The notes under the pieces were generated by a model. It was not told the DNA's origin. It searched no databases and worked only from the letters and a program-made list of their open reading frames with translations. A program made the position numbers and the translations under genes. From the NCBI GenBank assembly GCA_002269645.1, contig NIVC01002311.1:1-64000 (forward strand): DNA of 64,000 bases, in the 5' to 3' direction. This stretch comes from Macrostomum lignano (taxonomy: Eukaryota). Each line of letters begins with the position of its first letter. Within the stretch, counting starts at the first letter, position 1. Below are positions 1-64,000 of the stretch, one piece after another.

Positions 1-124
1 AATAGAAGTCACCGTTATATCGAGACTAGCACTAGACTGCCAGCATCTCACCCACAGTGCTTCCAATATCCATATAAAACTGCAAGGTATGCGTCTGATT
101 GGAGATTGATCTGCATGTACAAAA

Positions 125-148
125 CAGGGGTCGGCAACTCTGGCCCGC
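125..148 (+). mobile_element. hAT-type terminal inverted repeat fragment
   Basis: CAGGGGTCGGCAACTCTGGCCCGC resembles the common hAT/Charlie terminus CAGGGGTCGGCAACC..GGCCCGC; no partner end found. Confidence 0.3.
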
Positions 149-207
149 AAGAACTCTCTGTCCGGCCTGAGAGAAACTTCACAATAGCCATCCGGCGCGC
201 TCATGGT

Positions 208-330
208 TTGTGTCTCTCTCTCAGCTCTCTCTTCTCTCCTCTCCCTCTTCTCTCTTCTATGGTCTCTTCTCTCCTCTCCCTCTTCTCTCTCATCTCCTCT
301 CTCCTTCCATATCATCTCATTTATCGTCTT
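208..330. repeat. CT-rich low-complexity tract
   Basis: Polypyrimidine TCTC/CTCC run. Confidence 0.8.
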
Positions 331-1039
331 AGCTATTGACCTGAATCAGAAAGTCTTTGTTACGAATTAATTTTTAGCATGTGTTTAAGACGCGCTTAGC
401 ATGCGTTTAGCACGTGTATTATTAGTGCTTTAACAGAGACCTTGAACTGATAATACGAGGTACAAGCAATCAGCTTCACCTGCTGTAAAACAGCTCACCG
501 CCTCACCTGTCCTCTGCAGCTATCATACAACGAATATAATTCGGTCATAAATAATTGGATAAGAACGCCTTGCACGACCTCATCTCTATTGACTGTCAGC
601 CTTCCTCTTTGCCATGCTGCGCCAAAGAGGACCGCCGTCTCTCTCTGTCCCTATATCAGGTCGACTTAGTCTCTGGCTTATTTCTATCTCTCTCTGTTAG
701 TTCGCTTCTCCGCAAATGAGGAAAATATATTCTCCAAGCAGTGTTTTTTAGTTCGGCAGTTGACCACCTGGGCCGGAACTGTGACGACTCTGTCTGTCAG
801 GGGAGCGAATTTGTGCTCGACAAAGGAAATTAGATGGGCAGTTGCAATAATAAAAAATGCGCATATATAAAGAGATGAGATAGGCATTGGATTATCTATG
901 GTGTACTTTTGTAAGTGTCAAAGACTAGCTGATCTTGTTGATCAGACTGATAATAATAGCTAATTTCTAATTCCCAGTGTTTAGGGATTAGGCTGAGTTA
1001 GCCATCCATTTCATTCATTGATCCCTTAGAGAGAGTAGC

Positions 1040-1950
1040 AATCCATTCTATTCAATAACCTATTGGATAGATTAGCAATTCATTCTATTTATTCATCTAC
1101 CTATTGGTTAGATTAGAAATTCATTCTATTTATTCATCTACCTATTGGTTAGATTAGCAATCCATTCTATTTATTCATCTACCTATTGGTTAGATTAGCA
1201 ATCCATTCTATTTATTCATCTACCTATTGGTTAGATTAGCAATCCATTCTATTTATTCATCTACCTATTGGATAGATTAGCAATCCATTCTATTTATTCA
1301 TCTACCTATTGGTTAGATTAGCAATCCATTCTATTTATTCATCTACCTATTGGTTAGATTAGCAATCCATTCTATTTATTCATCTACCTATTGGTTAGAT
1401 TAGCAATCCATTCTATTTATTCATCTACCTATTGGTTAGATTAGCAATCCATTCTATTTATTCATCTACCTATTGGTTAGATTAGCAATCCATTCTATTT
1501 ATTCATCTACCTATTGGATAGATTAGCAATCCATTCTATTTATTCATCTACCTATTGGTTAGATTAGCAATCCATTCTATTTATTCATCTACCTATTGGT
1601 TAGATTAGCAATCCATTCTATTTATTCATCTACCTATTGGTTAGATTAGCAATCCATTCTATTTATTCATCTACCTATTGGTTAGATTAGCAATCCATTC
1701 TATTTATTCATCTACCTATTGGTTAGATTAGCAATCCATTCTATTTATTCATCTACCTATTGGATAGATTAGCAATCCATTCTATTTATTCATCTACCTA
1801 TTGGTTAGATTAGCAATCCATTCTATTTATTCATCTACCTATTGGTTAGATTAGCAATCCATTCTATTTATTCATCTACCTATTGGTTAGATTAGCAATC
1901 CATTCTATTTATTCATCTACCTATTGGTTAGATTAGCAATCCATTCTATT
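1040..1950. repeat. 41-bp minisatellite, about 22 copies
   Basis: Unit ATTAGCAATCCATTCTATTTATTCATCTACCTATTGGTTAG; period checked at 1081 to 1122. Confidence 0.97.
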
Positions 1951-2536
1951 CCTTCCCTGATGATATTAGCAACTGAATAGTTGAGAAAACATGCACAGCA
2001 ATCTACGTACATTTTGCTTCAAATTAATTTTAATTTTCTGCACGCCAATGGAAAATGCGTTCAGACAAGAAGGCATTGAAATCGCTCTAAGCTCTCGCCT
2101 ATATTTCTCAGTGCATCTGGGAGGCAAGGATTTTTGCATGCACGGCAATACCGGTTCTCCGGCCCATGATTTATTCATGCAGCTCATGCATAGCGATGGC
2201 TGGGTTGAAGAGACGAAGGACAGACAAAGGGGTAAAACACTTGAAATTCTGTCAAGCTTGAAGCAGCAAGAAAGGGAGTCTTATAGCAGCTCCCTCTGTG
2301 GCAGCCAGTCTGCATTTATTGCTAGCTAGCTGTGTTTTCTAATTTCACTAATGGGCCCGGTGCCTTTCTGCCCGACATGATTCAGTTGTCAGGAGATGCT
2401 TCAGAGCTATTTGAAGGGAGGTGTTTGGGATTAATTTTTTTGCTGCAGCAGCGTGCTGCCACACAGACACGCAGACACACAGAAGCAGTGCATGCAGTTG
2501 GCTTTTCATGGGGAAATTAAGTCTACGAAATTTGGA

Positions 2537-2540
<4 letters not shown>

Positions 2541-2570
<30 letters not shown>
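2541..2570. repeat. (TG)n microsatellite
   Basis: Pure TG run. Confidence 0.97.
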
Positions 2571-2572
<2 letters not shown>

Positions 2573-2908
2573 CATTGTCCAAAATCGTTTGCGTTGGTCA
2601 CGTGATGCTTAATGTTAATAGCTTGTGATAATCGTTGGAGCCGTTGGAATGGCTCGTGTATCCTTTCTGCAAGCAATTCTAATATGCTTTAAGGACTCCG
2701 TTGCAATTTGAGCAAATCACTGATTTCTTTGGAAATAAAGTGCTCTAGTGAGAATTGAGAAGGCCATGGAAATGAGGGCATTCATCAGCCTGATTGTGTA
2801 CCTGCCGGCCTGATTATGTTACATTTTTGTTATTGAGTATGCGTGCTGTGGCTCTGCGGTTTATGAAACCCCAGATGAAAAATCTGCCTGCAGAATTTGT
2901 GTCTCTTC

Positions 2909-3315
<407 letters not shown>

Positions 3316-3769
3316 ACTGTACTTTATGGACTCGAAAATTTGCCCAGAATTGAGGAACTTTTTTGGCGATCTTCCACCTTAATTATGGTATTATCTAGTT
3401 TATAATTTCTTATAAGACACACTTATCTCACAAGAACAGTCAGGACCCAAGGCGAGCAATGATCACTTTGATCAGCGGTGGCCATCATCAACGGACCCTT
3501 AATCACCAGCTTTAATCTCAAGCTATATACCGCTTAGCCATCTATGCATTCCCTATCGGCAGTTTAGACGAGGTTATGCATGTAATTACATATAAGAATC
3601 TCGTCGCATTCTTAGACTTTGATCTCATTCGTTTTTGACAACAACAGCAGGCTTGTGTTTAGCAAATCGAATTCGCCAATATGAAAGTAAGTACATCGCT
3701 TCGCCGTTAAATATCGATTAACTCATTTAGATCTTTTCGACTTTTATTAATTTACTCCAATACTGAACA

Positions 3770-4420
3770 ATGGGGAGTGAAGGGAAGTCACAGTGGGGAG
3801 TGAAGGGAAGTCACAGTGGGGAGTGAAGGGAAGTCACAGTGGGGAGTGAAGGGAAGTCACAGTGGGGAGTGAAGGGAAGTCACAATGAGGAGTGAAGTGA
3901 AGTCACACTGGGGAGTGAAGGGAAGTCACAGTGGGGAGTGAAGGAAAGTCACAGTGGGAGTGAAGGAAAGTCACAATGAGGAGTGATGGAAAGTCACAAT
4001 AAGGAGTGAAGGAAAGTCACAATAAGGTGTGAAGGGAAGTCGCAATGAGGAGTGAAGGGAAGTCACAATGAGGAGTGAAGAAGGGAAGTCACAATGAGGA
4101 GTGAAGGAAAGTCACAGTGGGAGTGAAGGGAAGTCACAATGAGGAGTGAAGGGAAGTCACAGTGGGGAGTGAAGGGAAGTCACAGTGGGGAGTGAAGGAA
4201 AGTCACAGTGGGAGTGAAGGAAAGTCACAATGAGGAGTGATGGAAAGTCACAATAAGGAGTGAAGGAAAGTCACAATAAGGTGTGAAGGGAAGTCGCAAT
4301 GAGGAGTGAAGGGAAGTCACAATGAGGAGTGAAGAAGGGAAGTCACAATGAGGAGTGAAGGAAAGTCACAGTGGGAGTGAAGGGAAGTCACAATGAGGAG
4401 TGAAGGGAAGTCACAGTGGG
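3770..4420. repeat. ~23-bp minisatellite
   Basis: Unit CACAGTGGGGAGTGAAGGGAAGT with variants. Confidence 0.95.
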
Positions 4421-4739
4421 AAGAATATTGAAATATGAAAAAACCTTGGCGTATTGAGTAGCTGTCGCTCAGAAGCGGAGCAGAATAACACTGAGCTCTC
4501 AGCAACCAACTAGGGAAGAGTCGTTAACTCGGAATACTCAAAGCAGCCAATCGGAATGTCCGAAGAGTTAGGGACAAGTACGGAAACAGGAGAATGAAAC
4601 TGAGCTGCCAAATTCGCAATTCGCCTTTTGCAAAAGGAGAGAGAGATACCTAGGGAGTTAGCAAAGGATTGACACTGACAACTGGAGAATCAGGAGCTAC
4701 AGTTCAGCCCAATATTATTTTTAAACAACGAACAGCAAC

Positions 4740-4866
4740 ATGCAGCCGCGCACCGGGGTTGTCATGGCAACCGTCGCTTTAGCCATGCTGACTGTCGCGC
4801 TGGCGCGTTTGGACAACGGCGGCGTCGATTTGGCCGACTGGCTGGAGGAGCGATCGAGGAGCAAGG
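4740..4866 (+). CDS. Putative neuropeptide precursor, exon 1 (signal peptide)
   Basis: ATG 4740: MQPRTGVVMATVALAMLTVALARLDNGGVDLADWLEERSRSK; hydrophobic signal ending ALA; phase-1 donor G|gtaaca at 4867. Confidence 0.8.
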
Positions 4867-5236
4867 GTAACAACAGGGGCTTAGAGGGATTAGGAAAGTA
4901 CAATTGCAAATAATGACAATAGAGGGAGAGCGTCCTAGATGACAGTTGAAAACAAGAGGATTAGATTAATAATGAAAATTATAGAAATTTTACATACAGA
5001 CAGGCAGACACAAAGACACATGAACTGGGGTGGACACAACTGACACCAAAGCACTGGATGACTTGGACACATAATGCATACTAGGGCATTGTGCACTGGA
5101 CACTGAGACAAGGAAGAAAGCAATATTTTTTGCTTTTAAAATCATTTCTAACGGAAGATTATCCACTGCCAGCAAGCTGCAAACTTTGTTCCATCATTAT
5201 CTCCATTATCCCCAATTGCCATCTCAACCTGAGCAG

Positions 5237-5454
5237 ACCGACTTGGTCCGAGCGAGTCCCGCCGCGACACGCTGGAAATGTTGCCGGCCACCAGGCGCCA
5301 CGATTTGCGACTGCTCCGGCTTGCCCGACGACTGGCCAAGGAGCTGCGAGAGGCGACCGAAGCGGCGGCGACTGCTGCGGCGGGCCACGACTCGGACCTA
5401 GCAACGGTTGTCAAGCGGTGTCGCCTCGGCCGGTTCTCCTGTCCGATTGGCTGA
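5237..5454 (+). CDS. Putative neuropeptide precursor, exon 2 (KR-CRLGRFSCPI-G-stop)
   Basis: Acceptor cag|AC in matching phase 1; reads DRLGPSESRRDTLEMLPATRRHDLRLLRLARRLAKELREATEAAATAAAGHDSDLATVVKRCRLGRFSCPIG*; total 114 aa; absent from the ORF track because it is spliced. Confidence 0.8.
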
Positions 5455-6343
5455 ATTGTCGATATGTCAGTCGCATCCTGCATAGCCACTAATATATTAT
5501 CTGTGGAGATCTTTGAGATGAAATGGACCGATAAAAAACCTTACAACGCTGCAACAACCCCCGAATGAGGGCTCCTCATCTTGAACTCAATTTTGGTCGA
5601 AAATATACAGTACATCAAGTCAGTCCCGATCCACCTATACAGGCTGTTTGCGTGCGGTTTAAGGAGGCACTCTGAATGAACTTTTTCAAATGATGTTCAT
5701 AGTTTAACAATATCGCGAAATTTGCTGTTCGGATCATAAATCAGCGTCACAGGGCGCGTTTCACAGCTTGAGCGCAGTGGCGTAGCCATGCAAAAGGTTC
5801 AAAGAGGGCCGTGCACGGCCGTGCACGTGCATATGCTGGCAGAATGGGGTCAGCAAGCAGGCAGTCGACGGTTGGTCGCCTAACCGCGTTAAGGTTTCAG
5901 GGCGCTGATAAACGACGGTACAACAGGCGATCTCAGAATCGTTTAAAGACGATTCTCGAGAGTTTTCTTGACAAATCGACACGTCATGCATTTGGTTTTT
6001 GTTACGATTCCCAAGATAGTCTGTGGGTGGTTTTAAGGATGGCCCAGGGCTGATGCATAAACAGCCCGATCTTGAATTTATCCAGCAGGAAGATCTCGAC
6101 CACCGCGTCAAAACAACGTCCGATCGACTGCGCTACGATGTCGCAGTTCGTAGTTGGAAACTTCGGTTGGTAAGCAAGTCGTCGAAGAAGACGAGAGGTT
6201 CCGTGATCTGCCTGTCAGCGCGCGTTGAGCACGAGGACGAAGTTGACCAAGGAATTTGAAAACGAATTGTTAAATAGAGTTTCTCGCTAATCTCGATATG
6301 CAGAAAAAGAAATTTCCTTCGTCAATTTACCAAGATTTTTTAT

Positions 6344-6392
6344 AAGTAAACGACGCGTTTCGCCCTCGGTGGAGCATCTTTAGGTTTATTTT
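6344..6392 (-). ncRNA. Degenerate minimal type I hammerhead ribozyme (Penelope-like pLTR type)
   Basis: Minus strand UAAAC-CUAAAGA-U-GCUC(CACCGA)GGGC-GAAA-CGCGUC-GUUUA: stem I UAAAC/GUUUA, stem II, GAAA, palindromic stem III ACGCGU, GUC site; core G5 is A. Confidence 0.65.
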
Positions 6393-7624
6393 ATTTAAGA
6401 AAAAGTTAATCATCAGCGTTAGCATTTTGAAAAGGCAGAGAAAGCCAACAGAAAACTTCATTAACTTTATCTCTACAAAACAAAATTTTAATCTCTAGCT
6501 TTAATCTCAGTTTGTTGAATTCGCGCTACGGTTTCTTTCAACCATCTACTTGTACAGTACTTGTACATCGCTCGACAAATTTCCCGGCGAGGGAAGGCAG
6601 AAGCTGGCTTGCTTTTTTTCACGCTGTCTGCAATCTTTAATATGTCGGAATTGTTTTGAAACCTCAAAAGGCAAAAGTATTGTATCATAAAAAGTGCGAT
6701 GGCACGTGTACTGGAATCCTGCAATTTAGTCCTGAAAGTCACTAAGATGTCAGAGACTGACTTGGTCTAAAAAATCATACATGTACCTGTTGCATTAACT
6801 GTCTATATTATTTTGCGAAGCAGCAGGCATAATCATGGCTGCATCTGTATAGCATATCTACATGTATACCCAAAGCTTGAGAAGCAAACAATCATAGACT
6901 CAAGCAAAATCATTTGTTGAAGCGCAAAGCAGTTTACACTCCCAACTCCATTATCGCAATAACTCTGGCAGTTCAACCAGAACGTTCCATCTGCACGGGC
7001 GGCCTGCCAACCATGACTTACAGCACAGGCATATGGTATAGGCAGTATATCCGTATCCCCAGCTTTTTTTGTATGCATCCATGCATCGGATTTTTTAAAA
7101 GCTTGCTTTTTTAAGCCTTCTAAAAGCTGTAGAGTCGGATTTCAATCCTCTACTATGTACATGAACGCACATAGGTACATATATAGTAAGCAAGTCACGA
7201 GACAATAATTGATTATATAAGCTACTCATATTTACACCACATATTAAATTACGACAGTGCTTCTGCACTACGCTTAAGATTACCGTTCATCCACTGAACC
7301 TTAAAAGTAAATGATTCATTTAGGTATATAGCCAGGAGTCTACGTTTATATGCACTTCGCGCAACATTCAAAACTTGTCAAGACTTGTACTCGTACGTGT
7401 ATCTGTCAACTATTCGAGAGACAGATATTTTGCGATTTGCTGCATAAGATAGTAAGAATTTGTAAGGTAAACCAAAAACTCAAGCACTCTCTGGGATTCC
7501 CTAATATTAATTAATGATGTCAGTTAGTTTCACTATAGGACTGTATATTTGCATGTCATGACAGGACTTTAACCTAAAAATTACAGGAAGTCACTAAAAG
7601 CCCTGTCAAACACCCTCAATTACC

Positions 7625-7755
7625 TCAGGTAAATGTGGTACCCATTTTACAGCCAGGTGAACATAATACATGCTGTCTTGCTCAAGGACACAAACAGTGT
7701 TCCGAGTGGGACGAAAATCGAACCTCTAACCTTTCAGTCGCGAGTCCGGCTACAA
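7625..7755 (-). mobile_element. tRNA-derived SINE copy
   Basis: Reverse complement carries B-box-like GGTTCGATT then TGTGTCCTTGAGCAAGAC..GTTCACCTGGCTGTAAAATGGGTACC; same family as 19145-19330. Confidence 0.7.
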
Positions 7756-8814
7756 CCCTCCTGAATTTAAGGTTGATACCAAACAAAAAATCCCACAATG
7801 CCTATCGGATGCGATAGATACGATATATTTAGCCATACTGAAAATAGTTTTAGCAATTTTTTACAAACTTGCCATGACTGAAAGCTCTGATCCCGCGTCG
7901 ATTCAGACAGGAATCTGCTTCCTGTAAAGAAAGCAACAATCGGTAGAGATGCATTGTTACTTGTTAATTTAAAACGATATGTAAATGTAACAAAAGCTAT
8001 ATTAAGCTGGTGTTTTCAATGGGGAGAGAAGAGATCGAAGGCAGCCCTATAGCTACGAGTAAGAGCTAAGAATCGACACAGACCGGCTTCTACGCGTCGA
8101 AGCTGCAAAAAGTTCCATTCAATGTAGTTTTGAGCTCAACCAGACCAAGCGTGAATAACTTGAGCTTGATAAATCCAATTGAGGAATCCTTACTTATACA
8201 TGCCAGTGCACCAGAGAAAAGCACGTCCTTGCGTTTTTTCGTGATTCTATAATCAGTATGAATTTTCGAAGCTATAAAGACCCAAGTTTGTAACTCCACA
8301 TATAAGAGTGCTACTTGTACGAGCGTATAGTTTCATCATTAATGGCTAAAAATACTTCAAATTTCATGAAAGCTATAGACTAGGTGCAAACAGGCTGAAC
8401 TGCTAATGCAACGACCTGGGTTCGAATTTTTATCATGAAAAATAACTTATATAAAAGTCTTTTCAACCAAGCAAAGCAGACTTGACTTGAGAAAAGGAAA
8501 AAGAAATTAGAACTCAATCAACCTTCAATAAACCGCTTCGATCTTGGAAGATCGTCCAAGCTTTTAGACACGGCAGATTTTGTCTGCATTGCATTTTGCC
8601 CCTCCGTGCTTAGTAAGTCTTATTACGTTCCGGTGGGTGACTGCATATCAAATTCATTTTTTGTCGGAGAAGTTTTCATTTCTATATACATGCAGGGGTA
8701 AAATGTACCCGGTACATACATAAACATCGGTGAGCTATTAATTAATACATGAATATGCCATGTTGCATTTTTGTCCCCTAAATCTCTTTTATAAGCGAGG
8801 TTAATGGAGGAATT

Positions 8815-9460
8815 GGTGAGATGTCAAGGCTCACGGGGAAATTGCTGAGGTGAGATGTCAAGGCTCATGGGGGAATTGGTGAGATGTCAAGGCTCATGGG
8901 GGAATTGGTGAGATTTCAAGGCTCATGGGGGAATTGCTGAGGTGAGATGTCAAGGCTCATGGGGGAATTGGTGAGATGTCAAGGCTCATGGGGGAATTGG
9001 TGAGATGTCAAGGCTCATGGGGGAATTGGTGAGATGTCAAGGCTCATGGGGGAATTGGTGAGATGTCAAGGCTCATGGGGGAATTGGTGAGATGTCAAGG
9101 CTCATGGGGGAATTGGTGAGATTTCAAGGCTCATGGGGGAATTGGTGAGATGTCAAGGCTCATGGGGGAATTGGTGAGATGTCAAGGCTCATGGGGGAAT
9201 TGGTGAGATGTCAAGGCTCATGGGGGAATTGGTGAGATGTCAAGGCTCATGGGGGAATTGGTGAGATGTCAAGGCTCATGGGGGAATTGGTGAGATGTCA
9301 AGGCTCATGGGGGAATTGGTGAGATGTCAAGGCTCATGGGGGAATTGGTGAGATGTCAAGGCTCATGGGGGAATTGGTGAGATGTCAAGGCTCATGGGGG
9401 AATTGGTGAGATGTCGAGGCTCATGGGGGAATTGGTGAGATGTCGAGGCTCACGGGGAAA
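8815..9460. repeat. 29-bp minisatellite, about 21 copies
   Basis: Unit GGGGGAATTGGTGAGATGTCAAGGCTCAT. Confidence 0.97.
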
Positions 9461-10637
9461 TCGCTGAAATTCTGTGACTCATGGGTTACTGAGTTGCAAA
9501 GGATTAATTGGAGGTTGTTGGTAGTCCAAGCATCAAGGGGGGAGTGAGGTTTAGGGTTAAGCCATGGCTTTAAAGGGAAGTTTTGATGATATCTTAGGCT
9601 AGCCAGCTGGCTTTGAGGTCTGATGTTTTCATGCTTTAAACATCATTTTTCTTAGGAAACCTAGTAACTATACAAGGTCAAAAGCTGCATGTGATTTTTT
9701 GATTTATTGATAAAAAATGTGATTCCTTTCTTTGCGCGAAGATTACTAGTGCGTATTTTTAAACCGCCGTCTAGATTGCAACCCACTGCAAGGGTTCCAT
9801 ACGAGATTATATCAGTAGATTTCGAATCCAGAGTTTCTATACGTTATTTTTACACCTATGCTCTAGAGATTCCACTTAAAAGCTAACAATTATTAACTTA
9901 AAAAATAATCTTAAATCATTTAGAATAAACAAATTAGATTGTTTTAAGCAGGCAAAAGCTTAAACAAAGAGTGCATAGTCATATAGGTGTAATATAGCCG
10001 AATAAATATGATTTATGACCAATGAAAGGCACAGAATCGCCCAATGGTAAAAACACCAAACTAGTACAAAACTGCGCCACTTAGAAGTAACAAAATACAA
10101 AAAAATCGAATGACAGAAAAGGAAAACACTGCAGCAATGACAAAATAAATCAAACAAGGCAGTTATTAAAATTATCAACTTAGAAATAACAGCAAGCATT
10201 ATCTATGCAGCTAGTATAACTCTGAAATATAAAAAACCCAAGATCATGTCAATCATTCTTACAACAACAGCCGTCTTGGCTGTTCAGTCTCATAATTGAC
10301 CCACAGGATATACTCCGCAATAGACGGAGCGGAGGTGAACTGAGAGTTTAATTAACCAGTAGCTTATATTTTCTGTATGACAACCACTGTTCAGATTGGA
10401 TGCAACTTACCGAAGAGACAAAACTAATAAGCATATGCAATCATTGATCGATTCGAAAAGACCTGATAATTAATGAACAAAACGACACGAGGGGAAATTA
10501 ATAACAATATGTTAAATTCATAAAAAATTACAAGAATACCGAGAGGCATTTTTTGCAAAGAGTGTATTCCATAGAACACAGTTGTTGCAGTCGATTTGGT
10601 AACAACAGCCAGTCAAAATGATTGCGCTAATTTTGTG

Positions 10638-10813
10638 TAGGTTGGTTCATAAGTAGCCGAACACAATTATAAACACAAAAATACGCTCGTATGCATTAAT
10701 TTTTTAATCTATCATTATTTCTTTTATGTATTGTTAACAAAACTTGTTAGTTTTTAAGTTTTACATTTTCAGTTATATAGGATTTGGGTTCGGCTACTTA
10801 TGCACCATTCTGT
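10638..10813. mobile_element. Mariner-like MITE
   Basis: Inverted ends TAGGTTGGTTCATAAGTAGCCGAACAC and GGGTTCGGCTACTTATGCACCA; left end resembles the mariner TIR start TAGGTTGGTGCAAAAGT; AT-rich noncoding core. Confidence 0.6.
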
Positions 10814-12008
10814 ATTATAAATTCCATTGCATTCCATCAATAATACATGCATATAGGCAATAAATGACTGACTCGGAACAACGATGCACTCAAAATATGA
10901 AAGTCAATTGTGACTTTATAAAAGTACGCAACAGACTTGCAATTTGCGCATTCAGGCATTTACCAAGCAAAGCTGAAAGCGTTAAACTTGGGTGAACAAG
11001 ACATAGCGGACAAAAAACCCAGGGCATCGGAGCGCTGTTTAAAAAACAATCGATAAACTTCAGTCTCCAAACGGGCCAACCAATCCAATAAGGGAAAAGC
11101 TAAATTCCGCTTAGGCCAAAGAAATAAAGTTAGCCGTTAGTGGGGGTGGGGGCAAGACAGAAAGGAGGGGCGGAGTGGGGTTGGTGCAGTGGTGCTGATT
11201 GCTGATAAAAAAGGCTGACCAAATTACTCCTACCCTGCCGGCTAAATAGCAATAAAACTTGTTTAAAGTCTACAAGGAACGGGGGTGGTGGCCGGAAGGG
11301 GTGAGACGTGCCTGTGGGTTAAGGTTAAAAATCGATATCTCGCCTAACGAAACCTACCCTAGAAAGCTACGAGACGAGTCTGGGGCCTGTTCCGTGCGAT
11401 ATAATGCAATTAAATTTTAATTTGTGATGCTTAAAGTCCTACCTAAACACTGCCAAAGCCATATGCACGTCGTAAAGCATTTGTAATTAAGAGTCACACT
11501 TAAATTTATTGTCAACTTAATTTTCACCAGCTTTTTACTGGGACAAAATCTAAATTTAATTACTAGAAACCCACAACATACCACTTTAAGTAGCGAAATA
11601 CGAACATTTTATTACAAAATTTACTATAAAAAACAAAACTTTATAATGATAATGATCAACAATGGAAATTAATAGAAATCAATTACAAAAACACCTTATA
11701 AGGCTTTGCTTCAGATATCCGATAATATTGAGCTATTGAGCTAATGCTATTATAAGTAGGTAAGTAGGTTGATATATTACATTCAAAATATAAACAAAAA
11801 TGCTGTTCGTAGTAATACAAAATGAAACAAAAACACAGGATCGATGGGGAGAATGAGGAAAAGCAAACGGGAATACAAGACAATTGACGAACTTACCTAA
11901 AATGGCTGAAGCGCCTCGTCATCTAATTGAAAAAAAACTCGCCACTCAGCATGCATAATGAAATGAAAATCAGCGAGATTGTTAAAAACAACTAAAATAA
12001 TTAGCCGC

Positions 12009-12560
12009 TCAATCAGTCTGATCGGCGTTTTGTTTTTTGTCGTCATTTTCCGAATTGCTCTCGACGACTTCGTTGACGGGACCAGCCTGGGCGGCCGGTG
12101 CGGCGGCTTGTTCAACAAATGGTCGTTTCGGTCTAACTTTCTCGTAAACAAACCGCTGCTCGCGCCATTCTAATAAATCGGCGCCATCAGCGGCGGCGCC
12201 GTCGCCGTGTTTAGTAAAAGCCCGATTTCTTGCATAGTGAAATTGTCGTTTAGCAAAATTGTAGAACTCCTGCTCGAGCTGCCAGGCCGGGGTTTTCTTT
12301 AATTTCTCAATCGTCGCCTGTGAAGGCGGCACCTTGTGCGAAGTTCGGCGCAGATGCGATTTCTCCCGACTGCGGTAAGCCGCCGTTAGGCCGCGAAAAA
12401 ATCTTGGCAAAGCTGATTCTAATAATATGATAAAATCGCCCAGCTCTTCGGTGATGCCAACTAAGAAATATTTATCAACAAGGTTGCGCTTCGCCTGCTC
12501 CAGGGCCTCCCGGTTGCCAGGCTGCCAGCAGTGGGCGTCGTGGCCGCAGAAAAACGGGAC
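12009..12560 (-). CDS. HS2ST1: Heparan sulfate 2-O-sulfotransferase, exon 3 (last)
   Basis: aag|GTC acceptor; VPFFCGH..YFLVGITEELGDFIILLESALPRFFRG..KSHLRRT..QLEQEFYNFA matches the HS2ST C-terminal half; TGA at 12009. Confidence 0.95.
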   Translation of the reverse strand, partial: VPFFCGHDAHCWQPGNREALEQAKRNLVDKYFLVGITEELGDFIILLESALPRFFRGLTAAYRSREKSHLRRTSHKVPPSQATIEKLKKTPAWQLEQEFYNFAKRQFHYARNRAFTKHGDGAAADGADLLEWREQRFVYEKVRPKRPFVEQAAAPAAQAGPVNEVVESNSENDDKKQNADQTD

Positions 12561-12609
12561 CTTGAGCAACATGACAGGGATTCATAATATCAGAACTTGC
12601 TGCTTACTA

Positions 12610-13235
12610 ATGCATGAAACACCTAATTTCCCATTCCTGAAACACCTGATTTCCCATTCCTGAAACACCTGATTCCCTATCCCTAAAACACCTGATTTCC
12701 CATCTCTGAAACACCTGATTTCCCATCCATGAAACACCTGATTTCCCATCCCTGAAACACCTGATTTCCCATCCATGAAACACCTGATTTCTTATCTCTG
12801 AAACACCTGATTCCCCATCTGAAACACCTGATTTCTCATTACTGAAACACCTGATTCCCCATCTGAAACACCTGATTTCTTATCCCTGAAACACCTGATT
12901 TCCCATCCATGAAACACCTGATTTCTTATCTCTGAAACACCTGATTTCCTATCTCTGAAACACCTGATTCCCCATCTGAAACACCTGATTCCCCATCTGA
13001 AACACCTGATTCCCCATCTAAAACACCTGATTCCCCATCTGAAACACCTGATTCCCCATCTGAAACGCCTGATTCCCCATCTGAAACACCTGATTCCCCA
13101 TCTGAAACGCCTGATTCCCCATCTGAAACGCCTGATTCCCCATCTGAAACGCCTGATTCCCCATCTGAAACACCTGATTCCCCATCTGAAACGCCTGATT
13201 TTCCATCCCTGAAACACCTGATTTCCCATCCCCAA
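12610..13235. repeat. 21/22-bp minisatellite filling HS2ST intron 2
   Basis: Unit CTGAAACACCTGATTCCCCAT. Confidence 0.95.
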
Positions 13236-13269
13236 AACAAAAAATCATTACATAAGACCAAACTCTCAC

Positions 13270-13483
13270 CTGCAGCCAGAGACTCTTCTCTGAGCAGTCC
13301 TTGTGACCCTGCTCAACGCACTGATCGAATGTCATCTGCTGGGTGCGCTTATTTCGCATTCGTTTGCGCACCAGATGAGGCCGATAGTCGTCGCCAAAGC
13401 GTAGGAAATAAAAATATGATATTAGGCGTTCCAGCGGATCCCGGATGATGTTGATGTGCAGCGGTTGGAGTGGGGAGCCCAGC
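13270..13483 (-). CDS. HS2ST1: Heparan sulfate 2-O-sulfotransferase, exon 2
   Basis: cag|G acceptor, CAG|gtgaga donor; HINIIRDPLERLISYFYFLRFGDDYRP..TFDQCV..SLWLQ (3'-PAPS-binding motif); phases 2 and 0 match neighbouring exons. Confidence 0.95.
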
Positions 13484-13514
13484 CTGCGGCGATGTCATTG
13501 GGAAATGGGATTGT

Positions 13515-13795
13515 GTTTAGATGAGATTCTATTAATAATGGGTGAGATTCTATTCATAATGGGTGAGATTCTATTCATAATGGGTGAAATTCTAGTCATA
13601 ATGGGTGAGATTCTATTCATAATGGGTGAGATTCTATTAATAATGGGTGAGATTCTATTCATAATGGGTGAGATTCTATTTACAATGGGTGAGATTCTAT
13701 TCAAAATGGGTGAGATTCTATTCATAATGGGTGAGATTCTATTCATAATGGGTGAGATTCTATTCAAAATGGGTGAGATTCTATTCATAATGAAT
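13515..13795. repeat. 21-bp minisatellite in HS2ST intron 1
   Basis: Unit ATAATGGGTGAGATTCTATTC. Confidence 0.95.
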
Positions 13796-13874
13796 AAAAT
13801 TTAATGAGACGAGATGCAAAAGAATTCAAACTAGAGTCCAATGCATCTAAAAAATGCATCAGCCGACAATTCAC

Positions 13875-14296
13875 CTGCCAAAGTCCAGATAAGCGACGTG
13901 GCCGTGAACCATCATTGGCTGCATCTCTCGCCAACCAGTGAGATTGTGCACCAGAGCCGCCTGATTGGCCAGCGTCAGCACGTGCTGATTACGGCTGGTA
14001 CTAATGTGAATCACGTGAATCTGGTTTGACCAGCACAGATCGTACGCCATGTTAACAAAACTTGTGCTGCCAGTTTTAGGTACCCGATTGTAGACTATTA
14101 GACTTGGAATCGAACTTTTTGACTGTTGGATTGGCGAATTAAAGGTCTGTACAACTTGATGGGGCTGAGACTGAGGCTGCTCATCCAGACGATTTCGGCT
14201 AAGGGTCACGATGAGCAGCAGACAAATCAGGCAGACGGCTGCCACAGGCCAACGCTGTCGCCAAACGAATGAACAGAAACGAACCATAGACGGCAT
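13875..14296 (-). CDS. HS2ST1: Heparan sulfate 2-O-sulfotransferase, exon 1
   Basis: Type II TM anchor, then IVYNRVPKTGSTSF (5'-PAPS loop) and HGHVAYLDF; donor AG|gtgaat; full CDS 1188 nt (395 aa). Confidence 0.95.
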
Positions 14297-14519
14297 GATA
14301 TCGGCTTTGTTTGTTTACGTGCACAAATATCTACTTTCAGTGTTGCAACTGAATAGTAGTAGAATATGTAATAACTACTATTCAGCTGTTATTCACATCC
14401 ATGCAAAATTGAGAGAAATTTTATTACAAATATTTGTAAGCGACTGTCATTAGTATTAATCCTGTCATAAGACTATATAAATATTCCGAGTGTAAATGAT
14501 ATTATAATCCTATTAGAAT

Positions 14520-15330
14520 GGAATCGGCGCTAAAACTGTCACAGACTGTTGAATTCGGCGCTAAAACTATTAGAGACTGTTGGATTCGGCGCTAAAACTA
14601 TTAGAGACTGTTGGATTCGGCGCTAAAACTATCAGAGACTGTTGGATTCGGCGCTAAAACTATTAGAGACTGTTGGATTCAGCGCTAAAACTATTAGAGA
14701 CTGTTGGATTCGGCGCTAAAACTATCAGAGACTGTTGGATTCGGCGCTAAAACTATTAGAGACTGTTAGAATCGGCGATAAGACAGCCACACACTGTTGG
14801 AATCGGCGCTAAAACTATCAAACTTTTGGAATCGGTGCTAAAACTATCAGACTGTTGGAATCGGCGCTAAAACTATCAGAGACTGTTAGAATCGTCGATA
14901 AGACAGCCACACACTGTTGGATTCGGCGCTAAAACTATCAGACTGTTGGATTCGGTGCTAAAACTATCAGACTGTTGGATTCGGTGCTAAAACTATCAGA
15001 CTGTTGGAATCGGTGCTAAACTGTCAGAGACTGTTAGAATCGGCGCTAAAACTATCAGAGACTGTTGGATTCGGCGCTAAAACTATTAGAGACTGTTAGA
15101 ATCGGCGCTAAAACTATCAGAGACTGTTAGAATCGGCGCTAAAACTATTAGAGACTGTTAGAATCGGCGCTAAAACTGTTAGAGACTGTTAGAATCGGCG
15201 CTAAAACTGACAGGCCGTTGGATTCGGCGCTAAAACTATCAGACTGTTGGAATTGGCGCTAAAACAGCCACACACTGTTGGAATCGGCGCTAAAACAGCC
15301 AGACTGTTGGAATCGGCGCTAAAACTGTTA
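14520..15330. repeat. ~29-31-bp minisatellite between SPSB3-like and HS2ST
   Basis: Unit GGATTCGGCGCTAAAACTATCAGAGACTGTT with variants. Confidence 0.95.
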
Positions 15331-15635
15331 TGAACCGTGGGTTTAGTTTTCTAGACTAATATTTAAGGTGCTGTAGATGTTTATGAAAGTAACAATGAAC
15401 AAAATAACTGGAACTTGCAGCTAACTGCACTGTTAATATATTAACAAGCTGCACTATTTTAACATAAAATTAACACAGACAACAAAAAACCTGTTGTAGG
15501 GATACTTGCAACAGCATCGCAAACATATTAACACAAGGAGCAACTAAGCAGAAATAAATACAAACAAGCCCGTTGGGAATCACAGTAAAAGCCAGCGGCA
15601 ATCAAGAGTATTCGATGCTAGTCTTAACTCAGTGC

Positions 15636-15795
15636 CTATGCTAAAGCTGATCCCGGCCCAGCAGCATCATCATCTTCATCTAACCGTCGCCGCTTTGAAA
15701 CCGACGCAGTGCCGGATTCGGCGTCAATGTCATCTTCGACATCGTCGTTGGAAGTAGACGCGGCAGCTGTGGATCTTGCTGATGGACCATTGTGC
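15636..15795 (-). CDS. SPSB3: SPSB3-like, last exon (acidic tail with KRRR)
   Basis: ttgcag|G acceptor phase 2; HNGPSARSTAAASTSNDDVEDDIDAESGTASVSKRRRLDEDDDAAGPGSALA*; phase fits the preceding exon. Confidence 0.65.
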
Positions 15796-15929
15796 CTGCA
15801 AGTTGAAGCGCGGATGATGTATTGTTAAAAGATAATAGACACATTAACCATCGGATCGGCTTTTTCTGCTTCTACTCAGTCTGCTTCATTGGCCTCGTCA
15901 TGTCCAAATCCACCATCGATAGCTCAGCT

Positions 15930-16685
15930 ATCCAATCCACCCCACCGTTAGCTTAGCTACTCCAATCCACCCCATAGCTACCCCAATCCTCCCCTTAGCT
16001 ACCCCATCCACCCATAGCTACCCCAATCCACCCATAGCTACCCCATCCACCCATAGCTACCCCATCCACCCATAGCTACCCCATCCACCCATAGCTACCC
16101 CATCCACCCATAGCTACCCCAATCCTCCCCATAGCTACCCCAATCCTCCCCTTAGCTACCCCATCCACCCATAGCTACCCCAATCCACCCATAGCTACCC
16201 CATCCACCCATAGCTACCCCATCCACCCATAGCTACCCCAATCCTCCCCATAGCTACCCCAATCCTCCCCTTAGCTACCCCATCCACCCATAGCTACCCC
16301 AATCCACCCATAGCTACCCCATCCACCCATAGCTACCCCATCCACCCATAGCTACCCCAATCCTCCCCTTAGCTACCCCATCCACCCATAGCTACCCCAT
16401 CCACCCATAGCTACCCCATAGCTACCCCAATCCTCCCCTTAGCTACCCCAATCCACCCTATAGCTACCCCTAATCCACCCCATAGCTACCCCAATCCACC
16501 CATAGCTACCCCTAATCCACCCATAGCTACCCCATCCACCCCACAGCTACTCAGTCCACCCCATAGCTACCCATCCACCCATAGCTACCCCATCCACCCC
16601 ACAGCTACCCAGTCCACCCCATAGCTACCCCATCCACCCATAGCTACCCCAATCCACCCCACAGCTACCCCAATCCACCCCATTG
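15930..16685. repeat. 19/20-bp minisatellite filling an SPSB3-like intron
   Basis: Unit CCCATCCACCCATAGCTAC. Confidence 0.95.
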
Positions 16686-16690
16686 CTCAC

Positions 16691-17038
16691 CTGTACGCAG
16701 GCCATATAAGGTAGGGCAGGTTGTTAGTAAGCAGGCTGACCAAGCCAGGCGGCAGTGTCAAGGCCTCTGTAACGCAGAGCCTATCCGGTATGAGATGTCG
16801 CAGAGCCCTGCAGCTAAGCGCCTGCAGAGTGATTGGCAGACTAAGCGCCCGGATTAGTTTAACGCCACTCTTAGCCGCCGTGCTGCACACGGCCGGATAC
16901 ATTGGCGCCTTGAGACCGCGAGCGGCCACGCCAAGGCACTGGCGATTTAGAAAATAGGTAAGGGTGCCGTGCCAGAGGTCCAGGAGGAGGCCAACAATGG
17001 CGCCTTGGCCGAATGGTCTGCAGAATTCGCGTTTTTGC
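16691..17038 (-). CDS. SPSB3: SPSB3-like, exon with SPRY C-terminus and SOCS box
   Basis: FGQGAIVGLLLDLWHGTLTYFLNRQCLGVA..YPAVCSTAAKS..TLQALSCRALR..LTLPPGL parallels SPSB3; cag|G and AG|gtgagc splice sites. Confidence 0.9.
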
Positions 17039-17129
17039 CTGAGGCGCGATTTCAAGAGGATAGGGGAGTTCTTTTCATTTGTTTCGAGGCGCAAAACTGG
17101 GTTTAGGATACTTGAACACTTGCATATAT

Positions 17130-17870
17130 GGCGCCAAAATGAGTAGCAGTTGGCGCTAAAATGAGTACTAGGGAGCTGCCAAAATTGGTACAGGGAGCCG
17201 CCAAAATGAGTACCAGGAAGCTGCCATAATGAGTACCAGAGAGGCGCCAAAATGAGCACCAGAAAGCTGCCAAAATGAGTACCAGAGAGCTGCCAAAATG
17301 AGTACCAGAGAGCTGCCAAAATGAGTACCACAGAGCTGCCAAAATGAGTACCAGAGAGCTGCCAAAATGAGTACCAGAGAGCTGCCAAAATGAGTACCAG
17401 AGAGGCGCCAAAATAAACCCCAGAGAGGCGCCAAAATGAGCACCAGAGAGGCGCCAAAATGAACACCAGAGAGGCGCCAAAATGAGCACCAGAGAGGCGC
17501 CAAAATGAGCACCAGAGAGGCGCCAAAATGAACACCAGAGAGGCGCCAAAATGAGTACCAGGGAGGCGCCAAAATGAGCAACAGAGAGGCGCCAAAATGA
17601 GCACTAGAGAGGCGCCAAAATGAGTACCAGGGAGCCGCCAAAATGAGCACCAGAGAGGCGCCAAAATGAGCACCAGAGAGGCGCCAAAATGAACACCAGA
17701 GAGGCGCCAAAATGAGTACCAGGGAGGCGCCAAAATGAGTACCAGGGAGCCGCCAAAATGAGTACCAGGAGGCGCCAAAATTAGTGACAAGAAGACGCCA
17801 AAATTAGCACCAGAGAGGCGCCAAAATGAGCACCAGAGAGGCGTCAAAATGAGTACCAGGGAGCCGCCAA
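17130..17870. repeat. 24-bp minisatellite filling an SPSB3-like intron
   Basis: Unit GGCGCCAAAATGAGCACCAGAGA(G); explains the long stop-free W/F/L ORFs. Confidence 0.95.
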
Positions 17871-18016
17871 GCTTGTTACTTAGACACAAAATATCGCCTG
17901 TAAAACATTATCAACTGTATATGAATATTTTTATTTCTTAATCGAGGAAGGAGACAAGCTAGGCATACACGCTCTGACACAATTATTTATGAAAGAAAAG
18001 AAAAACAAATCCTCAC

Positions 18017-18738
18017 TGATTCTGTTGAAAGTAGCCATTATAGGACAGTCCCATCGAGTCGGGTCCCAATCCCAGTAGGGATACGAATGCGCTATGATGA
18101 CTGCGCGGCTCGAATCCTGTCGAGCAGACGCCGGCCATAATATCGGTGCCATAAACCGGGCTGACAAATTTCAATTCCCAATAATGCAAGCCGTCTATTA
18201 GTGGCCGGTTGCCAACCGCTGCCGCGGTGCCTCGGCTAAACAGCGGATGAAAGCTGACGATCCGGCCGCAGCTGGACAGGGCACAGTCGGCGGCCTCCGG
18301 CTCTGCCCAGGACCAATCGGCGTCGCTATTATCGTGCCGACTACCGCCGTCGCCGACTGTCGATGCCGACAACTCTTCGCCGCAGGCGCAATGAATCCAA
18401 GTCAAAGATCTGGCACCGCCGCCGTTGGCTCGGGGACAGTTGCAGAACGACTCGGTGTCTCTGCGCGGTTTGTACAGTTCGGACAGGCCGCCGCCCTGGG
18501 CGCTGATGGCTGCGGTTCGGCGATGCTGTTGAAGATGATGACGGAGTCTGAGATGGCGCCGAGGCGACTCACCACTGTTGCTGCTTCTGTCATCATCGTC
18601 TAGGAGGGTGAGCCTCAGCTGCTCGCCAGCGGCCGACTGCTGAGGCTGATGATCAGCGCCAGTGTAGCCATCGCTGCTGATGCTGCTACTGCTGCTGTTA
18701 CTACTGTCAGCAGTAGTGCTGTTGTCTGGTGCTGTTGC
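18017..18738 (-). CDS. SPSB3: SPSB3-like, large internal exon (low-complexity N-terminus plus SPRY N-terminus)
   Basis: ttcag|GCA acceptor; open frame through ESFCNC..CACGEE..WSW..VSFHPLFSRGTAA..HYWELKFVSPVYGTDIMAG..SLLG..SMGLSYNG; donor CA|gtgagg; upstream ATG exon not identified. Confidence 0.9.
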
Positions 18739-18904
18739 CTGAAATTATTTTTGTCATTTTCTAACTAATACATTAGAAAATATATATAAAATAAAACCAA
18801 TTACTTTAAGGGATTAGTTTAAGGGGAAGCCTCTCTATCCGGCTCTCAGGTCCTTTAGAACTTCACAATAGCATACTGGCCTGCTTAAGGTTTATGACAC
18901 TTCT

Positions 18905-19085
18905 CTGCTCTCTCTCTGATCTCATATCTTGTCTTTTCTCTCTTCTATCCCTTCTCTCCTCCCCTTCTCTCTTTTTTCCTCTCTTACCATATTTCATCTC
19001 TTCTCTTCTCTTGTCTCATATCTTCTCTTTAATTCCTTTGCCTCTCATTTCTCCATCTCTCTTCCCTTGATATCTCTTCTTGTTC
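18905..19085. repeat. CT-rich low-complexity tract
   Basis: Polypyrimidine TCTC-type sequence. Confidence 0.8.
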
Positions 19086-19144
19086 CCTTCTCTGACTCGC
19101 AGTCACGCGCTGGATTCTCTATCTGGCCCTTAAGGTAAAAAACG

Positions 19145-19330
19145 TTTGCCACTCACTGGGTGAAAGCATCGGACTGACAACTGAAAGGTCGGTGGTTCGA
19201 TTCCCGATCCCACTAGAGCAATTTGTATACTTGAGCAAGAACTATTATGCATTGCTTCAGTTCACCCAGCTGTAACTGAGGGTGTGTGGCGATCCTCCAG
19301 TCCTCAGACTGAACTGCCATATGCAGCCTT
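19145..19330 (+). mobile_element. tRNA-derived SINE copy
   Basis: tRNA-like head with B-box GGTTCGATTCC, then TTGAGCAAGA..GTTCACCCAGCTGTAA core shared with 7625-7755. Confidence 0.7.
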
Positions 19331-19654
19331 CAGATGCGCCACACAATAGCTGAGGCTGAGCTGTCAGTTGCACATCTGGCTCAATTAGGGCCAATCTATA
19401 TATTATTTTTTATATATTGTTAATATAGAAAGAAGCCACAGTTTTGCATTTGACTAATTATGCTATGGATGGCCCTTAATATGGCAAAACACTACTTTTG
19501 TACATCTTTTGAAAAATAATAATAATATATTAATATGGTATAAAAATAACAAAATTAAGAGCATCCTCTTTGGGAAAAGGAGACATCCTTTTTTGCTATA
19601 TCATCAATTTCTTTAGAAAAAAATTTTTAATTATTTTTTGGATGTTATCCTTTT

Positions 19655-20260
19655 ATCTCTACATATAAAAATCAAAACTCTGTCTGTCTGTGTGTCTGTG
19701 TGTGGACAATTTTGATCGCTATGGACTCCCAAACCGCTCAACCAAATTACACCAAACTTTACACCCACCCTAAACTTACTACGGAGAATGTCTTAGGCTA
19801 CCTTTAAATTTCCTAGACTCAAGTCTTCCTACCTAAAAGTACAAAAAACTGCTCAAAATGAGCGATTTTTTCACTTAATCCTCCATAGCGCCGCTCCACT
19901 TCTACTGATTCTCTTCAAATTTGACACAGATAATCTTAAACTATTTTGGCACAATCATGTAAAATTTTGAGTCTCAAAGTTAATCCTGAGCGGTGCTGTG
20001 CACTTTTAAAGTTAGGCTGTTTTTTTCAGCGTAGCAACCACCCCAACCTCCGCCCGCCTGCCTCTCTTTCCCGATCTGGGCAAAGGGTGTAAATGGGTTT
20101 TAAAATTACTAACTTTCGGCTGCCATAAGTTTGCTCCACGTGAAGCGATTGACTTCTAACTTAACACAATTCTTCTTTGATTCATTCTCTGTCTAAATGT
20201 AAAGTCTCAACTCTGTATCTCAAACAGGACGCAAACTGTAAGCATGTGAAGTTTTTCTGC
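19655..20260 (+). mobile_element. Possible non-autonomous Helitron-like repeat
   Basis: TCTACATATAAAA-(TCTG)n..ACCGCTCAACCAAATTACACCAAACTT head typical of small Helitron-derived repeats; 3' end not defined. Confidence 0.35.
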
Positions 20261-20894
20261 TTTTTCTGTTGTTTGTGCCGCTCACTCATTCATTCACCCA
20301 GCTCAGACGAAGGGTCAGGCGATAGGGCTCAATGTACATAGCGAGTGTACAGTGTTTTGGAATAACTTTTTAATAGCCTTCTCTGTACCCCGCGACTGCG
20401 ATTAGAGAGGCGTGGAGAGGAGAGACAGTTTAGCGAGAGATTAAAACCACTGTCCTCTGTATAGACAAGTCTGCAGCAGTTTAACAGTGGATGGCAAATC
20501 AAAAGTCAAGACAAAGTGGGATGGTTTGTAAAAATAGCGAAAAATTAATGAATAACTGATTACAATGCAATCCTACTAAATTAGTTAGTTACAGCATGAA
20601 GCTTCTAACATTAAGTTTCGCATAAGGTAACTTAAATATTTAAATGGCTCCTAAGAAATGCGTATTTCCTTGGTTGTTAGACTACTGCAGACTGTGGTGG
20701 TGGAGCTGGAGAATGGAGATATATTCGATACAAATTCCTCTCAGGGCTGCTAATTGGCCAGAAAGATGACGTGATTAAAGCATGAGAAATGATAACAACC
20801 ATGATAGTACTACGTCCCACAAACTGGCTTTTGAAGACAGATTTTAATCTCAAAGGCCAGATAAAGAATCCAGCTCATGGGCCATGGCTGCAGG

Positions 20895-21251
20895 TTAGAT
20901 GAGAGTGAAAAGGAAAAGGAAGACAGAAAGGGAGGAGGGGCGAGAGGGGGTAAGAGAAAAGATAGAAGATAACAGGAGAGACGAGGGTGTTGAGGAAAGA
21001 ACAGAATATGGGACGAAGAAGCGAGAGGAGGGGAAAGAGAAGGGAGAGGAAATAGTAGAGGTGAGAAGATGGAGAGAGAAGAGGGGAGAGATGAGACAGA
21101 AGATCGATTAGAGAGGAGAGTAGAGAAGAGTGAGAAGGGATGAGAGAACAGAGGTAGATGTGAGAGGATCGAGAGGAGAGATTAGAAAGGATAGAGAAGA
21201 GAGGAGATAAGAGGGGGGGAAAGAGGAGTGAGAAGAGGAGATAAGATATGA

Positions 21252-21286
<35 letters not shown>

Positions 21287-22380
21287 AAGAGAGAGAGAGA
21301 CCGGGGGGAGTGGGAAGATGAGATAAGAGAGAGAGTTGAGAGGAGAAAGGAGAAATGATAGAGTTAAGGGAAAAGGAGGAGAGAGGAAAGAGATGGGAGA
21401 GATGAAAGAAAAGATGATCAAGAGAATAGAGATGAGAGATGAAGGAAGAGAAAGCAGAGTGCAGAGAGACGAGAGAAGAGAATAGAGGGGAGAGAGTATA
21501 GAAGAGGGAAGAAAAGAGAGGAGTAAGGAAAGAGAAGAGTACACAGTAGAGAGGAGAGTAGAGTTGACAGAAGAGAGACCGGAATGAGAGAGCGAAGATG
21601 AGAGTGAACAGACAATATAAGAGAGGAGAGAGGAGAGTGAGAGAGAAGAGAGAAGACAAGAGAGGGAGAGAGTATAGAAGAGAGAAGAGAAGAGACGAGA
21701 AGAAAGAAGAAAGGATCGAGTCCTCCTGAGTCAAAAAAGGGGAAAGAGAGGAGTACAAGGGGAGAGAGGTGAGAGAACATATGAGAGTAAAGATGACAGA
21801 TGAGAGAGGGGAGATGAGAGAGCAGAAACGAGAGTGAACAGACGAGAGATGGGAGAGTAGAGAGAAAAGAGGAGAGATAAGAAATAAGAGATAAAAGGTG
21901 GAGACAAAGGAGAGATGAGAAGGGAGTGAGGAGAGAGGAGGGGAAGGGGAGAGAATCGAGAGGACGGGGGAAATTGGTGAAAAGGACGAGAGAGAGGAGA
22001 GGAAAGAGGGGAGAGAAGAGAGAGAAGAGAGATAGGATAGGAGAGAGCAGAGAGATGAGAGGAGAGAGTGGACAGAGAAGAGGAAAGAGTTGAGAGTAGA
22101 GAGGAAAAAGGAGAGAGTAGAGATAAGGAAAGTGTTGAGAGAGGGTAGAGTAAGGAGTGAGAAGAGAGGTGAGGGAAGAGAGAGCAGAGAGCAGAGAGAA
22201 ATGAGAAAAGATAAAACAGGAGAAAGGAGATATGAGAGACCAGAGACCAGAGCGAAGAGAGGAGAAGAGAGAGAAAAGAATAGAGGGGAGCGGGAAGAGA
22301 CGAGAGAGGAGAGAAGAAAGAAGAGATAAGAGGGGAGAGAGAGAAGAGACGAGAGAGAAGATAGGAAACAGAAAAGAAGA
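20895..22380. repeat. AG-rich low-complexity tract (1.5 kb)
   Basis: Purine-only GAGA/AGAG mosaic; source of the S/L/F and E/R/K spurious ORFs. Confidence 0.95.
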
Positions 22381-23321
22381 TGGAAGTTTCAAAGGATGCA
22401 AAGGACATAGGGAGAGGCAGAGGTATGTAGAGGCCAGAGTTTGCCTGACATTCTGCGCAGCACCCCAGCCAACAATATCAATGTTTGCCTCAAATCCTAA
22501 TTTTACTTGAATGTGCACTATTTTATGTTTAACTCTATCCTAACTATTAACAAGGGAACAAGTTTTTGTTTGAGTTTTACCTCAGATTTTAGAATACATG
22601 CAAAAATAATTCTGGGGAATGGAGTTCCCCGGGTTCAAAATCCGCGGGTTTCAACAGCTTGTATTTTATATTTGAGACCTAGGATGACTTTTTAGACTTT
22701 GCTACTAAGGCTTTTTGGCTATGTTGGTTATATTATTAAATTTACTTAATAGCAGTCTGCACCCCTTATTAGGAAGGCAACAAAGAAATAAATATATATT
22801 TTCAAAAAACTACTGTAGCTTTAAACCTTATATAGTCACTAACATTAGTATCATTATATTATTTGCTTTTACTTAGCATTTTAGCAATTCCCTCCTTCTA
22901 AGCCTTGATATATATCAAAGCAGTGCTCTATCCTATATTAGCTCGTATAAGCATTGATAACTTAGCAATTCCTAAATAAATATATAATGTTTAATAAGGC
23001 AATTATTTTATGGTTTAACCCTCCTAACCCTGCTGAAAGTCACAACATTTTAGCCATTTCCCTAATAAGATAAAGCATGCCAGCTATTCCCAATGAGCTT
23101 CAAGCCACAAAAATTTAGATATTACCCTTATATGCCCTAACAACTTAACAGTTTAGCATTTTAGCAAATCCCTTAATGATTCTTCATATTTTAGTAATTC
23201 TTTATAATACAATTTAGCCAATAAACTAGTAATTAATAAAAAGCCTATTGTGGTACAAAATTTATGAAACAAAAAACAAGAGCCAGCTTTTGCTCTACAA
23301 TGATCACTATTAATTTTATAA

Positions 23322-23669
23322 AGGGCCTGTCAACTTAAGCTCATAAAGTGGAGCCTGAGTAACCTATATACACAAATGATATATCATTCTGATCACAGTG
23401 ACACCAGAAAGTAGTGTTTGGCAAAAATGTGACTAAAATTGGACTTGGGATAGGGGAGAACAAGCAAGGGGATAATTATAGGGACTCTACTTTATGAGCT
23501 TAAGTTGATATATAATAGTCTGGTAGTCCCTTATTTATTTACAAGTCTAATATTTGTTGCTTTTTGCCAAACCCTGTTTCCTAGTGTCACTGTGAGCAGA
23601 AAGATATATCATTTGTATATTTAGGTTACTTATTAGGCTCCACTTTATGAGCTTAAGTTGATAGGCCCT
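23322..23669. mobile_element. MITE with ~100-bp inverted arms
   Basis: AGGGCCTGTCAACTTAAGCTCATAAAGTGGAGCCT..TTTGGCAAAAA inverted against TTTTTGCCAAA..AGGCTCCACTTTATGAGCTTAAGTTGATAGGCCCT. Confidence 0.75.
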
Positions 23670-25545
23670 TTTATAATAAAAATTTTACTTGACCTTTAGC
23701 TGTGCAAAAAAGCATGTTTCTATATAAAACCTAATCTTCCTAGCAATTAGCATTGTACATTTTTAGGCCTATCCTCAATAATACATTTCTGATGCAAATT
23801 ACAAGATCCATGGTGTGGTTGAAGTATAGTTCATAATGTACTAATTCTAAAAAAATTCTAATTCAACAATGACAATCTTTTAAAAAATGATAGCCATTTT
23901 TATGAAATCAATTACATAGACATAGGTCATAGATAAGCCCTAAGCAAACTATTTGTTATAGTATAATTAATTGATTATACTATATTTATGCTAGGCCTAG
24001 CTGGTTAGCTAGTTAAATAATAATAGTAACAATAGGCTTTTTAGAAAGAACCAATCAAAAAGGTGATTGAATACAGGCCTAGTGTCCTTATAAACCATAG
24101 TCCTAATTATACACTGTGCACAAAGAATTTTCTTTGCTCTATATGCAGCATGTGGGAGGGTTGGATCAAATCTACCCCAAGTGTATGCCAATGAACCCAG
24201 GAATGGAAAGGGTTGTAGGTTGGGGTGCTTTTTTATGTTGCAACTATATAGCTTTTTGTGTTTTAAATTTTATGTGAGACTGCAAATAAACAATGCTTAT
24301 AGAAATGCTCTTTTGTTTGCAACCCAAATACATTTACTTGCTTTTCAGTTATTAAATTATCCATGTCTCTTAAAATTTACATACAATACTTTCTTCAAAA
24401 ATGATAAGCATTGTATCATAGCTTTGATAATCAGATTTTCTAATCATGGCATAGCTTTGACTATGGTGCTATGCATTTTTACCTTTTTATATATTGTGCT
24501 ACTGTAGAAAGCATACCAAAAAACTTTGCCAACTCCTTGATGCACACTGTGCATGTGGTATTAGACTGCCTGGAACCTTGTTTTTCTCTTAAAAATAGCA
24601 TCTTCAGGAGTATAGTCTATAAATAAGAAACATATTGGCACTAGTGCAGTTTTGTATACGAAATTATTTTTCTTTTGAATTTAGCTAAACAAATAATTTT
24701 TATTTCATTTTTTATTCCTAAGAGTGCAAAGAACTATTGTAACATGCAAAACATTTGTTGGTTTGTTTTTATAACAATAAATGTAACTATAAACTAGGAA
24801 AGGAGTTTGTAGTTTAGTATATATATAGTTACAGATCAATTGTTATTTATCTTTTTGCTTTACAAAAAATATAAAAGTAGAAAATGCTTTCTGCTGACTG
24901 CTATTCCTTTCCTACATAGGAATTATTAGATACTATCCCTTTGGGCCATAGTCAATTTATAAGGTATAGAGTAGACTTCTTTGCTATATAAGCATTGTCT
25001 TTCAAATCATTGATTCAGATCCTTTGCACTGGTACAAATTTAAATGAAAAATAATTTCATAAAATATTGCCAACTGATATGACCATGATGTTAAAAGTCA
25101 TTAGTATTATCAATTATTGGAACTAGCATAAATTCAAAGAAAATTAATTTTTCAGATGAAGCCACACTATAGTGCCAACATATAAATTACACATATTAGA
25201 GCTGTCACGAGATCTCGACAAGACAAGATTCAAGACAAGATCTCGACATTTTTTCTCGTCTCGAGAAATCTCGAATTTTGTCAAGAAATTCAAGACAAGA
25301 TTCAAGAATTTTTCTGATACCTTTTTTCAAAAGCTTTTAAGGGATAAGATATAAAAAGGGGAGCAAATTTTTATATAAATACAACTATTTGTTGTAACAT
25401 GCTTCATAGGGCAATTTTCAAATGGTAAAATCTACCCAATGTCGAGCAGTTTTAGTTATTTAATGAACATTGTTATATACGAGTTTGTATGGCATATGCA
25501 CTCTTTTAGTTATCATTTCAGTTCTGCGGCAAGGTGTATCATAGC

Positions 25546-25860
25546 AGACTTGACATACATGCGCAACAGTCGGCCGAGTCGGCCGATCCGGCCGACTGAT
25601 TTGGTGACCAACCAAGGAAGTCGCAAAAATGCCCACCCGAAAAAATACCTAAGTAGTAGTACTAAGTAGCTGACGAGGCATTTTGGGTTAATAAGACAGT
25701 CATAGTTACTCCTGCCGTTTACCCAAAGTTGCGTTAATTTTGCTTTAGGGTTTTTTTTACATGTAAGTCGCATTTCTGGCCAAAAACTATGTCGCATTTT
25801 TGTTAAAACTAAGTCGCACGGCCCACCGAATTTTGGAGGTTGCGCATGTATGAGACTTGA
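25546..25860. mobile_element. Small MITE nested in the hAT-like element
   Basis: 14-bp perfect inverted core CATACATGCGCAAC / GTTGCGCATGTATG; internal AAGTCGCA repeats. Confidence 0.5.
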
Positions 25861-25916
25861 AGACAATCTACATAGGTCTTTTGACGAATTAGTACCAGAC
25901 TTTGTACTAGTAAGTA

Positions 25917-27223
25917 CGAGGGATACTCCAAAAGTTTTGCAATTCAACCACTTGCGCAAGTCGCACAATCTTCAAAACCAACTCTCTGTACAATAAACAT
26001 GTACATAGTCCCCACCTCAATTTTCAAGTGAATTCATACATATACGCCTGCTCAGCCCCCAGTCAAAGTCAGAGACTCCTTAACTGTACAGCTGCAGCCA
26101 TGGAATTGAATCGTGAGCAGAATCGGCTACTAATTTGGTACTGCCACAAGCGAAAGCTCACGGCGCTTGAGACTCATGCCGAGCTACTAGCAACATTGGA
26201 GGCTCAAGCGCCGTCATATGCTACGGTTACACGCTGGTACCGCGAGTTCCAGGCCGGCAGGACCAGCTTTTCTGACGACCCCCGGCCCGGGAGACCTCCG
26301 ACAGCAGCGACGGAGGAAAACATCGCTGCAGTGCAGGAGCCGATTCATCAGGATCCGCGAATCACCACGGACATGCTAGCTATGAATGTCGGCATTGGAT
26401 CGGCAGCGGTCGATACGATTCTACACGATCACCTGAGAGTCAGGAAGCTTTGTGCCCGATGGATACCCCACATCCTGACAGATGCTCAGAAACAGGCCCG
26501 CAGGGAGTTCTGTCAGTTTCTCATCGATCGATATGAGCACGGGAGCCATCAGCGCCGCTCTGAGGTCATCACTGGTGATGAGACGTTTCTCTATCATTTT
26601 GACGTCGAGACAAAGCGCAGCAGTGCAGAGTGGGTGCCGAAAGGTGGTCAACGACCCCTGAAAGCAAGGCGGTCCCGGTCCCAGGGCAAGCGGATGTTTG
26701 CCATCTTCTTCGACTCACAAGGCGTGGTGGCGATGGTGAAGCTGGAGGGTCAAGCTACAGTCACTGCTCGATGGTACACTGAAGAGTGCTTGCCAGTCGT
26801 GATCGACAGCGTGACCCAGAGGGCGCCAAGGACGGGAATGCGAGGGCAGAAACTTCACCATGACAACGCCCCCGCCCACACGGCTGCTGCAACTCGAGCG
26901 TTCCTGGACCAAGAGGGCATTTCAACACTACCACACCCGCCCTACTCACCAGACCTCGCCCCCTGCGACTTCTGGCTCTTTCCAGAAATCAAAAAGTCGC
27001 TTAGGGGGCACAGGTTTCAGTCCGACGAGGAGCTGGAGCAGGCGGCGAAGGAGGCGATTGACGGCATCCCAATTGAAGACTTCCAGGGCTTGATGAACAA
27101 GTGGCTCGGACGACGCACAAGTGTTTGCAGTTCCGGGGAGCCTACTTTGAAGGATTGTAATAGAAAAGTTTGGCAAAATTAACTTTAAATAGTTGAATTG
27201 CAAAACTTTTAGAGTATCCCTCG
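25917..27223 (+). mobile_element. Full-length mariner transposon (1307 bp)
   Basis: ~30-bp TIRs CGAGGGATACTC(C/T)AAAAGTTTTGCAATTCAAC, TA TSD at 25915-16 and 27224-25. Confidence 0.97.
26100..27160 (+). pseudogene. Mariner DD34D transposase with a C-terminal 1-nt frameshift
   Basis: WIPHIL, ITGDET, HHDNAPAH, YSPDLAPCD motifs; the canonical tail KCLQFRGAYFEGL* lies in another frame after ~27115. Confidence 0.92.
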
Positions 27224-27238
27224 TAACCTTTAATTAAT

Positions 27239-29628
27239 GGCAGTTGCTATTTGTCCGGTGACTGGATGAATAGCGACATGGTTATTCGTCCAGTTACCAG
27301 ACAAATAGCCATTTCATTATTCGTCCGGTTATTTTACCGGACAAATAGCCATTTTGTTATTCGTCCGGTTAAATATATATTACTAGTACTATCTACTTGT
27401 AGGGAATATGTCTGGTTTTTAATGGCTTCTTTACTCATATCTTGATCAATATATTGTTATACTAGTGTACGACTACACGCGCGATTAGTTTCACTTAAAA
27501 TTTAGCTTGCAGGCACATTTGTCTTTGCATGATTGTTAAAACTGCTCAATGCTTATCTAGCATTTAGATTAGATAGTAATATCTATCTCAAAGGTATATG
27601 TATATCTCATCTATATTGCATACTGTATCGAGCAGATGCCACGAGTACTCTAATGGCGGTAGCTTTATAGTGTATCGTAGAAAACCAATTGGTATAATAA
27701 TTTGGCTTTATTCAACACTCAAAAAGTAGTTACTTGGTTAAATTTATTACCACAGACACATGACAATAGCTTTTTTCAATAAAGCCAAGTCTATACTGCA
27801 TATTTGTTTCCATTAGGCATTATAAGATTATGTAAATAAACAGTCTATAATCTGCAACTGTTTTAGTAATAAAATTTCTGCATTTCTTTGTTCTAATGAA
27901 TTGCTAAATCGTAACTATAAAGGAGCCAACTAGGAATATAAAAAATTGATAATCAAGTGGTTCAAGTAACATTTTTTACTAGGCTATTTGTGTTTTATTA
28001 TATATGTGTTTGATAATAAAGTTTGCAATAATTATGTTGCAAATGTTTTAACAAAGAAATTGCTCATTGTAACCTAATGACATAAGCTATTCTATAAAAC
28101 TCCATCTATGCTACTCCAGTCCCGCGATTGATCTGTAGTGTCTCTTACTTCTAATTATTTAATCCAAGCATTTGATAGTATTTGAAAAACAATAAAGCTG
28201 AACTATTTTTTATTATTTCCAGGCCATGGATAGCATAACTGTTGGTGCACGATTTCAGTTGTTCCAACTTCTTTGTGAAGCTATAAAGCACTATAAAGAA
28301 AGCCGATTTGTTTGGTTTCATGTACGTGATAGCAGAAAGTTGGCTTCACAAAATCAACGTCGCATCAAAAGAGCCATTAACGACCAGCTGGGGTTCTACA
28401 AGTTGATGTTCACTTGCATTCATGGTGGGAAAGAACAAAAGTCAACATCAACTGGATGCAGGCCCAAACAGGCGTAAGTACTGCAATTAAGGATAGCTAC
28501 AATATTTTTCTTTTATATCTTATATTTTATATTTTGATGGTAAAAGTTTATTTATACTGCTTTCTCAGAACGCTGCAGCTCAGCTGTCCAGCTAAGATTT
28601 GTGTATGTGCCTCCAAGTGTGGTCAATTTCTTGAGATCCGCCAAGTTGTTGATGAGCACAATCATACCACCACCAAGGTAGGTACATGTACATTGCATAT
28701 AAAGCATTTGGTTGTGCAAAAAATGTGAATTACGCAATTTTTTAAGCAACTGAGTGACTTAAATTTAGTCTACATACATACATGTGGGAGTGCATATTGT
28801 TTAATCTACAAAATTATTAGTTAAAACTTTTAGAATTTTTTATTTTAGGCTACATTTGAACTTCTGCCCCAGTCATGACGCTTGACACCCAAGGAGCAGC
28901 AGAAAGCAAAATCGTTTCTTCAGGTCGGAGCAAACAAGAAACTAGTACAAACCCATTTTCTGGAATCCACTGGAAAGCGGGTTCTCCTGCGCAATATTCA
29001 TAATCTTGCAGCTGCCATCAAGGCTACAGACACCGACATCATTGATGCTATTCAAAGTCTTGGCCCAGAAGCTTTTCAAGCTATAACCACTGAAGGCTCT
29101 GGAGAAACTGAAGTTCTGGGACTACTGTACCAAGATGAATTAATGCAAAAGATCTATGAATCATTTCTTGAAATCCTATTAGTCGACGCAACGTACAAAG
29201 TAACGAATGCTGGAATGGCACTTTATATATTGCTTGCCAAAGATGGAAACGGGGAAAGTGATTTCGTGGCACTGTGGTTGCTGAAAGCAGAAACCAGTGC
29301 AGTTATTTCCGAAGCCGCGCGACACCTAAAGGAAAAAAATCCCTGCTGGCAGTGCACCAAAGTCATCATAACCAACAAAGATTTCGCTGAACGCAGTCGT
29401 ACACTAGTATAACAATATATTGATCAAGATATGAGTAAAGAAGCGGTTAAAAACCAGACATATTCCCTACAAGTAGATAGTACTAGTATTTAACTAGACA
29501 AATAACAAAATGGCTATTTATCCGGTAAAATAACCAGACAAATAGTGAAATGGCTATTTGTCCAGTAACTGGACTGGACGAATAACCATGTCACTATTCG
29601 TCCAGTCACCAGACAAATAACAACTGCC
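27239..29628 (+). mobile_element. Mutator/MULE element with ~230-bp TIRs
   Basis: Long TIRs 27239-27472 and 29397-29628; perfect 9-bp TSD TTAATTAAT. Confidence 0.93.
28226..29400 (+). pseudogene. Spliced, truncated MULE transposase (exons 28226-28473, 28569-28677, 28849-~29400)
   Basis: C..C..HNH WRKY/GCM1-type region, then LVDATYK..DGNGES..TNKDFAE; TGA at 28876; ORF ends abruptly at the right TIR. Confidence 0.85.
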
Positions 29629-30128
29629 TTAATTAATATATTAATGCATGAAGCAAATTTTTAAACATTGGAAATATAATTGTAACATTTTGTCTTACTG
29701 GTTCATTATTTCTTTCTTTCTGATGGCAAAGAATTAAAAAAAAATTAAGAAGGTATTCTGGAAAATCTAAAAAATAAATTTTAGAATTGTATCTTCTCAA
29801 AAAATATAAGACAAGACAAGAGCAAGACAAGATGCAAATTTTCTGAAATATATATTTTTTAGATTTACTTTGTCTTGTCTCGTCTTGAAATTCTCGACTT
29901 ATAAGCCTTTCTCATCTTGAATCTTGTCTCGAATAAAATCTCTAATTTTGACAGCTCTAACATATATTCATTTAAATAATATTATTAATAGGCCTACTAA
30001 ATTAACTAAGTTGATGGCAGACGAGGTAATTGGAATCTATAAAAATAGAGTTGATAAGCTATCGATGCATTCAATTAGCTATTCGATAGCTTATCGATGC
30101 ATTGTAATGATTATGCTGCCAATATTTA

Positions 30129-31725
30129 TGTAATGTATCTTCTAACATAAAAGTGTCATGCCAATTTTAAAGGAGCCACTATAGAGCTAAGGAAACTGTT
30201 GCACTAGCTACTTATTGTCTGGTGGATGCTTACTATTTGGGGATGCTTCCTATCTGGGGGATGCTTGCTATCTGGGGGATGCTTGCTATTTGGGGGATGC
30301 TTGCTATCTGGGGGATGCTTGCTGTCTTGGGATGATTTCTTTTTGCATTACACTTCATTTGAGTAGTTTGTCTGTTGTCTTTGTGAAGGCTTTTTTTGGC
30401 TGTCTTTTTGTTACTTGTAGAGAACAGAGATTCTATCCAGATGCCCCCCAACAGGGGGCGAAGATTGCTAGTCTATTTTAAAAGTAATCATATTTAGTAC
30501 CTACTTCAAATTGTGCATTATTTGTATTTGTATTCTATTTATATTTTACTGTACTTTTTACTGTATGTATTTATGTTTATTTTGCTTGACAGTTTATAAT
30601 GAAGCTTGTTTTAATGACTAATAATTAACTAATATAAATATGAATCATCGATTTTTGGTAAGAGTTAGCCACTCTGATTTAGCACCTCTCGATTGGAAAT
30701 TCAAGTGTTGGCTTCGGCAATTCATTTTATTACATTGGCGACCACGCCAGGACCCAGATTCCACGAGGGGACTCCACTGGATCCTTCTGACTCCTAAGCA
30801 TGCAGCCAGCAAATCAACGCGAGCCGACGCCATGAAGCCAGCCAATGACGGCAGAGATACCATGACTCCACCAGCGCGGGCGTAGGAAATGCGCCGAAGA
30901 GAATCTTCATTGTTTTAATGCACTGTACAGTAATTCCACTTAGTTACTTGTATTCTTTCATATCAAATGTACTTTATACAGTATTTTGGCAATTGCCACA
31001 ATGTACTTACTCTTCAAATAATTTTTTCAATGTAACTGTTTTTTTATGAAGGTCACCCAATGGCAGTGCATCACGAAAGTGTGTACAAAAAATTCTTTTT
31101 TCTATAAAGTATTTTTTCTTGATCCATACTGTATGTGCTCTGTGCTGGTTGTGGTAGGGAGAACCCAGGGCTCTGTTATCCCTGTTAGGTTCTGGTCTAT
31201 GTACTGTCTTTTTAACTTGCTTCTTATAAGATACTAGACCATTACATTGTTTTTGTTAATGTGTTCTGCTATTCTCATATTAAATGCATAGTTGGGGAAG
31301 CAATTAAATTTGTTCTAATAATTTCACTTTCATGTGTTCATTTACTGTATGATTTATATAGTTAGTTTCTTTACTTTGTATTTGACTCGTTTTGTACTTT
31401 TATTGACAATGTGGACATTGTCTTCTTTCTCATAGAGGAGGGTAATGTAATGTATCTTCATATCTATTTTAAAAGTAATCATATTTAGTACCTACTTCAA
31501 ATTGTGCATTATTTGTATTTGTATTCTATTTATATTTTACTGTACTTTTTACTGTATGTATTTATGTTTATTTTGCTTGACAGTTTATAATGAAGCTTGT
31601 TTTAATGACTAATAATTAACTAATATAAATATGAATCATCGATTTTTGGTAAGAGTTTGCCACTTTGATTTAGCACCTCTCGATTGGAAATTCAAGTGTT
31701 GGCTTCGGCAATTCATTTTATTACA
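30129..31725 (+). mobile_element. TRIM-like non-autonomous LTR retroelement
   Basis: 5' LTR 30129-30734 (TGTAAT..ATTACA), PBS TGGCGACCACGCCAGGAC at 30736, PPT AGAGGAGGG, 3' LTR 31446-31725 (internally deleted), 4-bp TSD TTTA. Confidence 0.82.
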
Positions 31726-31793
31726 TTTATAAAGTATTTTGTTTATAGGCCCTACTAATTTCATATTATAAAAATGTTTAGGTTAGGTCTACC

Positions 31794-32086
31794 CAGTGGT
31801 GGATTTGGAGTTTCATTTGGGGGGGGGGAGGAAGGGGGTAGTCCAAGTTTTGGATGCCAAAACGAGTATAGGGGGTACCAATTTTGAATTTTTAAGCTAA
31901 TGGCACACAAAATTGCATATAGGGGGCAAAAAATCAAGCTTAGGGCCATACAAAAGGTGTTTAGGGGCAAAAAATCTAGGTTAAGGGAAGCAAACTTAGG
32001 TTTTTGGAGGGCCCAATATGTTTTATCAAGCGATTATAGGGGGGACAGATACTCCCTGCCCTCCCCTCCCCTCTAAATCCACCCTG
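31794..32086. mobile_element. hAT-type MITE
   Basis: Ends CAGTGGTGGATTT / AAATCCACCCTG; 8-bp flanks GGTCTACC / GGCCTATC (6 of 8). Confidence 0.55.
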
Positions 32087-32298
32087 GGCCTATCTACAAC
32101 TTGTAGTATAAGCCAATTATATATTATTTGAGTTTTATATTTTTATGTACTTGGCACTTGATAGTTGTTGTTTTGTCTGCTGCTAGTTTGCCACTTTTTT
32201 TTGCCAAAGGGTAGTCCTTTTATACCACTAAATAGGCCTATTTTTTAAATACAATGCCAGTTGCCAGTATTACTATTAGGGCCTATGACTTTATAATG

Positions 32299-33034
32299 GG
32301 ACTTCTTCAAGTTTATGTTGATAAAATACTTCTGATTTTCCGATTTTTCTGAAACTTGCAGTGGACACTTATGGGGCACCAAAAATTTCAAAAATGCAAA
32401 AAACTGTAGAAAGTTACCTGTACGGTTGATGCAATCACGATTTACTCATTTCCCTATCTCCATGCCTCTATTCAAGTTTATGTTGATAAAATCAATCCCC
32501 ATGAAAAATCTCCCCACCCTAAACCCTCCCCCATTCCCCATGCCCCAGTCATTGGTTTTAAGCTACAACCCCCCCCCCCTATTAGGATTAGAATTTATCA
32601 ACACAATCTTAAATAGGTCTCCATGCCTCTATTTAAGTTTATGTTGATAAAATCAATCCCCATGAAGAATCTCCCTACCCTAAACCCCCCTTCCCCAATC
32701 CCCGACCCCATGCCCCAGTCGTTCGTTTTAAGCTACAACCCCCTCTCCTCCCCCCTATTAGGATTGGAATTTATCAACACAATCTTGAATAGGTCTCCAT
32801 GCCTCTATTCAAGTTTATGTTGATAAAATCAATCCCCATGAAGAATCTCCCTACCCTAAAACCCCCTATTCCCTATGCCCTGGTGGTTGGTTTTAAGCTA
32901 CATATAATTGGGTTAAAGCTACCAAAAAATGGAGCTCAAATTTGAAATCAGCACCATCAAAAACCCTTATAGAGACAAAATTATGATCTTATCAAAATTG
33001 CAACTATTTTATCAACATAAACTTGAAGAAGTCC
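32299..33034. mobile_element. Non-autonomous DNA transposon, Merlin-like
   Basis: TIR GGACTTCTTCAAGTTTATGTTGATAAAATA, perfect 8-bp TSD TTATAATG, internal ~160-185-bp tandem units each carrying the TIR core. Confidence 0.75.
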
Positions 33035-34511
33035 TTATAATGAGATAGTGATATTACTGATAAGATAACGAACTTATTTGAGTCATGTCTTAATAATAGT
33101 AGGCCTACTGTCCCTGTACTGACAACTAATATTATTAGGCCCTAGTAATTAGAAAAATGAGCATATCTTAAAAAAATAATTCTCACACGTCTTCCTAAAT
33201 ACTTATGCTTTCGTTTATATTTGATACCAATCTGCTAATCAACCATTGCATAAAATTGATAAATAATAAATAATAAATCAACCAATTGAAGAAACAAGCA
33301 CAGTAGTAAGATGTACATAAACTTTTCAGAAGCCTGAAAAGGCTTAATTAAAGAATTTCTACTGTAGTGACCTTCGCGAAAGTTCTATACCGTACGATGA
33401 TGTTTATTCTGGAAAATTCTGCGATAGAATACAAGTTAAATTCTAGAAACTTCTTTCATTAGCTATTTTTAATTTTATAGTAAATATTTCTATTCAATAG
33501 ATATTTAATCACTGTAATTTATGCTCATACTAAATATGAATACCGTACGTACAATACTAACTATAGAATTTGTTTTACTGCACTAGAACGATTCAGAAAT
33601 TTCCGGAAGACTAAATTACAGTATACAGATACAGTATCCGAATCAGCATTTTTCTCCAAGCCTCTTCGATACTCAAGCAACTCAAGAGCTAACACAAAGA
33701 AGCAAAAACAAATGCGAACCACTGCCTAGCTCTGCCTTCTTCCTTTCTCAGTCGCTACACTAATGTTACGTATTCTAGGAATGTAATGTATCAACTATTT
33801 ACTTACTGTAATTGTTATGGTATTATTTGTTATGAATAGTGTTTTGTATGCAAATATAAGGTAAAACCAGTTTAAACTGGTTAGGCGCATGTTGAGCAGT
33901 TGGTCTCTCAGGTGGCTGCCAGTAACCATTAGACGCAATTCATAATAGACACAGACATCACACTACCCGCCGTAGACATACATGTAGACTTATACGAGAA
34001 TATTACATTATTTAAGTTTACTTAGAGCGTAGGTAATATCCGAACTACTATTACTATTATTAGCCCATCCCAATACCAATATTATCCTAAATATAATAGT
34101 TACAGCCAGCGCGTGCCACCTAATCTATCTGGATCATTAATATTGTAATATATACAGTCGACCTATATTAACCTTTACAAATATTAAACCTAATTGCTCT
34201 GCAGAGTTTTTGTTTTAATTTCTTTTACTCAACTTCAGTACAGATAATTTGAATGGCGGCGACCACAAAAAATATAATTATTACAATATCGAATTTTGAA
34301 TATTATTATTTAACAGACTAGTTCTCTGAAATGTTGTTTTAAACAAAATTTTACATACAAAACTGACACTTTACATGTTTTACAATATATCATTATATAA
34401 AATAAATTTCAAAATATACATAGTTACATTTTACTTATTCTTAATACTATAATTTTTTGTACTTTGAGCTCTCAAAGGTTGCAGACAAAATGACCACGCG
34501 CCATTGTTAAT

Positions 34512-36946
34512 TACATTACATTACATTACATTACAACGACGCTACGGTTGGGGGGCGCTAGCGCGCACACGATTGCGAAAAAGAGGGGCAGGGCAGATCG
34601 CAGCAGTCTGGGGGGTCAGTCCAATTGCCTCCAGGTCGGCAACGTGTCTCCCGGAGCGTCTGGGTCCGCCCTTGGCCGCGGCAGAACCGTTCGGTCGGCG
34701 CGTACAGAACGGCCAGTCCGAGCGGGTTGTCAAACCGCCGCAGGCAGTGTCCCAGCAGGGCCTGGCGGCGCCGGCGGAGGGTGGCGCTAAGGGACGGCGA
34801 TTTTGTTCTCGCCATCAGCTGGGCCGTCGGGGAGGACGGGCGGGTAGCGCACGCCCAGCGCCTTGCGCAGCAGGTTGCGGTGCATCGCGTCCAGGGCCCG
34901 TTCGTGCGTGGTTGTCATTGGGACAGCCTTCCATGCCGTAGAGAAGGATCGGCTCTACAACAGCGCGAAACAGGTACATGTAAATCTTCAGGTTGTCCCG
35001 CGCTCCGGAGGTGAAGATCGGCCTGAGGTGGTGCATGGCGCGCCAGGCCTGGGTCCTCCTGTCCGTGATGATCACCTCTGGGCTCATCACGAGGGTGCCT
35101 ATGTAGCGGAAGTCGCTGCACGTTGAGATGGCCTCGCCGTTGGGCAGGGTCAGCGGTGGGGCATTGTCAGCACCCACGTGCAGCACCTCCGTCTTGCCTG
35201 CGTTAATCTGCAGGCCGATCCGAGCGCCTTCCTCGGAGAGTCGAGTAAGAGCGTGCTGGGCTGCTACAGGGTCTCGGCACAGCAGCGCGATGTCATCAGC
35301 GTATGCGAGGGCTGGGAGCGTCACGGCAGTGTGGCGGGAGCTACACTGAGGCGCGAGGACAAAGCTGTCGTTGTCTCGAAGGCAGCGGCGCAGGATGTAG
35401 CCAACAGCCAGAATGAAAAGCAGGGGGATAGCGTGTCCCCTTGCAGCACCCCAAAAGTGGTATCAAACTCGTCCGTAGGGCCATCGCTGGAGTCAACAAA
35501 CGCCTTGGAGTTGTGGTACAGGTCCATAACTGCCGTCACCAGGGTGTCGTTGACGCCGTACTGAGCCAGGAGCCAGGCTAAAGCCGTCCTGCTGACAGAG
35601 TCGAAGGCCTTCCGGAAGTCAACGAAGACGATAGACACGGCTCGAAGACGAGTCTTGCAGGTTTCGACAATGCACCGAATGGCCACAATCTGCTCCGTGG
35701 TGGATCTGCCTGGCCTGAAGCCGCTTTGGAGCTCGAGCAGCAGCGATCGTTCAGGACAGGAAGGAGCCGATTGCGCAACACTGCGTTCAGCAGCTTCGGC
35801 AGCGTGCACTCCAGTGCGATGCCGCGTTGCTTGTCAAGGCTCGTGGAGGCGCCCTTCTTCGGGATGGAGACGATTCTTGAAGTACGCCAGAGGGGGGCGG
35901 CCGTAGCAGCTCGGTCGCCGCCGAGACAGCAGTACTTGTTCAGGAGGCTAACGTCCGCGGCGATGATCGGGCCGGTGTATAGAAGTCGCCATGCTGGGCT
36001 GGGGTGAAGCCGGCGGCGGGGAGAAGGGGAGACGTCGGGGAGGGGGAATTTAAAACTTGCCGGTAGTGGTCGACAAGCAGGCTCTTTCTTTGCTCGATGT
36101 ACTCAGCGCCAACTACTGTGGTCGGACGAGGTCTTCGTCCTGGTTGATCGCTCGCCAGGCAGCGGTTGTGCCGGCAGTTTTCGGTGGCGGCCTGGATCTC
36201 TTGGACCACCTCCTCAAACACTTCAGTGCGTTGGGCGTACATCACCTGCAGGTTGTCTCTGGCGAGTCTAGCCTGGTCGCTGTCCTCGCCGTAACGCGCA
36301 GCGGCGCTCTGTGCAGAGCGCCTGGCAGTGGCGATTACGGGGTCGCAGTCCCAAATTGCCCTTGGCTGGTGTCCTATTTGTCTAGGCAGAACTGACGCTG
36401 CCCACCCGACGGCACTCGCAAAGGCCTCAGCTGTCTCAGTGATTGCGGGACTCGCGTTGGAGAGCTCGGTCAGGAAGGCAGTGCGAGTCCCTGGGTTCCT
36501 CAGGTCTGCCCAGAGAGGCTTCGGCGGAGGGCGTCTGAATCTCGTCCAGGAAAGGTTCAGTTCGCAAGCAACCAAGCTGTGGTCGGAAGCGACGCATCTG
36601 GGGCGGACGTTGATCACTCTGCACACCCTATAACGCATTGGGAAAGGGCAGAGAATCCATTCCAGCCTTGTCGTTCTGCCGTTTGGGCCGAAGAAAGTGG
36701 GAAGCTTCGCGAGCCGCTGCCGTAAAGAGCCATTCACTCCGACGAAGTTCCTAGACTGGATGAAGGTCTCCAGAAGGCGGATTTGGCGTTGGGCACGCCA
36801 CAGTTGTTCCATCGGGGGGCAGGGGCGCATTGAAGTCTCCAGCCGCAAACATAAGGTCGCGAGCCGGGATTGAGTCCAGGAGGTGGCCAAGCCTGTCGTA
36901 CAGGTCTTCAGTCTCGGCGGGGTTCTCGCTGGTCCTGGGGGGGGGG
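34512..36946 (-). mobile_element. 5'-truncated APE-RT non-LTR retrotransposon (RTE-like), frameshifted
   Basis: GDFNA and SDHSLV (APE); VDFRKAFDSV, GVLQGDTLSP, YADD (RT); (TGTAA)n 3' tail; candidate 10-bp TSD CATTGTTAAT / CATTTTTAAT. Confidence 0.92.
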
Positions 36947-37059
36947 CATTTTTAATGTAGCACTTAGAAACTTCAAATTTAGAGTTAGACTCTCAGTGGG
37001 ACCCTTCTCAATGATTTTTATTAATCTTTAGATTTTATCATATTAGACAGTGAAATGAT

Positions 37060-37740
37060 ACATCTAAGAACAACTAAAACAACGTATATAAAGAATATAC
37101 ATGTAAAGACACTTGAAATATATGGAAAGTGTTCAAATGAAGGCCACTTTTCGCCGAAAAATACACTTCAGATATAGGAAGTTTTCAGTTTTTAGCACAA
37201 AAATTGTTATTGCTTTCGATAGGAGGCAAACCCAATGTTCATCTTATAATATGTTAGTGGCCTTTAGACTGTAGCTCGATCTATTGATACATGTATTTAT
37301 AAAGTTTTTGGTCAGAAAATTAGGATTCTATGTTAATTTTTTATCCTACTATCTATTTTGCCATTATTAGCTGACTGTGTTAACAATATGTGTGACAAGA
37401 ATTGATTCATAAAACCAAAGATTCGAGCTGTGCCATGCATTTTTGTATTTTTTAGGTACAGGAAATGTACATGTACGTAGAATAAAAAACTCAACTTGGA
37501 GTTCTTATTATCTGACTGAAAAGCTTTATGAATATCAATAGAGCTATAAGAAAGGCAAAACATAGCAAAATATGAAAATTGGGTTTGCCTTCCTGTCGAG
37601 AGCAATAACAATTTTTGTGCTGAAAAATTTAAGCTTCCAAACCCCGTAGTGTATTTTTCGGTGAAAAGTGGCCTTTAAAACATTTTCCATAGATTTTGAG
37701 TGTTGCTTCTTTCTACTTAAGTAGTTCTTGGTTGTTGGTT
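37060..37740. mobile_element. AT-rich foldback/MITE-like element
   Basis: AAGGCCACTTTTCGCCGAAAAATACACT inverted against AGTGTATTTTTCGGTGAAAAGTGGCCTT, with imperfect extension. Confidence 0.55.
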
Positions 37741-37949
37741 GTACGTGCCTGTACGTGTGAAATGACAGAGACAGAGTATAATGTGAGAGAAAGATGGAAA
37801 CATTTCATGTCCAGAAGTGCAGTCAGTCCTCAAGTTTTTTTTTCAAATAGTAATTAATCATAGAGTCAAAAGCTGAACAATAATTAAGCCTGACTGTTAA
37901 GACTGTTTTCACCTGACAGTCGCTTGGGACATGTGTAATTTAAGTTAAT

Positions 37950-39997
37950 CCGTATACGTTATACAGAGATTTACGTGTAAGAAACAGTGCAGAAATATAC
38001 AAGTTTGCGCATTGACTTAGCTGCAGGGGAGCATTGACCAGCGGATTCACAGAGGCGGAGGAGACCGCCCATGATTTCCGCAAGCTCCAGAGAAAGGGCA
38101 CTGAGGAAGGCATTCATGTCTTTAAAGCGAGTAGAGGGTGGAGCGTTCATAGTCATGCGGCAAGCTCGGTCTTGGACTCTATATATAGACTCATTTTAGA
38201 GCATCGAGGTTATTCTTGCCGCTCAGGCCGATAGTCCACACGCGGAAGCGCTTTAGCTCTACCGAGAGCAGGCGCCAAAGCACCAGTCCTTCAAGGAATA
38301 GTGGTGATCGCAACATCCAGGGAGGAGGCGAGAGATCTTCGCGTCTTAGCAGTCATGAGAGAGGTATAATTGGGGGGTCAAGATCCTGAAGGCCGTAGCT
38401 TAGCTTCGAACCAAAAGACGGCCCAATCGTCATTCCTGACGTTCCGGCTCTAAATGACGTACCTTTGACCTCTTGCCTCAGCTGGCTGATTTTGGCGGTG
38501 CGGATCGCTTCAGCTGTTCGCTGGAACAGGCCGCGTCGTCTGGTGCTGCGCGCTTGGCGTCGGTCCTCTCCGCCCTCAGCAGCGCGCTCAGACTGCCGGG
38601 TGAGGCGGCTCGGCCGGCAGCAGAATACGAAGCTTTAGTATTCAGGCGGCTGACAGTCCAAGGATGGTTGTGAAGCCGGTGCCGTCTGTCATACATCACT
38701 AGGCGGCCCGCGGCAGGGAGCTCTCGGTTGACTGCAAGCAGTCCTTTCCAGAGCTAGTCAGCAGAGGTAGCGACGCTCCTGGCCGGAACCCAGATTTTAT
38801 GCATGTTAGTTTGGGGGCGCTCATCCTCTCTGCAGAAGGCTAAGTTGAGGTCCCAGCTCTGCTCGAGCAGCAGCTCAAGGAACCGCCAGAACGAGTCAAC
38901 ATAACCGGGTCAAATAAGAATTCGCGAGTCCCTCTTCGCAGTTCGAGTGAGTGTTCAAAGGCGTGCCTTCAGAGTGAGCTTCTACATAGAGGCCATCAAC
39001 AGTGCGGCTCGCCTGCTTCAGCTGATCGAAGGACAGGCGCGCGTCCTTTCACATGATGACAACCGCTGGTTGATTCTTTGCCGCCTCAGCGTAGGAGGCC
39101 CGGGGTTTAGTGTGGAGCCTTCATCGGGTGGGCTGTCCAACCCTCCTGGCTGCATCAGCTTCCCTATTGATGGGCAGCTCCAGGTGTGTTACTCAGCTGC
39201 CTCTTGGTAGCTGGAGTGGCGGGTGTCTTCTTGGAGAGTTTGCTCCACGGGTCTCGCCGGGACATCCCCGATGGTAACGGATGTGCTAAGTTGTGCAATC
39301 GTGCCCTCTTTTCGCTCTCGCGCCCAGCCCCAACCCTCCCTCGGTCCAGTTTTCTCAATCAGCGCGAACGTTGATCACGGCATCTTGCACCTATAGTGGG
39401 TTAGCCGCCATCCACCCTTTTGGTCTTATCGTTGGCTACCTTCAAAACAAAACTTGTCTACCATAGCAAGTGCACGGCGAACTTGCATCGGCTATGGTGT
39501 GAAAGTCGTGAGTTACTGTTCTTTTCCTGCTTCTCTTAGGTCGCGGGACGGGACCTCCGACTGGGGACCTGGGGGTTACAGCTTCCCAACTGGTTAGTCT
39601 GTAGGCGTCGCTCCGGAGGAAGGGGCTCACAAAAGTTGGTATGGAGTCCACAGTTCCGGTCGAGGCCTGAAGCACTGCATGTCATTCGCTGCCGGCAAAT
39701 TACGCTTGTACTTCGGCTATTTTCTGAAATTAAAAGGTGGGACTTCCTGCAGAACACAGGCAAAGAGCCGCATTAAGGCCGCAACCCCAAACCAAGCGGC
39801 AGGTCTCGCAAAAAAGAAAATGCCACGCTGCAGGGGGGAGGACCCAAAAGCCCAGGGGAACCGTTAGCAACCAGACTACTCCCTGGCCAAGCGTCCATCA
39901 GCACGGAGTTACACTGGGACCTAAGAGGGTTGAGTTTATCGTCACCGGGACCTCGGCGCCAACGAATCAACTCAGCAAGACCCAAGAGGCCTGCCTT
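37950..39997 (-). mobile_element. Decayed retroelement-like 5' UTR/ORF1 region (probably continues at 43247-43470)
   Basis: GC-rich island; minus strand shows a SYAEAAK motif typical of LINE ORF1; many stops. Confidence 0.3.
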
Positions 39998-42900
39998 CCC
40001 ACATAACCAAAAACCTCGCCTCCACATCGGGGCGATACCGCCCGGCGATTCGTCTAAACATCGCCGAGCGATCGCCCTCATCTCGCCGAAATATCGCGGC
40101 TGTCCGCAGGGGCGATATCGTCCCGTATCGCCCGGCGATATCGTTTGGCGAGCAATTGGCGATGAATTGACGATACAGTTATAATTCTTGTTTAAATGAT
40201 AGCATTAAAAATGATTGAAAGAATCAACAGACACAGCTCAATACTGCAAATTTATTATTCCATCAGATAGCCTATAGCTTTCCTTTAAGTCGCTGGAGAC
40301 GAAAACTCCACAAGTTCTTATTAATGCCTCCCGATTTTTGAATATATATTTTACTTCTAATGATGCTACTTACAGCAGCATGTATGGTGAAAATTCAGCT
40401 ATAAATATGCAGCAGGCAGGGAGAGAAAAATATAATATAGGAGAAAAATAGCAATAGTTAGACTTGAGCACTAAAGACTTTCATTTGACAAATATTGAAG
40501 ACAAATGCTGGGCTGGTTGGCAATAAGAAAAAACATACATTTGACAAGTATGATGCATTCTTGTCAGACTCCTCGAATCTTTAAATGACTCAAAATTCGT
40601 AACTTAATAAATTTTTGCCCTTTACAAAACCTAAGCCAAGTCAAAATGACACCCATAACAATAAAATTTCTTGATAATACCAGGCTGGCATGAACCCGTC
40701 TCAATTTGGTCATGCTAATAGAATGACGGTCATGTCATTACATGACTTGAAGTCTAAGGTGAAAAACCCAGATGACTAAAAAAAACAAAATATTAAATAT
40801 TTCCGACTTCTTTAACAAGCAATTCGACAGTAAATATCAGTTACTTCACAATGGAAAAATTAAATGTAACAAAGTAAAATTCCAGTTACTTTGACTTATC
40901 ATGCTTGTGCAGAATATCACCCACATCAGAAGTATGCAGTTCAGTTAGTCACCAAATAAGTAATTCAAAGGAAGTCTAGAACTTTAAAGTATTTACCACA
41001 CTTTGACAGGATGGTACAGGAATGGGCCTCCCAGTCAGTCTCTGGAATTGAACCTTTGCTTCTGAGGACCTTCAGTCATTCATTGCTCACTCAAGGCCAT
41101 TGGCATGTTGGTAGGCTGATAATTCATGCTTCGGGAGCATACTTGACAAACTGGCCCCCAAAATTGAGATTGTAGAACAGCTGAAAGAAAGGATATAATT
41201 GCTTGCATAAATAAAGATGTGAACAAATTTTATTAATCTAGTAAAACTAGCATTTTTGGTCCAAATGATAAAATAACTAGGATAGTTTCATTTTATATCA
41301 GTTTATAAATTTGTAGCTATAGTCTAAATAGAGGTCTTTTGGTATGGAGAGTTCAAATAATGCATCCATTTTTACTACAAAAAATAACTAGGATAATCCT
41401 AATATCAATGCTAAGTACCATAGCTATAACCTGTATAGGGAACAGGGTGTTAGGCTAGGTAGAAGTATAATATAATATAGTATTAATATAGTATTAGGCC
41501 TAGCCTAATCTTTAAAAGAAGCCCACTTTTCTATTTAAGATAAATAGCTACTATAAAATATATTAAAAATTGAGATCTAGTCAATTTGAAATGACTAGGC
41601 CTAGCCCTAGGGTAGCTAACCTAAACACCAAAAACCATGGCATAAGAAAATGGCTAAGTCAAAAAATATAGATATGGAAAAATGACAATAAACTATAGCC
41701 ACATATAGTATAGACTACTAGGCCTATATTGTAATTGATCTTTAATAGAGACTCACTGTTCTATCTAATTTCAAGATCAATGGCCATTATATTCTATAAA
41801 ATAAGTTTCTAATTAGCATTTAACAATAAGTCAAAGTCTAAAATAAGTTAACCTTAATACTTGGACCATGGGGAATATGGCCTATGGGTTATGGTTGGAA
41901 AGGCCTATTGTTCTATTCAAGAAGATCAATATCACCATTAATAGCTAGGTATAAAAATTTCCACTTGTCAAAAATCCTCCAAAATCCTAAATTTTACATT
42001 AGTAGTAGTATTGACATTTGACAAAAGCAGTTTAAGATTTGGACATCAGCAAGTATTTTATACATCTGATCCTTAAGAAGTCCACAAAAGCTATCTTCTA
42101 CTTGTAGAATATAGGCTGGAGCTAGTTTAGCTATTTAGAATTTTCCAAAACCTAATCAATGCTAGATCAGGTTGAAATTGAAATGAACAATGAAGGAAAT
42201 TTAAGTTAGGCCCTAATCAACTACATTGGCAGTTGGCACTGATCTAAGTTCAGTAATAGTTATAATTTCTCTAAAAGAGCCAAAATGCATTTGAATTCTA
42301 GAAATGTAATTAAAAGTATGCGTCTACCAACATTTCGAGGTGCAAAATTGGCATCTGGATGTGCAAAAGAAATCTAAAAATGAAGTGCTAAAACACAGTT
42401 TGACAAAATAAAACTCTGAGCACTGGACTACTGTTACTATCTACCACTATTTACCACAGTTTTTTGTTTCACAAATAATCTTGAGCGTAAGACATGTATA
42501 ACATATGTAAAAAGGGAACATGCGATCTGATGATCTGTCTTAATTCGATCAAGACCTCTGACTAGTTGTGCAGCGTCATTTTTAAAAGAGCATACATTTA
42601 ACGCGTATTTTATCAAATTAATAAATGAATTTTGCAGTCAGAAACACAAAGCAGGACAAGACGACAAAAGAACATATTTTTTATTTTCATATATCAAAAC
42701 TGCAAATTTAACTTGATATACATCTTATTGGCATCAAAGTTTCAAGATGAACTTAAAAACAGCGCCAGCCAACCGCTAAAATATCGCGCCGCGATGCACG
42801 AACTTGTTTATATGTACGGTACGATAGACCAAGAAGATAATGCTAAAACAGAAGAGCATCACTCGCTTGCAACTCACCATTCACGAAGTGACCTTAAATT

Positions 42901-43246
42901 GCGAATTTATAAGTCGAGTGGGCTAAAATACATGTGAATTAAGCATGGATCGCATTCCCAACGTTGTTCTATCGCTCGGCGATGGTGCAATTATCGCCAA
43001 GGCATCGAAACTCAAGGTTTTGGCGATTTCGCAAGAATGCGCGCAAGATGGGCCAATATAGGTTTGAACTTCGTTTTAGTGTCTTTTAGACATATATATA
43101 GGACTTTAGAGGCAATTTCCTATCGTATTGATTTATCGCCGATCAATATCGCTTAGATATTGCTTAGATATCGCCAGGCGAGATATCGCCTAATATTGCC
43201 ACGCGATGGGGACGCAAGCCTTTGGCGAGATTCTTGGTTACGTGGG
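39998..43246. mobile_element. Non-autonomous CACTA/EnSpm-like element
   Basis: TIR CCCAC(A/G)TAACCAA(A/G)AA(C/T)CTCGCC, 2-bp TSD TT, dense subterminal ATCGCC/GGCGAT repeats at both ends, AT-rich interior. Confidence 0.8.
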
Positions 43247-43798
43247 TTAGCACCCGCGGGACGAGTACTCTTCGAGTGCGCTTTGCAAGGTGAAAACAAA
43301 TTGAGCTATCATCCCACCAGAGGAGGCAGGTATAAGCGTCACTGGCTAAGAAAGAGGCCAAACTAGGCTGCTGCACAGATGGTTCTCCACGCCTTTCTGT
43401 GTAGTACCCGGGGTACTGAGGGCAACAGCCTCAAAACTGGCATGTTTAATGTCGAAAGATCCGTTCATAGTTCTTTTTTAAAAATTCCTTTCCTTTTTGC
43501 CTCCCCATGCAACGTGGGGCAAAATTGTAAGTATATTACTGAAACTTCAAGTGAGTGAAAACATCAGACCGATTGCAATAGCTAATTGCGGAGAAAAAAG
43601 TATTGAAATTTAACTCGACTCGATATTGCTCAAAAACTCAAGAATAAAAGTTCTCTGGAATGCGCTTTCAAAGGAATGCGCCACGTGGCGCAGCCGAGCG
43701 ATCCCGGAACCTCAGCATAAAATGGTTCAGCAAATGCTCAAAACAGCCAACCACAGTCAGGCCCGAGCTGTTCAACATTCTCTCTGCAGACATTCAGC

Positions 43799-43865
43799 AT
43801 GCGGCTTCTTCTGTTCGTTTCGGTCTTCATTCTGGCAGCTCCCGGCACCTCCGGGGCTGAGCTGG
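43799..43865 (+). CDS. Signal-peptide exon, probably of the WSC-domain gene
   Basis: MRLLLFVSVFILAAPGTSGAEL then phase-1 donor G|gtgagt; upstream acceptor ctgcag. Confidence 0.7.
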
Positions 43866-44075
43866 GTGAGTTTGAGATGCGCCTCACCTGAGCTGGGTGA
43901 GTTTGAGATGCGCCTCACCTGAGCTGGGTGAGTTTGAGATGCGCCTCACCTGAGCTGGGTGAGTTTGAGATGCGCCTCACCTGATGTGTGGTGAGTTTGA
44001 GATGCGCGTCTCACCTGAGCTGGGTGAGTTTGAGATGCGCCTCACCTGAGCTGGGTGAGTTGGAGATGCACATGA
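43858..44075. repeat. 31-bp tandem repeat containing the 5' splice site, about 7 copies
   Basis: Unit CTGAGCTGGGTGAGTTTGAGATGCGCCTCAC. Confidence 0.95.
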
Positions 44076-45039
44076 GTTTCAGCTATTTAGATAGCTACAT
44101 GTTAAAATGGTAAGCTCAACCGGCCTCTCAGACAGAAAGTCGATTTAACCAAGTCTTGAGCACTTAACTGAAGTTGCCATTTCTTATCTGCCGCAGTGTA
44201 TTGGAGTATTTAAGGGATGTCAAGCATAGGGGATGCTGTACCCTAACCTAAGTTTTCATAATTTTGAATTCTGAAGCAACATTGAGTTGATACTACCAGT
44301 GCAGAGAAGTTTTCATATATCAACTGCTGGCGAATTTAGGTGGGTCTAGTAAGGTAACCAAGCATCAGCCGGTTGTTGAAGCTTGAGAAACTTGCAAATA
44401 TTTCTTAACTCGTTTCACAAAGCAAACCCTAATTGTCGACTAAAGAAGAGTAGATAAGCGAATTTGCGCGAGTAACATTCCAGTGAATTCCAATATTTGT
44501 GGTTGCAGTCGAATGCGCTTGCATTTCCGTTGGCTTGATTGCTCAGTCCATCGAGCAGCTGCGCACCGCAGTCCCCAAGGGTCACTGATTGCCCGCCCCG
44601 TCTCAAAGAGAGAGTAAGGGTTAGGGTTAGGCTTTGCCTTATTGAGAGATGATGACATGCCAAGGCTCAGGTGGGATGCTGGTATCTTAGGCTTGACACC
44701 TTGCTGGCTTTCAAGGCGAAAGCTTTTTTGCTATAAACGTATTTTTAAGAATCTCTCTACGATACGAGCAAAATGACTCTACGAGACGCTTTACGTGTAT
44801 TTTTTATTTGAAACTTTTATTCCTTTCTTCGTCATCTCCCAACACTCGCAAAGAGGCAAAAATATACCCAAAACCACTACAGAACGACAGAAGCAACAGA
44901 ATAAAAGCAAACTACCAATACGCCGTCAAGATATACATGACTCAGTTGCAGGGGCAGTGGCGGATCTAGAGTTTCATTTCAGTATTGAGTTGTCCCTGCT
45001 CCAAAGTTGTAGTTCCCTTTTTGTCTTCCAACGAGGGGA

Positions 45040-45200
45040 AAGATTTAGTGTATAGCCAATACAACAACATGAGCAGCTAGCTGGAAAGACAGCAGAAAAG
45101 TGTATAGCCAATACAACAACATGAGCAGCTGGAAAGACAGCAGAAAAGTGGGTGGCCAAAACAACAACATGAGCAGCTGGAAAGACAGCAGAAACAACAA
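45040..45200. repeat. ~42-46-bp tandem repeat, 3 copies
   Basis: ACAACAACATGAGCAGCTGGAAAGACAGCAGAAA. Confidence 0.85.
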
Positions 45201-45435
45201 AACGATTGTGGCCGTCAGTTGAAGGTGTATTTCCTGAATAGAGTATGCATATATCAATAAAGAATGAGCCTCATACCATCGTATACACCTAAAAGTAACG
45301 CAAAGATCAACAATATATGTTTCTGCGGTTTCTTCGACTAGCTGTTGGCTTTTTGCCTCAAATTGACATGTATGAAAAATTCTGATGTATTGTAGTTTTT
45401 ATTAATTGTCTGTAAATTTCTGTTTCTTCTTGCAG

Positions 45436-45447
45436 AGCACCCGAAAT
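45436..45447 (+). CDS. 12-nt microexon, cassette 1 (E-H-P-K)
   Basis: ttcttcttgcag|AGCACCCGAAAT|gtaagt; conserved with splice sites in all three cassettes. Confidence 0.65.
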
Positions 45448-46065
45448 GTAAGTTCATCATCAACCCACACATATATAATTATAATTTTCTTCGTGGTATT
45501 AAAGGGTAAGCGCTTTATTCCGCCCTTTTTACACTGGTGTTGGGACAATAGCAGAAACTAATCTTAATCTCACTCCCAAATTAGCCCAAATTAGCCCTCT
45601 GGCCGGACCCACTTCGAACTCTGAGCGGAAGATCGCGTCTTCGTTGGAATCGACCCGTCCCCAGGCAGACACAATACAGTACGAATCTCCAGCCCTCTAA
45701 GAAATAACGCAGCTCACTCAACATGCTCTTGGATTCCACGAGTAACCACGAGCGACAGGCTTGGTTGCGCGGAGCGTTGAGTAGTGTCGTAGTTGACTGA
45801 CTCAGCTGAGTGAGCTCTCGATCGTCAGATTTTATCTGAGTATCTGAGTCTGAGTAGACTCTGCGCACCCCTTATGCCATCAACCTCAACTTAAAAATCA
45901 TACAAATATTGTACACTGCTTCACCCTTGGTGCACCGACCCCGACTACAACTGACAATGCGATTAGTGACTGTAGCGCCCTTCTACTTTACTTGTCCATG
46001 AGATTGAGCACGAGCAGTGCGCTTTCTTATTCGCTTTTGTTTCATTCTTTGCACTACAATTTCAG

Positions 46066-46359
46066 TTAAACTGCAAGGTTGCTACGTTTATAAAGGAGAC
46101 TATCGGAATCTAAAATACCATATATCAACCAGCGAGTCAATGACAATTGAGAGCTGCCAAAAGGACTGCAGTCGTTATACCTTCCGCTACTTTGGAGTCG
46201 CTAGAACAGAATGCTGCTGCGGTGATTCAAAAGTTAATCGGAAAATATCTTTAAACAGATGTAACTACAGGTGTCCGGGAAACCTAATGCAGATCTGCGG
46301 TGGTATTAACTGGATGGTTGTGTACGAGCAGCCCGCTACACTCGTTACAGCCTCTGCCG
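46066..46359 (+). CDS. WSC carbohydrate-binding domain exon, cassette 1
   Basis: GCY..MTIESCQKDC..YFG..ECCCG..C..RCPGN..QICGG..VY cysteine pattern; ttcag| and G|gtaag; 294 nt, phase 1-1. Confidence 0.85.
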
Positions 46360-46535
46360 GTAAGAATGCCATAATTTATTACGTTCAATTGTTCATTTAT
46401 GAATGGTGTCATTGTCTTATTTCCTCGCTCGATTATAGAGGGTAGAGGGTAGTCTCTAGCTCACTCCTCGTCGGATTCTTAGTAAAAGAAAAAAGTGGAA
46501 GATATTGTTGTCGACTCTATTCTTATCTATTGCAG

Positions 46536-46554
46536 AGAGTATGTTGTCTGACAG
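46536..46554 (+). CDS. Candidate 19-nt downstream microexon, cassette 1
   Basis: ctattgcag|AGAGTATGTTGTCTGACAG|gtgaaa; identical copy at 61960-61978. Confidence 0.35.
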
Positions 46555-47289
46555 GTGAAACTAACAATCTCCTTTCACGTACAGACGCTTCCCGTCATTA
46601 ACTTTGATACTTCCGAGATCGTAATCTGTGCAGTTAGTGCACAGAAATTTCATTGGGTGCCATTGTACTCAACTAAAAACTGCTTCTGGGCAGCTGCAAG
46701 TTTGACAGTGGATGCAAAAACGAGGCTCGTTTTGGTAAAAAATAACCCACTTTCAGCACTGCCTTCTCGACGTGTGTTTATACCCGGTAGTAGTGTTTAC
46801 TGTTTGCCGAATTTCGATAAAGAATTGACAAAGATTTCGATAACAAATTGCTAGTCATTCCCTCCACTGCAGTGTGGTTCTCTCAATGGAAGAAGTAAAT
46901 GTGAGGCTAGGAGCCCGCTGTGCCGCAGCGTGCTTCGTAAAGACAGTTCAGATGGGTCTCTAATAGCATACGCAAATTATACGGGTCCTGGTAGAATCTG
47001 GTTGAGAACTTTGCTAATAAGAGCCTGGCAGTTCTCCCATTATTCATTACTCCTATTACGCTACAAAGGTGAATGATGGGAAACTTCTATTGAAGGCGGG
47101 CTCCTATCAGTATACAGCATCGCGCAGATTTAGCGGTTCATTTGTGTCTCGAGTTAATTTTACCACTGCCATTTAATATTTTCAGGAGCGCTGTAATACA
47201 TACTTGCACCTGGTGGCTTGAAATGCTTAATTCTATACGATCCCGCATTCGGAAGGAAGCAGTCCTCTGCACACGCGTGTGTGAACTTG

Positions 47290-47830
47290 TCTAACCAAGG
47301 AATTCTAAACCTAGCAATTCCAGCACTTGCTAGGTTTAGGATTCCTTGGTCTAACTAACCATTCACCAACCGTGTCAAATAATTCCATCGTATCAAGGAC
47401 ATGCTTTGTCACACTCCTTAAATTGGTGGGGACCATACAGGACCCGAGTTTTGTTGCTTTTTCTGCTTCCTTCCACGTTAACGCTGCCTCCATCACCTCA
47501 ATATTTACTCAAGTACCGTTGTCACAACAGTAACTTCTAGTGGTCCGGGTGTTTACTATGCCAGTCGGGCTAGATGTGTGTGAAAAAAGCACGGCTGATG
47601 GGGGGGAAGGATTTCACGTTCGTATATTCACCTTTGGTGGGATTAGGGATAACACGACTCTGGACGGTCTGCAGGTGGGGGGAAACAGTCGACGAGCAAC
47701 TTGGAGAGAAAAGCAGCAAAACTTTGCTGCTTAAACGCTTCCTGAAGAATACAGGGGCGATGTTGTCGGGACCCGGCGATTTGAACGGTTTAAACGTATC
47801 GGCGCCAGCTGGAGCAGCTGGAGGGCGCAC
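47290..47830 (-). mobile_element. Non-LTR retrotransposon RT fragment (R1/LOA-like)
   Basis: FKSPGPDNI..IPNPTK..KSFPPIS, the degenerate N-terminal RT motifs. Confidence 0.55.
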
Positions 47831-48070
47831 TCCGCGTATGGCCGGTTCGGATGTTTGTCGATATGGTACAGCAGGGCCAGTTTCGGTATGCCTTCCCGAC
47901 TTCCGCCGCTTCCACCGCTTAATCGAGGTCCAGCTCGGCGTACAGAGACATCTGCAGCATCAAAAGCAACCTAAGCAAACCTTAACCTAACAGTTTGGTC
48001 CGTGCGCCTGACGCCGTCACCACTCCCCATCACCTATCCACCCTGGCACACCTGCGCAACGGTACCTGAT

Positions 48071-51000
48071 CTAGTACCGCAGCCAATCCGGCGGCCATCG
48101 TTCTCGCACCGGATACCTCCTGGTGGCGTTCTCCTCGTCCGACTGCTCCAACGACTCATTCAACACTCCCGACACGACGCTCTGGGGTGACTCCGATCCC
48201 CTCGTACTCACTTCGACCTCGCCTAGCTGCTGATCTCGTGGCAGGTCTCTCTGGCGATATTCCATCATCTCCTCCACTTCCTCATCTTCTTCAGGTCCTT
48301 CCGGCGGCTCGGCAGCTTCAGTCACACTGTCTTGCCCAACCGTCTCCTCTGCAGGTGTCACTCTCTTGAACGGCGACAAATTGTTGAAGTGAACCCTCTT
48401 GGTTTTCCTTCTATTCGACGGGTTCTGCACCTCGTACACCGCTTCCGAAATCTTGCGCACTACTTCCACTGGTCCTTTCCAGTCGATCCGAAACTTATTG
48501 GGCACCTCTCCCGGCACCTCTCCGGAAAACAAAGACTTTATCACCGGGTTGGTACGCTGATCCACGGACCTTCTTGTCGCAGTAGTCCTTCTGCACCTTC
48601 TGATAAGTACCAGTTGCTCGCCTCACCGCCTCGTGCGCCCTGCCCAGAATGTCTCTTAAGGCCGTTACGTACGACGTCCCCGCCGGAATCTCTCGTGGCG
48701 TTCTGTACGCAACGTTTAGCGGTAACCGCATTTCTCGACCATGCAGTAAAAAAATAAGGCGTATAGCTCGTGCCGCGGTGCACAATCGACCGGTACGCCA
48801 TCAACGCCGAATCAATCAGGTCTTCCCATCTGCGATGCAACTCCTTATCACCGACTTCAGGGTTTGGTTGAACTTCTCCACCTGCCCGTTACCGCTCGGG
48901 TGATAGGCCGTAGTCCGGGTCTTATGGATTCTAAGCAGAGTGCACAGCTCGCACATCACTCTGGACTCAAAATTGCGTCCCTGGTCACTGTGAATCGAAC
49001 TCGGGCAACCATAGACACTGATCCAGTGGGCAAATATTGCTCGAGCGACGGTGTGAGCTCTCTGATTGCGGATCGGGATCGCTTCTGGCCACTTAGAAAA
49101 CGCGTCCTGCAGCTCTGGCACTTCTTGGCAACGGCCCAACAATATCCACCATCACTCTCTCGAACAGTGGCTCGAGCGGCGCTCTGGCGTCCTTTGCCAG
49201 CTTCAACTTGGCACACGCTTCGCAGCTCCGCAGAAATTCCACGATTTCGCGACTAATTCCGGGTCTCCAGAACCGTGACAGGACCTTCCGCTTTGTCTTT
49301 TGCAGGCCGAAATGGCCGCCCGCCACGCCACTATGACAGTGCATCAAGATCCTCCGCAGCAGACACTGTGGTAGAACAATCTATTACCATGACAGAGCCC
49401 GCTGCGATGCACTACGTAGTAGTCGAATTCTGCCAGCTTCTCGAGCCACCTAGCACACTGACCTTCCGGACCCTTCAGATTGTGAATCCACTTCAAGTTG
49501 TTGTGATCCTTTCGCAAGCAGAATCTTCTTCCGGCCAGATAGTACCGATACTTGACCATGAACGTCACCACCGCCAACAGCTCTACTCTCATCGTGCAAT
49601 AGTTCCGCTCTGCCGATGACAGCGATCTTGAGCCATACTAAATAACCTTGCTTCTGAGACAACACAGCGCCAATGCCGATGGATGAGCTCGCATCTGTGT
49701 CGAGGATGAACTCACCAGCCTCGGGACCAAAATCCGGAAACGCCATCACATCTGTACTCGTCAGCCGCGCTTTCAAGTTCCGGAACGATCGCTCATCGTC
49801 CGGTCCCCACTCAAACTCGACACCTTTGCGAGTCAACCTGAGCAGCGGCTCGGCAACACTCGAGAAGTTTTTGATAAATCGGCGATAATAGCTGCACAAT
49901 CCCATGAACGATTGCCCGTCTCTGGTGTTATTCGGTTGGGGCCAGTTTCTGATCACTTTGACCTTCTCGCTCTCCGTCTCCACTCCTGCCTCCGACACCT
50001 GATGGCCCAGGAACGTTACCTTCTTCATCAGAAAATGACACTTCTCTGGCTTCAACTTCACTCCAGCCTTCCGCAGCCGAATGAACACCTCTTCTAACCT
50101 TTCTAGATGCTCGTGAACCGTCTTGGACCACACGAGGATATCGTCCAGGTAGATTAAGCACGTCTTCCAGGCCACGTCGCGCATTGCTAGAGCCATCAGC
50201 CGCGTGAAAGTTGCAGGGCTATTGACGAGTCCAAACAGCATCACTTTCCACACGTACTGACCCTTCAGAGGCACCGAGAAGGCCGTCTTGAGTTGATCCT
50301 CCAGTCTTACTTTCACCTGCCAATAGCCGCTGTGGAGGTCCATCGAACTAAACACTCTTGCTCCCGCCAGTTCGTCCAACGCATCGTCCAACCTCGGCAA
50401 CGGAATAGCATTTCTCGTCGTTACTTTATTCAAACCACGGTAGTCTACACACATCCGTAGGCTGCCATCCTTCTTGCGTACACAAACGATTGGAGCGTTC
50501 CAAGGAGACTGCGCTGACTCGATGCGTCCCTGCTCCTCTAGCTCATCCACGAGAGCATGCACTTCTTGCCTAAGGTGCGGGGGCAGTCTTCGCGGCGGGA
50601 TGTTGACCGGCTTGGCCTCTCCAGTGTCGATCTGGTACTCCACCAAGGGTGTCACACCCAACTGTGCTGAGTCCGTCACGAAAAGATCACCATACGAGTC
50701 GACTAAGTCCTTAAACCGCCGACGCTGCTCCTCAGTCGTCATTCCGTCGCCCCACTTGCCGAGCTTCTCAAAAACTTTGTCCTCTTCGAGTTCCTCGGCC
50801 TTATCTGTCCTGCTGGGACGTTCCTTGGAATCGCTCTGCAACGCCGCGATCCTTGGCTGCTCTTCCAGTTCCAGCGGTCGATACCAGCCAACAGCCTCTC
50901 CTCGCCGCAACCGCACCGGTTGCTCTGATAGGTTGCAGACACGAACCACAATCTTTCCGCTCTCGTCTGGTGTCACAAGCGCTCTCGCGGCAACCACCCC

Positions 51001-51520
51001 AGTTCCCTTGGGGTGCTTCAACGGATCCATAATTCCTGCTACTCGGACATTTCGACCTCCCCTCGTATCCAGTCGGCCGAGCAGAACCGCCTCGTGGCCT
51101 GGTTTAACCGTTGCTGTATCATTCAGGCGAATCCGGCACGCCACTGGTCGCTCTCGTTGGAACCGGATGGGAAGCACTACATTCCTGAGTCGCAGCTCTG
51201 CTCTGGCATAATCGATTTGGCAGCCGTGCCGTTGCAGGAAATCCGAACCCAGCACGAGGTCGTAATCAATACCCGACACTACCAGCTCGTCGATAGGCAC
51301 CTTCTCATCAATTTCTAAGTCCAACGTGGTGACACCAATCACTTGAATGGGGCTGCCATTTGCAGTCGTGACTTTGGCGAATGACCCCCGGAAGAGCTCT
51401 GGTTTGTGCCGCAACCGTGAGAACATCGCCTCCGACATGATGGTACACGAGGCTCCCGAGTCCAACAGCGCTGAAACGTGATTATCTTTGGCAATCTTTA
51501 TACTCACATAGACTGACGTC
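48071..51520 (-). pseudogene. Gypsy pol (protease, RT, RNase H, integrase), frameshifted
   Basis: LLDSGAS; WNAPIV..LRMCVDYRGLN; YLDDIL; FILDTDAS; HHCC zinc finger; FSKWPEA..HSDQGRNFES..GNGQVE. Confidence 0.92.
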
Positions 51521-51529
51521 GGGACGATG

Positions 51530-51935
51530 TTGATGGTGGCCTGTGAAATACTCGGATTCAGAATGGTGCTAGATGCTCTAGTTAGCGGTGTCGCAGCCGG
51601 TGCAAACGACGATGAAGCAGCAGGTGGAATGGTTGATGACGCAAGAGGTGGGACGATTGATGCCGCAACAGGTGGGACGACTGATGACGCAGCAGGTAGG
51701 ATGATTGATGACGCAGCAGGTGGGACGACTGATGACGCAGCAGGTAGGATGATTGATGACGCAGCAGGTGGGACGATTAATGACACAACAGGTGAGACTA
51801 TTTGGGATGCAACAGGTGAGATGATGAGATGATTGATGATGCAACAGGTGGGACGATTGATGACGCAACAGGTGGGATGATTGATGACGCAACAGGTGGG
51901 ACGATTTATGACGCAGCAGGTAGGATGATTGATGA
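51530..51935. repeat. 24-bp repeat block between gag and protease
   Basis: TGATGACGCAGCAGGT(A/G)GGA(T/C)GA(T/C) units encoding SSIILPAA/SSVVPPAA. Confidence 0.85.
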
Positions 51936-52003
51936 AGAGTTAAATGTCGCCTGATCCCTTCTCCTCGACGGCTCCATTTGGGGGCGTACCTGACCTCCGG
52001 GGC

Positions 52004-52870
52004 TCACTTCCCCCACTGCGGGCCCCGCTCTCCATTTCCCTCCGCGCGACACTTGGCAGCCACGTGACCAAGTTTGCCACACCGGTGGCACCGAATGCCG
52101 CGTCCCGCTTGAGCTCCTTGGTGCGGACCTCCGGCTCTCTTCCGACAGCGGTTCGCCATGTGCCCCTTCTCATGACAGTTCCAACATTCCACATCGCTGT
52201 GTTGATTCGCTGGCGCTGGTCTCTGAGAACCCTTCCCTCCGCCAGATCCTGACGCCTGACTCTGCCGTAGCTGCCGTTCCTGCTCCTCTATCCTGGCCCG
52301 CAGAGCGCCGACGTCCTCTTGATTTGCCTCCCCGGCTGCGCCCACAGCGTTGAACGCCGCCGTCTTGCCTCGGCCCGGCTGCCCCACGTGGGCCGCTCGA
52401 ATTGCTGCGTCCAGCTGCCGGGCACTCCTGATCGCAGCAGCGAGACTCTCCGGCTGGCTAAGAAATAATTTCTCCCGGACTGACTCGGCTACTCGCACAC
52501 CTTTCATGAACCGGTCCTTGGCCAGCTCCGACCTCGCGTCCTGATCAATCGTCGGATAGGCGTTCCGGACTATCTCGAGCAGGGCGTCACCGTAGGCCTC
52601 CTTCGACTCCTTCTGATCTTGGTCCCGTCCCGCCAGCTCCAACCTGAAGTCCTGCGGAGTCCAATGCTGCGTGAACCTGTTCCGCAGATGCTCAGTGAAC
52701 TCCTCATACTCCAAACCATCCGCCAGATTAAGGTTGTCCACCGCGATATAAGCTGTGTTGAGATCCAGCAGACTCATCAGATGTGGCCTTCGCCTCACAG
52801 AATTCGTTGAAACTCCTCAACCACAGGCGAAAATTCATCCCAGTCACATACTTCACCGGCTTTGCCACTC
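52004..52870 (-). CDS. Gypsy gag with two CCHC zinc knuckles
   Basis: CWNCHEKGHMANRC and CHRCGKLGHVAAKC; Q..ES..AYG capsid-like motif. Confidence 0.85.
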
Positions 52871-53324
52871 TTGGAGGCCCATGGTTCAAATTCTAGCGCA
52901 GCCTGTCCGTCAGCGCACCAATCAGGTCATCGATACCAGCCATGAGTCACAGTACAGCAGCGCAAAACTTTCCGATGCACGATTAAGAAGCTCAGCTCCG
53001 CATTCGCTGCTGGCAATATTGTATTGCCAGCAAAACAATAACCCCAGACGATCAGTCAACACAATAAACAATAAACAATGCAACAGACACTCGCCTTCAC
53101 AACTTACAGACACAGCAGGCCCAACATTGGGCGCCAATTTGTTGTACTCGCGACTCTCAGAAAGGGTGCACCTACGAGGGTTAGAGTACGCGGGCCCGTG
53201 CTGGCCTGTGTCAGGGCGCGAGTGTCCGCACGGGACCCTAAGTCTGGGGCGTCAAGGCGCACCCAAGTGGCCGGCACACGCGTAGGGACGCTGTGATGTC
53301 GATCACCTTCAGCAGGGCGTCAGG

Positions 53325-53326
<2 letters not shown>

Positions 53327-53372
<46 letters not shown>
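53327..53372. repeat. (TG)n microsatellite
   Basis: Pure TG run; matching run at 58325-58356. Confidence 0.95.
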
Positions 53373-53376
<4 letters not shown>

Positions 53377-53377
53377 G

Positions 53378-56300
53378 CACGGGGCATTTGTTGGGCCATA
53401 CGCGTACAACGGGACCCGCACTGTTGGGCCAAAAAAAATGTTGGGACTGTCCCATCAAGTCCGTCCAACACTTCCAAAAAACTTACAATAGCAGCTCAAA
53501 AAAATACTCTATGGATTCAGCTCGACAGCCTCTTTTTGATGGTGCAACTCATTTTTAATAATTTTACTTGCTGTGTCAATAAATAAGCAAAAACTGGCGT
53601 CCCAATAAGGAAAAATGATACAAAATTCGACCAAATCACTATTGGGACACTGAAATGGCTAATCTGCTCCCGCATATTTTTATTGTTTTTTTCTCATATA
53701 TTTTTACTAATAGTAGATTTCAAGCGCATTCATTTGCTGCAGTCTTTGTTTCAAGACATAAATACATAGCATACATTAAAATACATACAAAGCAAAGCAT
53801 AGCAAAACACTTTTAAGGGTATTTTATTGTCAAAGGATGGTTCTAGATGGAGATAAACCTAAAGAAATGACAAGGGCTTACATGTACTTCTGACTGTGAT
53901 GGGCATCAGTACTCTACACGAACTAAATTGTTAGGACAGTGTTGCAGTGTTGAATACAACAGCCCACTCTTGTTAGGACTCATGCTATTGACTGCTGCGC
54001 GCATTCGATATTCTATAAATTGTTGGAACTGTGTGCTAGTGTCGTTTACAAAAGCCCACTCATATTAGGACTTACCCCGTACATGTTAGGACTAAGCCCT
54101 ACCCCCCTGTGTACATGGCTCCAATTTACCAGAGTCCCCTTGCTAGTTAAGTGTACATTTATTTTGGTCTATTATTTACGCCACCCCGCAAACGTACGGT
54201 AAAACTAAATTGGCATGTACTCGCTATGCTGAAATCAATGGTCAACTCTGCCTCTGCCATGGCACCCGAGTCACCATGGTATGGAAAGAACAGCATGGAA
54301 TGGCACAGCGAGAAACATGTAAGTGGTATTAAAAGCTTTGTCGGAAACAAGAAGCATTTATATTTAAATGCTATAAAAAATACTGCTCCTACTTATTTCT
54401 ATCTCTACTTCAGGTATATCATCTTTGCTACACTGTCATGTGGCGCAATTGCCAAAGGATCCGTCGACTTTAACCGGTAAGCTGTAAAAGCTTTGAGTAA
54501 AACTTGACATTTCGTCTGAATCCATTGATATTCAATAGCCTACGTGTCCAACCACAAAAATTATAAGTTTTGTACTTTTAACTCTCAGATTGGGTCTTAG
54601 CAGATTCTATAGCTATGCATGCAAGGGCCCCTCAGAGGAGATGCTTAAACACTGCATTGCATTTTTCCTAGCAATTATTGGGACACGAAGTGTTGGGCCA
54701 CTGTGTGTGTGTGTCTAGTTTTTTCCGCATTTGTTAAGTCACCTAAAGAACTCAATTAATAAAGGGCTCCAGAACAAATTGATGGGCAAACGGATGGCAC
54801 ACTGCACAGAGACTTGTTGGGACATATTAAAAAACAGCTTATTTTAGAATGGGTATACTTTACTCGTACTAAAGTAGAATGCTCCTACAGAAAGCTGCAA
54901 GCAAACTAGCATCTTCTGGAGCAGACATGCAGAGAAGAATGATTTTGTCGTCCTTGAAATCACTAAATAGATATGCGAAATCGATCTTTTGCTAATCCCA
55001 CCACAGGTTCCAGTGAAAAGAAGAAACGAAACCCATTGACTAAATTGGCAGTCGACTCAATCGATGCCGCTGCAACGGACCTGTCAGCTTCGAACTCAGG
55101 AGAGCAGCTAATAGACTACGAGAGTAATGCTAGATGCCAGAATGCTTCACAGCATCAAAGTCTTAAGCAGAAGCTTCAATGAAAGGTTAGTTCATGCTGT
55201 GGCTGGATTCGTTTTCGTGTCTAGAAGCGTTATAACTTTTTGTACTTTTAACTCTCAGATCGGGTCTTAGCAGATTCTATAGCTATGCATGCAAGGGCCC
55301 CTCAGAGGAGATGCTTAAACACTGCATTGCATTTTTCCTAGCAATTATTGGGACACGAAGTGTTGGGCCACTGTGTGTGTGTGTCTAGTTTTTTCCGCAT
55401 TTGTTAAGTCACCTAAAGAACTCAATTAATAAAGGGCTCCAGAACAAATTGATGGGCAAACGGATGGCACACTGCACAGAGACTTGTTGGGACATATAAA
55501 AAACAGCTTATTTTAGAATGGGTATACTTTACTCGTACTAAAGTAGAATGCTCCTACAGAAAGCTGCAAGCAAACTAGCATCTTCTGGAGCAGACATGCA
55601 GAGAAGAATGATTTTGTCGTCCTTGAAATCACTAAATAGATATGCGAAATCGATCTTTTGCTAATCCCACCACAGGTTCCAGTGAAAAGAAGAAACGAAA
55701 CCCATTGACTAAATTGGCAGTCGACTCAATCGATGCCGCTGCAACGGACCTGTCAGCTTCGAACTCAGGAGAGCAGCTAATAGACTACGAGAGTAATTCT
55801 AGATGCCAGAATGCTTCACAGCATCAAAGTCTTAAGCAGAAGCTTCAATGAAAGGTTAGTTCATGCTGTGGCTGGATTCGTTTTCGTGTCTAGAAGCGTT
55901 ATAACTTTTTGTACTTTTAACTCTCAGATCGGGTCTTAGCAGATTCTATAGCTATGCATGCAAGGGCCCCTCAGAGGAGATGCTTAAACACTGCAGTGCA
56001 TTTTTCCTAGCAATTATTGGGACACGAAGTGTTGGGCCACTGTGTGTGTGTGTCTAGTTTTTTCCGCATTTGTTAAGTCACCTAAAGAACTCAATTAATA
56101 AAGGGCTCCAGAACAAATTGATGGGCAAACGGATGACACACTGCACAGAGACTTGTTGGGACATATAAAAACAGCTTATTTTAGAATGGGTATACTTTAC
56201 TAAAGTAGAATGCTCCTACAGAAAGCTGCAAGCAAACTAGCATCTTCTGGAGCAGACATGCAGAGAAGAATGATTTTGTCGTCCTTGAAATCACTAAATA

Positions 56301-58318
56301 GATATGCGAAATCGATCTTTTGCTATTCCCACCACAGGTTCCAGTGAAAAGAAGAAACGAAACCCATTGACTAAATTGGCAGTCGACTCAATCGATTCCG
56401 ACTGCAACGGACCTGTCAGCTTCGAACTCAGGAGAGCAGCTAATAGTCTACGAGAGTAATGCTAGATGCCAGAATGCTTCACAGCATCAAAGTCTTAAGC
56501 AGAAGCTACACTGAAAGGTTAGTTCATGCTGTGGCTGCATTCGTTTTCGTGTCTAGAAGCGTTATAACTTTTTGTACTTTTAACTCTCAGATCGGGTCTT
56601 AGCAGATTCTATAGCTATGCATGCAAGGGCCCCTCAGAGGAGATGCTTAAACACTGCAGTGCATTTTTCCTAGCAATTATTGGGACACGAAGTGTTGGGC
56701 TACTGTGTGTGTGTGTCTAGTTTTTTCCGCATTTGTTAAGTCACCTAAAGAACTCAATTAATAAAGGGCTCCAGAACAAATTGATGGGCAAACGGATGAC
56801 ACACTGCACAGAGACTTGTTGGGACAGATTAAAAACAGCTTATTTTAGAATGGGTATACTTTACTAAAGTAGAATGCTCCTACAGAAAGCTGTAAGCAAA
56901 CTAGCATCTTCTGGAGCAGACATGCAGAGAAGAATGATTTTGTCGTCCTTGAAATCACTAAAAAGATATGCGAAATCGATCTTTTGCTAATCCCACCACA
57001 GGTTCCAGTGAAAAGAAGAAACGAAACCCATTGACTAAATTGGCAGTCGACTCAATCGATGCCGCTGCAACGGACCTGTCAGCTTCGAACTCAGGAGAGC
57101 AGCTAATAGTCTACGAGAGTAATGCTAGATGCCAGAATGCTTCACAGCATCAAAGTCTTAAGCAGAAGCTTCAATGAAAGGTTAGTTCATGCTGTGGCTG
57201 GATTCGTTTTCGTGTCTAGAAGCGTTATAACTTTTTGTACTTTTAACTCTCAGATCGGGTCTTAGCAGATTCTATAGCTATGCATGCAAGGGCCCCTCAG
57301 AGGAGATGCTTAAACACTGCAGTGCATTTTTCCTAGCAATTATTGGGACACGAAGTGTTGGGCCACTGTGTGTGTGTGTCTAGTTTTTTCCGCATTTGTT
57401 AAGTCACCTAAAGAACTCAATTAATAAAGGGCTCCAGAACAAATTGATGGGCAAACGGATGACACACTGCACAGAGACTTGTTGGGACATATAAAAAACA
57501 GCTTATTTTAGAATGGGTATACTTTACTAAAGTAGAATGCTCCTACAGAAAGCTGCAAGCAAACTAGCATCTTCTGGAGCAGACATGCAGAGAAGAATGA
57601 TTTTGTCGTCCTTGAAATCACTAAATAGATATGCGAAATCGATGTTTTGCTAATCCCACCACAGGTTCCAGTGAAAAGAAGAAACGAAACCCATTGACTA
57701 AATTGGCAGTCGACTCAATCGATGCCGCTGCAACGGACCTGTCAGCTTCGAACTCAGGAGAGCAGCTAATAGTCTATGAGCGTAATGCTGGATGCCAGAG
57801 TGCTCTAAATAACGAGACTCCTGTTTTCTCACTCGACCGGAATTTGTTGTTTAATCTGCTTAACTAATCTCTGCGTTTCAGTTTTTCAGTTTCACTGTCA
57901 ATTTTAGGTTTTTTCCTAAGCGCAAGTGTAATTGAATTTTTTATTCATATTAGTCAGGCATATTGCGTACAGCATTATAGCGTATTAGTAAAGGTAAAGG
58001 TAAATAGACTGCTTGTAACTAGTTTTTCCTTCATGTGGATTGGCTTTAACGAAGCCTTCTGTATTTCAAGTAATGCTGAATTCGCTGGACTGAGGACAAT
58101 ATAGTTACACGATGATATGCTATTCCTTCACTTTCAATAGATCATACTATTAGTATGGGACGTGCTTTTTTATTTCAATGTATGCTTTTTTTCATCATTT
58201 AAATGCTAAAAATACTTAATAGGTCATTGCACTGTGTGTATGTGTGTGTTTTTGTGTGTCAAAAAAAATTGCAAAATAAGTGCCCACCATTGTATACCGT
58301 ACCAACAAGTGCCCGGTG
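53378..58318. mobile_element. Non-autonomous CMC/CACTA-like element inserted in a (TG)n tract
   Basis: TIR CAC(G/C)GGGCA(T/C)TTGTTGG, 2-bp TSD CG, many subterminal TTGGGAC/TTGGGCC/TTAGGAC motifs. Confidence 0.7.
54560..57797 (+). repeat. ~665-bp tandem array, about 4.9 copies
   Basis: Anchor TGTACTTTTAACTC recurs at 54571, 55241, 55910, 56573, 57236 (periods 670, 669, 663, 663). Confidence 0.97.
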
Positions 58319-58321
58319 CGT

Positions 58322-58324
<3 letters not shown>

Positions 58325-58356
<32 letters not shown>
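58325..58356. repeat. (TG)n microsatellite
   Basis: Pure TG run. Confidence 0.95.
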
Positions 58357-58357
<1 letters not shown>

Positions 58358-60824
58358 AAGCTCTTATTTACTTAGGAAGAAAGGAAAAGTGGCACGGGGC
58401 GAAACTGTCTGTGTTGCCTTTACCAAAAGAAAGTAATTGAATTAGGGTATTCCTGAATTTAACAAAAGTATAAAGCGGTATGCAAAGGATCAAAGGGTCT
58501 ATATGCAAACAATGGCTGTTTATAAAAAGTTCAGTAAAATTTGCGCAATGGACTTTGTTTCAAAGTGCTTTCAGCGATCTAGCCTGGTATATGCCTGGAC
58601 GAGATCACCAGTTGAAGAGTTTAAGAGTGGTGATCAGTCACTCAAAAACTCCCACTTCTAGACACTGGGGAACAAGTGCCTAGGTATAGGTAAAGTCAAA
58701 TAGCTCTTACTGCAGCGGATCCTTTAGTGGCTTGTAGACGTCTTGGTTTGGCTTAGGTGACTTGTTACCTCCGGGAGTCCTTGACTTTTATCTGTAGGTC
58801 GACCAAAGACGAGAGCGATCAGAATTTCTTGACGGTCCTCGAGCTCGGAATTAACAGTAGAACGTGCGCCCTAATGAACAATCGAATTCTCTAAGTTTCT
58901 GTGATAGGTCCTCCTGAAGGGCGTCTTCTTCGTTACGTCCGAAACGTAACGGATAACTCAAATCAAATCAATAATCCTCTAGGAATATATCCCAGGAAAC
59001 AAGGAGGCCTTTCTCAAATGTGTCGACAATAAACGGCTCTCATAAACTCAATTAATCAACTTATTAACGCTAACAATCAAAGAACTGAATCAAGAACAAA
59101 GACAACTCGACAAGAAGAACAAAGAACGTAAACGCTTACAAATTGGACAAGTGTGGTCCCTCAGAGATTGGTCTTCTTCTTTGTTCCTTCGGAGTCTTCT
59201 TAGAGACAGCTCTGAGTCTGAATTTTTTACTCGGATTTTCACTTATACGAGCTATTTATAGCAAAATTTTGGAGAAAAACCGGTTTGGGATCGGATATTT
59301 ACTTAGGTCATTCATGTTTGATTAAGCTGTCACGTATGCTCGAGCATTACCATATATGGGGTTAAGCAAATACAGCTGTTGGAATCCGGTTCCTTGATCA
59401 AACAATGTTGGTCTCACGTGGGGTTCTGAGTCACTCTGTTGGCGCATGATTCCTAAAAATAGATATGACTCATTCTAGAATAAATTGAATTTCTTAGAAT
59501 ATTACTTTAAGTAGGGCATCACGGTATAGTTCCGGCTCTCTACAAGGTTCCGGCAGGCCCCAGCCCACGCTCTGCAAGATCAGCGGGCGGGGGGCTAGTG
59601 TAAAGGCGCCAGGTCGGGTTGACAGCCAACGCCAGAGCCCTTCCCCAAAGGAGCGGTCATTGAGAACCCGTGTGGCACCAGCACTAGCCACCTGCCCTGC
59701 AAAAGGCTGCAGGGGGTCCGCCCTCCATAGCAGGAGACAAGAACGAAGAAGCTCCACGAAAATGAAGAGCTGGCAGATGTCACGGAGTCCCGCGGTTTAA
59801 GTTTCCATTGCAAATATACTTGATGCAAGTAAAAAATAAAGAGTTCAACTAATGCCATTTGTGAGTAGTTACAACTTTGGGCATATAAAAATAAGAAAAC
59901 AGTATAAAAATAAAACTTTCACGACAACTACCGGTATACATGTATAAAAAACAACAGCTAGGACAACTATACAATAGCTAGGCACGCATGCTAAGTAAAA
60001 AAATGGTAATCTTCGCTGCCCTAGATCAAATGTAATCAATATTTTTGTGATTAAAAGTGATTTATTCCTATTTTTTAATGAATTTTGCACAAAAAACACG
60101 AGCTTTGATTTTTACATCCTGTTGCACTACTGTGGTCCTTGGGTGGAGCTCAGCCACGCAGGACTGGGGGTGGGTCTACACCACGCCCTCAGCCACTGCA
60201 CAAGGCGTTTTACATGTATTCTTTATTCAAAGAATTCGTTATAATCCCTTGCTTTGTTGTCTCCCAACGAGATGCAAAGATTGCTATAGTACGAGCGTAT
60301 GTAATCCAATAAAACAAAATGATCAGCAGGAAGGACATCAGGAAAAAACAAAACAAATACGGCGGTCAGATCAAAGGTGTATTTCCTGAATACAGTATGC
60401 ATGTATCAATAAAGAATCAACCTCATCTCGTATCCACTAAAATGAACGCAGAAGTCAACAAAAACGCTTCGTGACGCTCGATCGTTTGTTGTTGGCCTTT
60501 TGCCATATGCCATAAGATTTTAGTCAAAATGATTGCAGTGCATTGCAACAGGATCGCTATCCGAGACGGAAAGTCACATCTTGATGGGAGATAACCCACC
60601 GGCACCTGTTTACATAGCAACCTACTTAGAAGCTCTATTAATATAAAAATACCCAAAGAACTCTAACGACCTCGCCGACATAAAGCGCAATTTCACTAAG
60701 TCTTGAGCTTGAGCACCTTACTGAGCTCAGTAGCCAGCCTGCTATCGGCATGCATGCGAAACTCTGACGTAGCATTTATTGATTTTTAATTTTCACACGA
60801 GTAAACTGTTTTCTCTTGTTGCAG

Positions 60825-60836
60825 AGCATCCGAACT
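60825..60836 (+). CDS. 12-nt microexon, cassette 2 (E-H-P-N)
   Basis: ctcttgttgcag|AGCATCCGAACT|gtaagt. Confidence 0.6.
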
Positions 60837-61486
60837 GTAAGTTCATCATCAATCCACGCTTGTATTTATAATTTATTTGTGGTATTTAAGTGCAAACGCT
60901 TTACTCAAGCTTTTTAATGTTCGGTAAATCTACACTGGTGTTGGGACAATGGCAGAAACGGATCTCACTCTCACTCCCAAATTGACCCAATGAGCGTCAG
61001 AGCAAGAGCTCAAGGTACCTTCGGTCCTCTGGCCGGACCCACTTCCAACTCTGAGCGGAAGATCGCGTCTTCGTTGGGATCGACCCGTCCCCAGGCAGAC
61101 ACAATACAGTACGAATCTCCAGCCCTCTAAAAAAATAACGCAGCTCACTCAACATGCTCTTGGATTCCACGAGTCCGACAGGCAAGCGAGCGACGGGCTT
61201 GGTTGCACGGAGCGCTGAGAAGTATCGTAGTTGACTGACTCAGCTGAGTGAGCTCTCGATCGTCTGAGTTTATCTGAGTATCTGAGTCTGAGTAGACTCT
61301 GCGCATCACCTATGCCATTAACCTTAAGAAACAAATCATACAAATATTGTGCACTGCTTCACCCTTGGGTGCACCGACCCCGACTACAACTAACAATGCG
61401 ATTAGCGACTGTAGCTCCCTTCTACTTTACTTGTCCATGAGTTTGAGCATGAGCAGTGCGCTTTCTTATTCGCATTACAATTTCAG

Positions 61487-61786
61487 TTAAACTGCAAGGT
61501 TGCTACGTTCACCTCAGTAAGGTAGTTGAGAATCTAAAATACCGCATATGAACCAGCGAGTCAATGACAATTGAGAGCTGCCAAAAGAGCTGCCGAAGTC
61601 GTTATACCTTCCGCCACTTTGGAGTCGCTAGAACAGAATGCTTCTGCGGTAATTCAAAAATTACTCATAAAACATCTTTAAACAGATGTAATTACAGGTG
61701 TCCGGGAAACCTAAAGCAGATTTGCGGTGGTATTCGCACGATGGTTGTGTACGAGCAGCCCGCTACACTCGTTACAGCCTCTGCCG
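61487..61786 (+). pseudogene. WSC domain exon, cassette 2, with premature TGA
   Basis: Paralog of 46066-46359; 300 nt, phase 1-1; TCA to TGA at 61549-61551. Confidence 0.8.
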
Positions 61787-63236
61787 GTAAGAATGCCGGC
61801 CATAATTTATTACGTTCAATTGTTCATTTATGAATGGTGTCATTGTCTCATTTCCTCGCTCGCTTATAGAGGGTAGTCTCTAGCTCACTACTCGTCAGAT
61901 TATTAGTAAAAGAAAAAAGTGGAAGAAATTGTCGTCGACCTTATTCTTATCTATTGCAGAGAGTATGTTGTCTGACAGGTGAAACTAACAATCTCCTTTC
62001 ACGTACAGACGCTTCCCGTCATTAACTTTGTAGTACTTGTAGAACATTAGCGTGAGTACAGTTAATACGGCTGCCTTTCGTTACGGCTCGCGGTCGGGTC
62101 TCTTTCTAGCAGCGTTGTTAGTCGCTGCCACAAGTTCCTTCAGGTCTCAGTCTTCGGTGAGATGAGCTTCTCGTTGGAAAGAGAGAAATAAACAAAACAA
62201 CGAAGATTTTCAAGTTTACGATCATAGGCGTCTGGTCAGCAGATCTTCCTGGGCTCAGTGGGTGATTGGGAAGGCGAGTTTGCCTTTGGTAGACTTGGGC
62301 GTCTGAGTTTATTTGGGTGTTATTCAGGCTTTGAATTCAGGCACATAGAAATAGCGGGTCTCAAGAACTTTGAAATAGCTAAGAACAAAAAACTAGAGAA
62401 ACTCCTTGACTGGAAACAAGGGTGAGCGGTTCCGTATTTATAGCCTTCGAAACCCCCCTGCTCTATTGTGCGCAAGACCGCGTGACACAGTGTCTATTTG
62501 TAGAAACTGACGTCACCACCCACCTTTTAGAGAAGGCATGGGTTTCGGGGGTATGTGATTTCCGCCACGGACCAGTCACTTTAAGACTTCAAAAAACAAG
62601 GCTCGTATTGTGAATATAGGTCACATAACAAGGGAAAAACGGACTGGGCCATCAGTTAAACCACCAGTGACCTCTTGACTGAAGCAAACGAAGAGCAGAC
62701 CACAGCAGAGATGCCAGTGACTGCAGAGAAGAGCGCAGAGCAAAAAGAGGGAGGCGGGGAACAGGCACAGCAAAAAGGGAAGGGAAGCTGCCCAGCGGTA
62801 GACAGCAACCCAAGGCTGTCTACATTACACCGGTGTGCGATGCCAGTGAGAGAATCCTATAAATGTCCTCGCGGGAGTCCTCTTCTTCAGAGCGTCCTCG
62901 TACTCCGCGGGGAAACTCATGTACAAGATTTTACAGGGAGCGTCCTTTGCCGGAGCCTCCGGCAAAAGCAATCTCTTGGACACGGAGACGAAAATTCAGA
63001 TCTTGATCGGAGATAATCCACTGGCACGCTTACATAACAACCTACTTAGAAGCTCCATTAAATAAGAAGACTCAAAGAACTCTAACACCCTCGTAAAGAT
63101 AAAGTGTAATTTTACAAAGTCTCGAGCACTTTACTGAGCTCAGTAGCCAACCTGCTATTGACATGTCTGCAAAAACTAACGTAGCTTTTATCGATTCTTA
63201 ACATTAAAGCGATTAAATTGCTGCCTCTTGTTGCAG

Positions 63237-63248
63237 AGCACCCGAACT
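63237..63248 (+). CDS. 12-nt microexon, cassette 3 (E-H-P-N)
   Basis: ctcttgttgcag|AGCACCCGAACT|gtaagt. Confidence 0.6.
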
Positions 63249-63909
63249 GTAAGTAATCATCAATCCACCAATATATAATTATAATTTCTTCCGTAATATT
63301 TATAGTGCAAACACTTTACTCAACCTTTTGAATGTTGGGTAAATTTACACTGGTGTTGGGACATTGGCAGAAACAGACCTCACTCTCCACTCCTTAATTG
63401 ATCCAATGAGCCTCAGAGGAAGAGATCAAGGTGTCTTAGGTTATCTGGCCGGACCCACTTCGAACTCTGAGCAGAAGATCGCGTCTTCGTTGGGATCGAC
63501 CCGTCCCCAGGCACACAATACAATACGAATCTCCAGTCATCTAAGAAATAACGCAGCTCACTCAACATGCTCTTGGATTCCACGAGTCCGACAGGCAAGC
63601 GAGCGACGGGCTTGGTTGCACGGAGCGCTGAGTAGTATGGTAGTTGACTGACTCAGCTGAGTGAGCTCTCGATCGTCTGAGATTATCTGAGTATCTGAGT
63701 CTGAGTAGACTCTGCGAACCACCCATGTTATTAACCTCAACACACAAATCATACAAATATTGTACACTGCTTCACCCTTGGGTGCAGCAATCCTGATTAC
63801 AACTGACAATGCGACTAGCGACTGTAGCGACCTTCTGCTTTAATTCTTTATGAGTTTGAGTAGTAGCAATTCGCTTTCTTATTCTTAATACTTTGCATTA
63901 AAATTTCAG

Positions 63910-64000
63910 TTAAGCTGCAAGGTTGCTACATTAGTAACGATACAAGTTCTAATCTACAACACCGCATTTCAACCAGCGAGTCAATGACAATTGAGAGCTG
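63910..64000 (+). CDS. WSC domain exon, cassette 3 (runs off the window)
   Basis: ttcag|TT AAG..: KLQGCYISNDTSSNLQHRISTSESMTIESC. Confidence 0.8.

Follow-up and report, generated by a model that had tools for sequence, protein, structure and literature searches.

A candidate orphan prohormone of the flatworm Macrostomum lignano with a predicted cyclic, amidated C-terminal peptide

We analysed a stretch of 64,000 nucleotides of Macrostomum lignano DNA (positions 1 to 64,000 of contig NIVC01002311.1, assembly GCA_002269645.1; hereafter the window) and found that the gene at 4740-5454, Mlig019832, probably encodes, as does its homeolog Mlig011990, an orphan neuropeptide or peptide hormone precursor from which a cyclic CRLGRFSCPI-amide would be released. 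Mlig019832 is a real, transcribed two-exon gene, annotated but uncharacterised. As predicted from its translation, the precursor has the layout of a peptide prohormone: a signal peptide, a hydrophilic spacer and, at the extreme C-terminus, KR-peptide-Gly-stop. Its predicted architecture is closest to that of allatostatin-C (AstC)-type precursors; by sequence it is an orphan, and membership in that family is not assignable. We therefore describe it as a candidate orphan prohormone with a predicted C-terminal cyclic amidated peptide and not as a new kind of system. Orphan prohormone candidates of such architecture are routine finds in invertebrate genomes.

The spliced coding sequence of 345 nt, obtained by joining 4740-4866 to 5237-5454 on the forward strand, translates within the window into a protein of 114 amino acids followed by a stop, MQPRTGVVMATVALAMLTVALARLDNGGVDLADWLEERSRSKDRLGPSESRRDTLEMLPATRRHDLRLLRLARRLAKELREATEAAATAAAGHDSDLATVVKRCRLGRFSCPIG. 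The donor reads GCAAGG/GTAACA at 4866/4867 and the acceptor reads ...CTCAACCTGAGCAG/ACC at 5236/5237. Since the coding part of exon 1 is 127 nt long, the intron is in phase 1. A TGA lies in frame at 5230-5232, just 5' of the acceptor, and the AG at 5235-5236 is therefore the first that could serve as acceptor. The features of the gene and of the predicted precursor are listed in Table 1.

Using an exact-sequence look-up we found that the same 114-residue product is already public. GenBank holds it as PAA46943.1, PAA58986.1 and PAA67221.1 ('hypothetical protein BOX15_Mlig019832g1/g3'), and UniProt holds it as A0A1I8GIK8 under the name 'Secreted protein'. A preliminary description of this DNA had proposed the same junction, a phase 1 GT-AG splice giving 114 amino acids, and its model agrees exactly, residue for residue, with all four of these entries. 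Its choice of lophotrochozoans for comparison was also right for M. lignano. The annotation of GCA_002269645.1 was built solely from a genome-guided RNA-seq transcriptome (StringTie and TACO) together with a de novo assembled one, TransDecoder being used to call ORFs (PMC5730564). Because the deposited annotation is transcript-based, the exon junction has indirect RNA support. Thus the gene is not hidden, as had been claimed, being annotated in both GenBank and UniProt through a transcript-based pipeline and missed just by the prokaryote-style ORF track. The accompanying statement that the ORF track misses it is true in this narrow sense. The ORFs of the two exons are 57 and 58 amino acids long, under the default 60-amino-acid cut-off, and are consequently absent from the ORF list. 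Neither Mlig019832 nor Mlig011990 is mentioned in the main texts of the searchable literature, and both are absent from the supplementary tables examined of M. lignano expression studies, among them a seminal-fluid screen.

Table 1. Features of the Mlig019832 gene and its predicted precursor, in positions of the window.
Feature	Position	Strand	Basis and remarks
Unique upstream sequence; core promoter and 5' UTR (presumed roles)	4430..4739	+	Flanked by a 23-nt minisatellite and the ATG
Start codon ATG	4740	+	TAA in frame, 5 codons upstream
Coding exon 1 (Met1 through codon 43, first base); signal peptide and start of propeptide	4740..4866	+	127 nt; translation; residues 1-42 identical to PAA46943.1
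Predicted signal peptide, residues 1-22 (MQPRTGVVMATVALAMLTVALA/RL)	4740..4805	+	Hydropathy profile and -3/-1 rule; cleavage site predicted
Intron, GT..AG, phase 1, 370 nt	4867..5236	+	Splice-site context; GT and AG kept in homeolog L004
Exon 2, coding part: remaining propeptide, predicted mature peptide, stop	5237..5454	+	218 nt; TGA at 5452-5454; translation and deposited protein
RR site 1, Arg51-Arg52, possible convertase site	5260..5265	+	Sequence; conserved in P0002; cleavage predicted
RR site 2, Arg62-Arg63	5293..5298	+	Sequence
RR site 3, Arg73-Arg74, within predicted amphipathic Arg/Leu-rich stretch	5326..5331	+	Sequence
Lys102-Arg103, dibasic site directly before the peptide	5413..5418	+	Sequence; unchanged in homeolog
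Predicted mature peptide CRLGRFSCPI, six-residue ring Cys104-x6-Cys111	5419..5448	+	Sequence; amino acids identical in 4/4 genomic copies
Gly114, putative amide donor for Ile113, then TGA stop	5449..5454	+	Sequence; general rule for Gly-extended secretory peptides

The N-terminus of the protein has the properties of a signal peptide. Arg4 forms the n-region and residues 5-22 an uninterrupted hydrophobic core, with a Kyte-Doolittle 9-residue mean of up to 2.56. An A-x-A site at residues 20-22 fits cleavage at VALA22/RL. Hydropathy and the A-x-A site thus agree with the N-terminal signal peptide predicted in the preliminary description, and the UniProt name points the same way. The other landmarks of that description, three internal RR sites and a terminal KR-CRLGRFSCPI-G-stop, can all be read directly in the sequence. 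Over all six frames, the window contains a single instance of the motif [KR][KR]-C-x4-10-C-x0-3-G-stop, while first-order Markov shuffles of the window contain it 0.09 times on average. For the cyclic CRLGRFSCPI amide we calculated a monoisotopic MH+ of 1148.58 and a 2+ ion at 574.79. Within the ring, R-L-G-R also forms a minimal furin-type motif at which the ring might be cut; this observation counts against the neuropeptide reading.

The proposed path from precursor to product, drawn from established secretory-pathway biochemistry, is as follows. The signal peptide, probably residues 1-22, would take the protein into the ER and be cleaved off, and a disulfide between Cys104 and Cys111 would close the six-residue ring. 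A PC2-type convertase would then cut after Lys102-Arg103. M. lignano has a pc2 homologue, RNA815_2403.2, which is expressed in the nervous system and whose knock-down arrests development and is lethal in hatchlings (PMC4490696). Gly114, once exposed, would be converted to the amide by PHM and PAL. The product would be cyclic CRLGRFSCPI-NH2, a basic decapeptide whose most likely role is that of a neuropeptide or peptide hormone signalling via a G-protein-coupled receptor. The propeptide of about 80 residues with its three RR sites would most likely be a spacer.

We found four copies of the gene in the assembly. Three of them (L001, L002 and L003, the last being the copy in the window) are virtually identical over several kb, and the fourth, L004, is diverged. 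The redundancy of GCA_002269645.1 is known (PMC5730564), and the three near-identical copies fit it. L004 lies on contig NIVC01000040.1 and encodes PAA92798.1 (BOX15_Mlig011990g1), the homeolog Mlig011990. Both splice sites are intact in it, as are the open frame, signal peptide and KRCRLGRFSCPIG tail.

The comparison with L004 gives a picture of how the gene has diverged. In unique non-coding sequence 4.5% of aligned sites differ and indels occur at 0.016 events per nt; the upstream region of Table 1, at 11 mismatches over 310 nt, is 96.5% identical. We counted 7 indel events and 5.9% mismatches in the intron, but no indels in the exons: the rate in the flanks and intron predicts 5.5 indel events for the 345 coding nt, and there are 0 (P=0.004). 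Substitutions are likewise lacking (0 where 5.1 are expected, P=0.006) from the first 114 nt of the coding sequence, a segment comprising the signal peptide and the beginning of the propeptide. The spacer takes all 7 amino-acid changes, leaving signal peptide and tail unaltered; a 7-nt cluster next to the donor, at codons 39-42, accounts for two of them. The tail differs by one synonymous change (Cys111, TGT to TGC), and since this is 1 change in 42 nt where about 2 are expected between homeologs of one genome, conservation of these 13 residues is by itself not significant. Counting 7 non-synonymous and 5 synonymous codons, dN/dS is 0.89, and at 4.3% the exons diverge as much as non-coding sequence; the data thus do not demonstrate selection on the whole protein. 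Taken as a sequence pattern, they support a maintained frame, signal peptide and tail, but give no support for strong purifying selection acting across the entire protein. A variable spacer beside a kept frame, signal peptide and tail is usual for prohormones. The same pattern would also fit a weakly constrained young gene.

Searches for relatives returned the protein itself. A word-indexed search of 5.8 billion proteins gave the query's own cluster and nothing else, and an exhaustive phmmer search of 1.84 billion representative proteins gave the query and nothing else. Pfam gave no match above threshold; a sub-threshold match of the signal-peptide region to DUF834 was dismissed as a match of hydrophobic composition. 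With a null result in Pfam and no homologue in either protein search, the earlier view that no named family claims this precursor was upheld. As far as sequence similarity can tell, the lack of an orthologue is a genuine negative for many other flatworm proteomes; other Macrostomum species are apparently available just as unannotated genomes or transcriptomes, so the negatives from these protein sets do not speak for the genus. Patterns back-translated from KR-CRLGRFSCPI-G-stop, both exact and with conservative substitutions, had 0 matches over the JGI metagenome contigs; as these contigs are unlikely to hold flatworm DNA, the result carries no information. In the searchable literature 0 papers contain the peptide string; the coverage of that literature leaves out the main flatworm neuropeptide surveys, so that an earlier description is possible. 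Under the same limit of coverage, we found no catalogue containing CRLGRFSCPI in the M. lignano neuropeptide and prohormone literature.

We compared the predicted peptide with known families of ring peptides. It resembles the EP/CCHamide peptides in having one disulfide ring and C-terminal amidation, predicted here from the two Cys and the terminal Gly. Arthropod CCHamides have a six-residue ring, and GRF in the present ring resembles the GRW of Aplysia KCHGRWAIHACFGGN-NH2, a G-R-aromatic triplet. The EP/CCHamide peptide follows directly after the signal peptide, its rings in lophotrochozoans have eight residues and its tail is GGN-amide or G[GA]H-amide (PMC12969411). We rejected this family for a precursor whose peptide is C-terminal, with an x6 ring and a predicted PI-amide tail. 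The MCH family also has a two-Cys peptide at the C-terminus preceded by a dibasic site, and the ring triplet L-G-R recalls the core of vertebrate MCH. MCH-type peptides are known just from deuterostomes and have Met or Ile after the first Cys, a basic residue penultimate to the second and a ring of 8-10 residues (PMC4772807). In the present peptide Arg follows the first Cys, Phe is penultimate to the second and the ring is x6, and MCH is not amidated; this family was therefore rejected too.

Two further families were set aside. The SSRP-like precursors of lophotrochozoans (somatostatin/urotensin-II-related) are likewise small, with a C-terminal disulfide-loop peptide. They have W-K in the loop and three exons with phase-0 and phase-1 introns, the peptide being split over exons 2 and 3. 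The loop here is without Trp or Lys, and the gene has two exons with the peptide wholly in exon 2, so an SSRP or urotensin assignment was rejected. The Cys-Pro-Ile-Gly end recalls the C-P-x-G-amide tail of vasopressin/oxytocin peptides (platytocin, cephalotocin and others); however, the Gly here is the last residue and would be consumed as the amide donor. We rejected vasopressin/oxytocin because the ring is x6 and not x4, the peptide is C-terminal and not beside the signal peptide, and no neurophysin or other Pfam domain is present. The vasopressin/vasotocin precursors of M. lignano are separate genes, PAA85176.1 and others (PMC8896804). Vasopressin/oxytocin mimicry by the CPIG end without a neurophysin had been pointed out earlier. 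The absence of neurophysin stood, but given the ring size and the separate genes the mimicry proved superficial.

AstC precursors carry a single peptide at the C-terminus, and AstCCC, an arthropod paralogue, is C-terminally amidated. The present precursor shares with the AstC precursors its small size, the order of signal peptide, spacer and dibasic site, one peptide at the extreme C-terminus and a single intron in the proregion. This is the likeness to AstC precursors that had been drawn from the C-terminal single ring peptide after a dibasic site, and we found it to be sound. The ring, Cys104-x6-Cys111, lies three residues from the stop and matches the AstC disulfide loop, which in protostomes always has six residues, in a family with 'no strictly conserved motif' (Koch et al., PMC9048919). 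C-x6-C had been given as the ring size of both AstC and CCHamide; this holds for protostome AstC (PMC9048919) but not for lophotrochozoan EP/CCHamide, with its x8 rings (PMC12969411). The residues within the ring tell a different story. Asn is common and FxP frequent in AstC loops, whose first residue is aliphatic or aromatic (PMC9048919), whereas the loop here, R-L-G-R-F-S, has no Asn and no FxP and starts with Arg, bearing out the earlier remark that its residues are off the AstC pattern. The AstC and SSRP genes examined all share a proregion intron in phase 0 (PMC9048919), but the proregion intron here is in phase 1. The predicted tail is Pro-Ile-amide, as against a single residue of Phe/Tyr type, and a PI-amide is not described for AstC in the literature examined. 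No sequence similarity to AstC was detected by phmmer.

These comparisons bear on whether the gene could be a highly divergent flatworm orthologue of AstC, signalling through an AstC/somatostatin-type (rhodopsin-gamma) receptor. The shared layout, loop size and single proregion intron speak for such an orthologue, as does the lack of a strictly conserved motif in the family. AstC is broadly distributed in lophotrochozoans (PMC8557429), and it is not in the polyclad-larva neuropeptide list as quoted in a 2026 review (PMC13551398), which would leave a flatworm gap to fill. Against this stand the phase of the intron, the loop composition with Arg first, the PI-amide tail and the lack of a phmmer link, and we consider AstC orthology quite improbable. 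It is possible, though we put it forward only tentatively from the comparison of sequences, that CRLGRFSCPI-amide founds a neuropeptide family restricted to Macrostomum or to flatworms, with its own receptor, and is not a divergent AstC or EP/CCHamide. If so, the gene may be recently born, which is suggested by the lack of a homologue together with near-neutral evolution outside the signal peptide and tail.

In M. lignano, gland and seminal-fluid products are also found among the small orphan secreted proteins, which counts against the neuropeptide reading. The precursor could give a non-neuronal secreted product (gland, seminal-fluid, antimicrobial or defensive), with KR and Gly used outside the nervous system or present incidentally. 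Its orphan status and a dN/dS of 0.89, typical of fast-evolving secreted proteins of reproduction and defence, would suit such a product, as would the strongly basic predicted peptide, with its two Arg and free N-terminus, and the Arg/Leu-rich amphipathic stretch of the propeptide. But the extreme C-terminal end, with its dibasic site, short two-Cys peptide and Gly-stop, forms together with the signal peptide a specific prohormone signature, unlike that of a gland protein, and every amino-acid change between the homeologs avoids the signal peptide and the tail. The gene ID is also absent from the supplementary files of the seminal-fluid screen, a point of little weight as these files are small. 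We judge a non-neuronal role unlikely. More radically, Mlig019832 could be a transcribed ORF, young or without function, that shows prohormone features by coincidence and is open just because the duplication is recent. The lack of a homologue in the proteins and metagenome contigs searched is consistent with this, as are an exon rate equal to that of non-coding sequence, a dN/dS of about 0.9 and a position between minisatellites in a repeat-rich contig. However, the absence of indels from the coding sequence and the invariance of its first 114 nt differ significantly from expectation, both splice sites are kept in the homeolog, and the tail motif is expected only 0.09 times per window before an in-frame spliced signal peptide is required. 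We regard a coincidental ORF as very improbable, and the reading that we prefer is a precursor of a neuropeptide or peptide hormone.

Transgenesis is routine, to our knowledge, in M. lignano alone among flatworms, and RNAi works there too, so the candidate peptide could be tested quickly. Flatworm neuropeptide complements are still poorly sampled (2026 review, PMC13551398). If the peptide is a divergent AstC, it would extend the family to flatworms and inform the debate on somatostatin and AstC. A lineage-specific peptide would instead add to the cases of fast turnover of neuropeptides in Platyhelminthes. Both outcomes would be useful yet incremental.

The surroundings of the gene were also inspected. 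Rfam and tRNA scans of the 64-kb window returned nothing. Three antisense ORFs over exon 2 (5148-5489, 5159-5404 and 5224-5388) are GC-rich, have non-ATG starts and are without support, and we rejected them. The gene is placed between minisatellite arrays in a contig rich in repeats, and the tandem array of a 23-nt minisatellite on its 5' side ends at about 4420, some 320 nt before the ATG. Judging from its sequence, a U-rich tract followed by AG at 4713-4735 could be a trans-splice acceptor.

The locus of the candidate prepropeptide gene (Mlig019832) is present in the assembly as three copies (L001, NIVC01001500.1; L002, NIVC01004642.1; and L003, the window itself) that are >99.8% identical across at least 3.7 kb. 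A single further copy, the homeolog L004 (NIVC01000040.1), was found at about 95% identity. This 3 + 1 pattern is consistent with the redundancy of the assembly and with the hidden polyploidy of DV1, the M. lignano line concerned (PMC5730564).

We found that the differences between the gene and its homeolog in exon 1 were not spread along the exon. The 114 nt before 4854 are identical in the two copies, and all seven differences fall within the 13 nt adjoining the splice donor (4854-4866). These 13 nt correspond to codons 39-42, which read SRSK at the gene locus and SSSQ in L004. The cluster resembles either the edge of a gene-conversion tract or a multi-nucleotide replacement. Upstream, in the array region from -1500 to -500, the two loci are strongly different (52% identity), and only about 320 nt separate the end of one 23-nt array from the ATG of the gene.

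The interval 4713-4739 contains a U-rich stretch that leads into an AG (TATTATTTTTAAACAACGAACAG), 4 nt upstream of this ATG. The tract could be a spliced-leader trans-splice acceptor, and trans-splicing has been reported for 38.8% of M. lignano genes (PMC5730564); a TATA-like element is an equally possible reading of the tract. Downstream, the 1.1 kb 3' of the stop codon contains no canonical AATAAA, and the only variant signals of this kind there are AATATA at 5491 and 5602.

Minisatellite arrays with periods of 4, 19-31 and 41 nt crowd the contig, and several ORFs of the window carry transposable-element domains. ORFs of LTR-retrotransposon type occupy 48071-52798 on the minus strand. The domains of the 384-aa ORF identify it as a mariner/Tc1-type DNA transposase, and the reverse-transcriptase fragment is probably a decayed retroelement.

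Repeat arrays and ORFs with domain matches in the window
Feature	Position	Strand	Remarks
Minisatellite array	1032-1950		
Minisatellite array	2909-3320		
Minisatellite array	3767-4420		
Minisatellite array	8804-9461		
Minisatellite array	12615-13230		
Minisatellite array	13522-13792		
Minisatellite array	14519-15326		
Minisatellite array	15954-16687		
Minisatellite array	17130-17870		23/69-nt tandem array
Minisatellite array	43857-44069		
Minisatellite array	51611-51935		
400-aa ORF	16687-17889	-	weak SPRY-domain match, E 2.5e-6
384-aa ORF	26028-27182	+	Mos1-type HTH domain; DDE_3 / Transposase_1 domain
Reverse-transcriptase fragment	34815-35324	-	match to C-terminal part of RVT_1
Integrase C-terminal domain	48071-48565	-	LTR-retrotransposon-type ORF set
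778-aa ORF	49450-51786	-	aspartyl protease, reverse transcriptase, RNase H
Zinc-knuckle gag	52004-52798	-	LTR-retrotransposon-type ORF set

Since the 23/69-nt array overlaps most of the 400-aa ORF, much of this SPRY-like ORF may be a repeat artefact.
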